A stretch of DNA of 64,000 nt, taken from assembly GCA_963815195.1 (NCBI GenBank), contig CAWFGE010000013.1, positions 1,024,001 to 1,088,000 on the forward strand, written 5' to 3'. Below the pieces are notes generated by a model. The model worked only from the letters and a program-made list of their open reading frames with translations, made no database searches and was not told the origin of the DNA. Positions within the stretch are counted from its first letter, which is position 1. Each line of letters opens with the position of its first letter. Both the position numbers and the translations under genes were made by a program. The DNA comes from an uncultured Planctomycetaceae bacterium. Lineage in GTDB: Bacteria > Planctomycetota > Planctomycetia > Planctomycetales > Planctomycetaceae. Positions 1 to 64,000 of this stretch are shown one piece after another.

Positions 1-181
1 CATACGACAGGTTGGGAACAAAGTGCCCGTCCATCACGTCCCAATGAACCAGGCAAGCCCCCGCCGACTCGAGAGCCGCCATCTCCGCCCGCAGATTTCC
101 AAAATCGCATTTGAGCAAAGACGGCGCGATGATCGGCCCCTGATTCTTCAACCTCTCGAGGACGTCCTGTCGGTTCATCAT
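1..181 (-). CDS. rpe: Ribulose-phosphate 3-epimerase, N-terminal part (runs off the window edge)
   Basis: Manual translation of the minus strand gives [30 protein letters not shown]...[16 protein letters not shown], containing the Rpe IAPS and [12 protein letters not shown] motifs. Not in the ORF track. Confidence 0.92.
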
Positions 182-437
182 CCGGGAAACTCAGTCTGAT
201 CTCTCATAACGTGGCGGAAGAAAACCTGGCGGGAGGAGGTTGTTGTATCCCTTCGCAGAACGACGAAGGCATGAACCGGCTCGCCGCGGACATCAAGGGG
301 CTATTCTGACGAGAACCCGCCGCCAAGTCCAGCGGAAAGCCCGCGCAAACTGATCAAATGTTGGTTGGTGGAAAACGCCGGCCAATCGGTTTTTGGGAAA
401 CAAATCGATTGGCCGGCACGGCTCGAGTCGGCAGGTT

Positions 438-1458
438 TTAGAGGCTCGCCAACTGTTTGATGAGGTCGGCGGTGCGGTTGGAATAGCCGTATTCGTTGTC
501 GTACCAGCCGAGAACTTTCACCATGTTGCCTTCGATCCTGGTCGTCCAGGGGGCATCGAAAATGCAGCTGTGGACGTTGCCGATGATGTCGCTGGAGACG
601 ATCGGGTCGGTGTTGTATTCCATGATGCCTTTAAGCGGCCCTTCGGACGCGGCTTTCATGGCCTGGTTGATCTGGTCTTCGGACGCGTCTTTCGCCAGGA
701 CCGCCACGAGGTCGGTGATGCTGCCCGCGGGCACGGGCACCCGCAAGGAAATCCCCGTGAGTTTGCCGTTGAGTTCCGGCAGGACCTGTCCCACGGCCCG
801 CGCGGCCCCGGTGGAGGTCGGAATGATATTCACCGCCGCCGCCCGCGCGGTGCGGATCGCTGTGGATCTGGTCCGCGATCCTTTGGTCATTCGTATAAGC
901 GTGGACCGTCGTCATCAGGCCGTGCTCGATGCCGAAGTTTTCATGCAGCACCTTGCACATGGGGGCCAGGCAGTTGGTGGTGCAGCTCGCGTTGGAGACG
1001 CATTTGTGCTCCGGCGTGAGGAGATGGTCGTTCACGCCCCGCACCACGGTGAGATCGGGCTTGTCTTTGGCCGGGGCGGAGAGCACGACTTTCTTGGCTC
1101 CCGCGGCCAGGTGGCTGTCGTAGCCGGGTTTGCCGTCGGCGGCGCGTTTGGTGAAGAACCCGGTGGATTCGAGTGCGACTTGGACGCCCATGTCCCCCCA
1201 GGGCAGTTTGGCGGGATCGCGTTCCGAGCACACGGTGATTTTCTTCCCGTTCACAATGAGGGCGCTGCCTTCGGCTTCCACGGTGCCGGGAAACCGGCCC
1301 TGGACGCTGTCGTATTTGACCAGCATCGCCAGGGCTTTGGGATCGCTCAAATCGTTGACGGCGACCACGTCAAACTCATCCGGCCGAGCCGCCATCGCGC
1401 GAAACGTAATGCGGCCGATTCGGCCAAAACCATTAATTCCAACTTTTACAGCAGCCAC
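438..1458 (-). CDS. gap: Type I glyceraldehyde-3-phosphate dehydrogenase, split by a 1-nt frameshift at about 848
   Basis: [10 protein letters not shown] and ASCTTNCL lie in ORF 631..1524; [10 protein letters not shown] and WYDNE lie in ORF 438..890. GTG start at 1458 preceded by AGGAG. Confidence 0.95.
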
Positions 1459-1745
1459 GGGGCTGTCTCCTTGAACTTGAACAAAACAAACACGGTTAGA
1501 GAAAGAAAAAATCCTCGTCCCCAAGACGTTTCAAAACGTCCCTCCCGCTTTTTCCGAGGGGAACCAGCCCGGCCTGAGGGGGTTCTTTTTCGGGGTTTTT
1601 CGCTAGATTTCCGTTCCTGCGGTGATTGTAGTAGCGGCCCAACCGTTCTACAAGGGTGTCTCTCCCGGCCTCTGTTTTTCGCGGATGTCGCCGATTCCTG
1701 GGTCTTGGGCAGAACTTTTTTGAGCGGCACGGACCGTCCGATAAC

Positions 1746-2732
1746 TCACCGTTCCCACGACCAGTTTTTGACGCCTTTCAAATTCTGGATGCAGAAGGCG
1801 GGCCATTCGCCTTTTTCGAGGGCGATGATCGTCTCCGCCGCCATTTTGAAGGTGTCGTCGTGGGATTCTTCGTCCAGCCCCGCAAGGTGCCCGGCGAGGA
1901 GCACGTTGTCGAGTTCCAACAGCGGGCTGTCCAGCGGCAATGGCTCCACCTCGAACACATCCAACCCCGCCCCTCGCAGGTGGCCGGATTTGAGGGCGTT
2001 GTAAAGAGCCGTCTCATCGACCAGCGCGCCGCGGGCGGTGTTGATCAGCACCGAGCCGGGTTTCATCATTGCCAACGTCTCGGCGTTCATCAGGTGCTTG
2101 GATTCCACGGACATCGGCAGATGCAGCGAGACGTAATCCGCGCGTTTCAAGAGATCCTCGAAGCTCACAAGTTCCACCCGCCATTGCTGGATGAATTCCT
2201 GGTCGGGATAGGGTTCGTAAGCGAGGATGTTGAGGCCTAAGCCCGCGGCCCGCCAGGCCACCGCGCGGCCGATGCGGCCCAAGCCGACGATGCCCAGCGT
2301 TCGGCCCATGATCCGCGGGCGGGCGATCCGCTGCCAGCGGTTTTCGCGGACCCGGCGGTCGTTGTCGGGAAACCCGCGGGCGACGCCGAACAGCAAAGCC
2401 AGCGCGTGCTCGGCGACAGAGTGGTGATTCACGCCGGGCGTCGTCGTGACCACCACGCCCGCCTTGTCACAAGCCGCCAGGTCGATCGCATCAAACCCCA
2501 CGCCCGTCCGGGTAATCACCCGCAGGTTGGGCAGCGACTCGATGACCTTCGTTGTATAAGGTTCCGATCCCGCCAGGACGCCCTGGCAGTCGGCCAGCAA
2601 GTTGATGAGGTTTTCCTCCTCCCACAAATCGACGGACCGCGGGGCGACCTGGACCTCAAACCCCGCCTCGGGAAAAATCTGCTGATGAGGCCCCTGTTCC
2701 GCATTGAGCGACGTGCACATCACTTTGGGCAT
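1746..2732 (-). CDS. D-isomer-specific 2-hydroxyacid / phosphoglycerate dehydrogenase family protein
   Basis: GIVGLGRIG, LINTARG and AGLDVFEVEP motifs. Confidence 0.88.
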   Translation of the reverse strand: MPKVMCTSLNAEQGPHQQIFPEAGFEVQVAPRSVDLWEEENLINLLADCQGVLAGSEPYTTKVIESLPNLRVITRTGVGFDAIDLAACDKAGVVVTTTPGVNHHSVAEHALALLFGVARGFPDNDRRVRENRWQRIARPRIMGRTLGIVGLGRIGRAVAWRAAGLGLNILAYEPYPDQEFIQQWRVELVSFEDLLKRADYVSLHLPMSVESKHLMNAETLAMMKPGSVLINTARGALVDETALYNALKSGHLRGAGLDVFEVEPLPLDSPLLELDNVLLAGHLAGLDEESHDDTFKMAAETIIALEKGEWPAFCIQNLKGVKNWSWER

Positions 2733-3020
2733 GCTGACTGTTCTCCGGATTTAGGTGGACAAAAGACAATTTCTATGGGTAAAATCATCTCACGCCGGCA
2801 ATCATTTATTAGCCGCAGGACGCTCGCCCCGGTTCAACGAGGCAACCGGACGCGAGGGCGTCCCGGCTGATGATTTCGACCTGGCGTGGAATCGATTCCA
2901 ATTCAAGTCCCAAACTATAACCCGAAGCGTCCGCGAGGAACACCAAACAAGGCGGATCGGCTCTCCGCCGGGTCCCCTCGGGGTGGCTCTGATCTCCGCT
3001 ATCAAGAAAGGCCGCGAGTG

Positions 3021-3249
3021 ATGGCTGCTTCCGATCGGCCGGCAGAAAGGACGAGGATCGCAAATCCAGCCGCTCAATCGCTTTGTGCGGATTCACCTCG
3101 CGGAGGACCTCGAGCAACTGGAGCACGATGAGGATTTCCTCACGGGCACCCGCAGCGTGCCCACGGAGTATTTCGCCGATGCTTCGAAGTCGCTGATTTC
3201 AGAAAACAACAGCCCGGACATCCTCTATCGCTACAGCATCAATCCCTAG
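3021..3249 (+). pseudogene. Truncated N-terminus of a PA0069/Rv2578c-like radical SAM protein
   Basis: Translates KGRGSQIQPLNRF...EYFADASKSLISENNSPDILYRYSINP*. The stop falls where the family normally continues YRGCEHGCxYC. The ATG at 3021 is out of frame with this segment. Confidence 0.7.
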
Positions 3250-3416
3250 TTTTCCCGTCTGATTTCAGGATGCGCTTGGAATCATAAAATCGCGTATGGA
3301 TCCTTCGAGAAATAACTGGGCGGAATGGCGCTAGCCACCGGTTGGTGGATCGTAAAAAACCGGCGGCTATGCCGTGCCGCTCAAAGATTACAGGACACTT
3401 ATTTCTCAAATGATCC

Positions 3417-3539
3417 TTAAGCGTCTTTCCCTACGTGCCGGACCAACTCGCGGAAGGTTTTGCGCAACGACTTGTGCAAGTCGCGGGAAAACGAACCGTC
3501 CAGATGGCGAACGGCGATCAATTCCACGACGTCGGCAAA
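3417..3539 (-). pseudogene. Diverged duplicate of the last ~40 codons of the gene at 5233..5805
   Basis: 123-nt near-identity with 5233-5355, including the stop codon (FADVVELIAVRHLDGSFSR...). Confidence 0.85.
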
Positions 3540-3663
3540 TTCGAGCTCCGGCGAAAATGAAGAGAACGCTCCCATGAAGAAGCGGTGTCCTTGTTACCGA
3601 GGCGTTACGCCATGCGGGAGACGCTTGTGTTATTTTAATTAAAAGCCCAAACTGTAAGCGTTT

Positions 3664-3795
3664 GGGTGGCTGGGGCACAAATCTCCCCTTGGAACAAGGC
3701 TTGAACTGCGAATGCTGGGGCGAGAAAAATCTCACACGGCCCCAGGGGTCAAATCTCCTTTTTCCTTGGAACATTCTTGTGCGCCCCAGCCCCCC
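3664..3795. mobile_element. MITE-like element (family A), copy 1
   Basis: Terminal inverted repeats GGCTGGGGC(A/G)C...GCGCCCCAGCC. Homologous to 12726-12865 in the opposite orientation. Confidence 0.7.
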
Positions 3796-3867
3796 CCTCC
3801 ACTTTCGACTTACAGTTCGAGTAAAAGCAAACCTCCGGTTGGCCCGCGTTTTTTGAAAGGAACTTCA

Positions 3868-5042
3868 ATGTCCCGAAGTGCATTCGGCTCGATGCTGTTG
3901 TTGGTCGTGCTCCAGCCCGGCGGGATTTTGGGAGCCGACAAATCACCGACTGCAGAAAACCCGCCCCAAGTCGACTTTTCGAAATTCCCCAAGATCAACG
4001 GCAAGGTGGTCCAGGTGCTGGGAAGTTCCTTTGGCTATATCCCGCCGAGAGTGGGGGACGAGATGGAACTGGATCTCAAGACGATATCCCAACTCGAGCA
4101 ACTGAGATTCAAGTCCCGGCCTGGAGATTTCAGCACGAGGTCTTACATCCCCTTGGCGACCAGCGACAAACCCGCTGGCGCGGAAGCAGCGTCAGCGTGG
4201 TGAATCCGCTCCAGGTGGAAGCCGTCAATACCTACACCACGGGGGCGTTCGAAAGCATGCGGTTGATCTCCCGGTCCACGAGTCCGTCTAGGCACACCGT
4301 GACTCTCAATGTGAAAGGGAATGAGAAACATGTGCAAATCTTGGTATTGGTGGAATGGAGGCACAAGTTCGGAGGGCTGTTTCTGATCGAGGGCCAGGCC
4401 GACGGACCGTTTCCCAACCCAACCAAGCCGAAAGGCAAAACGGATGAGGCCCGTCTCGAAGGCTTGCTTGAGCGGATGCAGAAGATTCTCCCGCCCGGCT
4501 GGTCCGTCTCGTCCAAACTGGCGAATCGCGATGCCCCGTCTCGTCCCGGTTGGCATCCGACGGTCGTGATTCAATCGAAGGACGCTCTGCCGGTGGAACA
4601 TTTCTACCCGGGAATGGGCCCGGATGAAGCCCCGAAGATCTCGCGCGAGAAGGTGACGGTATTTTTCGTGGCGTCTCGCTACGTTTCTTGGGACCAATAC
4701 GCGGTGGTCCAACAACAGAACGAGTCCCTGCTGGAAAAGCGAAGAGCCTTTCGAAACGAAAAGCTGAAATTCATCCCTTGGGGTTATAAGGGGGCGGAAC
4801 CGATTCCGCCCGATGCGTTCGAACCGCGAACCAAAGCCGAGACCCGACGGATTCGCGAATATGCATTCCTTTGGATCTCGACCCAGCCCAAGCCGTTGCC
4901 CACCCATTTCGCGGAGAATCTGTCCTTTGAGATGCACCTCCCAGGCTCGATCGAGATTCATGATCCCAAGAAGTCCCAGGAGTACAAGCAGCTTCTCGAG
5001 TCCGTCGAAAAGATCATCGTGCCGTATGCGGTTTCCCACTGA
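3868..5042 (+). CDS. Hypothetical secreted protein, probably one gene frameshifted at about 4170
   Basis: Signal-peptide-like MSRSAFGSMLLLVVLQPGGILGA at 3868. The frame of ORF 4197..5042 is open upstream across the junction. Confidence 0.6.
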
Positions 5043-5232
5043 CAAGAAAACCCCGGCGACTCTTTTCCCCCTCTGATTTCAGGATGTCCTGGGAATCAGG
5101 AAATCGCGTTAGAGTCTCAGTTTGTCACTTTTGTGCGCCGTGCGCGCATCTTCCGTAACGGTGGCTTCCAGCCGCCGAGATCGATCTACGGCGGCAAGAT
5201 GCCGCCGCTACGTTGTTTGCGGCTTCGCCGCG

Positions 5233-5805
5233 TTAAGCATCTTTCCCCACGCGCCGGACCAACTCGCGGAAGGTTTTGCGCAACGACTTGTGCAAATGAC
5301 GGGAAAACGATCCGTCCAGATGGCGAACGGCGATCAATTCCACGACGTCGGCAAAATCTTTGTGCGTCCGCCGGATATTGGCCGAACCACAGGCCAATTT
5401 CATTTCAATCAACCGGGAAAGCCTCAAAACGGTCAGATCCTCGATGGTCTCCACATTTTCTTCGCCCCAGGGCTTGGGAATGGCGACTTCCAATCCGCTG
5501 CCGGCGCTCTCGCCGGCAATAAGAAACTGAACCGCGATTCCGGACGGGGTCTGAAAGTCCTTGTCCTCGGCATTCCAGGTGAAACCCGCATGCTCCAGCA
5601 CGTCGCGGATTTGATCGGAATCCTCGCGCTGAACGATTAAATCCAAATCCACGGTATTTCGCTGATACCCGTGCAAACAAACGGCGACGCCGCCGCAGAT
5701 GGAATACTCAATGCCGGCGTCGGTCAACATGCGGTGGCAGAGAACGGCTGTGTCCCACAGGTTTTCATTGCCTAGCATGGAATACGCCTTTTGAGCCGAA
5801 ATCAT
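5233..5805 (-). CDS. Nucleotidyltransferase-fold hypothetical protein
   Basis: CGGVAVCLHGYQRNTVDLDL fits the GG...RxTxDxD polymerase-beta-like motif. Confidence 0.7.
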   Translation of the reverse strand: MISAQKAYSMLGNENLWDTAVLCHRMLTDAGIEYSICGGVAVCLHGYQRNTVDLDLIVQREDSDQIRDVLEHAGFTWNAEDKDFQTPSGIAVQFLIAGESAGSGLEVAIPKPWGEENVETIEDLTVLRLSRLIEMKLACGSANIRRTHKDFADVVELIAVRHLDGSFSRHLHKSLRKTFRELVRRVGKDA

Positions 5806-5947
5806 ATCGAGACCTACGTTTCGTCCCCATGCCCGTCAGTTACAAAGACCCATTCAAAGAGATTCTACTGCACCGGCATTGGTAGGACTAGATCATTGAA
5901 AGAGTTCGACCGGTTGCAGAGCGTCTGAAGATGTTGCCCGACGAAGA

Positions 5948-5984
5948 AACCCCGGCGGCTCTTTGCGATTGAGCCGCCGGGGTT
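5948..5984 (-). terminator. Hairpin terminator after ppdK
   Basis: 14-bp perfect stem AACCCCGGCGGCTC / GAGCCGCCGGGGTT, 30 nt past the ppdK stop. Confidence 0.65.
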
Positions 5985-6013
5985 CTGTCGTCTGAAAATT
6001 GCCGGTCGCCGCA

Positions 6014-8746
<2,733 letters not shown>

Positions 8747-8926
8747 GCGATCGTTCCCCTAAAAATAGACCTTCCAAGTGGTGATCGTTGATTCTTGTGA
8801 ATGAAGAGACGCGGAGCGCGAACCATCGGCGCACAACGATCGCTCCGAAAATCTCGGTCCCGCGCAGGCTGGCAAACTAGCAGCGCGGTCTTGGATCGTC
8901 AAGCGAACCGGAAATCCCAAGCATCC

Positions 8927-10132
8927 CTACCGAGTGCCAGGATTTTGCCCAAAATTCGCAAAATACGTCTCCGCCAACCGGGCCAGCAGCCAGCCGGCTT
9001 CCTTTTCCCGGGCGGCCGACCGGGCCGACTGGCAATCCCGGGCCAGCTGTTTCGGAGACGCCATCCACTCCGCGGCCAGATCCAACGTCCGAACTGCGAG
9101 GGCTTCCAACGAATTTCCCGCGTCTTCGGCCAACGGAAAACTTCGCGGGGCATTTTGATGATGCCAATCCATACGCCGCCGGCACATACTTCGGAACTCG
9201 ACTTGGACCGGTTCGGGAAGTGCCGCCGAACGGAGCAGCGGAAGCAAGGTTTCCGCGGCCGAAGCTTTTCCCGTCATCAATCTAAGAATCGCCCCCGTTT
9301 GTTCATCAAGGCAAATGGCTTCGAGGCGATTCAAGGCGTCCTGCACCGCGGCTTGAACGATCGGATGTTGGTCGAATTGCCGCTTCATCAACGCGGGCAG
9401 CACCTGCCGATAACCCGCTTCGGAAAACACCAATCCCGGGGTCTCCGCCAACCGCTGGGCCGTCGTGCGGCGGACTTTCCAATGGGAATCGCTGAGACCC
9501 GCGGCAATCGCCGGCACCACCGCCGACTTCTCCGCCGCCAATCGGCACAGGGCGGTCACGCTTCGGCAACGCCTCGACGCATGCGGGTGAGCCATCCCCG
9601 ATTCCAATCCCTCCCACAGCTTTGATTTCACCGCTTCGGCGACGTGCGGGTCGGCCAGACACGCCGACAGTCCACAGATCGCCGCGTCGCGGACGAGTGG
9701 TTCCCCGTCGTCCAAAGCCGACGCCAGCAATTGCCGGGGCACGCGGTCCGCGGAATCCAGCTCCGCAAGCGGCCAGCAAATCGCCCCGAGCGCCTGGGCG
9801 GCGGCTTCGCGGACGGTCCACAGCGGATCGGTTTCGAGCGATCGGCAAAGCTCATCGACCACGCCCCGCGCCGCCGGTCCGCAACAGCCCAGCGCTTGAG
9901 CCGCCCTCCGCCTGGCCGATGGATCGAGATCACGGAGAGCTTCGCTCAAAATCACCAGCCGTTCCGGTTCCTGCCTCATACAATCGGCGAGTCGCCGCAT
10001 GGCCGCGGGCCGGAGCGGGTATTGATCCCGCCGCAATACCAGATCGGCCAACGCCTCCACCGAAAGCGAATCGAGCCTGATGTCGTTCCCAGGCGACGGT
10101 TCCATTGACAGGCTCTCCCATTTTCTATTCAA
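8927..10132 (-). CDS. HEAT-repeat protein
   Basis: Repeated VRxAAAxALG-type HEAT units. The start may be the ATG at 10105. Confidence 0.75.
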   Translation of the reverse strand: MNRKWESLSMEPSPGNDIRLDSLSVEALADLVLRRDQYPLRPAAMRRLADCMRQEPERLVILSEALRDLDPSARRRAAQALGCCGPAARGVVDELCRSLETDPLWTVREAAAQALGAICWPLAELDSADRVPRQLLASALDDGEPLVRDAAICGLSACLADPHVAEAVKSKLWEGLESGMAHPHASRRCRSVTALCRLAAEKSAVVPAIAAGLSDSHWKVRRTTAQRLAETPGLVFSEAGYRQVLPALMKRQFDQHPIVQAAVQDALNRLEAICLDEQTGAILRLMTGKASAAETLLPLLRSAALPEPVQVEFRSMCRRRMDWHHQNAPRSFPLAEDAGNSLEALAVRTLDLAAEWMASPKQLARDCQSARSAAREKEAGWLLARLAETYFANFGQNPGTR

Positions 10133-10239
10133 GACGGCGGCTTGTGAATGGTCTCTCCGTCCTGCTAATCTGGGGGAGATACGAAGTTAAGAACGGCCCG
10201 GCACCGAAGACACCCATCGCACCCGATCGAGGAAACACC

Positions 10240-11802
10240 ATGAACCGCCTGCACCCGGCTTGGGGATTTTGCATCTTTCTTGTTTTGACCGGCAGCCCTC
10301 GGCTTTTCGCCCAGGACCAGGAAAAAAAAGAGCCAAAACCCGCCGCGGCTTTGGCTCAAAAAATCGAGCCGATCGACGCCGACACCAAAACCAAAGAAAC
10401 GGTCCACGTCACGCATCATACCGCGAAAATCGCCGGCAAGACAATCGCGTACACCGCGACCGCGGGCACGCTGGAGATGACTTCCGACGAAGGCAAAAAG
10501 AAGGCCGAGATGTTTTTCGTCGCCTACACGAAGGACGATGCCCAGGAAGATCAACGTCGACCCGTGACGTTCTGCTTCAACGGCGGGCCGGGGTCTTCGT
10601 CGGTGTGGCTGCACATGGGGATGCTCGGCCCCCAGCGCGTGGAACTCAATGACGAAGCCCAACCCACGCCGCCGCCCGGCCGGCTTGTGGAAAATCAATT
10701 CTCGTTATTAGACATCACCGATCTCGTCTTCATCGATCCGGTGAGCACAGGTTTCAGCCGGCCCGCCCAAGGGGAGAACAAGCAGCAGTTCCACGGCTAC
10801 GAAGAAGACATCCGCTCCGTCGGGCAGTTCATCTACTTCTATACGTCAAAGTATAAGCGCTGGCTGTCGCCCAAGTTTTTGATCGGCGAAAGCTACGGGA
10901 CATTAAGAGCCGCGGGCCTCGCGGGGCATTTGCAGGACCGCTACTATATGGACCTCAATGGCATCGCGCTCATTTCCAGCGTGCTGGATTTTCAGACCTT
11001 GAGCTTCGGAACAAACACAAACCTCCCCTATATTCTCTACTTTCCCAGCTATACGGCGACGGCGTGGTATCACAAACAACTGCCCAAGGATCTGCAAGAC
11101 CAGGAACTCGAAAAAGTGCTCGTGGAAGCGGAGCGATTCGCGATGAACGACTATGCCGAGGCCCTGCTGAAAGGCGCGACGCTCTCCAAGCGGGAGCAAA
11201 AAGAAGTTGCGAAAACCTTTGCACGATATACCGGGCTCTCGAAGGATTTTGTGGAACTCTCGAACCTCCGCGTGAGCAGCAGCCGGTTTGCCAAAGAGCT
11301 TATGAGAAACAAACGCCGGACGATCGGGCGGTTTGACAGCCGGTATACCGGCATCGACCGGGACGCGGCGGGGGACCGCTATGAATATGACGCGAGCGCT
11401 GCCGCGCTGTTCGGCCCCTTTACCGCCGTCCTCAATCACTATCTCCGCGCCGAACTGAACGTGGAGCGGGACAAGATTTATGAAATCCTCACGTCGAACG
11501 TGCATCCCTGGAGTTATAAGAGTTTTGAAAACCGCTATGTCGCGGCTTCCGAGACGTTGCGGGGGGCGATGACTCAAAACGAGTTCCTCAAAGTCTTTGT
11601 CGCCAGCGGGTATTATGATCTGGCCACGCCCTATTTTGCGACCGATTATACCTTCAACCAGATGGCTTTGGCGCCATCGCTTCGCAAGAACGTCTCCGTC
11701 CACTATTATGAAGCGGGACATATGATGTATGTCCGCGAGTCGTCCCTCAAAAAACTCCGCGGAGATTTGGAGCGGTTCTATCGCTCGGCCCTGAAAAAGT
11801 AA
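10240..11802 (+). CDS. Peptidase S10 family serine carboxypeptidase, secreted
   Basis: FNGGPGSSS, IDPVSTGFS, GESYG and GHMMY motifs. Signal peptide; GAGGA RBS before the ATG at 10240. Confidence 0.92.
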   Translation: MNRLHPAWGFCIFLVLTGSPRLFAQDQEKKEPKPAAALAQKIEPIDADTKTKETVHVTHHTAKIAGKTIAYTATAGTLEMTSDEGKKKAEMFFVAYTKDDAQEDQRRPVTFCFNGGPGSSSVWLHMGMLGPQRVELNDEAQPTPPPGRLVENQFSLLDITDLVFIDPVSTGFSRPAQGENKQQFHGYEEDIRSVGQFIYFYTSKYKRWLSPKFLIGESYGTLRAAGLAGHLQDRYYMDLNGIALISSVLDFQTLSFGTNTNLPYILYFPSYTATAWYHKQLPKDLQDQELEKVLVEAERFAMNDYAEALLKGATLSKREQKEVAKTFARYTGLSKDFVELSNLRVSSSRFAKELMRNKRRTIGRFDSRYTGIDRDAAGDRYEYDASAAALFGPFTAVLNHYLRAELNVERDKIYEILTSNVHPWSYKSFENRYVAASETLRGAMTQNEFLKVFVASGYYDLATPYFATDYTFNQMALAPSLRKNVSVHYYEAGHMMYVRESSLKKLRGDLERFYRSALKK

Positions 11803-11868
11803 TTAAGGACATCGCCCGATCATGATGGGAATCGCCCCGCGGCTGAATAATGCTAGAGGACGCGCACC

Positions 11869-12693
11869 GTGAAAAGTTTGCCCGGGAAAATTGCCGAAGC
11901 ACTGGCGTTTCTCAACGAGAAATGGCCCGTGGTTCCCCAGGTCGGTTTGATTCTGGGAACCGGTCTGGGAAAGCTCGCCGACGAAATCGAGGCGGACGTA
12001 CGGATTCCCTATGCCGACATCCCGCATTTTCCGACTTCCACAGTCGAGTCCCACACCGGCCAACTCGTGTGCGGGAAACTCCGGGGCCGGTCGGTCGTGG
12101 CGATGGAAGGCCGCTTCCATTATTACGAAGGCTATTCGCTCGAACAGGTCACGTTTCCCGTCCGCGTGATGAAATCCCTGGGCGTGGAAACGCTGTTCAT
12201 CACGAATGCCGCGGGCGGGATGAATCCCCAATACGACCTGGCCGACGTGGTGATCATCGAAGACCACATCAACTTCCTGCCGGACAACCCGCTGCGGGGC
12301 GTGAACGAGGAAGACCTGGGGCCCCGCTTCCCGGACATGCTGGAACCCTACGACCAGAAGCTCGTCCGCCTGGCGAAGGAAACGGCGCTCGAGTTAGGCA
12401 TCGCGGCTCACACGGGCGTGTTCGTGGCGGTGCCGGGTCCGAATCTGGAAACCCGCGCGGAATACCGCATGCTGCGGCAATGGGGAGCCGACGTTGTGGG
12501 CATGTCCACCGTCCCCGAAGTCCTCGTCGCCAAGCACGCCAACCTCCGCACCGTGGCGTTTTCGCTGGTGACCGATCTGTGCCTGCCCGATGCCTTGGAA
12601 CCGGCGGACATCCAGAAGATCCTGGAAGTCGCCGGCCGAGGCGGAGAACGCCTGGGCCGCCTCATTGGCCGCATGATCGAGAAGCTGAACTGA
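11869..12693 (+). CDS. punA: Purine nucleoside phosphorylase (PunA/XapA type)
   Basis: [21 protein letters not shown] and VGMSTVPE motifs. Confidence 0.92.
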
Positions 12694-12725
12694 TCCGCCT
12701 CTTTATCTACGCTTCCTCCGCGGCA

Positions 12726-12865
12726 GGTTGGCTGGGGCGCAATGGAATGTTCCAAGGAAAAAGCAGATTTGAGGCCTGGGGCCGTGCGAAATTTTTCTCG
12801 CTCGGCCACAGCCCCAGCATTCACAGTTCTAGCCTTACTCCAAGGGGAATTTGCGCCCCAGCCAC
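12726..12865. mobile_element. MITE-like element (family A), copy 2
   Basis: GGCTGGGGCGCAA...TTGCGCCCCAGCC termini. Reverse-complement homolog of 3664-3795. Confidence 0.7.
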
Positions 12866-12906
12866 GCAAACCGAGAAGCTGGACTGAACCGGAGGGGAGT
12901 CGATCG

Positions 12907-13539
12907 TCAGTGGGGTTGTCCGAACCAACCCTCCTCGTCGAACTTCGGAATGTATGGCAGTTCGAGCACAGGGAAATCGGAGAATGCCCAAATTGCCTCT
13001 TTGAGCTTGGGCGTGAGAAAAATGGCACGCAGATCATTGCCCCCATCTACGGCATAAAGCCGCTCGTCTGTTTGAGCCGTTTCAAGCATTTCGTTGACCA
13101 GGCCAAACGTTCGGACGGTGGTTAGGCCCCAAGTGAGACCCGGCCGCCCGTTTCGTTCTTGTTCGAACTCGGCCAAACTCCAAATCAATCGCTCGTCGCG
13201 GTTGAGGGTGACTGTGTAATCGTGGTTCCCCCAATTGTTCGAAACGGAGAATGTCATATTGAGGCGTTCGAGGAATGGTTTGATTTCTCGAAGAAACTTG
13301 GCGACCCCGCCTTCCGAGAGATTCTCAGCGTCGACCCAGAAAAACCGCGGATTGTCGTCGATCGCGTTCCATCCCCGTTCAAGAATGCTCGCGGTGCACG
13401 CATCGATCTCCGAATCGGTGAAGTGGGCGAAGAACCCGAGTTCCCGGAGTTCGGCGAGCACGGAATTTTGGTCCGGCTTGCGTCGGCGACCGGAAAACAG
13501 GGAATCAACACCGAGTGATGAAAATAGGGATCGAAGCAT
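12907..13539 (-). CDS. Hypothetical protein
   Basis: 210-aa ORF with protein-like composition, directly downstream of and co-directional with cax. Confidence 0.65.
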   Translation of the reverse strand: MLRSLFSSLGVDSLFSGRRRKPDQNSVLAELRELGFFAHFTDSEIDACTASILERGWNAIDDNPRFFWVDAENLSEGGVAKFLREIKPFLERLNMTFSVSNNWGNHDYTVTLNRDERLIWSLAEFEQERNGRPGLTWGLTTVRTFGLVNEMLETAQTDERLYAVDGGNDLRAIFLTPKLKEAIWAFSDFPVLELPYIPKFDEEGWFGQPH

Positions 13540-13578
13540 TGGATTCGTCCTTTGCCGTTAAGTATGGCGGGCCCGCCG

Positions 13579-14685
13579 TCACGGGTGATACCAGAACACC
13601 AGCGCGAAGAACACGTACACCGCGAGGAACATCGTTCCTTCGAGCCAGTTGGATTCGCCGTCGCTTAAGCCCGCGGAGGCGATCAAGGTCGCGGCGATGA
13701 GGGCCAACAGTTCGAACGGGTTGAACTTCATCGGCATGAAGTCGTCGCCGATCCACAGCGAGGCGATCACCAAAACCGGGGTGACCATTAACGCGACTTG
13801 AAGGCAGGAGCCCATGGCGATCTGGAACGAAAGCTCCATTTTGTTCTCGCGGGCGACCCACACGGCCACCATGCCCTCCGCCGCGTTGCCCACGACCGCC
13901 ACGACGATCACGCCGATGAACATCTCGCTCATGTCGAAGGTCTTGTTCTCGTTCATGAACTCGATCGAACTCACGAAGGCTTCACTCAAATAGGCGACCC
14001 CGGCGGTCGCCAAAAGGAGCATGACAATCGCCGTCCGCATCGACCAGTCGGCGTGGTGGTCTTCCTCATCCACCGGCATAAACAGAAACTTGTGCGTCCG
14101 CATTGAAAACACAAGACCGGCGACGTAAATCAAGAGCAAAATCACCGCCCCCGAAAGCGAAATGCTCTTAAGCAGCGCAGGCGCATCGCGGGGGGCGATG
14201 CTCTGATCGAGTTGCAGGGCGATCTGCAATAGGCTGGGCACCATAATGATCACCACCGCGATCCAGAGCATCCCCACGTTGACGTGCGCCCCGGTGCGGG
14301 AGAATTTCTGGGTGGGATATTTCATTCCGCCGTAAACCATCGCCGCCCCCAAGACCAAGAGCAGGTTTCCCAGAATGGACCCCGTAATCGAGGACAGCAC
14401 AACCTCGTGCAGGCCCTTGCTGAGCGCGAAAAGCGCGATGATGAGTTCCGTCACGTTCCCGAAGGTCGCGTTCAAGAGTCCGCCCCACAAGGGCCCGGCG
14501 TAGACGGCGATCTCCTCCGTGCCCTTGGCGATCAACGTCACCGTGCCCAGGATGCCCACCGCCGATGCCAGAAACAGCGCCAACCCTTCCTGGCCGGCGA
14601 GTTGCAGGCCGATGGTCACCGGCAAAAACACCAACAGCACCGAAAGTTTGGGGAGCGTTTTCAAAAACCTGGCAGCTTCGGCCAT
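13579..14685 (-). CDS. cax: Ca2+/H+ antiporter (CAX family)
   Basis: LNATFGNVTE and VGNAAE repeat motifs; multiple transmembrane helices. Confidence 0.92.
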   Translation of the reverse strand: MAEAARFLKTLPKLSVLLVFLPVTIGLQLAGQEGLALFLASAVGILGTVTLIAKGTEEIAVYAGPLWGGLLNATFGNVTELIIALFALSKGLHEVVLSSITGSILGNLLLVLGAAMVYGGMKYPTQKFSRTGAHVNVGMLWIAVVIIMVPSLLQIALQLDQSIAPRDAPALLKSISLSGAVILLLIYVAGLVFSMRTHKFLFMPVDEEDHHADWSMRTAIVMLLLATAGVAYLSEAFVSSIEFMNENKTFDMSEMFIGVIVVAVVGNAAEGMVAVWVARENKMELSFQIAMGSCLQVALMVTPVLVIASLWIGDDFMPMKFNPFELLALIAATLIASAGLSDGESNWLEGTMFLAVYVFFALVFWYHP

Positions 14686-14993
14686 CAGCAAGTCCCTAGT
14701 TGACGTATGCCTTAGTGAGGAGATCAGTTCCGCGAGGGCACTGTAACCGACCTGGCACACGACGTTAAGCGTCCCCGAACGCTCGCCCGATCTTTCAAAG
14801 GATGGGGTTTTCGGAGATTTGCTCAAAAAAGCGGTTGGGAACGCGATTCGCATTGGCGGAGTTGTGCCGAACCGGGTTTTTCGGGAAATGCCGGCGGATC
14901 GGCGGCGGGAGTTTCTGCTTGACCCTGCCGGAGGGACTGGCCTATGATGGTATCTGAAATGTATGCAAAGACAGCGAACGAGGATTCTTACGA

Positions 14994-15960
14994 ATGCACA
15001 CACTCGGTCACGTATTTATCTGGTTGATTGCCGTGGGGGCATTGGCGGCGTCTTTCCTGACGGCGAAAACCTACGATGTCCGCAACAGTTGGATCAAAAA
15101 GGTCGACCAGCTCGAAAGAGCAGACGGACGCCAACAAGCCCGTCATCGCGGAACGAGAAGCCCATCTGAAGAAGCTTCAGGAGGAATTCCACCAGACGAT
15201 GCTCGGCTGGGGCGATTATTGGAGGCAAGTCGGCGGGCAGTTGATTCTGCAAGGCCCAGGTGCCGGCAGCTTCGTCACGAGCAACCTGGGCCGGGCCCGC
15301 GGTTTGGGGGCCGTCGCGCCCGCGCCGGCGGGACAGGGACAGGCCGCGCCGCCAGCGTCCGCGCCGCCGATCGTGTACGTGTTCCAAAAAGATCCCCAAA
15401 ACGGCACATCCCGCTATGTGGGTTCCTATCAACTCGACCCAGCCCGCCTGGACGACAACGCGGCCACGTTCTATCCCACCTGGACGATTCGCCCGTCCGA
15501 TTTTGAAGGGATCGATCCCAACGGCGACTTCCGCGTCCGCACGATGGTCCCCGCGCATTTCACTTCAAACTATGCGACCATCCGGGGCGAGATGATCATC
15601 ACGGAAAGGGGTCTCGTCGACAAGCAACAGGCCCTGCAAGAGGAAATCCAGCAGGACCAGATGGCCCAGGAGATTCTCGACCTCAGGACCAACCAGCTCA
15701 AAGGCGACCCGAACTTCGCCGGCGACCCCAAGGCCCCCTTGGACAAGGCCGGGCTCGTGGCCCAGATGGAAGCCGCCGAGGACGCCCGCAACATGGAACT
15801 CGCCGAGCTCGACCGCTGGCGGCGGAAGGTCAAAAACGCCAACGACGAAATGCAGGACTTGATCAAAGCCAACCGCGACTTGGAAAAGGAACTGGAAAAA
15901 ATCGCAACGCCGTCCAAGCCCGCGGAGCCGGAAGTCGCCGCCAAGGTCACCAGTCGATAA
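14994..15960 (+). CDS. Hypothetical membrane-anchored coiled-coil protein, frameshifted at about 15115
   Basis: N-terminal TM segment in ORF 14994..15506 continues in the frame of ORF 15076..15960 (KEQTDANKP...). Confidence 0.65.
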
Positions 15961-16021
15961 CCGAGCGTTCGCCTCGGCCCCCCTCAATTTCAGCATCAGC
16001 CCAGGGAAATGGGCTTCTCTT

Positions 16022-17059
16022 ATGGGTATTGAAAATCGCGATTACGTCCGCGGCGGATCCTCGGGGTATGGCGGATATGCTACCTACGGCGGCTACGGAT
16101 CCGGCCGAATGCCCCCCGCCTGCAAGTGGTTTTTGATTTTGAACATCGTGGTGTTCGTCCTGCAACTCCTCTGGACCGCGGGCCCCACCGACACTGAGAT
16201 GAAGAATTACCAGTCTCAGTTGGAAAAGCAATATCGCCAACTGCGGAACCAGTCGCCGGAGGAAGCGAATCGCGAGATCGAATTCGCCCTTCATGAGATC
16301 AAATTGAATGTCCGCTATTCCGTCATCGGGCGTGCGTTTGAGCTGGCTCCCCAGAAAATCTTTCCCGGCTTTCAACTCTGGCGACTTGTGACGTACGCCT
16401 TCTGCCACGATAAAAACGATGTGTTTCACATCATCTTCAACATGCTGGCCCTCTGGTTCTTTGGTCCGACGCTCGAACGCATGTACGGCACGCGGGAGTT
16501 CGCGTGGTTCTACCTGATGGCGGCCGTCGTGTCGGGGCTCGCGTTTGTCGGCCTGGAGTTGATCTTGGGTTCGCTGCATCCCGTCATCGGAGCGTCCGGG
16601 GCGATCATGGCGGTGCTCATGCTCTACGCCATCCACTATCCCCGGCAGATCATCCGCATCTGGGGCATCATCCCGATCGAAGTCCGCTGGATCGTCGGCT
16701 TTTATCTGATCTACGATCTGTACCCCGTGCTGAAAGCCTTAGGCGGAGACTCGCCCGGCGACCATGTGGCCCATGCCGCTCACTTGGGCGGGCTGGCCTT
16801 CGGTTATGCGTACTTCAAATACCAACTGCAGCTCGAACGGCTCTTTCGCGGGTTGAAGGTGCCGAATTTTGCCTCCCGCGAACCGCGGCCGATGTCGCGG
16901 GGCAACCTTCGGCTCTACGAACCGCCGAGTGCCGAGGATCTCGACAATCAGGTCGATGCGATTCTCGAAAAGATTTCCCAGACCGGCGAAGCCAGCCTGA
17001 CCGACCAGGAACGCGAAATCCTCAAAGCCGCCAGCAACCGCTACAAAAAACGCTCGTGA
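16022..17059 (+). CDS. Rhomboid intramembrane serine protease
   Basis: LWRLVTY, HIIFNM, IGASG and AHLGG motifs; C-terminal VDAILEKIS..G..SLT..E helical domain. Confidence 0.93.
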   Translation: MGIENRDYVRGGSSGYGGYATYGGYGSGRMPPACKWFLILNIVVFVLQLLWTAGPTDTEMKNYQSQLEKQYRQLRNQSPEEANREIEFALHEIKLNVRYSVIGRAFELAPQKIFPGFQLWRLVTYAFCHDKNDVFHIIFNMLALWFFGPTLERMYGTREFAWFYLMAAVVSGLAFVGLELILGSLHPVIGASGAIMAVLMLYAIHYPRQIIRIWGIIPIEVRWIVGFYLIYDLYPVLKALGGDSPGDHVAHAAHLGGLAFGYAYFKYQLQLERLFRGLKVPNFASREPRPMSRGNLRLYEPPSAEDLDNQVDAILEKISQTGEASLTDQEREILKAASNRYKKRS

Positions 17060-17349
17060 GTGAGAGCCCGGCGTTTGAAGAATTCCCCCCCCCAAGCCGC
17101 CGGCTTGCCGGCGGACCGACGCCAAGGCGTCGGCTTGGGTTCACCGCGACAAAAAACGCTCGTGAGTGAGAGCCCGGCGTTTGAAGAATTCCCCCCCCAA
17201 GCCGCCGGCTTGCCGGCGGACCGACGCCAAGGCGTCGGCTTGGGTTCACCGCGACAAAAAACGCTCGTGAGTGAAAGCCCGGCGTTTGAAGAATTCCCCC
17301 CAAGCCGCCGGCTTGCCGGCGGACCGACGCCAAGGCGTCGGCTTGGGTT
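17037..17349. repeat. Three tandem ~105-nt units, each with a branched palindrome
   Basis: Units start at 17037, 17143 and 17248 and differ mainly in C-run length (9, 8, 6). Confidence 0.95.
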
Positions 17350-17366
17350 GAAGAATCGATAATCTG

Positions 17367-18467
17367 TCACTTCCCGCGGCGGTAGAAGGGGAGCTTCACC
17401 GTCTGGGCGGGGATTCGCTGGTTGCGGATTTCCACTTCGACTTTCGTCCCCGGCTTGGCGAGAGACTTTTCGAGATAGCCCATCGCGATTGATTTTTCGA
17501 GCGTGGGCGAAAACGTGCCGGAGGTGATTTCGCCAGCTTCGTTCCCATCGTGGAAGATCTCCGAGCCTTCGCGGGCAATCCGCCGGCCTTCCAGTTCCAA
17601 TCCCACGCGGCGGCGCGTGACTTGATCCTTTAGACTTTTGAGCGCGGGCTGCCCCAGAAATTCGTCCTTTTCCAACTGCACCGCGAAGCTCAACCCCGCC
17701 GTGAAGGGGTCGATCTCTTCGGACAGTTCGTGCCCGTACAAAGGCATCGCCGCTTCCAGCCGCAACGTGTCCCGGCAACCCAGCCCGGCCGGTTTTAAGC
17801 CCGCGGCCCGGCCTTGGTCCATCAAGCTTTCCCAAAGCGGAATGCCCTTCTCGGCGGGGAGGATGATCTCGAACCCGTCCTCGCCGGTGTAACCCGTGCG
17901 GGAAAGAATCGCAGGCACGCCAAACAGTTCGCATTCCCGCCCGGTGTAATACGCGAGGCTGTCCCCATCGATGGCGGGCTTCGTGATCTGATTCAGAATT
18001 CCCACGCTCGCCGGCCCCTGAAGCGCCACCATCGCAGTGTTTTGGGTTTGATCCTCGACTTCCACATCGAATCCCGACTTGTGGGTGTTGATCCAATCCA
18101 GAATCTTGGGGCGATTGGAGGCATTCACCACGAGAAGATACCGCTCGGGAAACCGGTAAACCAGAATATCGTCCAGAATGCCCCCTTGCTCATTGGTCAC
18201 GAGCCCATAGCGAATTTGCCCTTCCTCAAGAGCGGAGACATCGCAGGTCAACAGGTGATTCAAGAACCTTCGGGCATCGGGGCCTTCAAAAAACACTCGG
18301 CCCATGTGGGCGATGTCGAACAGTCCCGCCCGCGTGCGGACGGCCCCATGTTCCTCGGCGATGCGGGAATACTGCACCGGCATGTCCCAGCCCGCGAAGT
18401 CCACCATCCGCCCGCCATGCTGGGCGTGCCAATCGTGACAGGGGGTTTTTAGCAAAGAGTTAGTCAT
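17367..18467 (-). CDS. gcvT: Glycine cleavage system aminomethyltransferase T
   Basis: [26 protein letters not shown] and RDTLRLEA motifs. Confidence 0.97.
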
Positions 18468-18574
18468 GAGGGCTTCCTGTGGAATCGAAGAATCGTCGTC
18501 CTCTTGTACGTTTCTAAAATGTCGTTGACCAAGCATCGATTGAAAAGTGAACACGTCAATGGCAATGGTTTGAA

Positions 18575-18698
18575 TAGCCGCGAAGCGGCGGCAGCATCTC
18601 GCTGCCGGCGTAAGCCGGCAGATCCAGAGGACTCCAAAAACCAATGAGCCGCGAAGCGGCGACAGCAATTCTCCATTGCTAGCGCCGCTTCGCGGCTA
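18575..18698. repeat. REP-like palindrome cluster
   Basis: AGCCGCGAAGCGGCG occurs twice, followed by its inverted copy CGCCGCTTCGCGGCT. Confidence 0.65.
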
Positions 18699-18723
18699 AG
18701 ATCAACGTCCGGGGAATAGTCCC

Positions 18724-19516
18724 TCAGGCTTCCTCTTCGTGGGAGCACAAGGAGGCCCGCATGAATTCGCGGTTCATGCGGTGGATGTTGGTGACGGAAA
18801 TCCCCGCGGGGCACGCGGCTTCGCATTGGTTGGTGTTGGTGCAGGAGCCGAAGCCTTCCTCGTCCATCTGGGCCACCATCTTGAGGACCCGGCGATTGCG
18901 TTCGGGCTGGCCTTGGGGCAACAGGGCCAACTGCGAAACTTTGGCGCTTGTAAACAGCATCGCCGACGCGTTTTTGCAAGCGGCGACGCAAGCACCACAG
19001 CCGATGCAGGCGGCGGCGTTCATCGACAGGTCGGCGTTTTCCTTGGGCACAGGGAGGGCGTTCGCGTCCTGGGCATTTCCGGTGTTGACGGAGATGTAAC
19101 CCCCCGCCTGGATGATGCGGTCGAACGCCGAGCGGTCCACGACAAGGTCTTTCAGCACCGGAAACGCCCGCGCCCGCCAGGGTTCGATCACGATCGTATC
19201 GCCGTTTTCGAAACCGCCGCATGTGCAGCTGGCAGGTCGTGGTTTCCGCGTCGGGGCCGTGGGGCCGGCCGTTGATCACCACGCCGCACATCCCGCAGAT
19301 GCCTTCCCGGCAGTCGTGGTCGAAGGCGACCGGTTCTTCGCCCCGCGCGATCAGCTGCTCGTTCAACACGTCGAGCATTTCCAGAAACGACATGTGCGTG
19401 GAAATGCCGTGGAGCTTGTAGGTCTGAAACCCGCCCTTGGCGTCCGCGCTCGGCTGCCGCCAGATTTGCAGGGTCAAATCGAGCAGTTCACCATCCGCAT
19501 GAGCCGCGTCAATCAT
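18724..19516 (-). CDS. sdhB: Succinate dehydrogenase/fumarate reductase Fe-S subunit, frameshifted at about 19212
   Basis: CREGICGMC in one frame; CIGCGAC and [12 protein letters not shown] in the next. Removing one base from the AAA at 19211-19213 joins them. The start overlaps the sdhA stop. Confidence 0.93.
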
Positions 19517-21453
19517 TATTTGTAGCTCCGAGTGGTCAAGGGGACTTCGTTGAATGTCAAAGGCTCTTTGTGGAGCGTGGCTTCGTCGCCGACGCCATTG
19601 AACTCCCAAGCCGCGACGTAGCAGAAGTTCTCATCGTCGCGCCGGGCTTCGCCTTCCTCGGTCTGGTACTCCTCGCGGAAGTGGCCGCCGCAGGATTCGT
19701 TCCGATGCAGGGCATCCTGGGCGAAGAACTCGCCGAACTCCAGAAAGTCCGCCACGCGGCCCGCATGCTCCAGGTTCTGGTTGAGTTCTTCGCCGGTGCC
19801 CAAAACCTTCACCGACCGCCAGAACTCGTCCCGCAGGTCGCGAATCTGGCTCGCGGCTTCTTTGAGGCCCTCGGCGTTTCTCGCCATGCCGCATTTGTTC
19901 CACATGATCTCACCCAGCTCGCGGTGCAGGTGGTCCACGGACTTCCGGCCTTTGACCTGAAGGATGCGTTCGATCCGCTCGCGGGCATCGACCATGGTTT
20001 CTTTGAAGGCGGGATGATTGACGGTGACCTTGGGGAAATCGGTGCGGGCCAGGTGATCGCCTACGGTGTAAGGCACGATGAAGTAGCCGTCCGCGAGGCC
20101 TTGCATCAAAGCGCTCGCTCCCAGGCGGTTCGCCCCGTGGTCGGAGAAGTTCGCTTCGCCGAGCACGAACAGGCCGGGCACATTCGATTGCAGGTTGTAA
20201 TCGACCCAGAGCCCGCCCATCGTGTAATGCACGGCGGGATAGATCCGCATGGGAACCCGGTAAGGGTCTTCTGCCGTGATTTTCTGATACATGTGGAACA
20301 GGTTGCCGTATTTCGCGCGGATCACATCTTCGCCGTCGCGTTTGATGGCATCGCGGAAATCGAGATACACGGCCTTGCCGCTTTCGCCGACGCCGTAGCC
20401 CGCGTCGCAGCGCTCTTTCGCCGCGCGGGAGGCGACATCGCGGGGCACCATGTTCCCGAACGCCGGGTATCGGCGTTCCAGGTAATAGTCGCGGTCTTCG
20501 TCGGGGATGTCGTTGGGTTTGCGGGTTTCGCTTTCGCTTTTGGGGACCCAGACCCGGCCGTCGTTTCGGAGGCTTTCGCTCATCAACGTCAGCTTGGATT
20601 GATAATCCCCCGACACCGGAATGCACGTGGGATGAATCTGCGTGTAGCAGGGATTGGCGAAAAACGCGCCCCTGCGATGGCAACGCCAGGCGGCGGTGAC
20701 ATTGCAGGCCTTGGCGTTCGTGGAAAGATAAAACACGTTCCCGTAGCCGCCCGTGCAAACGAGCACCGCATGGGCGGCGTAGCTTTCAAACGCCCCGGTG
20801 ATGAGGTTCCGGGCGATGATCCCGCGGGCCATGCCGTTGACGAGCACGAGATCGAGCATCTCCCGGCGGGTGAACATCTCGACTTTGCCCGTGGCCACTT
20901 GCCGCATGAGGGCGGAATAGGCCCCCAATAAAAGCTGCTGCCCCGTCTGGCCGCGGGCGTAGAACGTTCTGGAGACCTGCGCGCCGCCGAAGGTGCGGTT
21001 GGCGAGCAGGCCGCCGTATTCGCGGGCGAAGGGGACGCCTTGGGCGACGCATTGGTCGATGATCCCGTTGCTGACTTCCGCCAGGCGATACACGTTCGCT
21101 TCCCGGCTGCGGAAGTCGCCGCCTTTCACGGTGTCGTAAAACAGCCGCCAGATGCTGTCGTTGTCGTTGGGGTAGTTCTTGGCGGCGTTGATCCCGCCTT
21201 GGGCCGCGATGCTGTGGGCCCGCCGGGGCGAATCCTGGATGCAGAAGCACTTGACGTTATACCCGAGCTCTGCCAGCGACGCCGCCGCGGACGCCCCGGC
21301 CAAACCGCTGCCGACGACGATCACATCGTACTTCCGCTTGTTGTTGGGGGAGACGAGCTTGAGTTCGTTTTTGCGGTTGGTCCATTTTTCATGAATGGCC
21401 CCGTCGGGCACGTTGCCATCCAGGATGGAAGCGGATCCGGTAACCTGTGCCAT
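19516..21453 (-). CDS. sdhA: Succinate dehydrogenase/fumarate reductase flavoprotein subunit
   Basis: [25 protein letters not shown] and HGANRLG motifs. Confidence 0.97.
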
Positions 21454-21551
21454 GTCTTTTGATCCTTAGGGGGAACGGTTCGGCGGGTGTTTTCGTTTGC
21501 CGGTGATCGTGAAGGAAAGGCGCAATCCAAGAAGTTCAGAACGAACAGGCT

Positions 21552-22238
21552 TCAGCGGTGCAGAAACGAGGCCCACAGCGGGAACGTGGAGAAGCCCAGT
21601 CCAAAAACGACGGCGAAGAAATATCCAAATTTGCGAATACACCCGTTGTACTTCGGGTGGCTGATGCCCAGCGAGCGAAACGCGCTCGAAAACCCGTGCA
21701 GCAAATGGGCACACAGGGCCAACGTGCCGATCAGGTAGACAATCAAGGTCGAGCTGTGGGTCAGAATGGAGATGGCTTTGTCATAAGGTTCCATCACCTG
21801 GCCCTCGGCGTTTTTGTAATATTCCTCGGGGCCGAGCTCCAAGGCGAAGTCCCTTAGATGCCAGAGCAAGAAACCCAGCACAACGATCCCGGACCAGATC
21901 ATCCACGAATCCACGCGGGCGGGGGCGACCTCGGCTCCTTCTTTCGTGTGCTTGACCGCGTAGCCCACACCGCGGGCGCTCGTGTTGTTTTTGGTCAAAT
22001 CGAACGCTAGAACGATGTGCAGCACGAACAGAATCAGCAGGCACACCTCGGCGATTCTCACGAACCATTCTTGGCTGTGCAGCGTGTGGGCATAGTGATT
22101 GTAGGCGTCGGGACCAACGTACATCAACAGGTTGCCGGCAAGGTGCGTCACGAGAAATCCGCACAATAGCAGCCCCGTGATTCCCATGATGTACTTCTTC
22201 CCCAACGAGGAAGAAACGAGGAGGCGGAACCAACTCAA
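21552..22238 (-). CDS. sdhC: Succinate dehydrogenase cytochrome b subunit
   Basis: SSLGKKYIMGITG..HLAGN and HLLHGFSSAF motifs; TTG start with AAGGAG RBS; upstream of sdhA. Confidence 0.92.
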   Translation of the reverse strand: MSWFRLLVSSSLGKKYIMGITGLLLCGFLVTHLAGNLLMYVGPDAYNHYAHTLHSQEWFVRIAEVCLLILFVLHIVLAFDLTKNNTSARGVGYAVKHTKEGAEVAPARVDSWMIWSGIVVLGFLLWHLRDFALELGPEEYYKNAEGQVMEPYDKAISILTHSSTLIVYLIGTLALCAHLLHGFSSAFRSLGISHPKYNGCIRKFGYFFAVVFGLGFSTFPLWASFLHR

Positions 22239-22387
22239 GGGAAACTCCTTCAATGGCAAATCGGACCGGCCTGGGTGAAAAACCACGATGCCGGTTGATT
22301 ATAGGAGAAGCCCCTACAACTTCAATCGTCGGGGGAAGCGCCGCGGAAAAAAGCGGCGATCGGAGGCGAAGGACGCGGCTCCGATTC

Positions 22388-22780
22388 AATGCAAAGTGCA
22401 AAATGCAAAATGCAAAGTGCAAAGTCAGTCGTTCCAAATTTCGGTAGAAAGGGCCGAAGGTCCGGAAAGACGCAATCGGTCGATGTGTGTGAGAGTTGCC
22501 AAAATAGCGCCGCCCCGATGGGGCTTTCGATTCATTCATTCTCCGCGTAACCCAGGACGGCGCTGCGCTTGTCCTGGGCTGACATAGAGCCGGGCCATTG
22601 GCCCTAAATGCATTTGCTGCTAATGCAGCTGAGACGGTTGCACCACGATCACACGAAATTTGGAACGATTGAAATTGCAGATGAAAATGCAAAATGAAAA
22701 GTGCAAAATGAAGACTGGTCAGTTTGCATTTTTCACTTTGCATTTTTCACTTTGCATTTTTCACTTTGCATTTTTCGCTT
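22388..22780. repeat. Arrays of short TGCAAAA/TGCAAAG-type repeats in direct and inverted orientation, interrupted by a MITE
   Basis: Direct arrays at 22388-22424 and 22675-22712; inverted array of TTTGCATTTTTCAC units at about 22723-22776. Confidence 0.85.
22425..22672. mobile_element. MITE-like element (family B), copy 1, with internal REP hairpins
   Basis: 19-nt terminal inverted repeats TCAGTCGTTCCAAATTTCG / CGAAATTTGGAACGATTGA (1 mismatch). Homologous to 30985-32692. Confidence 0.75.
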
Positions 22781-24430
22781 TCAATAACGGAAAAACCGCG
22801 AGCGGGGCACGTTGAGATGCCAGACGCGGTTGTTGTTCGGATCGAACTCGTGGAGGCCGTTTTCGTCGGCGATGAGCGTGTTGCCGTTGGAGAGCCGTTG
22901 AGCCTGGGCGGGATTTTTGAGATCGGCTTTGGACCAGACGATGCTGCCTTGGGGGTCGTATTCATCCACGCGGTTCAATCGCATTTCCGTCACGAGAATG
23001 TTCCCGTTGTCGAGCATCTGGGACGTGTGCGGCATGTCCAGCCCGCCGATCAGTTTTCGGATATTGCCCTCATTGTCCACTTCGACCACCTGTCCCGCGC
23101 TTTCCTGAGTGACCCGTTGCAGATTGATGACCGTGTGGCCGTTGGGCAGACGCTGTGCGGTCGTGGGCCGGCCTTCGATCGTCAGGTCCCACACCACCCG
23201 CCCGTCGCGGGCGACTTCCACGACGTGATTGCTGTCGGAGCAGGCGACGAGGACGTTCCCATTCTCCAATCCCTGGACGCCGGTGGGCCGGCCGGGCAGA
23301 TCGCTGTGCCGCCAGGTTTCCTTTCCCGTTTCATCATATTCGAATACGACTTTCTCGTCCGAATCCACCGCCAGCCGCCGGCCGTCCGGCGTCGCGTGGC
23401 AGCCCCAGACATATTGGAAGCCCGAGATCCGAAAGACCTCGTCTTTGTCCGCCGTGACCTCCAACAAGGTTTTGTCGTTGGTGCTCCAGGCGCAAATCAG
23501 CGTCCGGCCCAGTTCCATTTGCTGCCGGGGGAAAGGAAACTTGAGTTCGGCGGCGGCTCCGTGCTGCTTGAGCCATCTTTTCCAGGACAAGACCGCCAGC
23601 GTACGGGGCTTGGCGTCGCCGCCCGGCGGAAAGCCGAACTGCTTCCCCGTCACAGCCCGCAGAATGGTTGCGCTTCGCTGCCGCTCTTCAAATCGCGGCG
23701 ATTCCAAGAACTCCACCAGCACCGGCAAGCACTCCCGCCGGCCCAAGTCGGCCAAAGCTTCCGCCGCCGCCAATCGCATCGAGGACTCGGCGTGCTGCAG
23801 ACTCGGCAACAGCACCGGCAACGCCCGCGTCTGTAGCGCGGCCCCGAGCGCCAACAGAGCCGCCTCCTTTCGCGGGGAAGGCTCGCGGGCGATCGCCTCC
23901 CGCAACAAGCCGGCGTCAGCCGGCCCGGCCGTGGCGTAAAGAGCTCGCTGCGCGTGGCGAAAAACATACGCCTCCTCAAGCTGCGGAAGCAATCGCAGCA
24001 ACAACTTCGCCAGACCCTTGACCCGGTGGTGCTCGATGAATTGAAGCACCGCCACCAGTTTCGCCTCATAGGCTTGCTGCTGCGCTCTCGCCAGCAATCG
24101 CCTGGCCCGCGCGCGGACTTCCGCATCGCCGGAGCGAACCGCCTCTCCCAGTTGCGAAATTGGGGGCACGGGCAGCCGCATCAGTTCCCGCGTCGCCGCC
24201 TGCCGCTCGGCGAACCTCGGGCTGCCGAGTTTCGCAATCAGCGTTTTCACGCGCTCTTCCCCGTCTTCATCGGCCAGGACCAATGTCAAAAAGCGATTCA
24301 CTCCCGCAGGTGTCGGTTCGATTTTGAACCGCTTGAGCTTGGCATCGATAACATGCTCCGCCGAGGCGCGCATTGGTGCCAGAAGCAAAACGGCCGCCGA
24401 GCACACAAAATAGAAAAGGGAATGCGGCAT
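22781..24430 (-). CDS. Secreted HEAT-repeat + beta-propeller protein
   Basis: Signal peptide, HEAT-like helices, then repeated (RL)xNGN(T/V)L...E.D..G..VW propeller blades. Confidence 0.8.
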   Translation of the reverse strand: MPHSLFYFVCSAAVLLLAPMRASAEHVIDAKLKRFKIEPTPAGVNRFLTLVLADEDGEERVKTLIAKLGSPRFAERQAATRELMRLPVPPISQLGEAVRSGDAEVRARARRLLARAQQQAYEAKLVAVLQFIEHHRVKGLAKLLLRLLPQLEEAYVFRHAQRALYATAGPADAGLLREAIAREPSPRKEAALLALGAALQTRALPVLLPSLQHAESSMRLAAAEALADLGRRECLPVLVEFLESPRFEERQRSATILRAVTGKQFGFPPGGDAKPRTLAVLSWKRWLKQHGAAAELKFPFPRQQMELGRTLICAWSTNDKTLLEVTADKDEVFRISGFQYVWGCHATPDGRRLAVDSDEKVVFEYDETGKETWRHSDLPGRPTGVQGLENGNVLVACSDSNHVVEVARDGRVVWDLTIEGRPTTAQRLPNGHTVINLQRVTQESAGQVVEVDNEGNIRKLIGGLDMPHTSQMLDNGNILVTEMRLNRVDEYDPQGSIVWSKADLKNPAQAQRLSNGNTLIADENGLHEFDPNNNRVWHLNVPRSRFFRY

Positions 24431-24729
24431 GGGAAACTCAATCAAACTCAATCAAACTCAATCGGGGCGGGGATTTCCGAGCAACGCGTTTTTTTCTGTT
24501 CTACCAAGAAAAAACCGGCTCCACCACTGGAATCCGTGATTCCGCGGGGTTTGATTTTGTTGCAGTCGTTGCGATTTGCCACGCCCTTCGCGGGCTCAGA
24601 GGCCACTTGTGCATTGCCATCCAACGCGGTCGATTCACGATTGGCGATGCGCGGTTATAATGATCGGCAGGAAAAAGAAGACTCTCTGTTTCAACGAGGC
24701 GCGGCCGTTGCCGCGTTTGAGGAATGCCG

Positions 24730-24963
24730 ATGATACGCCCTCAGACCTGTCCGATTTGCGAAAAAGAGTTGGCTCCCGATGCGGCGCTCGAGTCGGATTT
24801 CTTCCCCTTTTGCAGCCAGAGATGCCGGCAGATTGACTTGTATCGCTGGGCGGAAGGAAAATACGGGATTCCCGAACCGCTAACTCCCGACCACCTGGAA
24901 GCCGAGCGGCTGGAGCACGATGGGGAATCCATCGATCCCGACCGCTTCGGCGACGATTATTGA
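24730..24963 (+). CDS. yacG: DNA gyrase inhibitor YacG
   Basis: CPIC...FPFCSQRCRQIDLYRWAEG.Y motif. Confidence 0.9.
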   Translation: MIRPQTCPICEKELAPDAALESDFFPFCSQRCRQIDLYRWAEGKYGIPEPLTPDHLEAERLEHDGESIDPDRFGDDY

Positions 24964-24993
24964 TTCGCGCGGATTCTTCTCGAGGAACTCACC

Positions 24994-26439
24994 ATGCGCT
25001 GGGAAACATTTCAAAGCACGAAGCGTTTGCGGATTTTCGGATGCTTGGCCTGTCTGGGGCTTTTGCTTTTCACGAGCCTCCTGAGGGCCGAGCCCTCGAA
25101 GCCGAACATCGTGTTCATCTTCGCCGACGACCTGGGCTGGCAGGATGCGGGGTTCGCGGGGAGTGATTTTTGCGAGACGCCGAACCTCGATCGGCTGGCC
25201 CGCGAGGGCATGGTGTTTCGGCAGGCGTATTCGTCGGCTGGCAATTGCGCCCCGAGCCGGGCCTGTTTGGTATCGGGCCAATACACGCCCCGCCATAGCG
25301 TGTACGCGGTGGGCCACACCAGCCGCGGCCCGAAAGAGCTCATGCGGATGCTGCCCGTGCCCAACAAGCTCACGCTGCCGGCTAAGACCGTCACGCTCGG
25401 CGACGCGATGAAATCCGCGGGCTACGCGACCGGGATGTTCGGCAAATGCCATCTCAATAGTGCGAATGGAACCAAATCCGAGCACGCGGGGTTCGACGTC
25501 GTCAAAGTCTCGCAGCATGGCCTCAACAGCAAGGATCCCAACGACCCCAAAGGGATCTTTTCCATCACGACCGCTGCGTGCGAGTTTATCGAGAACAACA
25601 AAGACCGGCCGTTCTTCGCCTACATCCCGCATTATGCGGTGCACACCAGGCTCCAGGCGCGAAAAGCCGCGCTCCAGCATTTTCGGAACAAGAAACCCGG
25701 AAAACTCCACGACAAACCCCTGTTCGCCGCGTGCGTGGCGGAGTTGGACACCGGCGTCGGGCTGGTGCTCGACAAGCTGGACGAATTGAAGCTTACGGAA
25801 AACACGTTGCTGGTGTTCACGAGCGACAACGGAGGAACCTCCTGGTCGCAGGAGCCGCTGCGGGGCAAAAAGGGATGTTACTACGAAGGCGGAATCCGCG
25901 AGCCGATGATCGTCCGCTGGCCCGGTGTCGTGCCGGCGGGAACCACTTGCGACGAGCCGGTGATCAACATCGATCTCTATCCCACATTCCTGGCGGCGGC
26001 GAACACGGCCCGGCCGGCCGAGCACATCCTCGACGGGGCCAACCTCTTGCCGTTGTTTCGGGGGAAGAAGGAATTTGAGCGCGAGGCGATTTTCTGGCAC
26101 TTTCCGGGCTACCTCGACGGTCCCGTCCCGCGCGGCCGGGATCCCGTATTCCGCACCCGGCCCGTCAGCGTGATCCATAAAGGCGATTGGAAGCTGCACC
26201 TCTATCACGAAGAATGGCAGCTCGACGGCGGCGGGGCGAACATCGGCACGAACCGGGCGGTCGAACTTTACAACCTGGCCGACGATCCCGGCGAGCGAAA
26301 AGATTTGGCCCAAGCCAATCCGGAGAAACGCGACGAACTGCTGGCGGATCTCTTTACCTGGATCTCCAAAGTTCCGGCTCCGCTCCCCACAAAAGCCAAT
26401 CCCGATTACCGCCCCGCGGCCAAGACACCGTCAAAGTAA
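24994..26439 (+). CDS. Sulfatase (formylglycine-dependent)
   Basis: PNIVFIFADDLG, CAPSRA (CxPxR), FTSDNG and GKKG..YEGGIREP motifs. Confidence 0.95.
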   Translation: MRWETFQSTKRLRIFGCLACLGLLLFTSLLRAEPSKPNIVFIFADDLGWQDAGFAGSDFCETPNLDRLAREGMVFRQAYSSAGNCAPSRACLVSGQYTPRHSVYAVGHTSRGPKELMRMLPVPNKLTLPAKTVTLGDAMKSAGYATGMFGKCHLNSANGTKSEHAGFDVVKVSQHGLNSKDPNDPKGIFSITTAACEFIENNKDRPFFAYIPHYAVHTRLQARKAALQHFRNKKPGKLHDKPLFAACVAELDTGVGLVLDKLDELKLTENTLLVFTSDNGGTSWSQEPLRGKKGCYYEGGIREPMIVRWPGVVPAGTTCDEPVINIDLYPTFLAAANTARPAEHILDGANLLPLFRGKKEFEREAIFWHFPGYLDGPVPRGRDPVFRTRPVSVIHKGDWKLHLYHEEWQLDGGGANIGTNRAVELYNLADDPGERKDLAQANPEKRDELLADLFTWISKVPAPLPTKANPDYRPAAKTPSK

Positions 26440-26518
26440 GCCCGGCCGTCGGGAAAATCCCTCGCCGGCGCTTCGGGCTCTGGAGAATCCTGGCAAAATC
26501 CGATTCACCGCATACGCC

Positions 26519-27853
26519 CTATTCTTGCGAGCGCAATTCCTCGGTCACCCGCGGCGGGTTTTGCGGTTCGTGGTTCATCAGCCGCCGCTGCACCAATTCC
26601 TGAATCACCAAGACGGGGCGGGCTTGCTCGATTTCCTCCGCCGGGAATTCGTTCGTCCATTTGTACGTCACGTCCCGAAAGTTGGGGGTGAGATACACCG
26701 AGAGCGCCATCATAAAGGAGTCGTGCAGCACAAACGCCCGCGGGATTTGCCCGTGTGCAAACGTCTGCCGGCGGACGCGTTCGTCGTCACTGCGCAGCGT
26801 GCCGTGGAATTGGATCGGGGCTCTTAACTCCTCGCGGCGCGGGACGAGGTCGATGACCTCTTCGCGGTACGGGATCGGCGAAGCGAGCATCACCGCCAAA
26901 TCCATCTTCACCCAAGGCGACACGTTCCGCACGTTGGAGATGTCGCAATCACACGTCACCAGTTCGTAATCGTCGAGCGCCGGGACCTTCACCTCGGCGA
27001 ACCAGGCTTGGATGGGCTTCATCAATTCTCGATAGCCGGCGAACGCGCCGTAAGCGTTCCAGTGCGTATCGGTCTTGTGGAACACCCGCCGCTCGGTTTT
27101 GGCCTGGAGGATGGCGTCTGTCAGGTTGATAAAGGTCAAATCGCTTTCGCGGGCCAGGTAATCCGCGAGTTGTCCTAACCGGGTTTGCTCGGTGACGCGG
27201 TTGATCGAGCGGGGCAGGTATTCGGAATAGATCGCCGGCTTGTTGGGAGCCACGACAAACACATAGCGGATGCCGCGCTTCGCCAGCCAGTCCCGGCGTT
27301 CGGTGAGGACCTGTTTCCACCGCGCAAGCTCGGCTTCGGAGAACAAATTGGTGCCGCGGTAATCTTCGATGGCATCGTCGCCGTCGTAAAACAGCCAACC
27401 GTCGCGGCCGACGAGGACGCGGGACGGGCCGGTCCCGCTGCCGGCTTCCGAGCCGAGGTGCCGAATCAATCCCTCGGCCGCCGCTCCGGAGTGGACCGCC
27501 ATTTTGGAAAGTTGGTTGGGCGTCCAACCGTAATACCGGGCGACTTGAAACACCTGAATCAGCCGCCGACGAAAGCCGATGCGGTCATTGAACCATTTCT
27601 CGAACTCGTGCGGGAACTTTTTCAGGCTCCGCGAGTCGGGGCGAGAGATGAATCCGCTTTGTTTGAGCTTGATCTCGGGAAACGCCGCGGCCTTGCGTCC
27701 TTCGGCCTTTTCGATTTCGTCCGAGACATCCGCGCGAAACACCCCCAAAAACGGCAACCCGATCGTGACCAGAAAGCCGACGATCAATAGCGCATTCGCG
27801 ACATTCTGAATGCGTTTGGAGAAGTCGTTATTCGAGGAACCAAACAGGGTCAT
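26519..27853 (-). CDS. AlgJ/AlgX-family O-acetyltransferase
   Basis: GRDGWLFY, VAPNK and KTDTHWN motifs; downstream of an MBOAT gene. Confidence 0.88.
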   Translation of the reverse strand: MTLFGSSNNDFSKRIQNVANALLIVGFLVTIGLPFLGVFRADVSDEIEKAEGRKAAAFPEIKLKQSGFISRPDSRSLKKFPHEFEKWFNDRIGFRRRLIQVFQVARYYGWTPNQLSKMAVHSGAAAEGLIRHLGSEAGSGTGPSRVLVGRDGWLFYDGDDAIEDYRGTNLFSEAELARWKQVLTERRDWLAKRGIRYVFVVAPNKPAIYSEYLPRSINRVTEQTRLGQLADYLARESDLTFINLTDAILQAKTERRVFHKTDTHWNAYGAFAGYRELMKPIQAWFAEVKVPALDDYELVTCDCDISNVRNVSPWVKMDLAVMLASPIPYREEVIDLVPRREELRAPIQFHGTLRSDDERVRRQTFAHGQIPRAFVLHDSFMMALSVYLTPNFRDVTYKWTNEFPAEEIEQARPVLVIQELVQRRLMNHEPQNPPRVTEELRSQE

Positions 27854-27897
27854 CGCAGGTTCTCTTCACTTTGCGCCTTAGCGACTTGGCGTGAGAT

Positions 27898-29355
27898 TCA
27901 AAACCGAAAATAAATAAACGGATTGTGCGTCCCGGCGGACATGACGGCGGCGGAGGCGACGAGCAATAACAACAACGATCCCAACCGCAGCGAGGCCCCG
28001 AAGATGCTCATGGCTCCTTGAGGCACCGCCTTCGTGCCGGGGTTTTCGAGCAGCGATTGATAACGCTCGCCCAGCCAGGGAACCCAAGGCGTGCTGCCGA
28101 TCGCGGCGGCGAACAACACCAGCCAGAGTCCTTTATCCAAATAAAGCCCGATGGGATATTTCGCATTCGCGGCGGCCCCGAATCCCGCGAGGGCCTGAAA
28201 ATACGCCAGCCCATGCGACAGCGTGACCGTGCGGAACAACACCCAACCGCCCATCACCGCGAGCAGAGTATAAACATGCCGCAGCGGCCGCCAGCGGGTT
28301 TCGATCCAGCCCCCGACACCCCGGCGTTCGAGCATCAGGAAGGCTCCGTGATAGATGCCCCACACGGCGAAGTTCCAACTTGCCCCGTGCCAAAGTCCGC
28401 AGAGCACGAACACGATCATCAAGTTGAGCGAGGCCCGCCAAGGCGAGCAGCGATTGCCGCCGAGCGGGATATACAGGTAATCGCGATACCAGGACGACAG
28501 CGAGATATGCCACCGCCGCCAGAACTCCGTCACGGATTGGGCGATGTAGGGATAATTGAAATTCTCAAGGAAGCGGAAGCCGAACATCCGCCCGAGGCCG
28601 ATCGCCATGTCCGAATAGCCGGAAAAGTCGAAGTAGATCTGAATCGTATAACACAGGATACCCAGCCAGGCGACGCCGAAGGACAGCTGGCTGTCGGGAA
28701 TGTCGAAGACGGCGTCCGCGACCGACGCCGCGGAGTTGGCGAGGAGCATCTTTTTGCCCAGCCCCACGATGAACCGCTGGATGCCATAGCCGAAGCCGTC
28801 GGCAGCGATCGTGCGGTCTTTGATCTGGGCGGCCACATCGACATAGCGGACAATCGGCCCGGCGATCAGTTGCGGGAACAAGGCGATATAAAGCGCCACG
28901 TTGATCGGGTTCCGTTCCGCCTCAGCCTGGCCGCGGTACACGTCGATCACATAAGACATCGCCTGGAAGGTATAAAACGAAATCCCGATGGGCAGCGTCA
29001 CATCAGGCCGGTCCAACGTCGGCGCGGCGAGAAAGGCGAGCAGCGTGTTGAGGCTCTCGATCAGAAACCCGGCGTATTTGAAGTACACCAGAAAGCTCAG
29101 ATTGAGCGCGACGGCGACGGCCACCAGGCCCTTCGCCGTTTTCTGATCGCGGGCATTTCCCACCCAGTAGCCGAAGGCATAGTTCATCCCGGTGGAGATC
29201 AGCATCAACACGACCAAGGCCGGCTCGCCCCAGGCGTAGAACCAGAGGCTCGCCAACAGGAGGAGCACGTTGCGGGCCGGCTTCGGGCAGAGAAAATACA
29301 GCGCCAGCAAAACCGGCAAAAACCCGAACAGAAACACGGGTGAACTAAACAGCAT
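27898..29355 (-). CDS. AlgI/DltB-family MBOAT O-acyltransferase
   Basis: LPIGISFYTFQ, DFSGYSDMAIG, FWRRWHISLS and GLWHGA motifs. Confidence 0.95.
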   Translation of the reverse strand: MLFSSPVFLFGFLPVLLALYFLCPKPARNVLLLLASLWFYAWGEPALVVLMLISTGMNYAFGYWVGNARDQKTAKGLVAVAVALNLSFLVYFKYAGFLIESLNTLLAFLAAPTLDRPDVTLPIGISFYTFQAMSYVIDVYRGQAEAERNPINVALYIALFPQLIAGPIVRYVDVAAQIKDRTIAADGFGYGIQRFIVGLGKKMLLANSAASVADAVFDIPDSQLSFGVAWLGILCYTIQIYFDFSGYSDMAIGLGRMFGFRFLENFNYPYIAQSVTEFWRRWHISLSSWYRDYLYIPLGGNRCSPWRASLNLMIVFVLCGLWHGASWNFAVWGIYHGAFLMLERRGVGGWIETRWRPLRHVYTLLAVMGGWVLFRTVTLSHGLAYFQALAGFGAAANAKYPIGLYLDKGLWLVLFAAAIGSTPWVPWLGERYQSLLENPGTKAVPQGAMSIFGASLRLGSLLLLLVASAAVMSAGTHNPFIYFRF

Positions 29356-29400
29356 CGCGTTCTTCCATCCCGTTACAAAACTTTTGAAGTTGCGCGTTCT

Positions 29401-29483
29401 GTGAGCGGCACGGCGCTAGCCGCCGGTCCTTGAATATCGAAGTTTCCATTGAAAAGACCGGGGGCTAGCGCCCTTCCGCTCAC
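29401..29483. repeat. REP doublet (GAGCGG...GCGCTAGCC family)
   Basis: GTGAGCGGCACGGCGCTAGCCGCCGGT ... ACCGGGGGCTAGCGCCCTTCCGCTCAC inverted pair; same family as 58179-58441. Confidence 0.8.
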
Positions 29484-29729
29484 GTTTTGCGACGTCGCGC
29501 AACTTCCAAACATAAAATCCAGAGGTCCTCGCGCGGAGCATATACGCAAGAACTTTGTCTGGTGTCAACGGCAGAATTCTGTTCCAATGTCCCGCGGGGA
29601 ACCGGCCTATGGAGTGGGCAGCGCCCGCCGCATTCCCTAAAATGCCGTCATCAGAAAGCATACTTCCCGATCGCCGTTCCCGATGGAAATCCCCGGCGGT
29701 CCTCCCTTTTGATTTTAAGGTTCAGGACG

Positions 29730-30905
<1,176 letters not shown>

Positions 30906-31066
30906 ACACCAAAGCCCAGATTCGCGAAGCGTACTCTGGGTCCCCGACGTGCCAAGAATCCATACGCCGAAGGCGTTATACAATTCGGTAGTTCCCAATT
31001 ATGGAAAAAGGACCAAAGGTCCGGCCCGATGTCAGCCCAGACATCTGAGGTTTTTTCAAGTGGGTT

Positions 31067-32048
31067 TCAGGTGGTTTCTGTTGTTGTTTCCAATAAATTC
31101 CAGACGGGGCTGTTTCTGATTGTGAGTTGTTCCTGGTACTTCATTTCCGAGTAAGGGGTGCCGGTTTGCCACATCCGAAAGATGATGCGAATCCATTTGA
31201 AGGCCAAGGCGCGGACCGCGGCGTGGTGGCTCATGCCGGCCGCGCGTTTCATTTGATAGAACGCTCGGGACCAATCGCTCCAGCGGCGGGCCTGGTCGGC
31301 GAACTCGTGGAATGTCTGCCGGAGAAATTTGGGGCAGGCGATTCGCGACAACACGAGCCGGGTCTTCCCGCTTTGCTTGGTGATCGGGGCGATGCCGCTT
31401 TTGGATTGCACGTCCCCGGCGTCTTGGTAGCGGTCCCGGTCGGAGCCCGCTTAAGATCGCCCAAGCTCGGCCAGCGGCGAAGCACGGCGAGCAACAGGGG
31501 TTGGCGACTCTTGCCGGCACACCATTCGAGCAGTTGCGGAAAATACAGCTTGAGCGTGCCTTCGAGCTTCTGCACAAGGGTTTTGCGGTCATCGACCAGC
31601 TTGCGGCGAAGTTCGGACAACTCGGCCAGGCGGCGGGTTTCGGGATCGTCCGCCACGAACGGGAGGAGTTGCTCCTGATGGTTTTGCAGAAAGCGGGCCA
31701 AGAGTGCGCATCGTCTGGATCGGATTTCGCTCCCGAAGGATGAATCGCGTCCCGATAGCGGGCCAGCTGCTTGGGATTGATGGGATACAGTTCGAGTTCC
31801 AGGTCGGCGAAACGGCGGAGCGCGTTCATCAGCGCGCCGCGGCTTTGCTCCAACGCGATCCGAATCGGGCGACCGGGGAATTGCTTCCGCAGGCCGGCGA
31901 GCCAGTCGGCAATCGCTTCGGGCGTGTGTTCGAGTTGCCGGTGTTCGGTTCCGCCGTCGGGAAGCAGCCGGCAGACGGCATGTTCGCGGTCGGCCCAATC
32001 GAGGCCGATCAGCACACAGGCATTGGGGTCGAGCAAATTCGAGTGCAT
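31067..32048 (-). pseudogene. IS110 recombinase/transposase, frameshifted and internally deleted
   Basis: RuvC-like DEDD motifs (IGLDWA, IALEQ, KSDPDDA) and C-terminal SGIAPITKQSGK...AVRALAFKWIRI are spread over three frames. Frame breaks at about 31705 and 31445. Confidence 0.9.
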
Positions 32049-32079
32049 GGGGGATCGTCTCCTGTTAAAGTGAAACACA

Positions 32080-32256
32080 ATCAAAAAGGGCACGCGATCT
32101 TGGGAGCGGGCGAAAACCTTATAGTCCGAGACGTTTTGGCGTCATCATCTGGAGTGATTCGTTGGTTCCCAAGAGCATCGTCCCGCTCGAAAGTCTGGGC
32201 TCAATCGTTGAAGCGATGGGGCGCACGATTCGTAGCGGGGCGACGCGTGCCTGATT
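32080..32256 (-). ncRNA. Predicted IS110 bridge RNA (target-binding and donor-binding loops)
   Basis: Guide segments at 32219-32225 and 32195-32201 match the insertion site; 32146-32151 and 32118-32124 match the element's circle junction. Each pair flanks a small hairpin inside a larger stem. Confidence 0.85.
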
Positions 32257-33076
32257 TTGATCCTCTCAAAGTTGGGGCTGGAAAAACAGGAAAAAAACGG
32301 CGCTGGATCGGCTCCGGCGCGGAAGAGTCCGTGGGGAGAGACTTGCGTCCCCCCGCCCTCTCCCGCGGCCGATCCATCCCTCAGCAAATCCTATAAGGGC
32401 GCAGCCCTGGGAACGGGAACGAACAAAATGCAAAAGCCCCCGCGGGGCGGTCCTAAACCGGAGATGCGCAGGTGACTGCGTGGGTTTGAAGCCGCCCCTG
32501 CACGTGACACATAGGGCCGCCCCGTTGGGGCTTGCGTTTCATTAATCATCCGTAACCCAGGCCGGCGCTGCGCTTGGCCTGGGCTGACATAGAGCCGGGC
32601 CTTCGGCCCTAAATTCTTTTGGTGCAGGCGTCTCGCCCGCCAATGCAGCCGGGACGGTTGCACCATGATCACGCGAAATTTGAAACGACTGATTTTGAAT
32701 AACGCCTTCGGCGTGTGTTTCATGATTGTCAACACGACACCCAAGGTGTCGCGGCTGTGCCGTTGACCTTGGGATTTGTTCTCTAACGCCTTCGGCGTAA
32801 GACTCCGTCCACAAAACTCTTGCAAATCCTGCAATTCTGGGATGTTCTCCGGCGAAGTCTCTTTGCAAACGCGAAATTTCCCAAAAAACCTCCGAGCGTT
32901 TAACGTCTTTTTGTAACTGAAGTTGCGACCACAGCCGGCCAAGAGAACCCGAAAAAATCTCCTAGAGGCCGGAATCGGCCTCAAGTTTGCATTTGAAGAG
33001 GGGCGTTCGGCAAGGATGTCGAACTCCCGGCGATTCCCTTCCGCCGCCTCCCGCAAACTGATGGAGCGACAATCAC

Positions 33077-34456
33077 ATGCGTTTGAGCAAGGATGCTCTC
33101 AAGAACCCGTTCTTATTCGCTTTGGCCGGGCTAATCTTCTCGGCCGGCTTCGCACCCGCCGCCACCTTCCGCACGCGGAATTTCCTCGTCACGGCTCCCA
33201 CCCCCGAAGTCGCCGAGCAATGCGGAAAATGCGCCGAGCATTACCGCAAAACGCTCGCGGAAGACTGGCTCGGCGAGGAAATGAAACCCTGGTTCAAGCC
33301 CTGCACTTTAACGGTCAAAGTCGGGCAGATTGGAGCCGGCGGTGCGACGACGTTCGCCTTCGACCGCGGCGAAGTCTTCGGCTGGCGGATGAACGTCCAA
33401 GGCAGCATGGAACGCATCCTGGACAGCGTCATCCCCCACGAAGTCAGCCATACGATCCTCGCGTGCCATTTCCGCCGGCCGCTCCCACGGTGGGCCGATG
33501 AAGGCGCCGCGACGCTGATCGAGCACGAATCCGAACGCCGGCGGCAGGCACTCTTGCTCCAGCAGGTCTGGAACACGTCGCAACGGATCCCGCTCAAAAA
33601 ACTGTTGTCGATTAAAGACTATCCCCGCGAAATGCAGCACGTGCTCACGCTGTATGCCGAGGGTTATTCGCTGGCCGACTTCCTGGTGCAAGCCGGCGGC
33701 AAGACGCGGTATCTGGAGTTCTTGGAAACCGCCCACCGCAACGGCTGGGACCGGGCCATCGAGGAACATTACCGTCTCGAAGGCGTGGACGATCTGGAAA
33801 GCCGGTGGAACAAGTGGATCATGGCCGGCAGCCCGCGGTTGAACATCCCCAAAGACACGCAGCTTGCCTCGAATGACGAGCCGAAAGCCCCTCGTCCCGA
33901 GCCTTCCGAAGAAGATTTTCAGCGCCCGGTCATTCGCGGCCAATCGCCTGAAACTCAGGCCCCCGTGGAAGCGCAAGTCGCGGCCGCGGTGCAGCATCCA
34001 CCGGCGTCTGTCGAACCCAATGCCCATTTGGCGCTCCCCAAAGCGAACGAAATCCGGCAGGAATCCCCCGGCTGGCGACGGATGCGGCGGAAACTCGAAG
34101 AAATCCCCGAGGACTTTGTAAATCCTGCAAACGATCCCGCAAAATCTGCAATCGGACGCGAAGTGCAAACCGCCGAGGTGGAACCGGCATCGCCTCTCCC
34201 AAATCCCAACCGGCCGACCGCCGGCACGCGCCCAAACCCCGCCGGCACTCGGATGGAAACCCAAGCTTCGCCCGCCCCGCCTCGAAACGAACCGCCGTTC
34301 CGGTTTGAGCTCGGCGGTTCTGAATACGAAAGTTCTCCTGGAGGACAGACTCTCGGTAATGGTCGCGCGCCGAACGGGTCCGAATTTCCCCGCACTCGGA
34401 CCGCACGCGACCCGGCCACGCTCGGCCAGGCATCCGAACGTCCCTTCTCTCCCTAG
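33077..34456 (+). CDS. Secreted zinc-metallopeptidase-like protein with a Pro-rich disordered C-terminus
   Basis: IPHEVSH (HEXXH) followed by LPRWADEGAA; signal-peptide-like N-terminus. Confidence 0.75.
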   Translation: MRLSKDALKNPFLFALAGLIFSAGFAPAATFRTRNFLVTAPTPEVAEQCGKCAEHYRKTLAEDWLGEEMKPWFKPCTLTVKVGQIGAGGATTFAFDRGEVFGWRMNVQGSMERILDSVIPHEVSHTILACHFRRPLPRWADEGAATLIEHESERRRQALLLQQVWNTSQRIPLKKLLSIKDYPREMQHVLTLYAEGYSLADFLVQAGGKTRYLEFLETAHRNGWDRAIEEHYRLEGVDDLESRWNKWIMAGSPRLNIPKDTQLASNDEPKAPRPEPSEEDFQRPVIRGQSPETQAPVEAQVAAAVQHPPASVEPNAHLALPKANEIRQESPGWRRMRRKLEEIPEDFVNPANDPAKSAIGREVQTAEVEPASPLPNPNRPTAGTRPNPAGTRMETQASPAPPRNEPPFRFELGGSEYESSPGGQTLGNGRAPNGSEFPRTRTARDPATLGQASERPFSP

Positions 34457-34632
34457 CGGACCGGATGGTCGAGCTCCCCGCCGACCGGTTGACTGTTCCT
34501 CCCCCCTCCGACGAGCCACCGTTCCCCCCGCGGTGGCTCGTCTTTTTTCGTTGGGCTTGAGGTGCGGCTTCGCCTGGGTGAGAATCGGGGAAGATCTCCA
34601 CCATGACACACCTCGGCAGAAGGAAGGCTTCC

Positions 34633-35622
34633 ATGAGACTCGGCGCGATTTCTTTCGCTGTGATGATTTCGTTCGGTTGGAATCTTCCATGCTCGACGGC
34701 CCAAAACGAAACGCAGGCCGGCTCCAATGCGAGGCGGCCGAAATCCGATGCAGAGCTGAAGCGCTGGCTGGAGAACATGATTTGGCATCATCGCTTCTCC
34801 GATGCGGAAATCGCCGAGGCCACCGGGCTGTCCGCCGAGGAAATCGAAAAGGCCAAACAGCGGTTCGGCATCCGAACGGACAACGCCCCCAAACGAGCCA
34901 AGGCTGACAAGCTGCTGGTGCTGCCTTATCCCGGAGGCCGGCACCCGCGGATTGGCTTTCTCGAAGGAGCCATCCGCCCGCAGCGGGAAACGAAGATCAG
35001 CGTGTTTCTGCCTTGGAAAGATGCGGGATACGTCGTCGCGGATATTCCCGAAGCCATCTGGTGGAACAACACCGGCGGGCGGGAACTGTTGTATCTGGCT
35101 CATACGCATGTGCCCACCACCTGGACCAAACAAAACATCGAACTGCCCAGTTTGGAATGGAACGAACAGAAAGACGGCACCCTGCGGATGGAGCGAAAAC
35201 TACCAAATGCCGTGACCTTCGGAACGGAAGTCCGGCCGGGAAAACAGGGCGTCAAAATGCGGATGTGGTTGACCAACGGCACGGAAACGACGCTGGCAGG
35301 ACTCCGCGTGCAGAACTGCGTGATGTTCAAGGGCGCTCCCGCGTTCGCCGGTCAAACCAATGAGAACAAAGTTTTCCAAGCCCCATATGCGGCCTGCCGG
35401 GACCAGACGGGCAAGCGGTGGGTCATCGCGGCCTGGTCGCCTTGCCAGCGCACGTGGGGCAATGTCGGCTGCCCCTGCATGCACTCCGATCCGCAGTTTC
35501 CCGATTGTCCGCCGGGCAAAACCGTCGAGCTGTTCGGCTGGCTGTCGTTTTACGAAGGCGGAGACATCACCGCGGAGTTCAAACGTCTGGATCGTTTGAA
35601 CTGGGAGAAATCGGCGGAGTAA
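34633..35622 (+). CDS. Hypothetical secreted protein
   Basis: Long ORF with a signal peptide after an AAGGAAGG RBS; no motif recognised. Confidence 0.75.
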   Translation: MRLGAISFAVMISFGWNLPCSTAQNETQAGSNARRPKSDAELKRWLENMIWHHRFSDAEIAEATGLSAEEIEKAKQRFGIRTDNAPKRAKADKLLVLPYPGGRHPRIGFLEGAIRPQRETKISVFLPWKDAGYVVADIPEAIWWNNTGGRELLYLAHTHVPTTWTKQNIELPSLEWNEQKDGTLRMERKLPNAVTFGTEVRPGKQGVKMRMWLTNGTETTLAGLRVQNCVMFKGAPAFAGQTNENKVFQAPYAACRDQTGKRWVIAAWSPCQRTWGNVGCPCMHSDPQFPDCPPGKTVELFGWLSFYEGGDITAEFKRLDRLNWEKSAE

Positions 35623-35632
35623 TCGTCGCCCA

Positions 35633-38600
35633 TTACGGCACGAACACGAACTCCGGCGAGTTCAAAATCGCCCAGAGCATGTCTTCGTAGCGTTCCCGCC
35701 AATCGGGTTGCAGCCGGGGCGAAGGCCGGTCGCCCTGTTTCACGGCTTTTTGCAGTTCGATCTGCACGCGGTTGGATTCCTCGCTGAGATGGTTGGACCA
35801 CGAGACGCCCGCGTTCCGCAGCCGCTCGATCTTCAACTCTTCCGGCGAGACTTCGCGAAGCCTGTTTGGATAACCGTCTTTCAAAAGTGCGATAAAGGTT
35901 TCCCGTTCCGCCGGCGTCGCGGGGCGGGTGAAAGCCTGGCGGTAAACGCGATCGATCAATGTTTCCAGCGGCTGGTCTTCGGTCGCGAGCTTTGTGAAAG
36001 CGCTGTCTTCGGAGCACCGCGTGAACCGCCGGCCCAAGACGCCATTGGCGAGAACGGCCGGTTGCAAGACGGTGGGAGACGTGTCGCGGACCGTGAGCGG
36101 ATCCTGCCGGGACGCCCGCCAGCCGAACGATTCCAGCACGTCCAAAAACGGCTGGGCCATCGGCAGCGACAGGCTCGGCCGGTCCCGCTCGTTGGACAGC
36201 GACGTGAATTCCCACGCCCGCCGGGGATACCCCAAATTCAAGGATGTGGTAAACACCCGCGAGCCGTCGGCGTCGATGTTGAGTTCCCCCGCGTAAAAAT
36301 CCTTCCCGCAGGCCGTGAACATCGAATCGACCACCTCTTCCGCCGACATCCGCCGCCGGAGCGGACCGGCAAACAACGCATCCTCGTCCCCGCGGCTGGG
36401 TTGAGCGATTCGCTGGTAGGTGTGCGACGTGAAAATCAACCGAGCCACATGCTTCAAGTCGTAGCCGCTGTGGACCAACTCCCGCGCGAGAAATTCCAGA
36501 AGCTCGGGATGCGAAGGCGCGGCGTGCTCCCAATCATCGACCGGCTCGACCAGTCCCCGGCCGAGGTAACGTTTCCACATCCGATTGACGATCACCTGGG
36601 CGAAGCGGTCGTTGTTCGGCGAAGTCACCAACGCCGCAAGCTGCTCGCGGGAGTCGGGCCGGTTCGGCACAAGGTCTTCGATTGAATCGGCGGGAACCAG
36701 TTCCGCGAACGGCCACTGGGGAGCAATTTTCTCGCCGGGGCTGAGCGTGACCGCGACGATCAACGACCGCGTTCCGCCGCCGGGGATCAAACTCGACGGC
36801 GGCACCGCCTGCGGCCCGCGGTTGAGCATCGCCGCGACCTGGAACAAATCCGACTGCTTAAATTCGTGGAACGGGGCATCGTGGCAGCGGGCGCACTTCA
36901 TCTCCAACCCCAAGAACGCCTGCCCGATGATATGGGCCTTTGCGGCCATTGGCACGTCGTTCTGGCTCGCCATCGCAAACCCGCCCGGCCCGCCGTAATA
37001 CTGGCTGCCTTCCATGCGGATCAATTCCGTCGCGAAGCGGTCGAACGGCTTGTTGTCCAAGAACGACTCCTGAATCCACCAGCGGAACGGACCCGTGTTG
37101 TTGAGCGTGGGATTGACAATGTTCGGATTCTCCGCCAGCACGTCCTGCCAATAACCCACCCAATGGTCCGCCCAACCGTCCTCTTCCAATATCCGGTCGA
37201 CGTATCGCTCCCGGCGGTTCACCGAGTCGCCGGCGAAGAAGGTTTTCGATTGCTCGGGAGTGGGCACAGTGCCCAGGACATCCAAAGTCACCCGCCGCAA
37301 AAACGCCCAGTCATCGATCAAGGTGGCGGGCGATTTGCTTGCTTGTTCCAAGCGGTGGTTGATGAACCGATCGATCGAATTTTTAACCGCCTTGGGTTCC
37401 TTCACCGCCGGGAGTGCGATCGCGGGCCGTTTTTCAAGTATCGAGCGGGCGACTTGATGCCGGCGGTTCCAATACTCGGTTTCCTCCTTGCCGGCGACCT
37501 GGCGCCGCTCGGCGTTGAGGTTTCTTTGATACAACTGGTCCTGTTCGCGGAACGCGTGGAACTCGTCATCCGTCAGCGCGAACCGCCATACGGGCTTTGG
37601 GCTGAGGATCCGAAACAGCCCGTCTTCGGCTTCGAGACTGACGGACGTTTCCCCAAGCTCCGGACGTTTCTTCTTGCCGCCGAGGAACAGTTCCAACCGC
37701 AGGCGGTGCGGTTTGCCGTCGCCTTCGATCTCCACGACCTTTTCGTTGTCGCCGGTGGCCAGCGGGCGGATCGTGTTGTTCTGGACGACCTCCACGTGCC
37801 GGATTTTTCCGTGGGCGGTGCCGCTGATCGTATGGAACGGCGATTCCAGAATCAGTTTGCCGTCGAGAAACAGCCTGGCTCCATTGCGAGCCCGCAAGAG
37901 CAGTCGGCACTTGCGGTCGGGCAGCGTGATCATCCCGGTGGCGCGGAGGGCAAACGGATTGGTGCGGTCGATCTGCACTCCGCGTTCGTTGTATTTTCCG
38001 GGAACGTTCAGAAAGCCGAACGCGGGGGCCGTGTAAAAATCCAACGCGGGCGGCGGTGGATCGATCCAGGATCGCTGATCGGGAATGCCCTCCAGGACTT
38101 CCACGAGGACGCCGTCTTTGGGAAGTTCACGCTCCACGAAAAGGGTTTCCGACGCCCGCTGCCAGAACCGGCGGCCGATTTGTGTTTCGGTGAGGACTTT
38201 GCGGTAGATGGCGACCTCGTCGATGTCGCCTTGGAAACTGCTGGCTTGCGAGCCGCCCATGGACGAGCCGATCCAGAGCTCATCGTTATCGACCACGGGA
38301 GGTTGGGCGGTCTCGCCGCCATAGTCCCAGGTGCCCGTGACAGGCCGGCCGTCGAGATAGCCGCGGATGCTCTTGGGGTTTCCGAACTCGTATGTCACCG
38401 CGACATGATGCCAGCCGCTTTGGGGGACGAAGCCCGAGTCGGCGTTCCAGCGGTGGAAATCGCCCTTGACGCCTATGCGGTTTTTCGCCGAGCGAAACAG
38501 AAAACTGATGCGGGCCGTGCCGCCGACGCCGCGAAGCCGGAGGGCGTAGTTCTGGTTATCGCGGGAAAAGTCTTTATGTCCGGTGCGGCCTTTGCCGACG

Positions 38601-39070
38601 ATGTAAACCTGCTGGTTCTCGGCCACGCGGGTCGGATTGACCCAGGCTTCGAGCGTGATGGCGTCGCCGTTGTCAAAATCCAAAACGCTCTTGTCGCCCG
38701 GATCGGTCACGCGGAGAAAATTCCCGCCGCCGGCAAACCGGGCCGAGCGGTTTTCGCGGCCGAACGCCGGAAACAAGGGCGGCCGCGGTCCAGGCGATTG
38801 AACCCCGACCTGCCCAGAAACCTCCGCATCCAAACCCGCCGTGCCGCTCAAGCTGGGCACGCGCTGCGCGGAACCCTCCTCGAACCGCCAATAGCAGGCG
38901 GGCTGGTCTTGGAGAATGAGTGCCGCATACCGTCCCGGTCGCGATTCCGCCACGGCCGGCACCGCCGCGTGAAGGGAAATGTTTGGCCCAGGGGAGAGCA
39001 GGATCGCAAGCCCCATCAGCAGGAGTTTCGCACAAAGGTGGACAGGAACAACTCGCATATCACCACTCAT
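35633..39070 (-). CDS. LamG/ConA-like + DUF1549/DUF1553 planctomycete protein
   Basis: WHHVAVTY/FQGDIDEVAIY (LamG); FLRRVTLDVLG, CARCHD, IVNRMWKRYLGRGLVEPVDD, PSHPELL and LNSPEF motifs. Confidence 0.9.
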   Translation of the reverse strand: MSGDMRVVPVHLCAKLLLMGLAILLSPGPNISLHAAVPAVAESRPGRYAALILQDQPACYWRFEEGSAQRVPSLSGTAGLDAEVSGQVGVQSPGPRPPLFPAFGRENRSARFAGGGNFLRVTDPGDKSVLDFDNGDAITLEAWVNPTRVAENQQVYIVGKGRTGHKDFSRDNQNYALRLRGVGGTARISFLFRSAKNRIGVKGDFHRWNADSGFVPQSGWHHVAVTYEFGNPKSIRGYLDGRPVTGTWDYGGETAQPPVVDNDELWIGSSMGGSQASSFQGDIDEVAIYRKVLTETQIGRRFWQRASETLFVERELPKDGVLVEVLEGIPDQRSWIDPPPPALDFYTAPAFGFLNVPGKYNERGVQIDRTNPFALRATGMITLPDRKCRLLLRARNGARLFLDGKLILESPFHTISGTAHGKIRHVEVVQNNTIRPLATGDNEKVVEIEGDGKPHRLRLELFLGGKKKRPELGETSVSLEAEDGLFRILSPKPVWRFALTDDEFHAFREQDQLYQRNLNAERRQVAGKEETEYWNRRHQVARSILEKRPAIALPAVKEPKAVKNSIDRFINHRLEQASKSPATLIDDWAFLRRVTLDVLGTVPTPEQSKTFFAGDSVNRRERYVDRILEEDGWADHWVGYWQDVLAENPNIVNPTLNNTGPFRWWIQESFLDNKPFDRFATELIRMEGSQYYGGPGGFAMASQNDVPMAAKAHIIGQAFLGLEMKCARCHDAPFHEFKQSDLFQVAAMLNRGPQAVPPSSLIPGGGTRSLIVAVTLSPGEKIAPQWPFAELVPADSIEDLVPNRPDSREQLAALVTSPNNDRFAQVIVNRMWKRYLGRGLVEPVDDWEHAAPSHPELLEFLARELVHSGYDLKHVARLIFTSHTYQRIAQPSRGDEDALFAGPLRRRMSAEEVVDSMFTACGKDFYAGELNIDADGSRVFTTSLNLGYPRRAWEFTSLSNERDRPSLSLPMAQPFLDVLESFGWRASRQDPLTVRDTSPTVLQPAVLANGVLGRRFTRCSEDSAFTKLATEDQPLETLIDRVYRQAFTRPATPAERETFIALLKDGYPNRLREVSPEELKIERLRNAGVSWSNHLSEESNRVQIELQKAVKQGDRPSPRLQPDWRERYEDMLWAILNSPEFVFVP

Positions 39071-39397
39071 TTCAGAAATCGGAGGCGAATCAGGCGGGAC
39101 GCGGAGGCGGGCATTCTTTCAGTTCGTCATTCATTGAACCATGCGATAACTTGACGGTCAAGGATTCCGAGCGGGCTTGGGACGGCTGCCCCGGCTCGAA
39201 ACGCAGTTTTCCAACTCCTCGACAACCTCTTTCCTGAAAATGTCTCTCAATCTTGTCATACCGTGCTTGTGTGCAGCGGCTCGGCAATGGAAAATAGCAA
39301 TTCCTTTTAGGGTGACATTTTTCCATTGTGACCGTTAAAGGCCTCACAAGGCCAGAAATCCACATCAACACGAATCGGTCGAAAAAAATGGCATGCT

Positions 39398-39757
39398 TTG
39401 GCGGGTTTGCTCCAGGTGACACTGGACGCAACCACCAGCCGCATTCCGGGCTTGGGGGACTTGCCCTACATCGGACCGATGTTCAGCAATACGACGCACA
39501 AACGCATGGAAAAAGAGCTCCTGGTTTTGGTGACTCCGTTTCTCGTGACTCCTCTGCCCGCGCAGGACGTGCCCCCGCTTCCCGGCGACGAGGTGTTGGA
39601 TCCCACCGACTGCGAGTTTTTCTTTCTCAATCGGATTGAGGGCCGGACCGGGGTGCGATATCGTTCCACGCTCGGTTGGGACGACCCGCTTCATGTCGAG
39701 CACCTGCTGAAATTGGAGCGGACCAACATCTGTGGTCCCCATGGATTCACGTACTGA
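39398..39757 (+). pseudogene. C-terminal fragment of a secretin (CpaC/RcpA-like)
   Basis: AGLL...SRIPGLGDLPYIGPMFS......KELLVLVTP secretin signature; no N-terminal portion upstream. Confidence 0.75.
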
Positions 39758-40278
39758 ATGGCCATTCCCAAAAATTTGATGGACAATTGGGGACGTTGTT
39801 GCGCATGAATAAGGCTCAAGGCACAATCCGAGACAATGGCGGGGCAATGGTCGACGCTCAGAGACAACGCGACATCGGCACTGCGTGATACCGCGTCCGG
39901 CCTCCCCGAGGGAAGAAGACGAGATACTCTGTCGTACCGTCCTAGCTTACTTCCCCCGTGTCCCTGGCTTGCATGTGTCCTCTCGTCTCGCCGAGACTTC
40001 AACACAACAGGTTCCCCATTCGCCCTTACCTTCTTTATCTGCCAGCGGAAGGAGGTGTTTCCAAAGCCCGTCCCGCACTCATTTGGCTGTTCCCTTACCA
40101 ATCCGGCCAAGGCACGGCGCGGCATGGGATCGATGCGACAACCGCTTGTTTCCGGAAAACGTTTTCCGTTACCCTGTATGGAGTGTGATTGCGATTCCCG
40201 TTCGCCCGTGTTTCCTGGGCAAGCTCTTGATGAAATATCTCTGATGCCGTCCGTGCTGATGGGAAGATTGGTTTCAGG

Positions 40279-41803
40279 ATGAACTGGTTGAGACGCCACC
40301 GGTTTGTGTTCCTGTTCGCGATCGGGCTCGTCTGCGCGATCCGCTCCGGCGCTGGCCAAGGATCCGCCCGGCCTTGTGGCCCGATTCACGACACCGGACG
40401 GCAGCGGTCTCACGCAGATGGCCGTCTCTCCCGACGAGACGGTTTTGTTGGGATCGTCCCGGGGACGGATTTGGGAATGGACGCCTCAAGCATCGGCGGT
40501 CCGCGAATTCGTCGCCTCCCCGGTCGACCGCGCTCCGATCTTGAACCTGCAATTTGACGAAAAGGGCGGGCTCGTCCTGCAACAAGGCCGGCAACTGATT
40601 TTTCAGGACGAGCGCGGACAGCGGAAAACCGTCTCCTTGCCCAAGCTGTCGTTTTTGGCGATTTCGCCGTCCGGCGGGCAGTTGGCGGGGATGGGCGGCG
40701 ATCCGCCCATCGTGTTCCTCGATTCGGCTTCTGGAGAAAAAACGCATCGCGTGGACCGCCAGGTGTGGGTGGACGAGATGCACTTTTCGCCCGACGGTCG
40801 CCGATTGGCCACCGCCCGCTTCGGCCGCTTGTATCTGTGGGACGCGGAAACCGGCAAGCTGCTTTGGAAGACCCGGCTGGAAGGCAACGTGCAAGGCGTG
40901 GCCTTTGCTCCGAATCCCACGTTTCTCTTGGCCGCCGTCAACCGCGAAGGGTTATGGGTGGTCGACGCCGAGTCGGGGGAGATTCGGGATCGGCTCCGGC
41001 GGTCGCACTCCATCAACGACGATTCGTCGCTGCATCGATTCTCCGTCTCTCCCGATGGAACGCTGGTCGCGGAAACGCTGCCCGATCGGCACATCGAGAT
41101 TTGGGAAACCTACACCGGCCGGCCCGTGTTGCTGTTGGAGAAACATCCCAGTGAGATTGCGGACGTGCATTTTCTCCCGGACGGCTTGCATCTCGTCTCG
41201 GGCGACTCGCAGGGAAATGCGTATCTGTGGGATCTCGCCTCCGCGGACTTCGCGGGCTCGTTCGACGCCGGGCGGCCTTATTCGCAGGAAGAATTGGGGA
41301 GGCTCTGGCGGATGCTCGGCGAGTCGCGCGGACACGCCTCGTGGTCGGCGATGGTGGCCCTCAAGCATCGCCCCGACCAGGCCCTCCCGCTCATCGATCA
41401 TCCGCCCAACGACGATCTGTTGATACAAGGTCTCATCGAACGCATGGATCACGATCAGTTTTCCGACCGGCAATCGGCTTATCGGGCGCTGCGTCAACTC
41501 AGCCTCAATGCCGAGCCCTTTTTAAGAGAAGCGCTCGATACCACGAAATCCGCCGAACTCAGATCCCGCGCCCGGCGTTTGCTGGCCTATCTCGAAGGCC
41601 CCCAGCGCGAAAGCCAACGCCGGCTGATGGAAGAATCGCGAAACCATCGGCAACTGCGGACGATTCAACTGTTAAAATGGATCGGCACGCCGGAAGCCAA
41701 ACGCCGGCTGGAGGCGATCCGCGATTCCGCCCAAGACCCGGCGGTCCGCAACCAGTCCCAGGCCGCGCTCAAACGGCTGAACGGCAAGGGCAAGGAAGAT
41801 TAA
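40279..41803 (+). CDS. Secreted WD40-like beta-propeller + helical-repeat protein, frameshifted at about 40338
   Basis: FSPDG..LA, LWD repeats. The signal peptide lies in the frame starting at ATG 40279. Confidence 0.8.
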
Positions 41804-41850
41804 ACGTGTCGCGGCTGAAAGCCACCGCGACGCGACGTGCGTGACGCCGA

Positions 41851-43045
41851 TCAAAACTCGACGAGCGAACCCGGTTTGAGGGCCTGCTGGGGCAGCGGGA
41901 AGCTTGCATCGAACACCCGCATCTGTTCGGGCTTTTCGATCGTGTTATGGCTCTCGTCGAACACGCCGGTTTGGGGGTCGAGAACGCCCGCGGGATCGAG
42001 CTTCAGGTGCTTGACCATAAACGGGTACATCGCTTGCCGTTTCGAGAGTTGGTAGCCGTGGCCCTCGTCGGCGAAATGCACGTTCTCCACATTCCCGGCT
42101 TTGCCGAAGAGTTTGTAGACGCTTTGAATGTAGGGGTATTCGACCTTCGGCGTGTTCTTGGTCCAGTCGCCGCCGACGGAAATCAGCAGCATCGGCCGCG
42201 GGGCGGCGAGGGCGGCGATCTCGGCGTTGTTGGTTTCGAGTTCTTCGGTTTTGTGGATGGGCATGCCGCTCTCGCAGTTGCAGCCGCCGAAGAAATGGGC
42301 CGAGACCATCACCACGGGCACGGACACGCTCACGCGGTCATCGACCGCCGTCAAGAGAAACGTCTGCGTCCCGCCCCCCGAACAACCGGTGACGCCCAGG
42401 CGTTTCTTGTCCACGTCCGTTAGCGATTCCAGAAAGTCGAGTGCCCGGATGCTGCTCCAGGTTTGGAGCGTGAGGACTTGAGGATGTTCGTGCTTCCAGC
42501 CGAGCTTTGCCGAGTCGCCGACGCCGACCATGTCATAAGAAAACACGACCGCCCCCATGCGGGCCAAGGTCGCGCAGCGGTTTTGATGATCGGGCCTTAA
42601 GCGTCCGCCATCCGGGCCGCGGTAGTGTCCGTGCGGACAAAGGATCCCCGCGAACGGCCCTTTCTTTCCGAGCGGCCGGTAGAGACTTCCGTAAACGAAA
42701 AACCCGGGCCGGGCCTCGAACGCCGCGGACTCCACGGTGTATCCCTCGTAGGTCCGCTTGTTGCGAACGATCGGATGGAGCGGCGTGCGCTGGGGGAGCG
42801 GATCCAATTGGGTTCCCGCGAGGATTTGCTGGCGAATCCGCGCGGCCCGGTCTTTCCATTCTTTGAGGTTCGAATACGTCGAAGCCAGCCGGTCGAGTCT
42901 GTTTGACGGCGTCCGCTTCGGACTGGTAATACCCCTGGCAAAGCTGCGGTTTGGCTTTGGCCTCGGAAGGCTTTGGATCGTCCCCTCGGATCGCGGATAA
43001 CGGAGCAGACAAGACGATGGCGAGCGCGAGCAGATAGTGTTTCAT
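41851..43045 (-). CDS. Secreted alpha/beta-hydrolase (acetylxylan-esterase-like), frameshifted at about 42899
   Basis: CPHGH, RALDFL and GCSGGG nucleophile elbow. Signal peptide [11 protein letters not shown] in the upstream frame. Confidence 0.85.
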
Positions 43046-43434
43046 TCCCGAATCCTCCGCGAAAAGTTGTAGCTGTTTGGGCCTGGGCAAACCGCGATTT
43101 CATCATCCCGGTTCATTCTACTGCTCCACGTTCGATTGCCAAAGCCCGCGGAAGTTTTCCACCGGATCACTTGCGTTGGGCGGCACGCCCTGAGGAACGA
43201 AGGGCGTAGTCCAATGCGGTTCGCCACGGCCTTCGCTGGGCCAGGGACGTGCCACCCGATCGCTGAAGATAGACGACACACCATGCTTGCAACGGCTTTG
43301 CGGGGGGGACTACTATCGGTGTCTCGTTTCTGGTCCTGGATCATACGCGCGGAATGCGGTGATCTCGCAAAGGTCGCGGCGGCATCTTACCGGCGTCGAT
43401 CGGTCTCGGCGGCTAAAAGCCGCCGCTACGGAGG

Positions 43435-45252
43435 ATGGCTTTGACTGAACGTCCCGATGTTTCAAGCTCCCCGCGTTTCGTGCGGATCGGTTCGCGGTTC
43501 CGCGAGGATGCGGTGCTGTTGGGGACGCTGTTCGGCGTCGTTTCGGCGCTGGCTTATACCGGCACGAATCTCACGCTCCGCCGGATGGCCAATACGCAGA
43601 ACATCGATTGGGCGATTTGGGTCTCGTGCTGGAAAGGCGTGCCCGCGGCGATTGTCGCCTGGATTCTCGTCGCCTATCGCGCAAAGCGGGGCCTCTCCGC
43701 CCTGCCCCCCAAGGCGCTCGTGCTGCCCTTGGTCGCCACCGGGTTGTTTATGCAGTTCATCGGCAACGTCTCCTTCCAATGGGCCCTGAGCCTGGGCGGG
43801 TTGGCGCTCACGGTGCCTTTGACGTTCGCCACGCTGATCGGCTCCGGGGCCGTCTTGGGGCGGATGGTCCTCGGCGAACCGATCACGCTGCGGTCGGCGG
43901 TCGCGATCGGTGTTTTGGTGATGTCGATTGCCGTCCTCAGCCTGGGAGCGGACGACGCGACCGGAGCCATGCTCGCGGAAAGTTCGTGGCTGGACATCGC
44001 GGCGGCGGTCCTGGCCGCGAGCCTGGCGGGGTTGGCCTATGGAACGTGCGGCGTCGTGATCCGCCGGACCATGACCGGCCGGCACAACGTCTCGCTGTCC
44101 GGGACGCTGGTGCTTCTGAGCACGACCGGCGTCGTCGGGCTGGGGCTCGCGAGTTGGCTCCGCCTCGGAACGGATCGAATGTGGGAAACCACCGGCCCCG
44201 AACTCGCCGACATGCTGGCGGCGGGATGCTTGAACGCGATCGCGTTTTTTGCCTGCGGAGCGGCGCTCATGCGGTTGTCGGTCGTGCGGGTCAACTTGAT
44301 CAACGCCTCCCAAGCCGCGATGTGCGCGGCCGGCGGCGTCATGTTTTTCGATGAGGCCCTTTCCGTCTGGCTGGTTTTGGGAACATTACTCACGATGGGA
44401 GGCTTGATGCTCATGGAACGCCCTGCGAATCAGCCGATCGAGGAAGAACCGGATGAAAAAAGCGGTCCCGGCGGAAGTGCTTCCGAGGCCCAGCGGATCG
44501 GGACCGAAACGTTCATCGGCACGTTGGAAATCCACGATGAATTGCCTTCGACGAACAACCGGGCCTTGGAACTCGCGGAGCGGCAGGACCTGGAACTGCC
44601 CGCGCTCATCGTAGCGGACCGGCAAACCGCGGGACGCGGGCGCGGCGAAAACGCCTGGTGGTCGGCGGAGGGGGCGTTGACATTTTCGCTGATCCTGGAC
44701 GCGGGCGGGTGCGGCATCGCGCCCGAACGCTGGCCGCAGGTCTCGCTGACGACCGGCCTCGCCGTCTGCGAAGCGCTCGATGCCCTCGTCCCGCAGGCGA
44801 ACCTGAAACTCAAATGGCCCAACGATGTGATGCTCGGCGGCAAAAAGCTGTGCGGCATCTTGAGCGAGATCCCCTCCTCGCTCAAAGGCCGGATCGTCGT
44901 GGGCATCGGCATCAATGTGAACAACAGCCTCGAAGACGCTCCGCCGGCGGTGCGGGACGTGGCGGTCTCGCTGCGGGACGCCACGGGTGCTCGGCACGAC
45001 GGGCTCGACGTGTTGATTCGCGTCCTTCAGCATCTGGAACTGGAGTTCGCCCGCCTCTCGGAAAGCTCCATGAGCCTTTCCAAACGCTTTCGCGAGCGGT
45101 GCTGGCTCAACGGCCGCGAGGTCTCCATCGAAAACGGCTTCGCCGCCGTCCAAGGCCTCTGCGGCGGGATCGACGACGAAGGCGCCCTCCTGGTGCAGAC
45201 TCCCTTAGGCCTCGAACGCGTTCTCAGCGGCACCGTCACCGCCATCGGCTGA
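43435..45252 (+). CDS. birA: EamA/DMT transporter fused to a biotin-protein ligase (BirA catalytic domain, no HTH)
   Basis: About ten TM helices in residues ~25-330, then STN, QTAGRGRG..W, LKWPND, KKLCGIL and GIGINVN motifs in a single frame. Confidence 0.85.
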   Translation: MALTERPDVSSSPRFVRIGSRFREDAVLLGTLFGVVSALAYTGTNLTLRRMANTQNIDWAIWVSCWKGVPAAIVAWILVAYRAKRGLSALPPKALVLPLVATGLFMQFIGNVSFQWALSLGGLALTVPLTFATLIGSGAVLGRMVLGEPITLRSAVAIGVLVMSIAVLSLGADDATGAMLAESSWLDIAAAVLAASLAGLAYGTCGVVIRRTMTGRHNVSLSGTLVLLSTTGVVGLGLASWLRLGTDRMWETTGPELADMLAAGCLNAIAFFACGAALMRLSVVRVNLINASQAAMCAAGGVMFFDEALSVWLVLGTLLTMGGLMLMERPANQPIEEEPDEKSGPGGSASEAQRIGTETFIGTLEIHDELPSTNNRALELAERQDLELPALIVADRQTAGRGRGENAWWSAEGALTFSLILDAGGCGIAPERWPQVSLTTGLAVCEALDALVPQANLKLKWPNDVMLGGKKLCGILSEIPSSLKGRIVVGIGINVNNSLEDAPPAVRDVAVSLRDATGARHDGLDVLIRVLQHLELEFARLSESSMSLSKRFRERCWLNGREVSIENGFAAVQGLCGGIDDEGALLVQTPLGLERVLSGTVTAIG

Positions 45253-45449
45253 CCCAAGAAAAGGAGCGGCGGCATCTTGCCGCCGCTACGAAAGATGCTC
45301 GCACGCGGTGCAGACGTTCTTAGCTGAGGAACGTCAAGAAAATAACTTCAACATGGGGGCAAAAAGGCGAGCGGGGGGCGTAAGCCCGGGCGTAAGCCCC
45401 TTGGTCATGTTGAGGCGGTCAAAAGTTTAAATGATTTTCTTGGCGATCC

Positions 45450-46032
45450 TTATTGCAGTTCTTCGACCTTGTGCAGGATGGCTTTGCTGTCTTCGGCGGC
45501 TTTGACTTCGGTGTTCTTCATCGCGATTTTGCCGTCGCGGTCCACCAGGAAGGTCCACCGCTTCGCCGTTCCGCCGCGGGTCAGCGTTTCGGTCTTCCCG
45601 TCCACTTCGCGTTCGATGGATTTCTTGCCCTTGGTAAACGGCACGCCGAAGGCCCCCGCGACTTTGCCTTCCTCATCGGCGAGGAGTGTGAAGTTCAGGT
45701 TCTCGGCCTTTTTGAACAACTGATGGTTGCGGACGGAGTCCCCGCTCACGCCGACCACGACGACGCCTTTGTCTTCGAGCTTCTTCATGTCGTCGCGGAA
45801 GCCGCAGGCTTGCTTGGTGCAGCCGCCGGTCATGTCCGCGGGATAGAAATACACCACGAGGATCTTCTTGCCCACCACATCGGAGGACTTAAAGACTTTG
45901 CCTTGATCGTTCATCGCCTGGAACTGCGGGGCGGCATCGCCGACTTTCAGAATCCGCCTCTTTGTCCGCGGCTCGAACCGATCCGCCCGCCAAAACCAAC
46001 GCCGCCATCCAACCCGCTACCCAAACTTTCAT
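45450..46032 (-). CDS. Peroxiredoxin (BCP/PrxQ) with signal peptide, frameshifted at about 45951
   Basis: YFYPADMTGGCTKQAC motif; LKVGDAAP joins the signal-peptide frame if one base is removed. Confidence 0.88.
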
Positions 46033-46302
46033 CGTGGTGTCTCCCAAAAAGTTTTTTGAATTTCGCCTTCCCTCGGAAAGCGGAACCAAGTCGTCACATC
46101 AGACATCCAGAATATGACCACGCCCCGCCCCCGTCAACGATCCGGCAACCCGCGGGGGTTCTAGCCGGCGGCGTTTTTTTGCGGTCGTCGCAAAACCGGC
46201 GGCTCGCGCCCAGCCGCTCACGAAAACGCATTCCCTCTCCCGCCACGAAACGACTATGATGGAACGGTAACCGGGAGACGTTTGGTCGAAAGGAGATTCG
46301 AG

Positions 46303-46905
46303 ATGAGCGAAGAACCACGCCGGAATTGGGAGGCGCGGTATCAAACGGGGGATTTGCCTTGGGATTCGGGAATCCGCTCGCGGGAACTCGCGCGGGTGCT
46401 TAAAGAGTTCGAGATCGCTCCCGGCCGGGCCGTGGAATTGGGCTGCGGCACGGGGACGAACGCGGTGTTCCTCGCCGAGCAAAACTTCGACGTGACCGGC
46501 CTCGATGTTTCCCCCACCGCTCTCGAGATGGCCCAACAGCGGGCGGCGGTCGCGAATGTGAACGTTCAATTTCTTGTGGCGGACTTGACGCAGTTCGATC
46601 TCGACCTGGAGCCGTTCGATTTTCTGTTTGACCGGGGCTGCTTTCACTGTGCCCGCAAAGAGAATCTCGCGGGCTTTTTGGAGACGCTCAAAAAGTTGAG
46701 CCGGCCGGGGACGCGGTATTTGGTGCTCGCCGGCAATGCCAACGAGCAAAACGATCACGAAGGTCCGCCCCGCGTGCACGAGCACGAAATCCGCGCGGAT
46801 TTGGGCGGATTGTTCGATTTCGAGAGGATTCGCGAGTTTCATTTCGAGGACGCGGGCGGCACCCAGGGGCCGTTGGGCTGGTCGGGCTTATTGACCCGCC
46901 GATAA
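46303..46905 (+). CDS. Class I SAM-dependent methyltransferase (TPMT-like)
   Basis: WEARY...LPWD, ELGCGTG and FDRGCFH motifs. Confidence 0.88.
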   Translation: MSEEPRRNWEARYQTGDLPWDSGIRSRELARVLKEFEIAPGRAVELGCGTGTNAVFLAEQNFDVTGLDVSPTALEMAQQRAAVANVNVQFLVADLTQFDLDLEPFDFLFDRGCFHCARKENLAGFLETLKKLSRPGTRYLVLAGNANEQNDHEGPPRVHEHEIRADLGGLFDFERIREFHFEDAGGTQGPLGWSGLLTRR

Positions 46906-47163
46906 CCGAGGCGAGCCGACTTCGCGGAGGCGGTTCAGAATTTCCTCGGGCGTGGGGACGGCTCCCAAACCCAACCGGCCCAGCCAGCCGCGGTCTTTCC
47001 AGCGGTTGAAAATCACCTCGCCGTCCGATTCGACGCGGAACGTGCCCCAAAAGCCTTGTTTGATCTCGGTTTCAAAACCCAGTTCGCGCTCGACGGCCCG
47101 GGCGATCTCTTCCGCCGGCCCGCGGAGCCGGCAGGGCGGGCAGTAATAGATCGTCACCTGCAT
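46888..47163 (-). CDS. Rdx family (SelT/SelW-like) small thioredoxin-fold protein
   Basis: VTIYYCPPC (CxxC), G..GTFRV..DGEVIF and P.PEEIL motifs. Confidence 0.75.
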   Translation of the reverse strand: MQVTIYYCPPCRLRGPAEEIARAVERELGFETEIKQGFWGTFRVESDGEVIFNRWKDRGWLGRLGLGAVPTPEEILNRLREVGSPRLSAGQ

Positions 47164-47164
47164 C

Positions 47165-47653
47165 TTAACTCTGAGCCGCTTTCCAGAGATTGAACGTGAG
47201 ATGCGCTTGCCCCTGATGATGCGGTTCATGCCAGGCCAGCACGTTCAGGATTTGGGCGAGGGTCCAGCCGCGCTCTTTGAAGGTTTCCGGAATGACGGGC
47301 AGATCCGCTTCGGTGAACCCGGAGATCGTGCTTTGCAGATGCTCGCGGGACTGCCGGAGCACGCCCCGGATGTGATCGACGCTGGGAATGTCGTCATCCG
47401 GCGTACTGCCGCCCCGAAACCCGGGGACATCCTCGGCGAAATCGGGCGTGGTCCCCAGGAGGCGTTCCGTGGCGAAGAGCTCTTCGGTGATGCCGATGTG
47501 CATGAGCTGCCAGGCGATGTGGGCCCGGCCCGGTCCGGGGCGGAATCCCAGAATCGCGCGGGGGTTTGGTTCCTGGGCGATTGAATCCAAAACCGCGAGG
47601 GTGCGGCTGCGGTTGAAATCCCAGATTCCCATCGTCACGTCGAACACACTCAT
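47165..47653 (-). CDS. DinB family protein
   Basis: IAWQLMHI and HEPHHQGQ motifs. Confidence 0.8.
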   Translation of the reverse strand: MSVFDVTMGIWDFNRSRTLAVLDSIAQEPNPRAILGFRPGPGRAHIAWQLMHIGITEELFATERLLGTTPDFAEDVPGFRGGSTPDDDIPSVDHIRGVLRQSREHLQSTISGFTEADLPVIPETFKERGWTLAQILNVLAWHEPHHQGQAHLTFNLWKAAQS

Positions 47654-48064
47654 CACAATCCCGCTCTTTCGAAAACGCGGAGCCGCCAAAGTCGCAATTG
47701 CGATTCATTGTGCGAAGAGCGGCCGGCATTTTCAAGGCGGCCACGCCGTCCCTTTTTTGGGGCGGCTTTTTTCGTGCGCGGCGAAAACGGTGTGGCGCTC
47801 AATGCCTCTCGAATTTCTGGAAACACCCGGATTCCGTTCCGCCTGTTTGGAATTCTCCGAAAAAACCGGTGGAATAGATTTGCAATTGCCGCGCGTCTGC
47901 GGTAGTCTCGCTGAAATGTGGGATTTCATCCCCCAGAGAAATCAAAACTTTAGATAAAGTGGGATTCTTGCCCAATAATATGAAAGGAGCGGTTTGCAGG
48001 CCATCCTGCACCCACCACGCCACGGAGGCCGTCGAACCAGCCATTTGCGGGATAGAGACAACCG

Positions 48065-48547
48065 ATGCCCGAAGAGACGTTTATCACAGGTGAGCACAAG
48101 CGCACCATCGATGAACGGTTTCGGATCGCCCTGCCCGCGGACCTGTCCCAGGCGGTCACCGATGAGGCCGGCGAAACCATCCTCGCCAAGGAACGCTACG
48201 GCTGTTTGAGCCTCTGGCGGGCGCGGGACTGGCAGCGGCGACTGAACGACGGCGTGGGGTTGATTCGGCAGAAGATTCAAGCGGGACGGATGGAGCAGCG
48301 CTGGGGAGAAGTCCAACGATTGGGTCGCTTGCTCTCCACCCGTTCAAAAACCGTCAAACTGGCCAACCGCTCGCGGTTGCTCGTGCCGGAGGGATACCGC
48401 GAGTTTTTGGATGTGCCGGCGAATCAGGAGGTGATCGTCGTGGGAGCGGCGATTTGCGTGGAAATCTGGAATCCGCAGTGTTGGTTGGACGTGTTAAAAC
48501 AAGACATGCCGGGCTTCGGGCCGTTGTTCCAGGATTTGGCGAATTGA
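48065..48547 (+). CDS. mraZ: MraZ-family transcriptional regulator
   Basis: [24 protein letters not shown] and VVGA..CVEIWN motifs. Confidence 0.85.
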
Positions 48548-48809
48548 GTTGATGCCGGAACGCGCCCGCGTCCGGTTTATTGAAAGCCAGAGAAATATCA
48601 AGAACCGGGGCGAGCGCCCTGCGGCTAATGCTCGGGAATTCAACGGAGGATGTTAGGAAAAGACGGTGCCCGGTACGAATGACCGGCGGCGACACTCACT
48701 CACGAACCCCCAATCCGTCGCTCATCACAAGCTTTTAGCACCACACGGAAGGCTTGGAGGCACGGAAGCCGCTTCATTCGTCCGGGCACCTTTTTTCGTT
48801 CTTTGAAGG

Positions 48810-50066
48810 CTAGACCGCGTGGGTGGAAATCACGCGGAGCATTTCTTCCACGGTCGTTTCGCCGCGGAGCACTTTATTCCGCGCGGCTTCTTCCAAGGTC
48901 GTCATTCCCTCCGACTTCGCGACATCGCGAATTTCCATGGAGGACTTTCCATGGAGGATGGCTTCGCGAACGTCTTTCGTGACGACCAGAATCTCGAACA
49001 CCCCGGTGCGTCCGGAATAGCCCGTGTGGAAGTTGCAGTCGGCCGGGACGCCGCGAATGAGTTCGGTCGATTCCGCCTGGTTGGGATCGAGGCCGAGCAG
49101 TCCGCAAACCGCCTCGTCGGGATGGTACGTCTCCCGCGACGTGGGGCAGACTTTGCGGATCAAGCGTTGCGAGATAATGCAGTTGACGCTGTCGGCGATG
49201 AACATGGGCGGAATCCCGAATTCGCGGAACACGTCGATGGTGCTCACGCTGTCGTTGGCGTGCATCGTGCTCAAAACCATCACACCGGTCAGGGCGGCCC
49301 GGCAGCCGATGTGCGCGGTTTCCGGATCGCGGACTTCGCCGATCATCATGATGTTGGGATCCTGGCGGAAGATGCCCCGGAGGGCTTCGACGAAGCCGAA
49401 GCTGATCTTGGGGTCGGTCTGGATCTGATTGATGCCCGAAATCCGGCGTTCGACGGGATCCTCGATGGTGACCAGGCTTTTTTGCGGATCGTTCAACAAC
49501 GTCAAACAGCTATACATCGTGGTGCTTTTGCCGGATCCCACGGGGCCGACGCTCATCACCATCCCCGACGGCCGGGTGACGTGCTCTTTGAGAAGAGTCA
49601 ACTGGTGGTCTTCGAAACCCAGTTCTTCGAGTTGGGTGTAGGCGGCCTGGTCGGGCATCAATCGTAGCACGATCCGCTCGCCGTAGATCGTGGGGCCGCT
49701 GCCGACCCGCACGTCGCGCTTCGCGGTGAGCACCGAGTTGGAGATGTGCCCGTCCTGGGCGAAGCGGCGTTCGGTGATGTTCATGTTCGCCATAAGTTTG
49801 ATGCGGGACACGACGTGCGAGGTCAACTCGGCGGGCAGTTTGAGCACATCGTGCAAGAGCCCGTCCACCCGCAGCCGAATTCGCAAACCCTCGGTGGTCG
49901 GATCGAAATGGATATCGGTGGCCTCCAACTGAAACGCCCGCTCCAAGAGCAGATCGACCAACGGACCGGGGCCGACGACATCCACGAGTTGGGACAATTC
50001 CTCTTTGAGGGCTTTTTGGCGAACGTGATCGGATCGCGCGGCGTTCGAAGCGGCCTGCTCATTCAT
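48810..50066 (-). CDS. GspE/PilB-family secretion ATPase
   Basis: [32 protein letters not shown] and [14 protein letters not shown] motifs. Confidence 0.93.
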
Positions 50067-50145
50067 AAGACGGTTCCAAACTGGCGGGGTCTGAGGAGAA
50101 ATTCAACACCGGGTCGGCCAAGGCGGTCTACGCCGCGCGGTTCGA

Positions 50146-51078
50146 TTATTCGTCGTCCGTGCGCGGGGCGGGCTTTTCGGCCACCGCCGGTTTGACGACG
50201 CCGGATTTCGGGGTTTCGCCCGGGCGGGACTTGCGATCGCCTTTGGAGGACTTCTTAGGCGTTTCGGAGCCTTCCTGGCCCGTGGCCTCTTTTTGAGGGG
50301 AGTTGTCGGGCTCGTTGGCATCGGCCGTAAGAGGCACGCGGAAAAATGCCGCCACCAGAACGGCGAGGCCCAGGACAGCCGCCAATCCGCCCAAAAGCCG
50401 CCGGAACCCCGTGGCTTTCGCCAGGAGCATCGTTCCCAAAACGAGCCCGATCACCGAACAACCGTACGCGAGGACTTGCGCGACGCGGAGTCCCAGCCAG
50501 TCCGGCTTGGAGGTGTAAATCGTCAGCGCCACGGCCCCCAGCACGGCCGTGCCCGCGCCTGCCAGCACGAGCACGTTGGATTCGCGGCGTTCGCTTTTGG
50601 CCTCGGGGGAAAGACCCAACTCGTGAAGTGCATCCTCGCGGTATTCCGCGATCTCCCACACAGCGTCCAGCCTGGCGATTTGTAGCACTTCCAGCACAAG
50701 CGGATTGCGGACGACGACCACCATCCGGGCATTTTTCGCCTTCACGATCTTCCAGAACCGGACCAACAGCGCCACCATCGCGCTGCCCATATAATCCAGT
50801 TCGGAAATGTCCACGATCAAATGCGGCGTCCCGGCCGCCTCCAGATCGCGGATCACCGAGTCGCCTGCCTGCTCGATGTCGGTCCAATCGGAACTGTTCA
50901 TCGCCGGTTTGAGCGACAGCACGGAATACTCCGCGGCCTGTTCAAATTCGTAAGTCAGCCCGCCTTTGTCCACAGCTGATTCTCCAACGTGCCAGAGCAT
51001 CAAGAATGAGCGCCCGAAATCGTCGAACCCCTTCACGGAAAGGACCCGAAGCGAGTGTCCGTCTGTTCGATTTTCCAT
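50146..51078 (-). CDS. STAS-domain membrane protein (start uncertain)
   Basis: IVDISELDYMGSA STAS motif followed by three TM segments. Confidence 0.78.
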   Translation of the reverse strand: MENRTDGHSLRVLSVKGFDDFGRSFLMLWHVGESAVDKGGLTYEFEQAAEYSVLSLKPAMNSSDWTDIEQAGDSVIRDLEAAGTPHLIVDISELDYMGSAMVALLVRFWKIVKAKNARMVVVVRNPLVLEVLQIARLDAVWEIAEYREDALHELGLSPEAKSERRESNVLVLAGAGTAVLGAVALTIYTSKPDWLGLRVAQVLAYGCSVIGLVLGTMLLAKATGFRRLLGGLAAVLGLAVLVAAFFRVPLTADANEPDNSPQKEATGQEGSETPKKSSKGDRKSRPGETPKSGVVKPAVAEKPAPRTDDE

Positions 51079-51391
51079 CGAGGAACTGGGAACGAACGGC
51101 TCCCACCGAGGCGCATGTATTGTAACGGAAATGGGAATCTGTCGGGATTTGTCTTCAGGATGACGAACTGCCAGCGCGTGTTGCTGAGGTTCGAGGCATC
51201 ACGAATCAATCATGCCCGTCCCCGGCGTGGAACGCAAGCGCCCGATTGCGGAATTTCCAGACCCGGCCGCAAGCGGAGAGCCAGAGGCCCAGGTTCGAGG
51301 CGGATTGCCGGCGGTGGAGTGGCCTTCGAGCCAAGGCTTGCTAGACTGAAGGCGTGTCTTGATCTTCCCCTGCCCGAGCCTCAGCCCGAAC

Positions 51392-51970
51392 ATGATTTTC
51401 GAGGGAATTGTCACCACGCGGAACGCGGACGCCCGCCTCAACATCGCCCCGATGGGGCCGATCGTGGAAGGCGAGTTCGAGCGGCTGTTGTTGCGGCCGT
51501 TTCAGACTTCGACGACATATCAAAACCTCAAACGGCAATCGTGCGGGGTGTTTCATGTCGTGGATGATGCCCTGCTGTTGGCGCGGGCGGCGATCGATTG
51601 CTGGGATGAGATGCCCCAAACATTTCCGGCGCAAAAGATTCCAGGAGCGGTCTTACAAGCGGCCTGCCGCTGGTATGAGTTTGAGGTCGAGTCCCTGGAC
51701 GACCGCGAAGCCCGCGTGAGCATCGAAGCCCGCGTGGTGCATGCCGGGCGGATCAGGGATTTTTTCGGTTGGAACCGGGCCAAGCACGCGGTGCTCGAAG
51801 CCGCGATCCTGGCGACGCGGGTGCATTTGCTCGAGGCGTCTGAGATCCAGCCGCAACTCGATTCGCTCCGCGTGATTGTGGAGAAAACGGCAGGGCCGGC
51901 GGAGCGGGAAGCCTTTTTGTTATTGGAAGATTACGTCCACAAACATTACGCCGGGGCGGGGCCGCGATGA
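51392..51970 (+). CDS. DUF447 family protein
   Basis: EGIVTT...NIAPMG, PF.TSTTY.NL and NRAKHAVLEAAILATR motifs. Confidence 0.85.
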   Translation: MIFEGIVTTRNADARLNIAPMGPIVEGEFERLLLRPFQTSTTYQNLKRQSCGVFHVVDDALLLARAAIDCWDEMPQTFPAQKIPGAVLQAACRWYEFEVESLDDREARVSIEARVVHAGRIRDFFGWNRAKHAVLEAAILATRVHLLEASEIQPQLDSLRVIVEKTAGPAEREAFLLLEDYVHKHYAGAGPR

Positions 51971-52956
51971 CGCTTGAGGTGACGATCCACACCGGTGCCC
52001 GGCTGCACTTCGGCTTGCTCGCGCATCGGCCGGCTTCGGGCCGGCACTTCGGCGGCGCGGGTCTGATGATCGATTCGCCGGGCACCCAACTCACCCTCAA
52101 AGTTAACGACCGCGATCAGATCGCCGCGCCCCCTGACCTTCGCGCGCGTGTGGAACACATCCTCGCGAGTTATCGAAGCCGGGTTGCTCCGCACAAACAG
52201 CCGCCGCCCTGCCGGATCGAAATTCACCGGCAAATCCCGCCGCATCAGGGACTCGGTTCGGGAACGCAGTTGGCGCTCGCGGTCGGAAAAGCGTTGGCGG
52301 TCTGCGCGGGCGAACCCGATCTTCCCCTTCTGGAATTGGCCCACCGCGTGGGCCGCGGCACCCGCTCCGCTTTGGGAATCCACGGTTTTGAGCAAGGCGG
52401 GTTTTTGATCGACGGCGGCAAACGGCGGCTCGAAGACATCGGCACGCTGGTTTCGCGGGTCTCGTTTCCGGCCGAATGGCGGATCGTGCTGGTCACGCCG
52501 CCGGCGGGGGAAGGTCTTTCCGGAACCGACGAGCAGACCGCGTTTCATCGCCTGTCCGGAATGCCCGAATGCGTCACCAATCGCTTGTGCCGGCTGCTGT
52601 TGATGGAGATTCTGCCCGCGATCCGCGAGGCCGGTTTTCCAGAGGTTTCCGAAGGGATCTATCAATACGGCCAGCAGGTGGGGGCGTATTTTGAACCGAT
52701 CCAAGGCGGCCCGTTCGCCAGCCCAAAAATGGCGGACCTCGCGGAAAACCTCCGCAGCCGCGGCATCCGGGGCGTGGGGCAAAGCTCCTGGGGACCGACG
52801 TTGTTCGTGCTCGAAGAGAGTCAGTCCGCGGCGGAAGAATTGGTGCAACAACTTCACAGCCAGCCCCCGTGGGCCGACTGCGAGTTTCACATCGCCGGCC
52901 CGAAAAACGAAGCCGCATCCGTCGCGGTTTCCACGGATTCGCCCGCCGCGTCTTGA
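51967..52956 (+). CDS. mptG: Beta-ribofuranosylaminobenzene 5'-phosphate synthase (GHMP family)
   Basis: RLHFGL, HQGLGSGTQL, GRG.RSALG...F..GGF.IDGG and GQSSWGPT motifs; ATGA overlap with the DUF447 gene. Confidence 0.87.
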   Translation: MTLEVTIHTGARLHFGLLAHRPASGRHFGGAGLMIDSPGTQLTLKVNDRDQIAAPPDLRARVEHILASYRSRVAPHKQPPPCRIEIHRQIPPHQGLGSGTQLALAVGKALAVCAGEPDLPLLELAHRVGRGTRSALGIHGFEQGGFLIDGGKRRLEDIGTLVSRVSFPAEWRIVLVTPPAGEGLSGTDEQTAFHRLSGMPECVTNRLCRLLLMEILPAIREAGFPEVSEGIYQYGQQVGAYFEPIQGGPFASPKMADLAENLRSRGIRGVGQSSWGPTLFVLEESQSAAEELVQQLHSQPPWADCEFHIAGPKNEAASVAVSTDSPAAS

Positions 52957-53056
52957 ACCGTGACGGAAAATTGAAGCGGCTTTCTATGGACGACATTCGT
53001 CGTTGTCCGTCAACTGAAAAACGACATGTGTCGTTTTCTGGTCGGAGGACAGCTTC

Positions 53057-53419
53057 ATGGGCAAGCCGGAAGGCCGGTTGACGCCGGCGCAGCATGAGAT
53101 CATGGACCTCGTCTGGCAAGCGGGCACGGCGGGGGCCACGGTGACGGAGATCTGGACCGCGATCGCGGACAGCCGGTATGTCACGCGGACCACGGTGTTC
53201 AATCTCGTCGAAAACTTCGCCGCCGTGCCCCGCGATGCCGCCGCGCGGGAGTTGGCCCGGGAGTTTGTGGACGATTTCTTCGGCGGCTCGGCGGGCGATC
53301 TGGTGACGAGCCTTCTGGGTTCCAAACGCCTGCGGAAAGCGGATGTCCGCAAACTCCGCCAGAAACTCGATGCCCTGCTCGCCGAAATCGGCTTATCCGA
53401 CGAAGACCGGCCGAAATAA
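53057..53419 (+). pseudogene. BlaI/MecI/CopY regulator with an apparent internal deletion
   Basis: LTPAQHEIMDLVW...TTVFNLVE jumps to FAAVPR...FVDDFFGGS; the RL.KG.L.R wing segment appears to be missing. Confidence 0.6.
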
Positions 53420-54083
53420 TCGGCGACCTTTTCATCACGACGTTTTGATGTCGGCTTTCTTGCTGTTGGTGCTGGCCGCCGGAATTGGGAGTGCCTGTAG
53501 TTGGCCGCTGCTCCGCGCGGATGGGGGACCGCGTGCCAAAGCCGATGCTGCGTCTGAGGAAAGCACGAACAGCAGCTGAGTTCTCAAACCCCCCAACAAT
53601 CGTTGTCGGAGGATTTGATTCGTTGGACAGCGCCACTTTTTGAATGAAAGACTGTCAATCAAGGGATTTGTCGCAGCAAGATCTACTTTCGTTTCGGATT
53701 AGTATTTTTCTACCTCACAAAACGGTTCACGGCGTAGGGTGGACCCGAACCATCTTGCGCCCCCGAAAGCTGCCACGCGACTCGCCCCGCAAACGAAGCG
53801 AGGCTTGAGGCGAATCCCTCCTCCGCCGGGCATTTCCCCAAAATCATGCGTCATGGGACGGATTAGGTCAATTCGTCCGAGTTCCCGGTTAGGCAGGATC
53901 TGCATGTCACACGTGCGGCGTTCAAGGGGCTAGGGCGGAAAAGTCGATGGCCATTCGTGCGGAGAACCGAGGGAGCGCTCTCCGGTCGGCTGAAGGATTC
54001 CAGCACGAACCGTCACCTTGTCGCGTCCTCCTGACCGAATCCGCTTCACCACCAAAAACTCAGCTTGTGAAGCGGATTAGGAC

Positions 54084-55493
54084 ATGATGGCGTACCGCAC
54101 GAATGACCTGCCTATGACCATCCGCCGTTACTCGCTCGGTTTGTGCGTGCTTATCGCCTGGGCTTCGATCTCCGCCTTAGGCGCGGCTTCGGAACGGCGA
54201 ATGACGCCCATCGTGCGAGCGATCCAGCGCATCAAAAATTCCGCCGTCAACATCCACACCGAAAAAACCACCTACGGCGATTCCCTGTTCGCCCCCTCCA
54301 AAGGCCGCAAGGTCAATGGCATGGGAACCGGAGTGATCGTGGACGAGCGGGGCTACATCGCCACGAACTATCACGTCGTCAGCGGCGTCGATTCCATGCG
54401 GTGCACGCTTTACGACGGCAGCACCTTCATGGCCGAGGTCGTTTCGTTCGACAGCGAAAAAGACATCGCCATCATCAAAATCCAGCCGAGCCGCTCGCTC
54501 GACGTAATGCCCCTGGGCACCTCGTCGGATCTGATGCTGGGCGAAACCGTACTGGCTTTGGGCAATGCCTACGGCTACGAGCATTCCGTGACCGCGGGGA
54601 TCGTCAGTTCCCTCTCGCGGGACGTGGAGGTCAACGAAAAGCAATCGTACGAAAACCTGATCCAAACCGACGCCAGCATCAACCCGGGCAACAGCGGCGG
54701 TCCGCTGGTGAACCTCGACGGCGATGTGATCGGAATCAACGTGGCGATCCGGGCCGGCGCCCAGCGGATCGGGTTTGCGATCCCGATCGACGATGCCCGC
54801 CGGACCATCGCCAAACTGTTGAGCATTGAGCAGATCGACGGGACCTGGCATGGGGTGGTGGCCGAGGATATCAAAACCGCGGAAACGCAGGAACTCCACG
54901 TCCGCCGGATCCAACCCGACAGCCCGGCGGGGAAAGCCGGCCTCGCCCCCGGCGATGTGATCGTCAAAGCCGGGACGTTGGATGTTTCCGACGGCGTCGA
55001 TTGGGAACGGGCCTTGTTGGGCCGGCGGGCCGGCGAGAAAGTCCCCGTGCTCGTCGAGCGCGGCGGAAAGCAGGTGAAACTCGATCTGATGCTCGCCGCC
55101 TCCAAATCGCCGGGCGTTCCCGCCTTCGCCCAGAGCGTGGTTCCCGCGGCGGTGGATCATCCCGTCCGCGACAAGACCTGGACGCTGTTGGGTATGAACC
55201 TCTCCAAACTCGACGACGAGAACTCGATCATCCGCGGTTCGCGGTATCGCGGCGGGATGCGGATCACCGCCGTCCGCCCCGGCAGTCCGGCCGAGACCAA
55301 CGGCCTCCGCGAAGGCGATGTCCTTGTGGGCCTGCACATTTGGGAGACGGTCAACGCCGAAAACGTTTCCTATGTCCTCGATCACCCCGACTTGGGCAAA
55401 TTCTCGCCGCTCAAGTTTTACATCCTCCGCGGCGGCGAGACGTTGTACGGCCACCTGAGTCTGCTCGGCCGCCAACTCAGCCAGCACAACTGA
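54084..55493 (+). CDS. HtrA/DegP-like serine protease with two PDZ domains
   Basis: ATNYHVV, DIA, IQTDASINPGNSGGPL motifs; two SPA..GL..GDV PDZ units. Confidence 0.95.
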   Translation: MMAYRTNDLPMTIRRYSLGLCVLIAWASISALGAASERRMTPIVRAIQRIKNSAVNIHTEKTTYGDSLFAPSKGRKVNGMGTGVIVDERGYIATNYHVVSGVDSMRCTLYDGSTFMAEVVSFDSEKDIAIIKIQPSRSLDVMPLGTSSDLMLGETVLALGNAYGYEHSVTAGIVSSLSRDVEVNEKQSYENLIQTDASINPGNSGGPLVNLDGDVIGINVAIRAGAQRIGFAIPIDDARRTIAKLLSIEQIDGTWHGVVAEDIKTAETQELHVRRIQPDSPAGKAGLAPGDVIVKAGTLDVSDGVDWERALLGRRAGEKVPVLVERGGKQVKLDLMLAASKSPGVPAFAQSVVPAAVDHPVRDKTWTLLGMNLSKLDDENSIIRGSRYRGGMRITAVRPGSPAETNGLREGDVLVGLHIWETVNAENVSYVLDHPDLGKFSPLKFYILRGGETLYGHLSLLGRQLSQHN

Positions 55494-55676
55494 AAACCGT
55501 TCGCTTCCACGCCGATTCAAACAGTCCGCGCAGCGACACGCCAGGGAAGGCTTGTCCGCTGCGTTTTTGTTTTTCGGATTTTGGGCGATCGAGTGGCCTG
55601 GGCGTTTTCCGTAGCGGCGGCTTTCGGCCGCCGAGATCGTCCCGCACTCCGCACTTTGGCCTCCCCAGCAGACCAC

Positions 55677-55705
55677 TTGACGCTTTGCCGAACGAGCGGT
55701 ATCCT
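55677..55705 (+). promoter_or_regulatory. Sigma70-like promoter of the leu leader
   Basis: TTGACG (55677-55682), 17-nt spacer, TATCCT (55700-55705). Confidence 0.65.
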
Positions 55706-55736
55706 TAAAGTTGTCAGAATTAAAGGTGTTTGTGCG

Positions 55737-55802
55737 ATGAGTTCGATCATTTCCCGCAATTTGGCGCTGCTTCTTGGCCTGCTTCTACGTGGGAGGTCTT
55801 AG
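55737..55802 (+). CDS. Leucine attenuator leader peptide
   Basis: MSSIISRNLALLLGLLLRGRS*: 7 Leu codons within 9, upstream of leuA. Confidence 0.85.
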   Translation: MSSIISRNLALLLGLLLRGRS

Positions 55803-55834
55803 GGTCCGGCTCATACGCCAATCAGACGCATACC

Positions 55835-55876
55835 AAACCCTGAGACCAAATGTGTTGGTTTCAGGGTTTTTTGTTT
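55835..55876 (+). terminator. Attenuator terminator upstream of leuA
   Basis: AAACCCTGAGACCAA / TTGGTTTCAGGGTTT stem followed by a U tract. Confidence 0.88.
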
Positions 55877-55965
55877 GGACTTCGTAACAGAAAAAAATCG
55901 TCGGTTCTATTCGTTGTCATCATGGGGCTGACGCCCCACGCTCGCCTTTTTTTGGAGAGAATCCC

Positions 55966-57570
55966 ATGTCCGCCGAACCTGCTGAAGTTGTCCCGCGGGA
56001 AAAAATTACGATCTTCGACACCACGCTCCGCGACGGCGAGCAATCGCCCGGGTGCAGCATGAACACGGCGGAAAAGCTGGAAGTCGCCAAGGCCCTTGTG
56101 GAGTTGGGCGTGGACGTGATCGAGGCCGGGTTCCCGATCGCTTCGCCGGGGGATTTTGAAGCCGTGCAAAAGATCGCCCGCGAGTTCGGCGACCGCACGG
56201 TGATCTGCGGCCTGGCCCGCTGCCGGCCCGACGACATCGACCGGGCCTGGGCAGCCCTCCAAGATGCGGAGAAAAAACGCATTCACGTGTTCCTGGCGAC
56301 GAGTGCGATCCATCGCGAATTCAAACTCAAGATGGCCAAGGAAGAAATCGTGCGGACCACGATCGAGATGGTCAGCCGGGCCAAGGAGTATTGCGACAAC
56401 ATCGAGTTCTCCCCCGAAGATGCCGCCCGCACGGAGTTGGATTTTCTTTCGGAAGTCGTCGAGAAAGCCATCGACGCCGGGGCGACGACGGTGAACATTC
56501 CCGACACCGTCGGCTACGCGACGCCGAGCCAGTTCCGCCAGGTGATCGAGCATTTGAAAAACAACGTGCCCAACATCGACAAAGCCGTGATCAGCGCCCA
56601 CTGCCACAACGATTTGGGCCTCGCGGTCGCGAACAGCCTGGCCGCGGTCGAAGGCGGCGCCCGGCAGGTGGAGTGCACGATCAATGGCCTGGGCGAACGC
56701 GCGGGGAACGCGGCCCTCGAAGAAATCGTGATGGCGATCGAAACCCGCAAAGACTACTACGGCGTGACGACCAACATCAACACGCGAAAACTGTTCCCCA
56801 CAAGCAGCCTCGTGTCCAGCATTACCGGGATGAAGATCCAGCGCAACAAAGCCATCGTCGGCCAGAACGCCTTCGCCCACGAAGCGGGCATTCATCAGCA
56901 CGGCATTCTCCAGGAACGGACGACTTACGAAATCATGCGGCCCGATGATGTGGGCTTCGTCGGCACGAATCTCGTGTTGGGCAAGCACAGCGGTCGGCAC
57001 GCGTTTCGCGACCGCATCCAATCCTTGGGCCACACCTTGGATGAAGAGACGTTCCAGAAGGTGTTCGACGATTTCATCGCCCTCGCCGACAAGAAAAAGG
57101 AAATCTACGATTCCGACATCGTCGCCTTGATCGAAAACCGCATCGGCACCATGCCCCTCCGCTGGAAGATCGTCTCGGTGCATAGTTTTTCCGGCACGAA
57201 CACGATTCCCACCGCCACGGTGAAACTCCAGGACGAGGAAACCGGCGAGATCATCTGCGATGCCGCCATTGGCGACGGCCCGGTGGATGCGATGTTCCAC
57301 GCCGCCGAGCGCATGACAGGCATCGCCGCCCGCTTGGAAGATTACCGGGTCCAGAGCGTCTCCCGCGGCAAGGATGCGTTGGCGGAAGTCACGGTGGAAA
57401 TCTCCGTGGCCGGCCGGCGGCATCACGGCAAGAGCATCAGCACCGACACGATGGAAGCCAGCGCCCAGGCGTTTTTGAACGCCTTGAACAAAGCCGAAAC
57501 CAACACCGGCCCGCGGTTGCACCCGCAGAAAGAAGACACGCCTTCGGAGACCGCCCCCGCCACGCCATAA
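55966..57570 (+). CDS. leuA: 2-isopropylmalate synthase
   Basis: [25 protein letters not shown] and HEAGIHQ motifs; C-terminal regulatory domain with GPVDA. Confidence 0.96.
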
Positions 57571-57640
57571 CCCCAGGCGAGCGGGAGGCGTAAGCCTCCT
57601 GGTTTCGTTGAGTTTTCGATGGATTGCGACGACCCGAGGC

Positions 57641-58018
57641 TCAAGCCCGCTTCGCTTTCAAGGCGGCCACGGCTTCGTTGCGGTCTTTGTAGATCGTCCA
57701 CAACTGGTTGAGGTGGGTCACGTCGATGATCTCGGCACAGTAAGGCGTCAGGCCGCTCAGGCAGAACTCGCCGCCTTCCTGTTTGACGATGCGGTTCCAG
57801 GCCCGGAATAGAATCTCGATGAAGGCCGATCCGAAAAACTTGGTGTGCGAGAGGTCGAGCACCACCAGAGGGGGGTCCGCCGCCGCCACGCCGTCCAGGA
57901 TGATTTTTCGCATTTCCTCAAGCACGGCATCGTCGAGGTTCTCGTACTCGGGCCCCAACGCGATGATGGTCACGCCGTCTTGTTTCGTGATGCTTTGCGA
58001 ACTCTCGTGAGATGCCAT
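57641..58018 (-). CDS. STAS-domain anti-sigma factor antagonist
   Basis: VVLDLSHTKFFGSAFI motif; 125 aa. Confidence 0.85.
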   Translation of the reverse strand: MASHESSQSITKQDGVTIIALGPEYENLDDAVLEEMRKIILDGVAAADPPLVVLDLSHTKFFGSAFIEILFRAWNRIVKQEGGEFCLSGLTPYCAEIIDVTHLNQLWTIYKDRNEAVAALKAKRA

Positions 58019-58178
58019 GGGCCAACCACAACTGCGTAAAATTGGAAAACCGGGTCTGCAAAAGGGTTTCATATCCCCTGGGAGTTTATCCTAACAGGTT
58101 TTTCGGTGAAACGACAAACTTCGAAAAAGGCGGATTTTCATCATCCGGTTGGCCGCCCTCGTCCAGTTGTTTGAAATG

Positions 58179-58441
58179 TGAGCGGTAGGCGCTAGCCTCC
58201 GGTTTCGATCAAGCGACGTCCCCAACATCAAGACCGGCGGCTAGCGCCGTACCGCTCACTCCGGTTTTATGAGCGGTAGGCGCTAGCCTCCGGTTTCGAT
58301 CAAGCGACGTCCCCAACATCAAGACCGGCGGCTAGCGCCGTACCGCTCACTCCGGTTTTATGAGCGGTAGGCGCTAGCCTCCGGTTTCGATCAAGCGACG
58401 TCCCCAACATCAAGACCGGCGGCTAGCGCCGTACCGCTCAC
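58179..58441. repeat. Three identical tandem 91-nt REP doublets
   Basis: Units start at 58179, 58270 and 58361. Each reads TGAGCGGTAGGCGCTAGCCTCCGGT...ACCGGCGGCTAGCGCCGTACCGCTCA. Confidence 0.95.
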
Positions 58442-58462
58442 GTTTGCGGGTGAAACACGTTC

Positions 58463-60454
58463 TTAGCCGCTTTGGTTGATGAAGCGGGCGAAGATGTCGC
58501 GGTTGACGGCGGCGTTGTCGTCGTGGAAATACGAAGAGTGGGCACATTGGGGGCTGAACCATTTGATCGGCCCCAGGCCGTATTGCTGGCAGCCGACGGG
58601 GTAGAGGTTCAGAAACTCCTGGTCCACGTCGAAGGGGTTTCCAGCGAGCGGGCCGCCCACGGCGTCGCATTGGGCGTCGAGATTGATCCACTCCACGACG
58701 TGCCGGGGTTTTCGGCCGTCGCGGAACGGCTCGTACAGCCATTTCTTCACTGGCCAGATGGAAAGGGCGCTGCCCACCGTGAACAGGTTCAGCACCCGCC
58801 CGTTCAAGAGAGCATCGTCGAGTTCCCGCAGCCCTTCGTAAGCCACGACCGTCCCCCAACTGTGGCTGATGATGTCCAGCCGGGCGCCGGCTTCTAAATG
58901 AGGCCGGACCACGCTGTGAAACCGGTCGAGGATTTGCCGGCGGGTATGGGGCTGCGTGAGATAGCGGGAAAAATCATCGGCACAACCCAAGCCGGGGATG
59001 CTCAATGCGCCGCGAGCCATGGCCTCCCGCGGCATGGCTTGGGGCACGGCATCTCGCTGCAAGGGGCCCGCCCCTTCGACGATCGCGCGTTCGCTCCGGT
59101 CTTGGAGAACCGCCTTGATCTCCGCCGCCACCTGGGCCGCCCGCTGGTCCTCCGCCCGCGAGCCGGCTTCCATCACCGCCCGATCATTGACGATGTCGCT
59201 CCAGTTGACTTCGTGCCGCTGGTGTTCCAGTTCATTTCGCAGCGGCAACGAGAGATAGGGACTCATCGCCTTCCACCACGGGTCCGAATAATGCGGCAGA
59301 TGCTCGCAAATCCCGTGCACATACACCAGATGCCGCTCGGCACCGCGCTCTGCCGCGGCCAGCGGCGCGCGGCCGGAACGAAAATAGCCGATCAATTCCT
59401 GCAGGAGTTGAATCAGCAATTCGTCCTTGGTCCCCGCAGGCTCCGCGCCGTTTGAGGGCGGCGACGGAGGCCGCGACGTGGATTCCTTAAACCGGAACAG
59501 CGGCCCTTGGGTGCCCGCGGGCTCCAACTGCGGCACTTGGGAGAAGGAATTGGACTGCATCCAATCTCGCACGGCCTTGATGAGTTGCTGGTGCCCGACA
59601 TCGCTTCCCTGGCTCTTCACCAAAGTGCAGAATCCGTGCGTGAAGGCCCCGCGGTAGGTTCCGCCGATATGGGCGTCGGCGCTGGTTTGATCGTTCCGGC
59701 AGCCCGCGAGCAGGACATGCTTCATTTCCTTTTCCGCATGCTCGCCCCGGACTTCCCCCGAATAAAATGCGCTGCGGACCGTCGCCTTTTTCGCGCGCTC
59801 GCGGATTTCGGGCGGCGGTTCCACAAAGCGGGCCAACACGGTTTGCCGCTCCGCGTCTTCTTGTTCTTCTTCGGTGTCCGTGGAAGCCAGCGACAACGCC
59901 CGCAGACCCGCCTCGCCGCCGCCGGCCCGCGCGTGGGTGTCGCGAATAATCTCCAGTGGCAGCTTCTCCGCCACCAACTCGGCCGAACGCAGCGAACCCG
60001 GCGGCACGAGGACCCGCGTGCCGGTGCCGGAATGGCAGGAATCCAAAATCACGGTGAGCAAGACGCCTTCCGGGACTTCGTGCGTCATTTCCCACAACTC
60101 ATCGTCCAGCAGATAGCTTTCCGCATCGTCCCAGTCCATGTCGTAGAGACACAAGAGTTCGTCCCGGTGGTCGTCTTCCTCGTCGCCGTCCTGATCGACG
60201 GTGTAAGAGCCGTGGCCGGAAAAGTGAAACACGAGCCGATCGCCGGGCTTGGCCCCGCGCAACAACCATTTCCAGCCGCTTTTGATCTCGTCCTTTGTGA
60301 CGCGGTTGTCGGTCCGCGTGCGAATGTTGGTCTTCGAGAAGCCGAACTCCTCCACGAGCAGCGATTCCATTTCCGCCACATCGTTCACGCAGCCACGCAG
60401 GTCGCTCACGTATTTGTAGTTGTTAATTCCATTGAGGAATGCCTTGTCGGTCAT
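58463..60454 (-). CDS. Caspase-family (C14, metacaspase-like) protease fused to a C-terminal alpha/beta-hydrolase domain
   Basis: GINNY, LRGCVND, HFSGHG (His), DSCHSG (Cys) and SQVPQL motifs; then VYVHGI, ISHSWG, FTVGS, D.V and HSSY. Confidence 0.9.
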   Translation of the reverse strand: MTDKAFLNGINNYKYVSDLRGCVNDVAEMESLLVEEFGFSKTNIRTRTDNRVTKDEIKSGWKWLLRGAKPGDRLVFHFSGHGSYTVDQDGDEEDDHRDELLCLYDMDWDDAESYLLDDELWEMTHEVPEGVLLTVILDSCHSGTGTRVLVPPGSLRSAELVAEKLPLEIIRDTHARAGGGEAGLRALSLASTDTEEEQEDAERQTVLARFVEPPPEIRERAKKATVRSAFYSGEVRGEHAEKEMKHVLLAGCRNDQTSADAHIGGTYRGAFTHGFCTLVKSQGSDVGHQQLIKAVRDWMQSNSFSQVPQLEPAGTQGPLFRFKESTSRPPSPPSNGAEPAGTKDELLIQLLQELIGYFRSGRAPLAAAERGAERHLVYVHGICEHLPHYSDPWWKAMSPYLSLPLRNELEHQRHEVNWSDIVNDRAVMEAGSRAEDQRAAQVAAEIKAVLQDRSERAIVEGAGPLQRDAVPQAMPREAMARGALSIPGLGCADDFSRYLTQPHTRRQILDRFHSVVRPHLEAGARLDIISHSWGTVVAYEGLRELDDALLNGRVLNLFTVGSALSIWPVKKWLYEPFRDGRKPRHVVEWINLDAQCDAVGGPLAGNPFDVDQEFLNLYPVGCQQYGLGPIKWFSPQCAHSSYFHDDNAAVNRDIFARFINQSG

Positions 60455-60580
60455 GGGAATCGCCTTTCTTTCAGGGTGAAGTATCGAAGACAGGTTTATT
60501 GATCGGTTCGCTCTGATGAAAACCGGGGCTAGCGCCCTTCGGCTGATTTTTCGATACGAGGCCGACTCACCGGACACCGC

Positions 60581-62611
60581 CTAAACCGATTGCAGTGCCC
60601 GAAGGATGTCGAGCATTCCATGCCCTTGGAAGTATTTCTCCCGGCCCAGGTCGGTGGCCGTTTCGCAGAGGATTTTCTTGATGATCTCGGGCTTGCCGAT
60701 GAACTCCGGATAGCGGGCCATCAACAAAGCCGCGGCCCCGCTGACGTGCGGGGCCGCCATGCTGGTCCCATCTTGCAGCAATTGCCGCTTCCCCGGGATG
60801 CAGGAGTTGATCTTCTCGCCCGGAGCGACCAGGTCGGGTTTCAAGCGGCCGTCGCCAGTGGGACCGCGGCTCGAAAAATAACTCACGCCGTAAGTGTGCG
60901 GGCGATGGCGATGGGTCGAACCGACGGTGATCACCGCATCGGCGTTGCCGGGGTCGGTGATGGACACCGTCCGAAACGCGGGCAGCGGATGGTAGCTGTC
61001 TTCGGCCTGGTAGCCGTCGTTGCCGGCCGCCGCCACCACGACAATCCCCTCGCCCACCAGCCGCGCGCACTCGTTGCAGACGGGCGTGCTGCCGCAGGCG
61101 TAATTGGCGACTTCGTGCTTGATCGACAGGCTCAGATTCACCCCGTGCACCTTGCGGACGGTGCTCTCGCCGTTTAAGTGCCGAAGAAATTGGAGTGCCG
61201 CCATCACGGTGAACTCATCGCCGCCCCCATGCTGGTCGAACACCCGCAGATCCAGCAGGTTGAGATCGGGGCAAATGCCCTGGAGGACCACGTCTCTATT
61301 TTCCCGCCAATCGCCGGCGAGAATGCCCGAAACGTGCGTGCCGTGGCCGCCGTTGGGGACGGGGTAGTGCTCATCGTAAGCCACTTGAATCAAAGGCCGC
61401 ACGAGGTCCCAATCCAACGTCCGACCGCTTTGCAAACTTTCGCGAAGCGCATCGCGGATTTCCGGATGCGTTTTCAGCCGCTGTTTGAGGTCTTCGGGAA
61501 AGTTCGATTGGTCTTCCTGATCCAAGGACAAGAGCGCGCGGATTTGTCCGAAATCATAAGTCGCCCGGACGCGGGATCGCTCCGGCCAGTCCATCGCGTC
61601 CAGTGTCTCTTCGTCCGCCGCGAGCGGGGCGTGGCGATAAAACGCCGGGTGCGTGGCATCGATTCCGTTGTCCACAACCGCCCAGGTCAACGGTTCGCAG
61701 CAGACCGCGAACAACCGGCGGGCGGCATCCGCCTTCACGGCCATCGCGGAATACTTGACCGCCGACTCCACGGAGCGGTTCAAACTCACCTGGGCGATTT
61801 TGGGGAGTTCCTTTTGATTGGGCGTGACGTCGATGTCCGTCAACAGACGGGCCGTAGCCTGGGCAATTTTTTCGTAATAAGCGACGCACCGCTGAAACAG
61901 CTCTTCGGTGGTTTCGCCCGTCTGACGCACCGGCGGCGGCCAGAGCCGATCGAACGCGTTCTGCCGCGACCGGACCGTCTTCTTGGCATAGACCGTCCAG
62001 TGCAGCTCGGCGATGGTGCCGATGACCCTCGCCATCCATAACACATCGTAGGAGACCTCGTGCCGGCGGTTGATCCCCAGGTCGATTTCCGCGAGCCATT
62101 CCGCCAGGTTGTGTTGGCCTTCGCCTGTATGAATCAAGTCGGCATCACGCCCCAAGGGCCCGCGGATTTCCTGTTGCCAGCGCTCGGTTTGAGGCAAGAC
62201 GACGCGGACGAGTTCGTCAAAGTCCATCCGGGCGGTGACGGCGAAGTGATGGCACGCCAACTCGCGGGGGCGGTCCTCCGAACGCGGCCAATCGGGATGC
62301 CGGGCCCGGTCGCTGTTTAACGCCTCGCGGAGATAGGCCGCCAATTGAAACGCCGCCGGCGCGCCGATTTCCGACTGGTCGGGAGTGATCAGCAAATCGA
62401 CCATCCGGCGGGGAACGGCCGGTTTTCCCGGCAGCGACGTTTTCGGGGCTTGCTCGGCGTAGGCCATCCACACGTCCGACAGTACGGGAAAGTCCTGCGT
62501 AAACCGCGTCGCCGGCCCGCTGGCATAAAGCAGGTTTCGGAGATCTTCACGACTCAACATGCAAACGCACCATCCGGGAGAAAAACCGCGCGAAGAAGAT
62601 CCATCTGCCAC
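60581..62611 (-). CDS. S8 (subtilase) serine protease with a long N-terminal extension
   Basis: VVDNGID (Asp), HGTHVSG (His), AAGN, KPDLVAPG and GTSMAAPHV (Ser) motifs. Confidence 0.93.
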   Translation of the reverse strand: MADGSSSRGFSPGWCVCMLSREDLRNLLYASGPATRFTQDFPVLSDVWMAYAEQAPKTSLPGKPAVPRRMVDLLITPDQSEIGAPAAFQLAAYLREALNSDRARHPDWPRSEDRPRELACHHFAVTARMDFDELVRVVLPQTERWQQEIRGPLGRDADLIHTGEGQHNLAEWLAEIDLGINRRHEVSYDVLWMARVIGTIAELHWTVYAKKTVRSRQNAFDRLWPPPVRQTGETTEELFQRCVAYYEKIAQATARLLTDIDVTPNQKELPKIAQVSLNRSVESAVKYSAMAVKADAARRLFAVCCEPLTWAVVDNGIDATHPAFYRHAPLAADEETLDAMDWPERSRVRATYDFGQIRALLSLDQEDQSNFPEDLKQRLKTHPEIRDALRESLQSGRTLDWDLVRPLIQVAYDEHYPVPNGGHGTHVSGILAGDWRENRDVVLQGICPDLNLLDLRVFDQHGGGDEFTVMAALQFLRHLNGESTVRKVHGVNLSLSIKHEVANYACGSTPVCNECARLVGEGIVVVAAAGNDGYQAEDSYHPLPAFRTVSITDPGNADAVITVGSTHRHRPHTYGVSYFSSRGPTGDGRLKPDLVAPGEKINSCIPGKRQLLQDGTSMAAPHVSGAAALLMARYPEFIGKPEIIKKILCETATDLGREKYFQGHGMLDILRALQSV

Positions 62612-62715
62612 CCGCGCAGAACTTCTCCGCGAGTACAGGAATAACGATTGTTGATTGATGTCTAGCGAGGGGTAAACGAGCGGGGACTCGCGTACTTCTC
62701 AGGAGGACTCCGGCG

Positions 62716-64000
62716 TCAGTGTCCGCCTAAGCCGGTGTCGCGATCCGTCCGCGGCTTTTCAGTCTTTTCTGGAGTTGCCTTCGTGTCGCCGTCGTTGTTT
62801 CCATTTTGTTCGTGGCTTTTTCCATTGTGACCCCCGGCTGGTCCAGGATGTTGCTGTTTAAGGAATTCTTTGATGTCTCTCTGTCGGAAAAACTTTTTGA
62901 CTTCTTTTACCTGTCGTCCATATTGGTCGAGGATTTTGCAGAGAAACCCTTTGATGTCGACATCCTCTTCCCGGCGGAAGTGTTCAATCAACATCATGCA
63001 TAATTGCCGGCGTTCGCCGCGCGTCAGCCGGTTGCTTTTTGGAGTTTCCGCGAGGCTTTCCATATAGTTGGCGATGACGAAACAAACCGACATGCGAAGC
63101 TGCGGGTCTTCCTGATTCAGCCCGTCTTGGAGCGCGTGCAGCTTTTCACAAAACGGCACCGCTTGGTCAAGCAGTTCCCGGATCCCGTCGACATAAGCCT
63201 CCGGATCCGGTTCCGGAGCGGGCGCGGGGCCGGCCGGTTGGGGTTGGCCTTGCGCTCCGCCCGCGCGATCGCCTTTTGGGGCTTCTTCCGAAACGGTCGG
63301 ACGCCAATACGCCAGCCAGGGGGAAATCAACTCGCGTCCGCATGTTTGATCCTGCTCGGCAGCCTGAATGGCGGACGCTTTGAACAAGTGCTCCCAAACC
63401 TCCTCGCCGATGTGCTCGCCCAATCGGCGATAGCTCTCGAACTTATGCGAATCGAAAAACTGATCGTACGTCGGATCGTGCGGGAACACGGGATTGTCAT
63501 TGCGGTATTGCACCACGTCGGCCGGTTCGTCCCCGTCAAACGACGGCTTGACGTAAATCAAATAGCCAATCTCCGAATCTGCGAGTCCCGCCTCGTCGGA
63601 GAAGCGGTCCTTCGGATAATGAATCGCCGCGACCACGTAATGCGAGCGCAAGGCCCTTTTTGCGGCCTTCCTTTTTGTGCTGGAGCAGTTCCAAGGGAAT
63701 TCGATTGCGATCAAACGGGTTCGGACCGGCGGACGTCGCGGCATCCTGGCTGGGTTTAAAACGAACCCCGGAAAACACTCGGCCGAATTCCGTCCGCTGA
63801 TTCTCCACGAGCGCCAAGAGGTCGTGGAAATGGCAGTCTTCATCCTGGCTGGCATCCACGGCGATAATCACCCGGCAGCGCCGGTGCATCAGGCTCGCGA
63901 TTCCCGTGTTGTCCGCGAGGCCGCCGTCCGTCACAAAACAGTAGTTGTAATATCTGGGATCGCGGAGCAGCATGTCTCTCAGCAAAGGCAGCGGCGCGGG
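62716..64000 (-). CDS. Patatin/cPLA2-like phospholipase, C-terminal part (frameshift at about 63660; N-terminus outside the window)
   Basis: VTDGGLADNTGI..L..RRCRVIIAVDAS in one frame; IHY, LIYVKPS, Y...NP.FPHDPT.DQFF...KFESYRRLG in the next; helical C-terminal tail. Confidence 0.75.

Follow-up and report, generated by a model that had tools for sequence, protein, structure and literature searches.

An element of the IS110 family is located in the window (the whole stretch of DNA analysed, 64,000 nucleotides), where it interrupts a repeated extragenic palindrome of a planctomycete. It is very probable that this element encodes a bridge recombinase of the IS110 group, which is guided by the element's own bridge RNA to the 13-mer TGCGCC-CT-GGGCT in arm B of a repeat representing the shell of a Y1 transposase locus, and that it has spread through the genome recently. 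This reading draws on the ends and core of the element, its copy number and independent insertions, the match and covariation of its guides and targets, the occupancy of the target sites, and the remnants of Y1 genes in the repeat.

The element was found on the minus strand at positions 31041-32397. Its length is 1357 bp in the window copy and 1659 bp in intact copies. The flanks are GTCAGCCC-AG at 31031-31040 and AG-GGCGCAGCCCTGGG at 32396-32411; on the plus strand, GTCAGCCCAG has its last base at 31040 and AGGGCGCAGCCCTGGG its first base at 32396, both AG dinucleotides being the CT core on the strand of the element. In silico excision of 31041-32397 gives CCCAGGGC-GCA-GCCCTGGG, a perfect hairpin with an 8-bp stem and a 3-nt loop. 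These flanks and the restored hairpin are exactly as written in the preliminary description of this DNA, and its CT core shared on the element strand was read at both junctions in all five copies of the genome.

The core dinucleotide is thus CT at both ends in 5/5 copies, and the target is restored without a scar when the element is removed. An identical empty target site exists on contig C12. The long left end (349 nt) and the short right end (26 nt) of intact copies correspond to the layout of the IS110 group and not to that of IS1111, according to the criterion given in passages of PMC11208160. The coordinates of all the features are collected in the table.

Table. Positions of the element, its predicted RNA and the host repeat in the window
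Feature	Position	Strand	Remarks
Arm A hairpin of another, partial repeat copy	22551..22578		Empty; 4 mismatches to target
Host repeat, outer foot of arm B	31009..31040		Lies to the right of the insertion, as read along the element strand
Second CT core (AG on the plus strand)	31039..31040	-	Immediately beyond the right end
IS110-family element	31041..32397	-	First bases are the CT core at 32397-32396; both ends common to five copies
Right non-coding end, 26 nt	31041..31066	-	Contains -35 hexamer TTGAAA (31059-31054) and left-donor sequence CAGATGT
Recombinase gene, broken in the window copy	31067..32048	-	1-bp loss near 31704; 301-bp loss near 31443-31448
Left non-coding end, 349 nt	32049..32397	-	Predicted bridge RNA lies within
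Outer stem, 32244-32251 with 32089-32096	32089..32251	-	Closes both loops into one predicted multibranch fold; columns 11-15 covary with 176-182
Putative donor-binding loop	32098..32174	-	CAGATG (32151-32146) as left donor guide; CTATAAG (32124-32118) as right donor guide
Putative target-binding loop: closing stem, internal loop, inner hairpin	32182..32239	-	Compensatory pairs across 21 homologues
Right target guide AGCCCAG, 7 nt, extended form	32195..32201	-	Reverse complement of CTGGGCT
Left target guide TGCGCCC	32219..32225	-	Equals six bases left of the core plus core C
Predicted 5' stem-loop of left-end RNA	32305..32375	-	From the fold alone
-10-like hexamer TAGGAT	32388..32393	-	17 nt from TTGAAA solely with the ends joined in a circle
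Host repeat, remainder	32398..32610		32398-32411, rest of target hairpin; 32434-32455 / 32512-32533, inner inverted pair
Host repeat, arm A hairpin	32556-32583		Followed by the outer foot

The intact recombinase consists of 427 amino acid residues, and its frame is intact in 2 of the 5 assembled copies. The initial assignment to IS110 agrees with the matches of the intact protein to Pfam families PF01548 and PF02371, to NCBIfam NF033542 (171.9 bits at a cut-off of 140) and, in PDB, to the recombinases of ISCro4 and IS621. The DEDD residues (D17, E67, D110, D113) and the catalytic S327 align to D11/E60/D102/D105/S241 of IS621, named as catalytic in passages of PMC11208158. For the longer coiled-coil region, a Nop5-like interpretation was also considered and set aside, nothing relevant being present in passages of 10.1101/2024.06.21.599552.

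Two losses distinguish the window copy from the 1659-bp intact copies: 301 bp are absent at ~31443-31448, where two GGGCTC microhomologies border the gap, and 1 bp is absent at ~31704. Contigs of sequencing runs X1 and X2 contain the latter base, and contigs of X1-X3 continue into the segment lost at 31448. The breaks of the window copy were not seen in contigs of the sequencing runs, which drop rare variants. These breaks may be assembly errors or may be confined to one copy or strain. If real, they would deprive the window copy of the recombinase; as it keeps both ends and the RNA, it could still be moved in trans.

The genome searched comprises 8.87 Mb in 25 contigs (the assembly is 94.6% complete), and the window belongs to contig C13. 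Five copies of the element are present genome-wide, namely the window copy and four others found by BLAST on C13, C15, C18 and C19. All of them start with CT-TATAGG and finish with CTCAGATGT-CT, and the alignment gives CCCAGGGCTGCGCC as the left flank and GGGCTGACA as the right flank. The proposal that other copies should all be sought in TGCGCC-CT-GGGCT was followed, and 5/5 copies were found there with the same two junctions.

The host repeat has a length of ~245 bp when empty and occupies about 59 loci in the genome. Its outer feet are inverted relative to each other; it also contains two CCCAGGG hairpins, which are not the same, and an inner inverted pair that encloses a variable spacer. 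The hairpin is multicopy, GC-rich and placed in inverted arms; the copy in the window is situated downstream of ispG/gcpE.

This hairpin had been described at first as a REP. It is indeed a repeated extragenic palindrome, but it should rather be called REP-like, and its link is to Y1 proteins similar to subclass 1.2. In aligned copies, the foot of the hairpin reads TCAG before CCCAGGG in place of the GT[AG]G foot that characterizes REPs in passages of PMC6006769, and no class-2 TnpA_REP (Y---NP) flanked by the repeat was found, 0/6 Y1_Tnp loci of the genome carrying the repeat. The target therefore departs from classical REPs in two features, the foot and the flanked TnpA_REP gene. Several of the six Y1_Tnp loci are accompanied by different repeats, belonging to these loci themselves.

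In relatives, Y1 genes are flanked by related arms. Of 123 metagenome loci with the exact 30-nt arm-A motif, 14 have a Y1 sequence nearby (at least 100 aa in 8 of them); full flanks were available for only 80 of the 123. In L147, L173 and L207, this motif encloses whole Y1 genes as inverted repeats, and the same arms bracket an intact Y1 gene in these three loci and in G023 L112.

Using a Y1 profile built from three proteins bracketed by the repeat arms, matches were obtained in the spacer of 3/59 repeat loci (17.6, 14.9 and 12.4 bits) and in one repeat copy of G001, a genome of the same genus (17.5 bits). All the spacer matches correspond to the first 20-25 residues of the protein, and random windows gave no more than 7.1 bits (n = 2000). 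The Y1 proteins bracketed by the repeat family carry Y---Q--HH, which in passages of Quentin 2018 (PMC6006769) denotes subclass 1.2, a sister of IS200 TnpA and not TnpA_REP class 2; this subclass was assigned here by the motif only and not by the profiles of Quentin 2018. A search of the 94.6%-complete assembly for an intact cognate Y1 gene yielded only a C-terminal piece (36% identical); the repeat itself would be mobile. From these sequences, the repeat is best read as a hollow shell of an IS200-like Y1 transposase locus, with at most a gene scrap between its arms. No matching planctomycete repeat is named in passages of PMC3733652.

The left end of the element is predicted to fold as a 5' stem-loop followed by a multibranch domain with two internal loops. 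The fold of RNA corresponding to 32075-32260 has z = -3.9, and 17/29 consensus pairs, the outer stem included, show compensatory changes in 21 homologues. Three matches were obtained in Rfam, all far below the gathering score. The arrangement of LTG/RTG/LDG/RDG, as well as a 7-nt right target guide in some orthologues, is described in passages of PMC11208160. Recognition of the target from two sides, as suggested initially, would be provided by the guides readable in this left end. For the donor, CAGATG matches the right end of the element and CTATAAG is the reverse complement of its first 7 bases; the pairing of the left donor guide is imperfect beside the core, a reading of the sequence giving 6 matches, one mismatch and one wobble.

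When the right and left ends are joined in silico, TTGAAA is followed after 17 nt by TAGGAT, a match to the sigma-70-like consensus with predicted activity. A sigma-70 scan of the integrated locus gave 0 sites. The circle junction has 0 matches in the assembly and, like a clean joint of the empty site, was not found in contigs of four DNA runs, such contigs showing presence and not absence. Two long-skip joints in run contigs were rejected, their short side being 20-21 letters and originating from another small repeat.

The formation of a circle, the use of its promoter, the expression of RNA and the chemistry of recombination are viewed here by analogy with IS621, on the basis of passages of PMC11208160 and PMC11208158. 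On leaving the chromosome, the element would become circular, its right end being joined to its left end through a single CT core. With TTGAAA and TAGGAT set 17 nt apart at the circle junction, transcription of the left end into bridge RNA would be expected. In the target loop, TGCGCCC would pair with the bottom strand to the left of the core, and AGCCCAG with CTGGGCT of the top strand, while the donor loop would pair with the circle junction via CAGATG / CTATAAG. The DEDD-plus-serine recombinase would join the circle and the target at CT, so that CT is left at both ends. The 13-mer used as a target would be that in arm B of the ~245-bp intergenic repeat, and since this repeat is probably a hollow shell of a Y1 locus, it may supply the element with a stock of harmless landing sites.

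The guides were compared with the targets in 51 loci, i.e., 50 related GTDB loci and this element, which makes up one row; 31/51 were parseable and 20 were not. A sliding 7-nt match was used, with the same treatment for true and permuted pairs. The homologous loci have the same ends as this element, and the targets of the homologues tested are largely unrelated sequences. The best match to the own guide was at least 6/7 in 20/22 distinct left targets (permuted mean 1.4) and in 17/20 distinct right targets (permuted mean 2.9). Neither the left nor the right observed sum was reached in 5000 permutations, a count that overstates independence because the homologues are related. A fixed-register version of the same comparison, in which several rows are misregistered, gave 0/20000 permutations.

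The right donor guide also follows the end of the element. Particularly, the guide CTGTAAG occurs where the element starts with CTTACAG (L008, L009), and the guide is CTATAGG with CC-core ends (L014, L026, L029, L033). Across the homologues, guides change together with their targets.

The exact 13-mer TGCGCC-CT-GGGCT is filled in 5/7 of its occurrences genome-wide. A fourth-order Markov model predicts 0.22 copies in the genome versus 2 empty and 5 filled ones observed; together with the identical junctions of all five copies, this speaks against chance. The genome-wide count of unoccupied sites that had been asked for is two. Of these empty 13-mers, that of C12 belongs to a solo arm that is truncated, and that of C13 is a non-hairpin site. 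Among complete arm-B copies, exact sites are filled in 5/5 cases and one-mismatch sites in 0/14 (12 with the mismatch in the left arm and 2 in the core). The empty exact site of C12 is absent from the arm-B census because its arm is truncated; with this site added, 5/6 exact sites versus 0/14 one-mismatch sites are filled (Fisher p = 3.9e-4). Of the 43 rows assigned to arm B in the same census, 4 proved on inspection to be arm A, with 3 mismatches each; they stand outside the exact and one-mismatch counts. The element has filled almost every exact site and has left one-base variants alone.

Many of the empty one-mismatch variants retain a perfect hairpin, with the loop TTC or TCC or with a compensated change in the stem. 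The fold is consequently not sufficient, and the guide appears to read the loop bases. Two hairpins at ~22570 and ~32575 had earlier been offered as unoccupied controls. Both exist and are empty, but they are weak controls, since each has 4/13 mismatches and belongs to the opposite arm A; that at ~32575 is the opposite arm of the same repeat that holds the element. The informative controls are the 14 unfilled copies of the target arm with one mismatch.

These data may be confronted with other explanations. If a single insertion had occurred and the repeat had then been copied with the element as a unit, gene-converted or duplicated in the assembly, the five copies would not be independent. In fact, the copies of C13 (491 kb) and C18 share flanks past the repeat and are 96% alike within it, but the long flank common to them is also present in empty repeat copies. 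The elements are 99.6-100% identical (0-6 base differences over 1354-1659 aligned positions), whereas the 250-nt repeat flanks are 83-96% identical between copies in 10/10 pairs; near-identical elements in diverged repeat copies point to recent and separate insertions. As for duplication in the assembly, one 1689-nt contig of run X1, which may be the source sample, spans the intact element with a depth of 14.8, compared with 3.1-3.9 for unique flanks, corresponding to about 4-5 element copies. A single insertion is, in our opinion, very improbable. It is hardly conceivable that the recombinase reads the hairpin of the repeat by its structure or by protein-DNA contact, with an incidental guide match: this would agree with the position of all 5 copies in the same repeat arm, but perfect hairpins with a changed loop (TTC, TCC) or a compensated stem are all empty, the guides covary with unrelated targets across the homologues, and, in passages of 10.64898/2026.03.19.712850, the stem-loop of ISPpu10 is no substitute for base pairing.

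A dual match, in which guide pairing is needed and the target hairpin raises efficiency as in ISPpu10, would add to the explanation by a bridge RNA and is possible, although rather unlikely. Each of the 5 filled sites (5/5) belongs to a perfect hairpin with a 5' arm complementary to the left target, the sole exact 13-mer outside any hairpin is empty, and the integration of ISPpu10 decreased to about 44% upon removal of the target stem-loop (passages of 10.64898/2026.03.19.712850). However, a single empty site without a hairpin is too little for a test, and an exact site within a hairpin is empty as well. Moreover, the targets of homologues are not better folded than other CT/CC sites of their own flanks: 3/18 fall in the best tenth, with a combined p = 0.21 (21 loci were given, 3 were unscored and one right end was misparsed). 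Across the homologues, the core is found in loops, stems or unpaired stretches, and its register is not fixed. Guidance by the bridge RNA to the exact 13-mer is the explanation preferred here.

The single orthologue of G001, whose protein is 93% identical and whose target guides are the same, was found outside the repeat. The left side of its site matches neither guide, and the right side, CTTATGG, matches the donor end in 6/7 positions; a donor-end match that good occurs at 0.47% of CT sites in the genome studied here (3848/816396). Three exact 13-mers of G001, 2 of them in the repeat, are empty. The orthologue at a donor-like site counts against strict targeting. RD-only half-match insertion of IS621 is documented by in vitro and engineered E. 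coli data in passages of 10.64898/2026.08.31.748434. By analogy, the G001 site, which matches the right donor guide alone (6/7), would fit such an insertion as a single natural case with an unconfirmed pre-insertion site.

In the metagenome locus L194, a 49%-identical IS110 relative is inserted at the equivalent CT of a related variant hairpin arm. The right guide is the same, and the changed left guide matches the changed left flank in 7/7 positions.

A broader reading may be put forward tentatively, as a conjecture somewhat short of even chances. The landing pad would consist of undescribed non-autonomous mobile shells of subclass-1.2-like Y1 loci, and the IS110 clade would be their standing parasite, keeping the right guide for the hairpin foot CTGGGCT and rewriting the left guide after arm variants, as in this element compared with L194. 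Exact sites would be exhausted here, with graded one-base variants unfilled, and a donor-like half-match would serve as a fallback in the sister genome. If this is true, the locus family would show in nature how specific a bridge RNA is, how its targets become exhausted and how its guides are re-programmed.

In the literature searched, mostly open-access papers, no description of this element or this repeat was found. The portion of the Durrant 2024 supplements that was available contains 0 matches to the junction 14-mer and 2 matches to the target 11-mer, both in unrelated aligned RNAs. The tree in that work, as far as seen in this portion, includes planctomycete proteins, and one of them resembles this clade by eye.

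According to passages of PMC11208160 and PMC11208158, the element has much in common with IS621 (E. coli) and ISCro4: a DEDD plus serine recombinase, the CT core at both ends, a long left and a short right end, a junction promoter of the sigma-70-like type, target and donor loops, LTG/RTG/LDG/RDG, and repeated extragenic palindromes as targets. Judged by its sequence, it probably works like IS621 and displays the testable characteristics of the IS110 group.

Lists of IS110 elements found exclusively in repeated palindromes go back to 2003-2006 (passages of PMC1525189). As reported there by Tobes and Pareja (2006), 7/7 copies of ISPpu9, 7/7 of ISPpu10, 6/6 of ISPa11 and 4/4 of ISRm19 are in REP sequences. 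The element under study resembles these four in that all its copies (5/5) are at one position of a repeated palindrome, in the CT core and in a target stem-loop formed with the left target. As far as that source goes, their hosts are Proteobacteria and their targets classical REPs, whereas here the host is a planctomycete, in keeping with the named organisms in which the closest relatives of the recombinase occur, and the few exact sites are nearly all filled.

The repeat itself shares Y---Q--HH of the bracketed Y1 proteins with TnpA_Y1 subclass 1.2 of Quentin 2018 (PMC6006769), and its empty shell, with two inverted hairpin arms around a variable spacer, resembles non-autonomous elements of the REPIN/MITE type. 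In passages of PMC6006769, subclass 1.2 belongs mostly to Cyanobacteria and Bacteroidetes and is generally without typical IS200 end structures. Unlike the subclass as described in those passages, the family considered here has long inverted arms with three hairpins and is represented by tens of shells devoid of a gene.

The exact sites, nearly all filled, beside 14 unfilled one-mismatch sites are a clean natural data set and indicate that, in its native host, a bridge RNA that carries 7-nt guides and has not been engineered discriminates single bases, those of the hairpin loop included. Owing to its fixed ends and easily read guides, the clade could conveniently supply new bridge recombinases. 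The 'REP' targeting of IS110 elements would be tied here to repeats from IS200-like Y1 loci rather than to RAYT/REP systems. This broadens the view that any repeated remnant of a mobile element may serve these elements as a target, provided that it offers safe intergenic sites. Summarizing the comparison with known systems, as covered by the passages cited above, it may be concluded that E. coli and Pseudomonas have already provided examples of this mechanism, and that what is new lies mainly in the host group and in the type of repeat used as a landing site.

Homologues of the element occupy more than one kind of repeat. The homologous IS110 loci L008, L009, L022, L027, L028, L034 and L038 are inserted in other short palindromes, of the type that flanks Y1 genes, and in these palindromes the core is placed either within the loop or within the 3' arm. 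On more than one occasion, it seems, this IS110 clade has switched its aim to a different family of repeats. In the source genome, 5 out of 6 loci resembling Y1 transposases (L056–L061) have their own flanking palindromic repeats, which belong to at least four different kinds, none of them related to the target repeat of the element; several REP-like families are present in this genome.

In the same-genus genome G001, the orthologous element (L093, contig C25, about 390.9–392.5 kb) has target guides identical to those of the window element, and its insertion site matches the right donor guide only. Inspected by eye, the DNA to the left of L093 has a motif that resembles the beginning of an IS66-type gene.

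Genome-wide, the target hairpin has been deleted in about 8–9 copies of arm B of the composite repeat, with the deletion lying between two short direct repeats inside the hairpin, and three arm B copies retain the exact left target with an altered core (CA, GT and GC). Core changes were also found in arm A (4 of 32 copies). The hairpin losses and core changes in arm B could be the result of ordinary slippage and drift, or they could be scars of failed recombination.

Other small repeats accompany the composite repeat in the window (see the table), and the TACGCCGAAGGCGTTA type recurs at several locations in the genome. A search of the foot of the composite repeat (32578–32610) against Rfam gave no significant match (Acido-Lenti-1, 16.5 bits against a gathering threshold of 37; E 0.94). 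The recA-like gene adjoining the intact element copy on contig C18 (L002:3460–4622) is broken across two frames, a sign that the source assembly carries single-base indel errors.

Other repeats in the window
Repeat	Positions	Location
Second small repeat, TACGCCGAAGGCGTTA type	30961-30983, 32695-32717, 32779-32799	both sides of the composite repeat
Tandem runs of 7-nt and 14-nt units, TGCAAAA / TTTGCATTTTTCAC type	22400-22425, 22685-22785	flanking the partial copy of the repeat at 22570

A subgroup of the homologues, including L014, L019, L026, L029, L030, L033, L043 and related loci, has a CC core together with matching guides, and its hosts are mostly Acidobacteriota. The second core base in this subgroup is C, whereas in IS621 orthologues it is described as an almost invariant T (PMC11208158).

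What the first reader, a model, noticed from the sequence alone, without database searches (positions are those of the whole stretch)
32080..32256. Readable bridge RNA with guides matching both the target and the donor junction
Seen on the minus strand, 5'->3'. Target loop: UGCGCCC (32225-32219) equals the left target TGCGCC-C(T), then a small hairpin, then AGCCCAG (32201-32195) complementary to CT-GGGCT; the loop is closed by stem 32179-32191/32229-32242. Donor loop: CAGAUG (32151-32146) equals the left donor CAGATG(T-CT), then the hairpin GACG-CCAAAA-CGUC, then CUAUAAG (32124-32118) complementary to CT-TATAG; it is closed by TCTTGGGA/TCCCAAGA. An outer stem GGCACGCG/CGCGTGCC encloses both loops. 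Established: this target-loop-then-donor-loop layout matches IS110 bridge RNAs. Inference: a programmable RNA-guided recombinase variant with its own specificity and a three-way-junction fold. The class is known; whether this member has been described I cannot tell.
Basis: partly seen in the sequence, partly recalled or inferred. Interest (0 to 1): 0.88.

Follow-up and report, generated by a model that had tools for sequence, protein, structure and literature searches.

The report
IS110 bridge RNA with enclosing stem
This stretch very probably encodes the guide ("bridge") RNA of an IS110 jumping gene: its loops spell out both the insertion site and the element's own ends, a known mechanism, but here an extra outer stem clamps the two loops together, as in a whole group of relatives.

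Summary
The stretch is the left non-coding end of an IS110 element (window 32397-31039, minus strand). The genome holds five copies, all at one site in a repeat; two have an intact 427-aa DEDD/serine recombinase, the window copy is broken.

Among 82 homologous elements the target guides change with the flanks (left 6.1 of 7 matches vs 3.5 shuffled; right 4.4 of 5 vs 1.4). The core switches CT to CC together with both guides, and handshake bases and a junction promoter are conserved. The outer stem covaries at 7 of 7 pairs and fixes loop spacing at 25-29 nt. It is clade-wide and is also present in an ISEsa2-family element, so it is not special to this member.

Against: a 93%-identical relative with the same guides sits at a non-matching site; the left donor guide usually fails at the two core-adjacent bases; expression was not testable.

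Verdict: a known class (IS110 bridge RNA) in a structural variant whose enclosing stem I did not find in the paper texts searched; relevant figures were not visible. Solid, moderately interesting.

The parts
32398..32404 (-). Left target (7 nt of host repeat before the core)
   Evidence: Same in all 5 genome copies; intact empty site at G000:C12 near 900520
32396..32397 (-). Left CT core; start of the element
   Evidence: Boundary shared by 5 copies
32391..32395 (-). Right donor (first 5 nt of left end), complement of the right donor guide
32388..32393 (-). -10 box of the promoter formed only when the ends are joined (17-nt spacer to the -35 box)
   Evidence: junction promoter in 46 of 52 homologs vs 0 of 48 integrated left junctions
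32305..32375 (-). Long 5' hairpin, probably the 5' stem-loop of the primary transcript; sequence and length not conserved
   Evidence: 37 of 58 homologs have a 5' region with z <= -2 against mononucleotide shuffles; the ISEsa2-family copy has only about 35 nt here
32089..32251 (-). Bridge RNA core: outer stem enclosing target-binding and donor-binding arms (three-way junction)
32244..32251 (-). Outer stem, 5' arm (pairs with 32096-32089)
   Evidence: 7 of 7 pairs with changes on both sides, 82.9% of cells paired in 60 sequences
32219..32225 (-). Left target guide (6 target nt plus core C)
32195..32201 (-). Right target guide (5 target nt plus core)
32193..32194 (-). Target-loop handshake bases, complementary to donor positions -2/-1
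   Evidence: Definition from PMC11208158; first base pairs donor -1 in 64 of 68 homologs
32146..32151 (-). Left donor guide (donor -7 to -2; the next two bases do not match -1 or the core C)
32118..32124 (-). Right donor guide (7 nt including core)
32116..32117 (-). Donor-loop handshake bases; first base complementary to target -1
   Evidence: 45 of 49 homologs
32089..32096 (-). Outer stem, 3' arm
31067..32048 (-). IS110 recombinase gene, broken in this copy (frameshift near 31704; 301-nt deletion between 6-nt direct repeats near 31442, about codons 203-303)
   Evidence: Pfam PF01548 and PF02371 pieces; intact copy P0001 passes NF033542
31054..31059 (-). -35 box of the junction promoter in the right end
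31041..31047 (-). Left donor (last 7 nt of right end)
31039..31040 (-). Right CT core; end of the element
31034..31038 (-). Right target (5 nt of host repeat after the core)

Best explanation
This is the bridge RNA gene of an IS110-group element. Shown here by sequence comparison: element ends, a CT core, four guide segments that track target and donor across homologs, handshake bases, a promoter completed only by joining the ends, an IS110 recombinase with D17, E67, D110, D113 and S327, and an outer stem that closes both loops into a three-way junction at fixed spacing. Inferred from IS621 and ISEc21: the element forms a circle, the junction promoter transcribes the RNA, one recombinase dimer binds each loop, the loops open and pair with target and donor, and strands exchange at the core. 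Handshake pairs (0 Watson-Crick before exchange, 3 after) would favour insertion over excision. Inferred and untested: the outer stem is a scaffold that holds the two arms in one folded unit and may define the ends of the mature RNA. The window copy cannot make recombinase; its RNA and ends are intact, so it could be moved by the intact copies.
For: Five copies at one site, plus an empty perfect site. 5 of 6 repeat arms with a perfect 14-nt target are occupied, 0 of 87 imperfect arms, 13 of them with one mismatch. Left target 6.12 of 7 vs 3.52 shuffled, right target 4.43 of 5 vs 1.44, n=49 each, 0 of 5000 shuffles as high. Own target beats the nearest relative's target in 46 of 52, ties 5, loses 1. 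Core CC goes with GG in both guides in 15 elements, CT with AG in 58, 1 discordant. Handshake first base pairs the non-cognate DNA in 94% and 92% vs 9% for the cognate DNA. Structure: 88.9% of cells paired vs 69.0% shuffled and 31-42% slid. Protein: NF033542 above cut-off, catalytic residues invariant in 11 and at least 90% conserved in 72 sequences, model closest to IS621 and ISCro4.
Against: L062 (same genus, protein 93% identical) has identical guides but flanks matching 4 of 7 and 0 of 5; it was removed by the 90% de-duplication and is in no count above. A second perfect 13-nt guide match outside the repeat is empty. The left donor guide matches donor -1 in 38% and core C in 40% of 68 homologs, and this member matches neither. 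Donor ends and donor loop were found with motifs, so invariant donor positions are circular. Three of 52 elements score 8 or less of 12. No transcript, circle or activity was seen.
Confidence: 0.93

Rival explanations
1. Bridge RNA yes, but the outer stem has no role in recombination: it only protects or defines the RNA ends, or insulates the ribosome-binding site, and the two loops work as independent modules as in split IS621/ISCro4 RNAs.
For: In ISCro4 (IS622) the RNA can be split and the linker is thought not to touch the protein. The outer stem's 3' arm ends 2-31 nt before an SD-like motif in 52 of 60 homologs. The outer stem is the least well paired helix (82.9%), and 6 of 60 rows had under 3 expected enclosing pairs (some are truncated).
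Against: Spacing is tight: 25-29 nt between the two loop anchors in 59 of 60 rows, 17 nt from outer stem to target loop in 50 of 60, which looks like a ruler. It is not a terminator: a U-tract follows in only 3 of 60.
Confidence: 0.45
2. The working species is a shorter target-loop-only seekRNA cut from the long transcript, as reported for ISEc21 and CazIS110-1; the two-loop form is a precursor or serves one pathway only.
For: A shorter RNA was more abundant and sufficient for ISEc21; target-loop-only RNA was about 10-fold more abundant for CazIS110-1.
Against: Donor guides covary with donor ends (10 of 14 variant left-donor cases match exactly; 3 of 3 variant right donors), and the outer stem ties both loops into one unit.
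Confidence: 0.15
3. No guide RNA: the matches are chance or leftover duplications and the fold is a DNA or mRNA-leader structure.
For: No RNA evidence was obtained; one close relative sits at a non-matching site.
Against: Guides track 48 different targets among 52 elements, on both strands, with core and handshake covariation; helices use G-U pairs and compensatory changes.
Confidence: 0.02

Closest known systems
IS621 bridge RNA and recombinase (Durrant 2024, PMC11208160: sections 7, 12, part of 43, passages, parts of supplements 3, 4, 5, 7; Hiraizumi 2024, PMC11208158: passages)
   Same: RNA in the left end, target loop then donor loop, 7+2+5 target and donor, CT core, handshake bases, junction promoter, REP-like target, DEDD plus serine, same fold (TM 0.81 by target length).
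   Different: In the published IS621 structure string the two arms are joined by 11 unpaired nt with no enclosing stem; here a 2-nt joint and an outer stem. Natural right target guide is 7 nt (IS621 4 nt). Right donor guide is contiguous (IS621 discontinuous). Left donor guide is lax at -1 and core C. Protein 427 aa at about 19% identity, with a helical insert near residues 170-238. CC cores occur naturally; the IS621 design code warns against cores not ending in T.
ISEsa2 family (ISfinder name as annotated on plasmid NZ_CP056623.1); by motif resemblance only also ISCfr13, ISCps4, ISCps5, IS1112
   Same: Protein 42% identical; its left end matches my model at 69.9 bits with all 7 outer pairs. 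The clade is in the Durrant phylogeny table.
   Different: Different guides, apparently a different core, almost no 5' region. The 13 papers that name ISEsa2, ISCfr13, ISCps4 or ISCps5 look like genome surveys by title and abstract start (listing only).
IS1111-group bridge/seekRNAs with multi-loop donor regions (PMC11208160 section 12; Siddiquee 2024, PMC11187229: section 6 and passages)
   Same: A multi-branched bridge RNA is already described.
   Different: There the RNA is mostly downstream of the gene and the donor-binding bases sit in the multi-loop; here both guides sit in simple internal loops and the junction lies between the arms.
Structurally deviant bridge RNA clusters of the COMPASS survey (10.64898/2026.10.21.760802: section 2.4 and passages)
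   Same: 86 covariance models, many visibly unlike IS621, guides covarying with DNA; median 25 programmable nt, here 27-29.
   Different: Text gives no junction or multiloop (0 occurrences); figures S12 and 4 were not visible, so this clade may be shown there.
ISPpu10 and ISPpu9 of Pseudomonas putida (10.64898/2026.03.19.712850 abstract; PMC12288879 search listing)
   Same: IS110 elements inserting into repeated intergenic stem-loops; here the site lies in an 8-bp DNA hairpin.
   Different: A role for the target hairpin was not tested here; homolog targets were not checked for hairpins.

Membership tests
IS110 family element | [quoted passage not shown] | tested here: met
   (NF033542 171.9 bits, cut-off 140); intact in 2 of 5 copies, broken in the window copy
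IS110 family element | Insertion at a specific site around a short core, no long terminal inverted repeats | tested here: met
   5 of 5 copies at one site; empty site present
IS110 family element | Circular intermediate with promoter across the joined ends | tested here: inconclusive
   Promoter motif at the joined ends in 46 of 52 vs 0 of 48; the circle itself was not seen
IS110 group (not IS1111) | Long left end holding the RNA, short right end | tested here: met
   Left end 349 nt, right end 28 nt
Bridge RNA | Target-binding loop whose left guide equals the left target and whose right guide complements the right target, covarying across homologs | tested here: met
   one counter-example L062
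Bridge RNA | Donor-binding loop with left and right donor guides | tested here: met
   donor -6 to -2 matched 96-100%, right donor 56 of 58 exact; partly circular because ends were found by motif
Bridge RNA | Core included in all four guide pairings | tested here: inconclusive
   Right guides both read the core in 73 of 74; left target guide reads core C in 86%; left donor guide only in 40%, and not in this member
Bridge RNA | Handshake dinucleotides pairing with the non-cognate DNA | tested here: met
   64 of 68 and 45 of 49 for the first base; second base 62% and 39%
Bridge RNA | RNA is expressed, binds the recombinase and is required for programmable recombination | not testable with these tools
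   Needs RNA-seq and a recombination assay
IS621-type bridge RNA fold | 5' stem-loop, then two arms joined by an unpaired linker, no enclosing stem | tested here: not met
   Covarying outer stem and 2-nt joint vs published IS621 structure
Rfam RNA families | Match at a gathering score | tested here: not met
   9 weak matches in 30900-33100, none near its cut-off

The most novel reading that the evidence does not exclude
This clade has solved the known weakness of bridge recombinases (donor-donor and half-match recombination) with RNA architecture: the outer stem clamps target arm and donor arm into one rigid three-way junction, perhaps gripped by the recombinase's extra helical region, so that only a target-plus-donor complex assembles. 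With a natural 7-nt right target guide and natural CT, CC and other cores, it would be a higher-fidelity, core-flexible scaffold with a lax left donor guide, mechanistically distinct from IS621/ISCro4.
Probability: 0.2. Interest if true: 0.68.

Novelty: new variant of a known kind. Interest (0 to 1): 0.38.

Why it matters
Bridge recombinases are an active genome-editing class, and the solved structures found (IS621, ISCro4) come from one branch of short proteins. This clade offers a readable scaffold with at least 48 natural target programs, natural core switching and a different RNA topology. It makes two open questions testable: whether tying the two loops together suppresses half-match and donor-donor products, and what the variable helical region of long IS110 recombinases does (stated as unknown in PMC11187229). 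If the outer stem is only an end-protecting device, this is one more well-supported member of a known class.

Tried and rejected
Rfam: nothing near a cut-off. Expression: no RNA holder listed among 11 runs; no evidence either way. Contigs of 4 DNA runs laid on an intact copy: one 1689-nt contig spans the element in the run that may be the source; joints that skip the element appear in all 4 runs but may come from other arms of the repeat; no circle joint and no joint for the 301-nt deletion were listed, which shows neither absence of circles nor that the deletion is an assembly error. The joined-donor 14-mer has 0 hits in the assembly. Solo bridge RNA copies: none beyond the 5 elements by blastn. 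Outer stem as intrinsic terminator: rejected, U-tract in 3 of 60. Long-guide variant: rejected, 27-29 nt vs 28 for IS621. First promoter test used one -10 register only and found 12 and 17 of 52; allowing both registers gave 46 of 52. Idea that the conserved UC after the donor hairpin completes a split left donor guide: no covariation to support it, left open. REP-associated transposase beside the repeat: 6 Y1_Tnp matches, 5 of them at least 9 kb from any counted arm, the sixth on a contig with no counted arm. Model R1 missed 6 of 45 sources: L058 and L059 (31-33% protein identity, apparently another RNA fold), L025, L042, L065 (little upstream DNA) and L166. Literature searches for a three-way or multi-way junction in bridge RNAs returned no listing that describes one beyond the IS1111 multi-loop; figures, bioRxiv supplements and the cut part of Durrant supplement 3 (no ISfinder bridge RNA location table turned up) could not be seen. 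Earlier-findings look-ups by place, sequence and the junction words were empty.

Full report
Observation. The 177-nt stretch folds at -61.5 kcal/mol, z -3.67, with 0 of 200 shuffles as stable. The two loops share a repeated frame motif, so they are pseudo-symmetric as in IS621.

The element. The stretch is upstream of a broken IS110 gene (PF01548, PF02371). The genome holds five copies. All have the same boundaries: a CT core at each end, a 349-nt left end and a 28-nt right end. Two copies encode an intact 427-aa protein (P0001), which passes NCBIfam NF033542. Its AlphaFold2 model (pLDDT 90.8) is closest to IS621 and ISCro4 (TM 0.81 by target length, 19% identity). D17, E67, D110, D113 and S327 are invariant in 11 aligned sequences and at least 90% conserved in 72. 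The window copy has a 1-nt deletion and a 301-nt deletion between 6-nt direct repeats; two other copies have frameshifts. Some single-base indels may be sequencing errors; I could not tell. The closest named relatives (57-61%) are mostly from Planctomycetota, so the host is probably a planctomycete (inference).

Target choice in this genome. All five copies sit at the same position in a REP-like repeat. Of 93 repeat arms found with an anchor outside the 14-nt target, 5 are occupied. Among the 88 empty arms, 1 has a perfect target, 13 have one mismatch and 74 have more. So 5 of 6 perfect arms are occupied and 0 of 13 one-mismatch arms (by hand, hypergeometric p about 0.0005). One further perfect 13-nt guide match outside the repeat is empty. 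The site lies in an 8-bp DNA hairpin, as reported for ISPpu10 (abstract); its role was not tested.

Homolog set. Loci came (50; 12; best 80 of 552; 12). After removing own-genome duplicates and two sequence duplicates, 113 had enough upstream DNA. A donor-loop motif was found in 93, and 20 were missed. De-duplication at 90% left 83, and L157 was dropped as misaligned, giving 82. Left ends were found in 58, right ends in 68, both in 52, using donor motifs only.

Covariation. With one row per distinct flank, the left target guide matches 6.12 of 7 flank bases (shuffled 3.52, n=49) and the right guide 4.43 of 5 (shuffled 1.44, n=49); 0 of 5000 shuffles reach either value. The left score allows four registers in both data and shuffles. 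Matching stops after 5 bases on the right (69% at +5, 16% at +6). The 52 complete elements have 48 distinct targets. Against the target of each element's nearest relative, its own target scores better in 46, equal in 5, worse in 1. The core is CT with AG in both right guides in 58 elements, CC with GG in both in 15, and 1 is discordant. Left donor variants match in 10 of 14 cases; three elements change right donor and guide together. The handshake bases defined for IS621 (passages) behave as predicted: the first base pairs donor -1 in 64 of 68 and target -1 in 45 of 49, against about 9% for the cognate DNA. This member has no Watson-Crick handshake pair before exchange and three after, close to wild-type IS621 (one and three; PMC13626964 passages). 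Joining the ends makes a sigma-70-like promoter with a 17-nt spacer here and in 46 of 52 homologs, against 0 of 48 integrated left junctions.

The outer stem. On a MAFFT alignment of 60 of the 82 (chosen by hand, leaving out close kin and poor aligners), RNAalifold predicts the enclosing stem unaided. The tool warns that relatedness inflates the first control. A model built from these hit 39 of 45 further sources, including 12 of 14 motif-missed loci tested; there the outer stem again covaries 7 of 7, though that alignment is fitted to the model. Loop spacing is 25-29 nt in 59 of 60 rows. An annotated ISEsa2-family element (42% protein identity) has the same fold with all 7 outer pairs, and 559 plasmid records hold a protein match at E 1e-30 or better. 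The fold is therefore a clade trait, found down to about 38% protein identity and not detected in two loci at 31-33%.

Against. L062, 93% identical and with the same guides, sits between flanks matching 4 of 7 and 0 of 5. Its right flank matches the right donor at 4 of 5, which fits the donor-half-match insertions described for IS621 (10.64898/2026.08.31.748434, abstract and section 8), but misassembly is not excluded. It also weakens the high-fidelity reading. The left donor guide matches donor -1 in 38% and core C in 40% of 68, against 96% and 86% for the target guide; IS621 pairs both. This is unexplained. No RNA, circle or activity was observed.

Mechanism. Steps shown by comparison: ends, core, guides, handshake, promoter motif, catalytic residues, fold. 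Steps inferred from IS621, ISEc21 and CazIS110-1: circle formation, transcription from the junction, two recombinase dimers on the two loops, strand exchange at the core; whether excision is cut-out or copy-out is disputed in those papers. The function of the outer stem is my inference: a clamp and ruler, or only end protection.

Novelty. The class is known. Durrant et al. predicted a bridge RNA in 85.7% of catalogued IS110-group elements and noted multi-loop donor regions in IS1111; their tree table holds this clade. A 2026 preprint built 86 models from 32,190 bridge RNAs, many unlike IS621. I found no text describing a stem that encloses both loops, but the figures that would show it (Durrant Fig. 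6d, COMPASS Fig. S12) and bioRxiv supplements were not visible. This scan already holds 333 findings with the words bridge RNA IS110. I rate it a new structural variant of a known kind, interest 0.38.

Noticed in passing
window 31010-31040 and 32398-32610; genome-wide: The target repeat is a family of about 93 arms, 29 pairs of them in inverted orientation 129-235 bp apart (REPIN-like doublets). The window copy interrupts one arm of such a doublet between ispG/gcpE and a peptidase-MA-like gene. No Y1 transposase lies next to a counted arm.
   Followed up: partly
L062 (G001:C25 near 390900-392540): Single near-identical element with unchanged guides at a non-target site whose right flank resembles the right donor: a possible natural half-match insertion.
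   Followed up: partly
L166 (G002:C24:151874-151942): A 69-nt piece 74% like the start of the left end, with no bridge RNA match and no recombinase match at E 1e-40 in that genome: a remnant or a non-autonomous element.
   Followed up: no
L019, L034, L035, L038, L081, L087, L089, L092, L101, L104, L109, L122 and others: A sub-group uses a CC core, with both right guides ending in GG (15 elements): natural core reprogramming.
   Followed up: partly
L168:440-651 and 1920-1945: The ISEsa2-family element has the same fold, a very short 5' region and seemingly a core other than CT; it sits beside nickel-resistance genes on an enterobacterial plasmid.
   Followed up: partly
L058, L059: Relatives at 31-33% identity have a two-loop upstream region that model R1 does not recognise: the edge of the clade and another bridge RNA fold.
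   Followed up: no
L084, L095, L117: Between the target-loop stem and its hairpin these three seem to lack a guide-length left segment (output, by eye), yet they score 50-66 bits on the model: possibly degenerate target loops.
   Followed up: no
window 32255-32262 with 32079-32087: A further helix can extend the outer stem in this member; conservation not tested.
   Followed up: no
window 32690-32800: A second kind of short repeated hairpin lies just beyond the doublet; its weak Rfam match is far below cut-off.
   Followed up: no

Follow-up and report, generated by a model that had tools for sequence, protein, structure and literature searches.

In the 64,000-nt stretch of DNA analyzed here (the window), sequence comparison identifies a metacaspase::alpha/beta-hydrolase fusion as the conserved element; the trio of genes in which it lies does not appear as a conserved cascade. 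The metacaspase likely frees and activates its own hydrolase by cleavage after three arginines, and the S8 subtilase and the patatin-like protein encoded next to it are likely separate, exchangeable modules (estimated probability of this reading about 0.6). The fusion likely represents a self-activating one-chain variant of a known protease-effector module, beside two other modules; its predicted role is in cell killing or defence. A module described in 2025 is thereby extended to a fused, apparently self-sufficient form.

According to the gene calls on the contig, the unit consists of three co-directional genes on the minus strand, encoding the patatin-like protein, the S8 protease and the C14::hydrolase fusion, as a sequence-only reading had proposed. 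The gaps between them were found to be 152 and 126 nt when measured from the ATG starts, instead of the ~105-125 nt given there. Catalytic residues and motifs, including those named in that reading, are present: D298, H407, N515 and S601 of the S8 protease (invariant across 55 aligned homologs), H81 and C140 of the fusion protein, and the motifs SGGGIR (60), TVSGG (91) and DGG (880) of the patatin-like protein. The two complete genes were also correctly described as lacking an obvious signal peptide, a hydrophobic segment being absent from both the S8 and the C14::hydrolase protein. The operon does not continue past the window edge in the way that had been assumed. It does not extend upstream beyond the patatin gene, whose start lies 2.6 kb beyond the edge, and upstream of this gene ~700 nt are followed by a divergent acyltransferase gene. 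Since nothing co-directional was found there, the three genes are taken as the whole unit. The promoter and terminator scan of the locus gave signal at chance level only.

The fusion gene (60454 to 58463, minus strand) encodes 663 aa in one frame, with a Pfam match to Peptidase_C14 (E = 3.8e-26), and caspase and hydrolase are fused in 156 homologs. The metacaspase domain (59519..60454, minus strand; residues 1-312) contains the H81/C140 dyad, an Arg/Lys pocket consisting of S79, D138 and D260, an acidic loop at 87-99 and a p20-p10 linker of ~100 aa with the conserved arginines R147 and R209. The best structure matches of the protease are AtMC4, AtMC9 and yeast metacaspases. The pocket residues correspond to S84, D137 and D352 of AtMC4, and a specificity of the Arg/Lys type is predicted from them. 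The acidic loop corresponds to the Ca2+-linked L5 of AtMC4, and 83 of 87 fused representatives have four or more acidic residues in it. With p20 and p10, a His-Cys dyad, an acidic S1 pocket, a long linker and no N-terminal prodomain, the domain is type II-like. No sensor domain was found on the fusion. AtMC4 is a Ca2+-activated type II metacaspase of plants that acts as a wound enzyme (10.1101/2020.03.09.983940). The domain resembles AtMC4 and yeast Yca1 in its p20-linker-p10 layout, its His-Cys dyad, its Ser/Asp/Asp Arg/Lys pocket, its acidic L5-like loop and the basic residues within the linker. It differs in being bacterial, in its shorter linker and in carrying its predicted substrate in cis.

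The alpha/beta-hydrolase domain (58463..59335, minus strand; residues 374-663) contains the triad S532/D597/H639, which is invariant in 37 aligned homologs, and four invariant cysteines (383, 491, 622, 637). The SHSWG motif with S532, on which the designation as a lipase had been based, is present, but the term "lipase" holds as a fold-level label, as the Pfam search of the domain gave no match. When the hydrolase profile was compared with the sequences of solved structures, nothing significant was returned, and the look-alikes found in the atlas were unnamed alpha/beta-hydrolase clusters only. Ahead of the domain, a helix (residues 343-359; 59378..59428, minus strand) lies between two disordered linkers, and unfused family members start with a similar helical segment.

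The LcCaspase-LcHydrolase pair has been described as a caspase-cut zymogen module of separate genes, in which the hydrolase is cut at R73 and R117 and, once cut, kills E. coli (Evans et al., 10.1101/2025.11.14.688446). Using hhalign, 22 fused domains were matched to 12 stand-alone hydrolases of plasmids and genomes with 99.5% probability (E = 5e-23), these 12 having been found from the fusion's own domain and LcHydrolase itself having been compared by eye only. Several of the stand-alone relatives adjoin caspase genes. In L125, L087, L089 and L093, two motifs of Arg or Lys followed by Gly at ~71-73 and ~111-116 resemble, by eye, R73/R117 of LcHydrolase. Both systems share a homologous hydrolase, an Arg-specific caspase-like partner, two predicted cuts around an internal insert, which measures 56 aa in the fusion and 44 aa in LcHydrolase, and a small residue after the cut-site Arg. 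The fusion differs by its one chain compared to two genes, by a long-linker metacaspase lacking the C-terminal extension of Lc-type caspases, by a distinct hydrolase subfamily, which has HGIC, HSWG and four invariant Cys and is ~25% identical to the stand-alone profile, by its Arg columns and by a third predicted site that would free the whole domain. While the sequence-only reading named no matching system, and PADLOC and NCBIfam searches likewise returned none for the locus, this module is closely related. The literature searched held no description of the fusion or of the trio; the supplement of Evans et al. may show a fused form.

Three cut sites are predicted in the fusion protein. R370 (59345..59347, minus strand) would separate the hydrolase from the caspase, and an Arg is found in the interval scored for this site in 81 of 87 fused compared to 6 of 39 unfused representatives. 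The first internal cut is predicted between Arg and Ala at R425 (59180..59182, minus strand; Arg in 86/87 fused and 10/39 unfused), the second between Arg and Gly at R481 (59012..59014, minus strand; 84/87 and 6/39). Arg at both insert ends was identified in 83 of 87 caspase-fused and 4 of 39 unfused representatives, with 77 of the 310 sequences of this set excluded from all Arg counts as unclassified or unparsed; as Arg makes up 12.6% of the segment between the sites, ~30% would be expected for both of them. In a second set, which partly overlaps the first and from which 48 of 130 sequences were excluded as unclassified or unparsed, the R425-site Arg was present in 41 of 41 fused members and both arginines in 39 of 41, site 2 moving in position with R-G retained. 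Both were still present in 11 of 33 unfused proteins of that set.

The triad motifs are retained in all 39 unfused representatives of the first set, so the fold does not depend on the arginines. The proteins lacking Arg fall largely into a single clade of 31 (support 0.81), with a few poorly resolved cases besides, so that the contrast between fused and unfused proteins rests on few independent events. R481 lies within a low-confidence loop of the structure model (pLDDT < 50 at 463-475 and 480-483). The predicted sites bracket the same insert as those of LcHydrolase, but their columns do not align with the published Arg-Gly columns: R425 is some 12-15 residues ahead of published site 1, and R481 falls in the column of a later Arg that the stand-alone hydrolases also conserve.

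Unfused members have Ala-rich sites, often with an S41 protease present. It is adjacent in L098, L112 and G868 and fused in P0371; S41 was not found in four of five further genomes with unfused hydrolases. The Arg is kept in the trypsin-paired P0368 and absent in the M4 fusion P0387. Such covariation of site and protease could offer a way to infer protease specificity from effector sequences.

In the proposed mechanism, a rise in Ca2+ or a similar damage signal would relieve autoinhibition by the linker, as in AtMC4 and fungal metacaspases, and the metacaspase would process itself within the p20-p10 linker. Cuts at R370, R425 and R481 would then free the hydrolase and excise the 56-aa insert. 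The matured hydrolase would attack an ester substrate, probably a membrane lipid, and the cell would be killed or arrested. The residue-level predictions (R370, R425, R481; C140; S532) are testable with one purified protein, and the single chain with its eukaryote-like metacaspase makes trigger and substrate of this hydrolase class directly testable. It is possible, and put forward here tentatively, that the fusion combines a sensor-free damage switch, in which a Ca2+-gated metacaspase matures the hydrolase at envelope breach, with a portable zymogen whose sites are fitted to its protease (Arg for a metacaspase or trypsin, Ala for S41, other residues for M4), and that S8, M4/M36-like or CHAT proteases serve as optional upstream amplifiers. 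If Ca2+ gating holds, cell death in bacteria would be tied to wound signalling in plants.

The resemblance of the protease to wound- and Ca2+-activated metacaspases would also fit a hydrolase that is matured by the protease and serves in damage response or lipid signalling, either during or after lysis or extracellularly, and not in phage-triggered death. The four invariant cysteines could pair in an oxidizing compartment, and several unfused relatives have signal-like N-termini; the G000 (source genome) fusion protein itself, however, has no signal peptide. The neighbourhoods are not defence islands, as an uncontrolled count gave genuine defence genes in the immediate vicinity at 1 of 27 loci; this and the signal-like N-termini also count against the preferred reading. 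The surroundings of the fusion across genus g319 are conserved and of housekeeping type. Some of the S8, patatin and fusion loci have genes for P450, catalase-like proteins, heme peroxidase or RoxA-like cytochromes nearby. Because the P450, peroxidase and catalase-like neighbours are inconsistent across loci, an oxylipin pathway was demoted and is kept only as part of this alternative. We consider the alternative unlikely, as LcHydrolase, a relative, is lethal to E. coli after cleavage, and as the patchy distribution of the hydrolase (13 of 251 genomes of the family, 22 of 401 of the class) and its pairing with MBL-nuclease modules are in keeping with conflict systems. In an actinomycete sample, weak hydrolase matches were found in 2 of 201 genomes. 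No claim is based on the unpublished genome G435.

The sequence-only reading had combined all three genes into a proteolytic cascade. Gating of the hydrolase is well supported by the zymogen-family homology and by arginines that track the fused metacaspase, whereas the three-gene form is weakened by rare co-conservation, by the missing MBL partner of S8, by the failure to find a link between either protease and the patatin and by neighbourhoods that are not defence islands. Among 32 planctomycete loci with the hydrolase, S8 was found in five, the patatin in five and both in three, the three genomes with the whole trio being related. Neither gene stood beside the hydrolase in any of 36 metagenome loci, which are mostly short (3 kb on both sides in only 7 of 36), and 18 of the 32 loci have no scored partner. 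It is therefore doubtful that the three genes form one system, with S8 activating the metacaspase and/or the patatin and two lipases being released for anti-phage death, and the finding is weaker as a three-gene cascade than had been proposed. Such a system is suggested by the different genomic places of the co-directional unit in G000 and G001, by S8 directly before the fusion without an MBL gene in G000, G001, G011 and G644, by the recurrence of caspase, hydrolase and large patatin on an unrelated plasmid (L125) and of caspase::lipase with a large patatin in L045/L046, and by the second protease module often beside the fusion (M4/M36-like with MBL at 5, CHAT fusion at 3 and S8 at 5 of 32 loci). 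However, the G683 patatin is just 25-42% identical to that of G000, and the closer G002 patatin (45-59%) lies on the opposite strand without S8. Furthermore, no S8-specific conserved site is apparent by eye in the caspase linker, and the majority of seven plasmid regions read have their large patatin amid genes of TIR, CBASS-like or heme-enzyme type.

The S8 subtilase (60581..62563, minus strand; Pfam Peptidase_S8, E = 2.5e-40) is 660 aa long, including 265 aa that form an N-terminal region. In six of six plasmid homologs, as well as in G209 and G683, an MBL gene follows S8, and G683 has the four-gene form patatin-S8-MBL-fusion. In G000 (94.6% complete) no match to the G683 MBL was found, and no MBL gene lies in the 126-nt gap between S8 and fusion. 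From these gene orders, the S8 of G000 is likely a leftover of an S8-MBL module; its adjacency to the fusion without MBL in four genomes of three genera would be explained as well by a functional link. The S8 contexts were taken from plasmids and planctomycete genomes, because a scan of the genome collection with one S8 sequence gave one locus only. In gene order, S8 preceding MBL, the family resembles clade 3 (S8-MBL) of the protease modules of Evans et al. (10.1101/2025.11.14.688446) and the MBL pro-nuclease/protease pairs of Tuck et al. (PMC12799240), from which G000 differs by the absent MBL.

The third gene encodes a large membrane patatin/cPLA2-like protein, likely an independent membrane phospholipase effector, and no link of S8 or the metacaspase to it was found. 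CBASS patatin effectors are CapV and CapE, and the caspase and subtilase classes include gasdermin-associated proteases. The locus resembles these systems in its patatin catalytic motifs and in containing both protease classes. In contrast to CapV/CapE, the patatin here is large, multi-pass and cPLA2-like and has no PADLOC match, while the PADLOC models "caspase" and "subtilase" match locus proteins. No CD-NTase (cyclase) gene was found in the three-gene unit or its flanks, which separates the locus from CBASS; no gasdermin gene lies beside the proteases and none of the three genes matches a gasdermin.

The first patatin frame (63536..64000, minus strand, starting beyond the window at G000:C13:1090565) has 1009 aa, with the catalytic DGG at 63928-63920 and Pfam domain matches to Patatin (E = 2.5e-9) and PLA2_B (E = 4e-4). 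Five predicted membrane segments and a split into two frames near 63650 had been overlooked before. After the break, the C-terminal part continues in a second frame (62716..63660, minus strand), which matches the C-termini of intact homologs. At the break, G000 has a net +10 nt compared to G001. Programmed frameshifting is not favoured, since the G001 homolog stays in frame across the site. An assembly error is probable, because frameshifts affect 5 of 25 conserved genes in G000, and G001 and G002 carry breaks elsewhere. It is very unlikely that the locus in G000 is a remnant in decay, with S8 orphaned by MBL loss, a truly broken patatin and structural or incidental arginines. This view could draw on the missing MBL, on the split patatin, on the Arg of the stand-alone family that aligns with R481 and on two DNA runs in which no indel is listed at the break (site coverage not given; the source sample itself may be what the better run represents). 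Against it, the frameshifts point to assembly error, the Arg-less members keep the triad, the catalytic residues at the locus are all intact, and S8 and the fusion are 91% identical to their G001 counterparts.

All three genes are encoded on the minus strand. The S8 gene (62563 to 60581, 660 aa) retains D298, H407, N515 and S601. The C14::hydrolase gene (60454 to 58463, 663 aa), a metacaspase::alpha/beta-hydrolase fusion, retains H81/C140 of the C14 domain and S532/D597/H639 of the hydrolase domain. The patatin-like protein contains the catalytic motifs SGGGIR, TVSGG and DGG. The co-directional genes and intact catalytic residues described in the sequence-only reading were confirmed. The intergenic gaps, given there as about 105-125 nt, were determined to be 152 and 126 nt. 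The operon had also been thought to continue past the window edge, which holds only for the patatin gene itself, starting 2.6 kb beyond it. Nothing co-directional lies further upstream, where about 700 nt are followed by a divergent acyltransferase, a methyltransferase and a tape-measure gene; the unit therefore consists of three genes. The patatin frame is interrupted near 63650, with a net +10 nt relative to the genome G001, which is uninterrupted at that place but has breaks elsewhere. The break is likely an assembly error, since 5 of 25 scored conserved genes of this genome (G000; 208 queries) are split too.

The trio is a local assembly of modules. Its S8 and fusion proteases belong to wide but patchily spread families, whose named homologs indicate a planctomycete source. 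Of 41 relatives, 3 carried the S8 family, as did 7 of 401 genomes of the phylum; the hydrolase was present in 13/251 family, 22/401 class and 1/401 phylum genomes. Of the 32 hydrolase-bearing genome loci (28 of which extend 3 kb or more to each side), S8 was identified at 5, a large patatin at 5, an M4/M36-like peptidase together with an MBL gene at 5, a CHAT fusion at 3, and none of the scored partners at 18. The co-conservation of all three genes, suggested earlier as a check, was limited to 3 of these loci (G000, G001 and G683). Neither S8 nor patatin was found at the 36 metagenome loci carrying the hydrolase domain, only 7 of which have 3 kb on both sides (56 loci examined after removal of 4 duplicates; one or more coincide with a genome locus). 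The trio itself is mobile, because G001 carries it amid different surroundings. The gene order is patatin-S8-MBL-fusion in G683, S8-fusion in G644 and G011, and fusion-peptidase-MBL with a divergent patatin in G002, a genome of the same genus. No match to the MBL of G683 was found in G000. A cascade in which S8, metacaspase fusion and patatin act as one system is unlikely, and is retained mainly because three genera have lost the MBL yet keep S8 next to the fusion.

On plasmids, an MBL gene follows near-full-length S8 homologs in 6 of 6 cases, and the upstream genes vary (small patatins, FRG or TIR genes). In one plasmid (L078:6379-13054), the S8-MBL module follows a cyclase, an E2 and a TIR gene, being joined in this way to a nucleotide-signalling system. 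Large patatin homologs (7 regions out of 17 matches) have TIR genes, heme enzymes or a CBASS-like pair as neighbours, and one stands behind a caspase-hydrolase pair. The second large patatin of G000 (L124, G000:C22:151000-170500) is likewise split and is preceded by genes for a RoxA-like cytochrome c and a cyclase-AAA-TPR protein. A HExxH peptidase of 640-760 aa, M4/M36-like by Atlas and without a Pfam match, is paired with an MBL-fold gene (L105:4945-8645, L095, L104, L106, L114, L008, L017, L028); this pair adjoins the fusion at 5/32 genome and 8/36 metagenome loci. None of the three MBL clades that the accessible text of Evans et al. names has a metallopeptidase as its partner. A metallophosphoesterase with a caspase::DUF7379 lipase, which is a parallel caspase-lipase fusion, occurs at L042-L046 and L049, followed by a large patatin in two cases.

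The hydrolase domain of the fusion has no Pfam match and contains four invariant Cys. Searches led to plasmid hydrolases of about 290 aa adjoining caspase genes (profile comparison 99.5%, E 5e-23). [RK]|G motifs occur around positions 72 and 112-116 in four of these relatives, and LcHydrolase has such motifs too; LcCaspase cuts it at R73 and R117, whereupon the outer fragments kill E. coli (accessible text of Evans et al., 10.1101/2025.11.14.688446). The hydrolase of the fusion is predicted to be a death effector, in line with the toxicity of this cut homolog, a patchy spread and the company of MBL-nuclease modules (accessible text of Tuck et al., PMC12799240). A classic anti-phage setting is disfavoured, since some unfused relatives look secreted and real defence genes were found at only 1 of 27 loci (97 nearest neighbours, no control genes), which carries a divergent unfused hydrolase. 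At L122:64-9628, a divergent unfused hydrolase is first in a type I RM operon with a patatin and a SMODS nucleotidyltransferase. Unfused P0385, P0392, P0394, P0398, P0400 and P0406, mostly Arg-poor at the sites, have hydrophobic signal-like N-termini, which suggests exported forms. In P0362, P0367, P0372, P0387, P0400 and P0420 the domain is joined to ferritin-like, SLOG, tyrosinase, M4, astacin-like and amidase domains. The fused state alone does not set the protein apart, because the wider family also includes trypsin::hydrolase and hydrolase::S8 proteins. In several species of genus g319 (L099-L103), a shorter-linker fusion of 586-602 aa stands alone amid housekeeping genes (ffh, trmD).

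The fusion family carries an Arg at either end of the insert that the two LcHydrolase sites also enclose (R425, R481) and another just ahead of the domain (R370). Among representatives (<75% identity; 77 of 310 sequences unclassified), 83 of 87 caspase-fused proteins have both internal Args, compared with 4 of 39 unfused ones. Of those 4 unfused proteins, one is the frameshifted G001 fusion, and the other three group with fused members in the tree. The Fisher value overstates the contrast because the Arg-less proteins fall mainly in one clade of 31, with a few weakly placed cases. In a second set of 130 representatives (48 of them unparsed; partial overlap with the first set; wider site-2 window), 41/41 fused proteins have the first internal Arg and 39/41 both, compared to both in 11/33 unfused ones. 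Unfused proteins retain the triad motifs, and Ala makes up 45% at two of their sites. S41 proteases favour Ala. An S41 peptidase gene lies immediately upstream of an Arg-less hydrolase in L098, L112 and the genome G868, and is fused to one in P0371; no S41 was identified in 4 other genomes that have unfused hydrolases, nor in 5 that have fused ones. One trypsin fusion retains the Args, one M4 fusion lacks them. In the alignment, the Args occupy other columns than the published sites; R481 aligns with a later conserved Arg and sits in a low-confidence loop of the predicted model.

The best matches of the metacaspase domain, by model and sequence, were plant type II and yeast metacaspases. S79, D138 and D260 correspond to S84, D137 and D352 in the Arg/Lys pocket of AtMC4; the acidic loop at residues 87-99 is the counterpart of the AtMC4 loop associated with Ca2+ activation (accessible text of 10.1101/2020.03.09.983940). 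The dyad, the pocket, the acidic loop and the Args of the linker are conserved in 78-84 of 87 representatives, and no sensor domain was found in the fusion. Ca2+ or damage may set off self-processing of the metacaspase, after which the hydrolase would be released and matured. The fusion is homologous to the caspase-hydrolase module in the accessible text of Evans et al. and probably works alike, but is a single chain with another caspase type and other site columns. The accessible text of Kaur et al. (PMC8195603) mentions such hydrolases only as bDLD3-fused effectors. No account of a metacaspase::hydrolase fusion or of the trio was found in the literature, the supplement of Evans et al. aside.

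Behind the unit stands a REP-like element (58179-58441), a palindromic repeat of 91 bp present in 2.9 tandem copies. It has 157 matches across G000, of which 85 span at least 60 bp, and no match in five related loci. A prophage remnant lies 3.6 kb upstream of the patatin gene (L001:16211-19393 and beyond; G000:C13:1094211 onward) and includes a tape-measure gene together with replication-like genes and integrase-like frames. A short frame at 53057-53419, which looks internally shortened, resembles a BlaI-type repressor.
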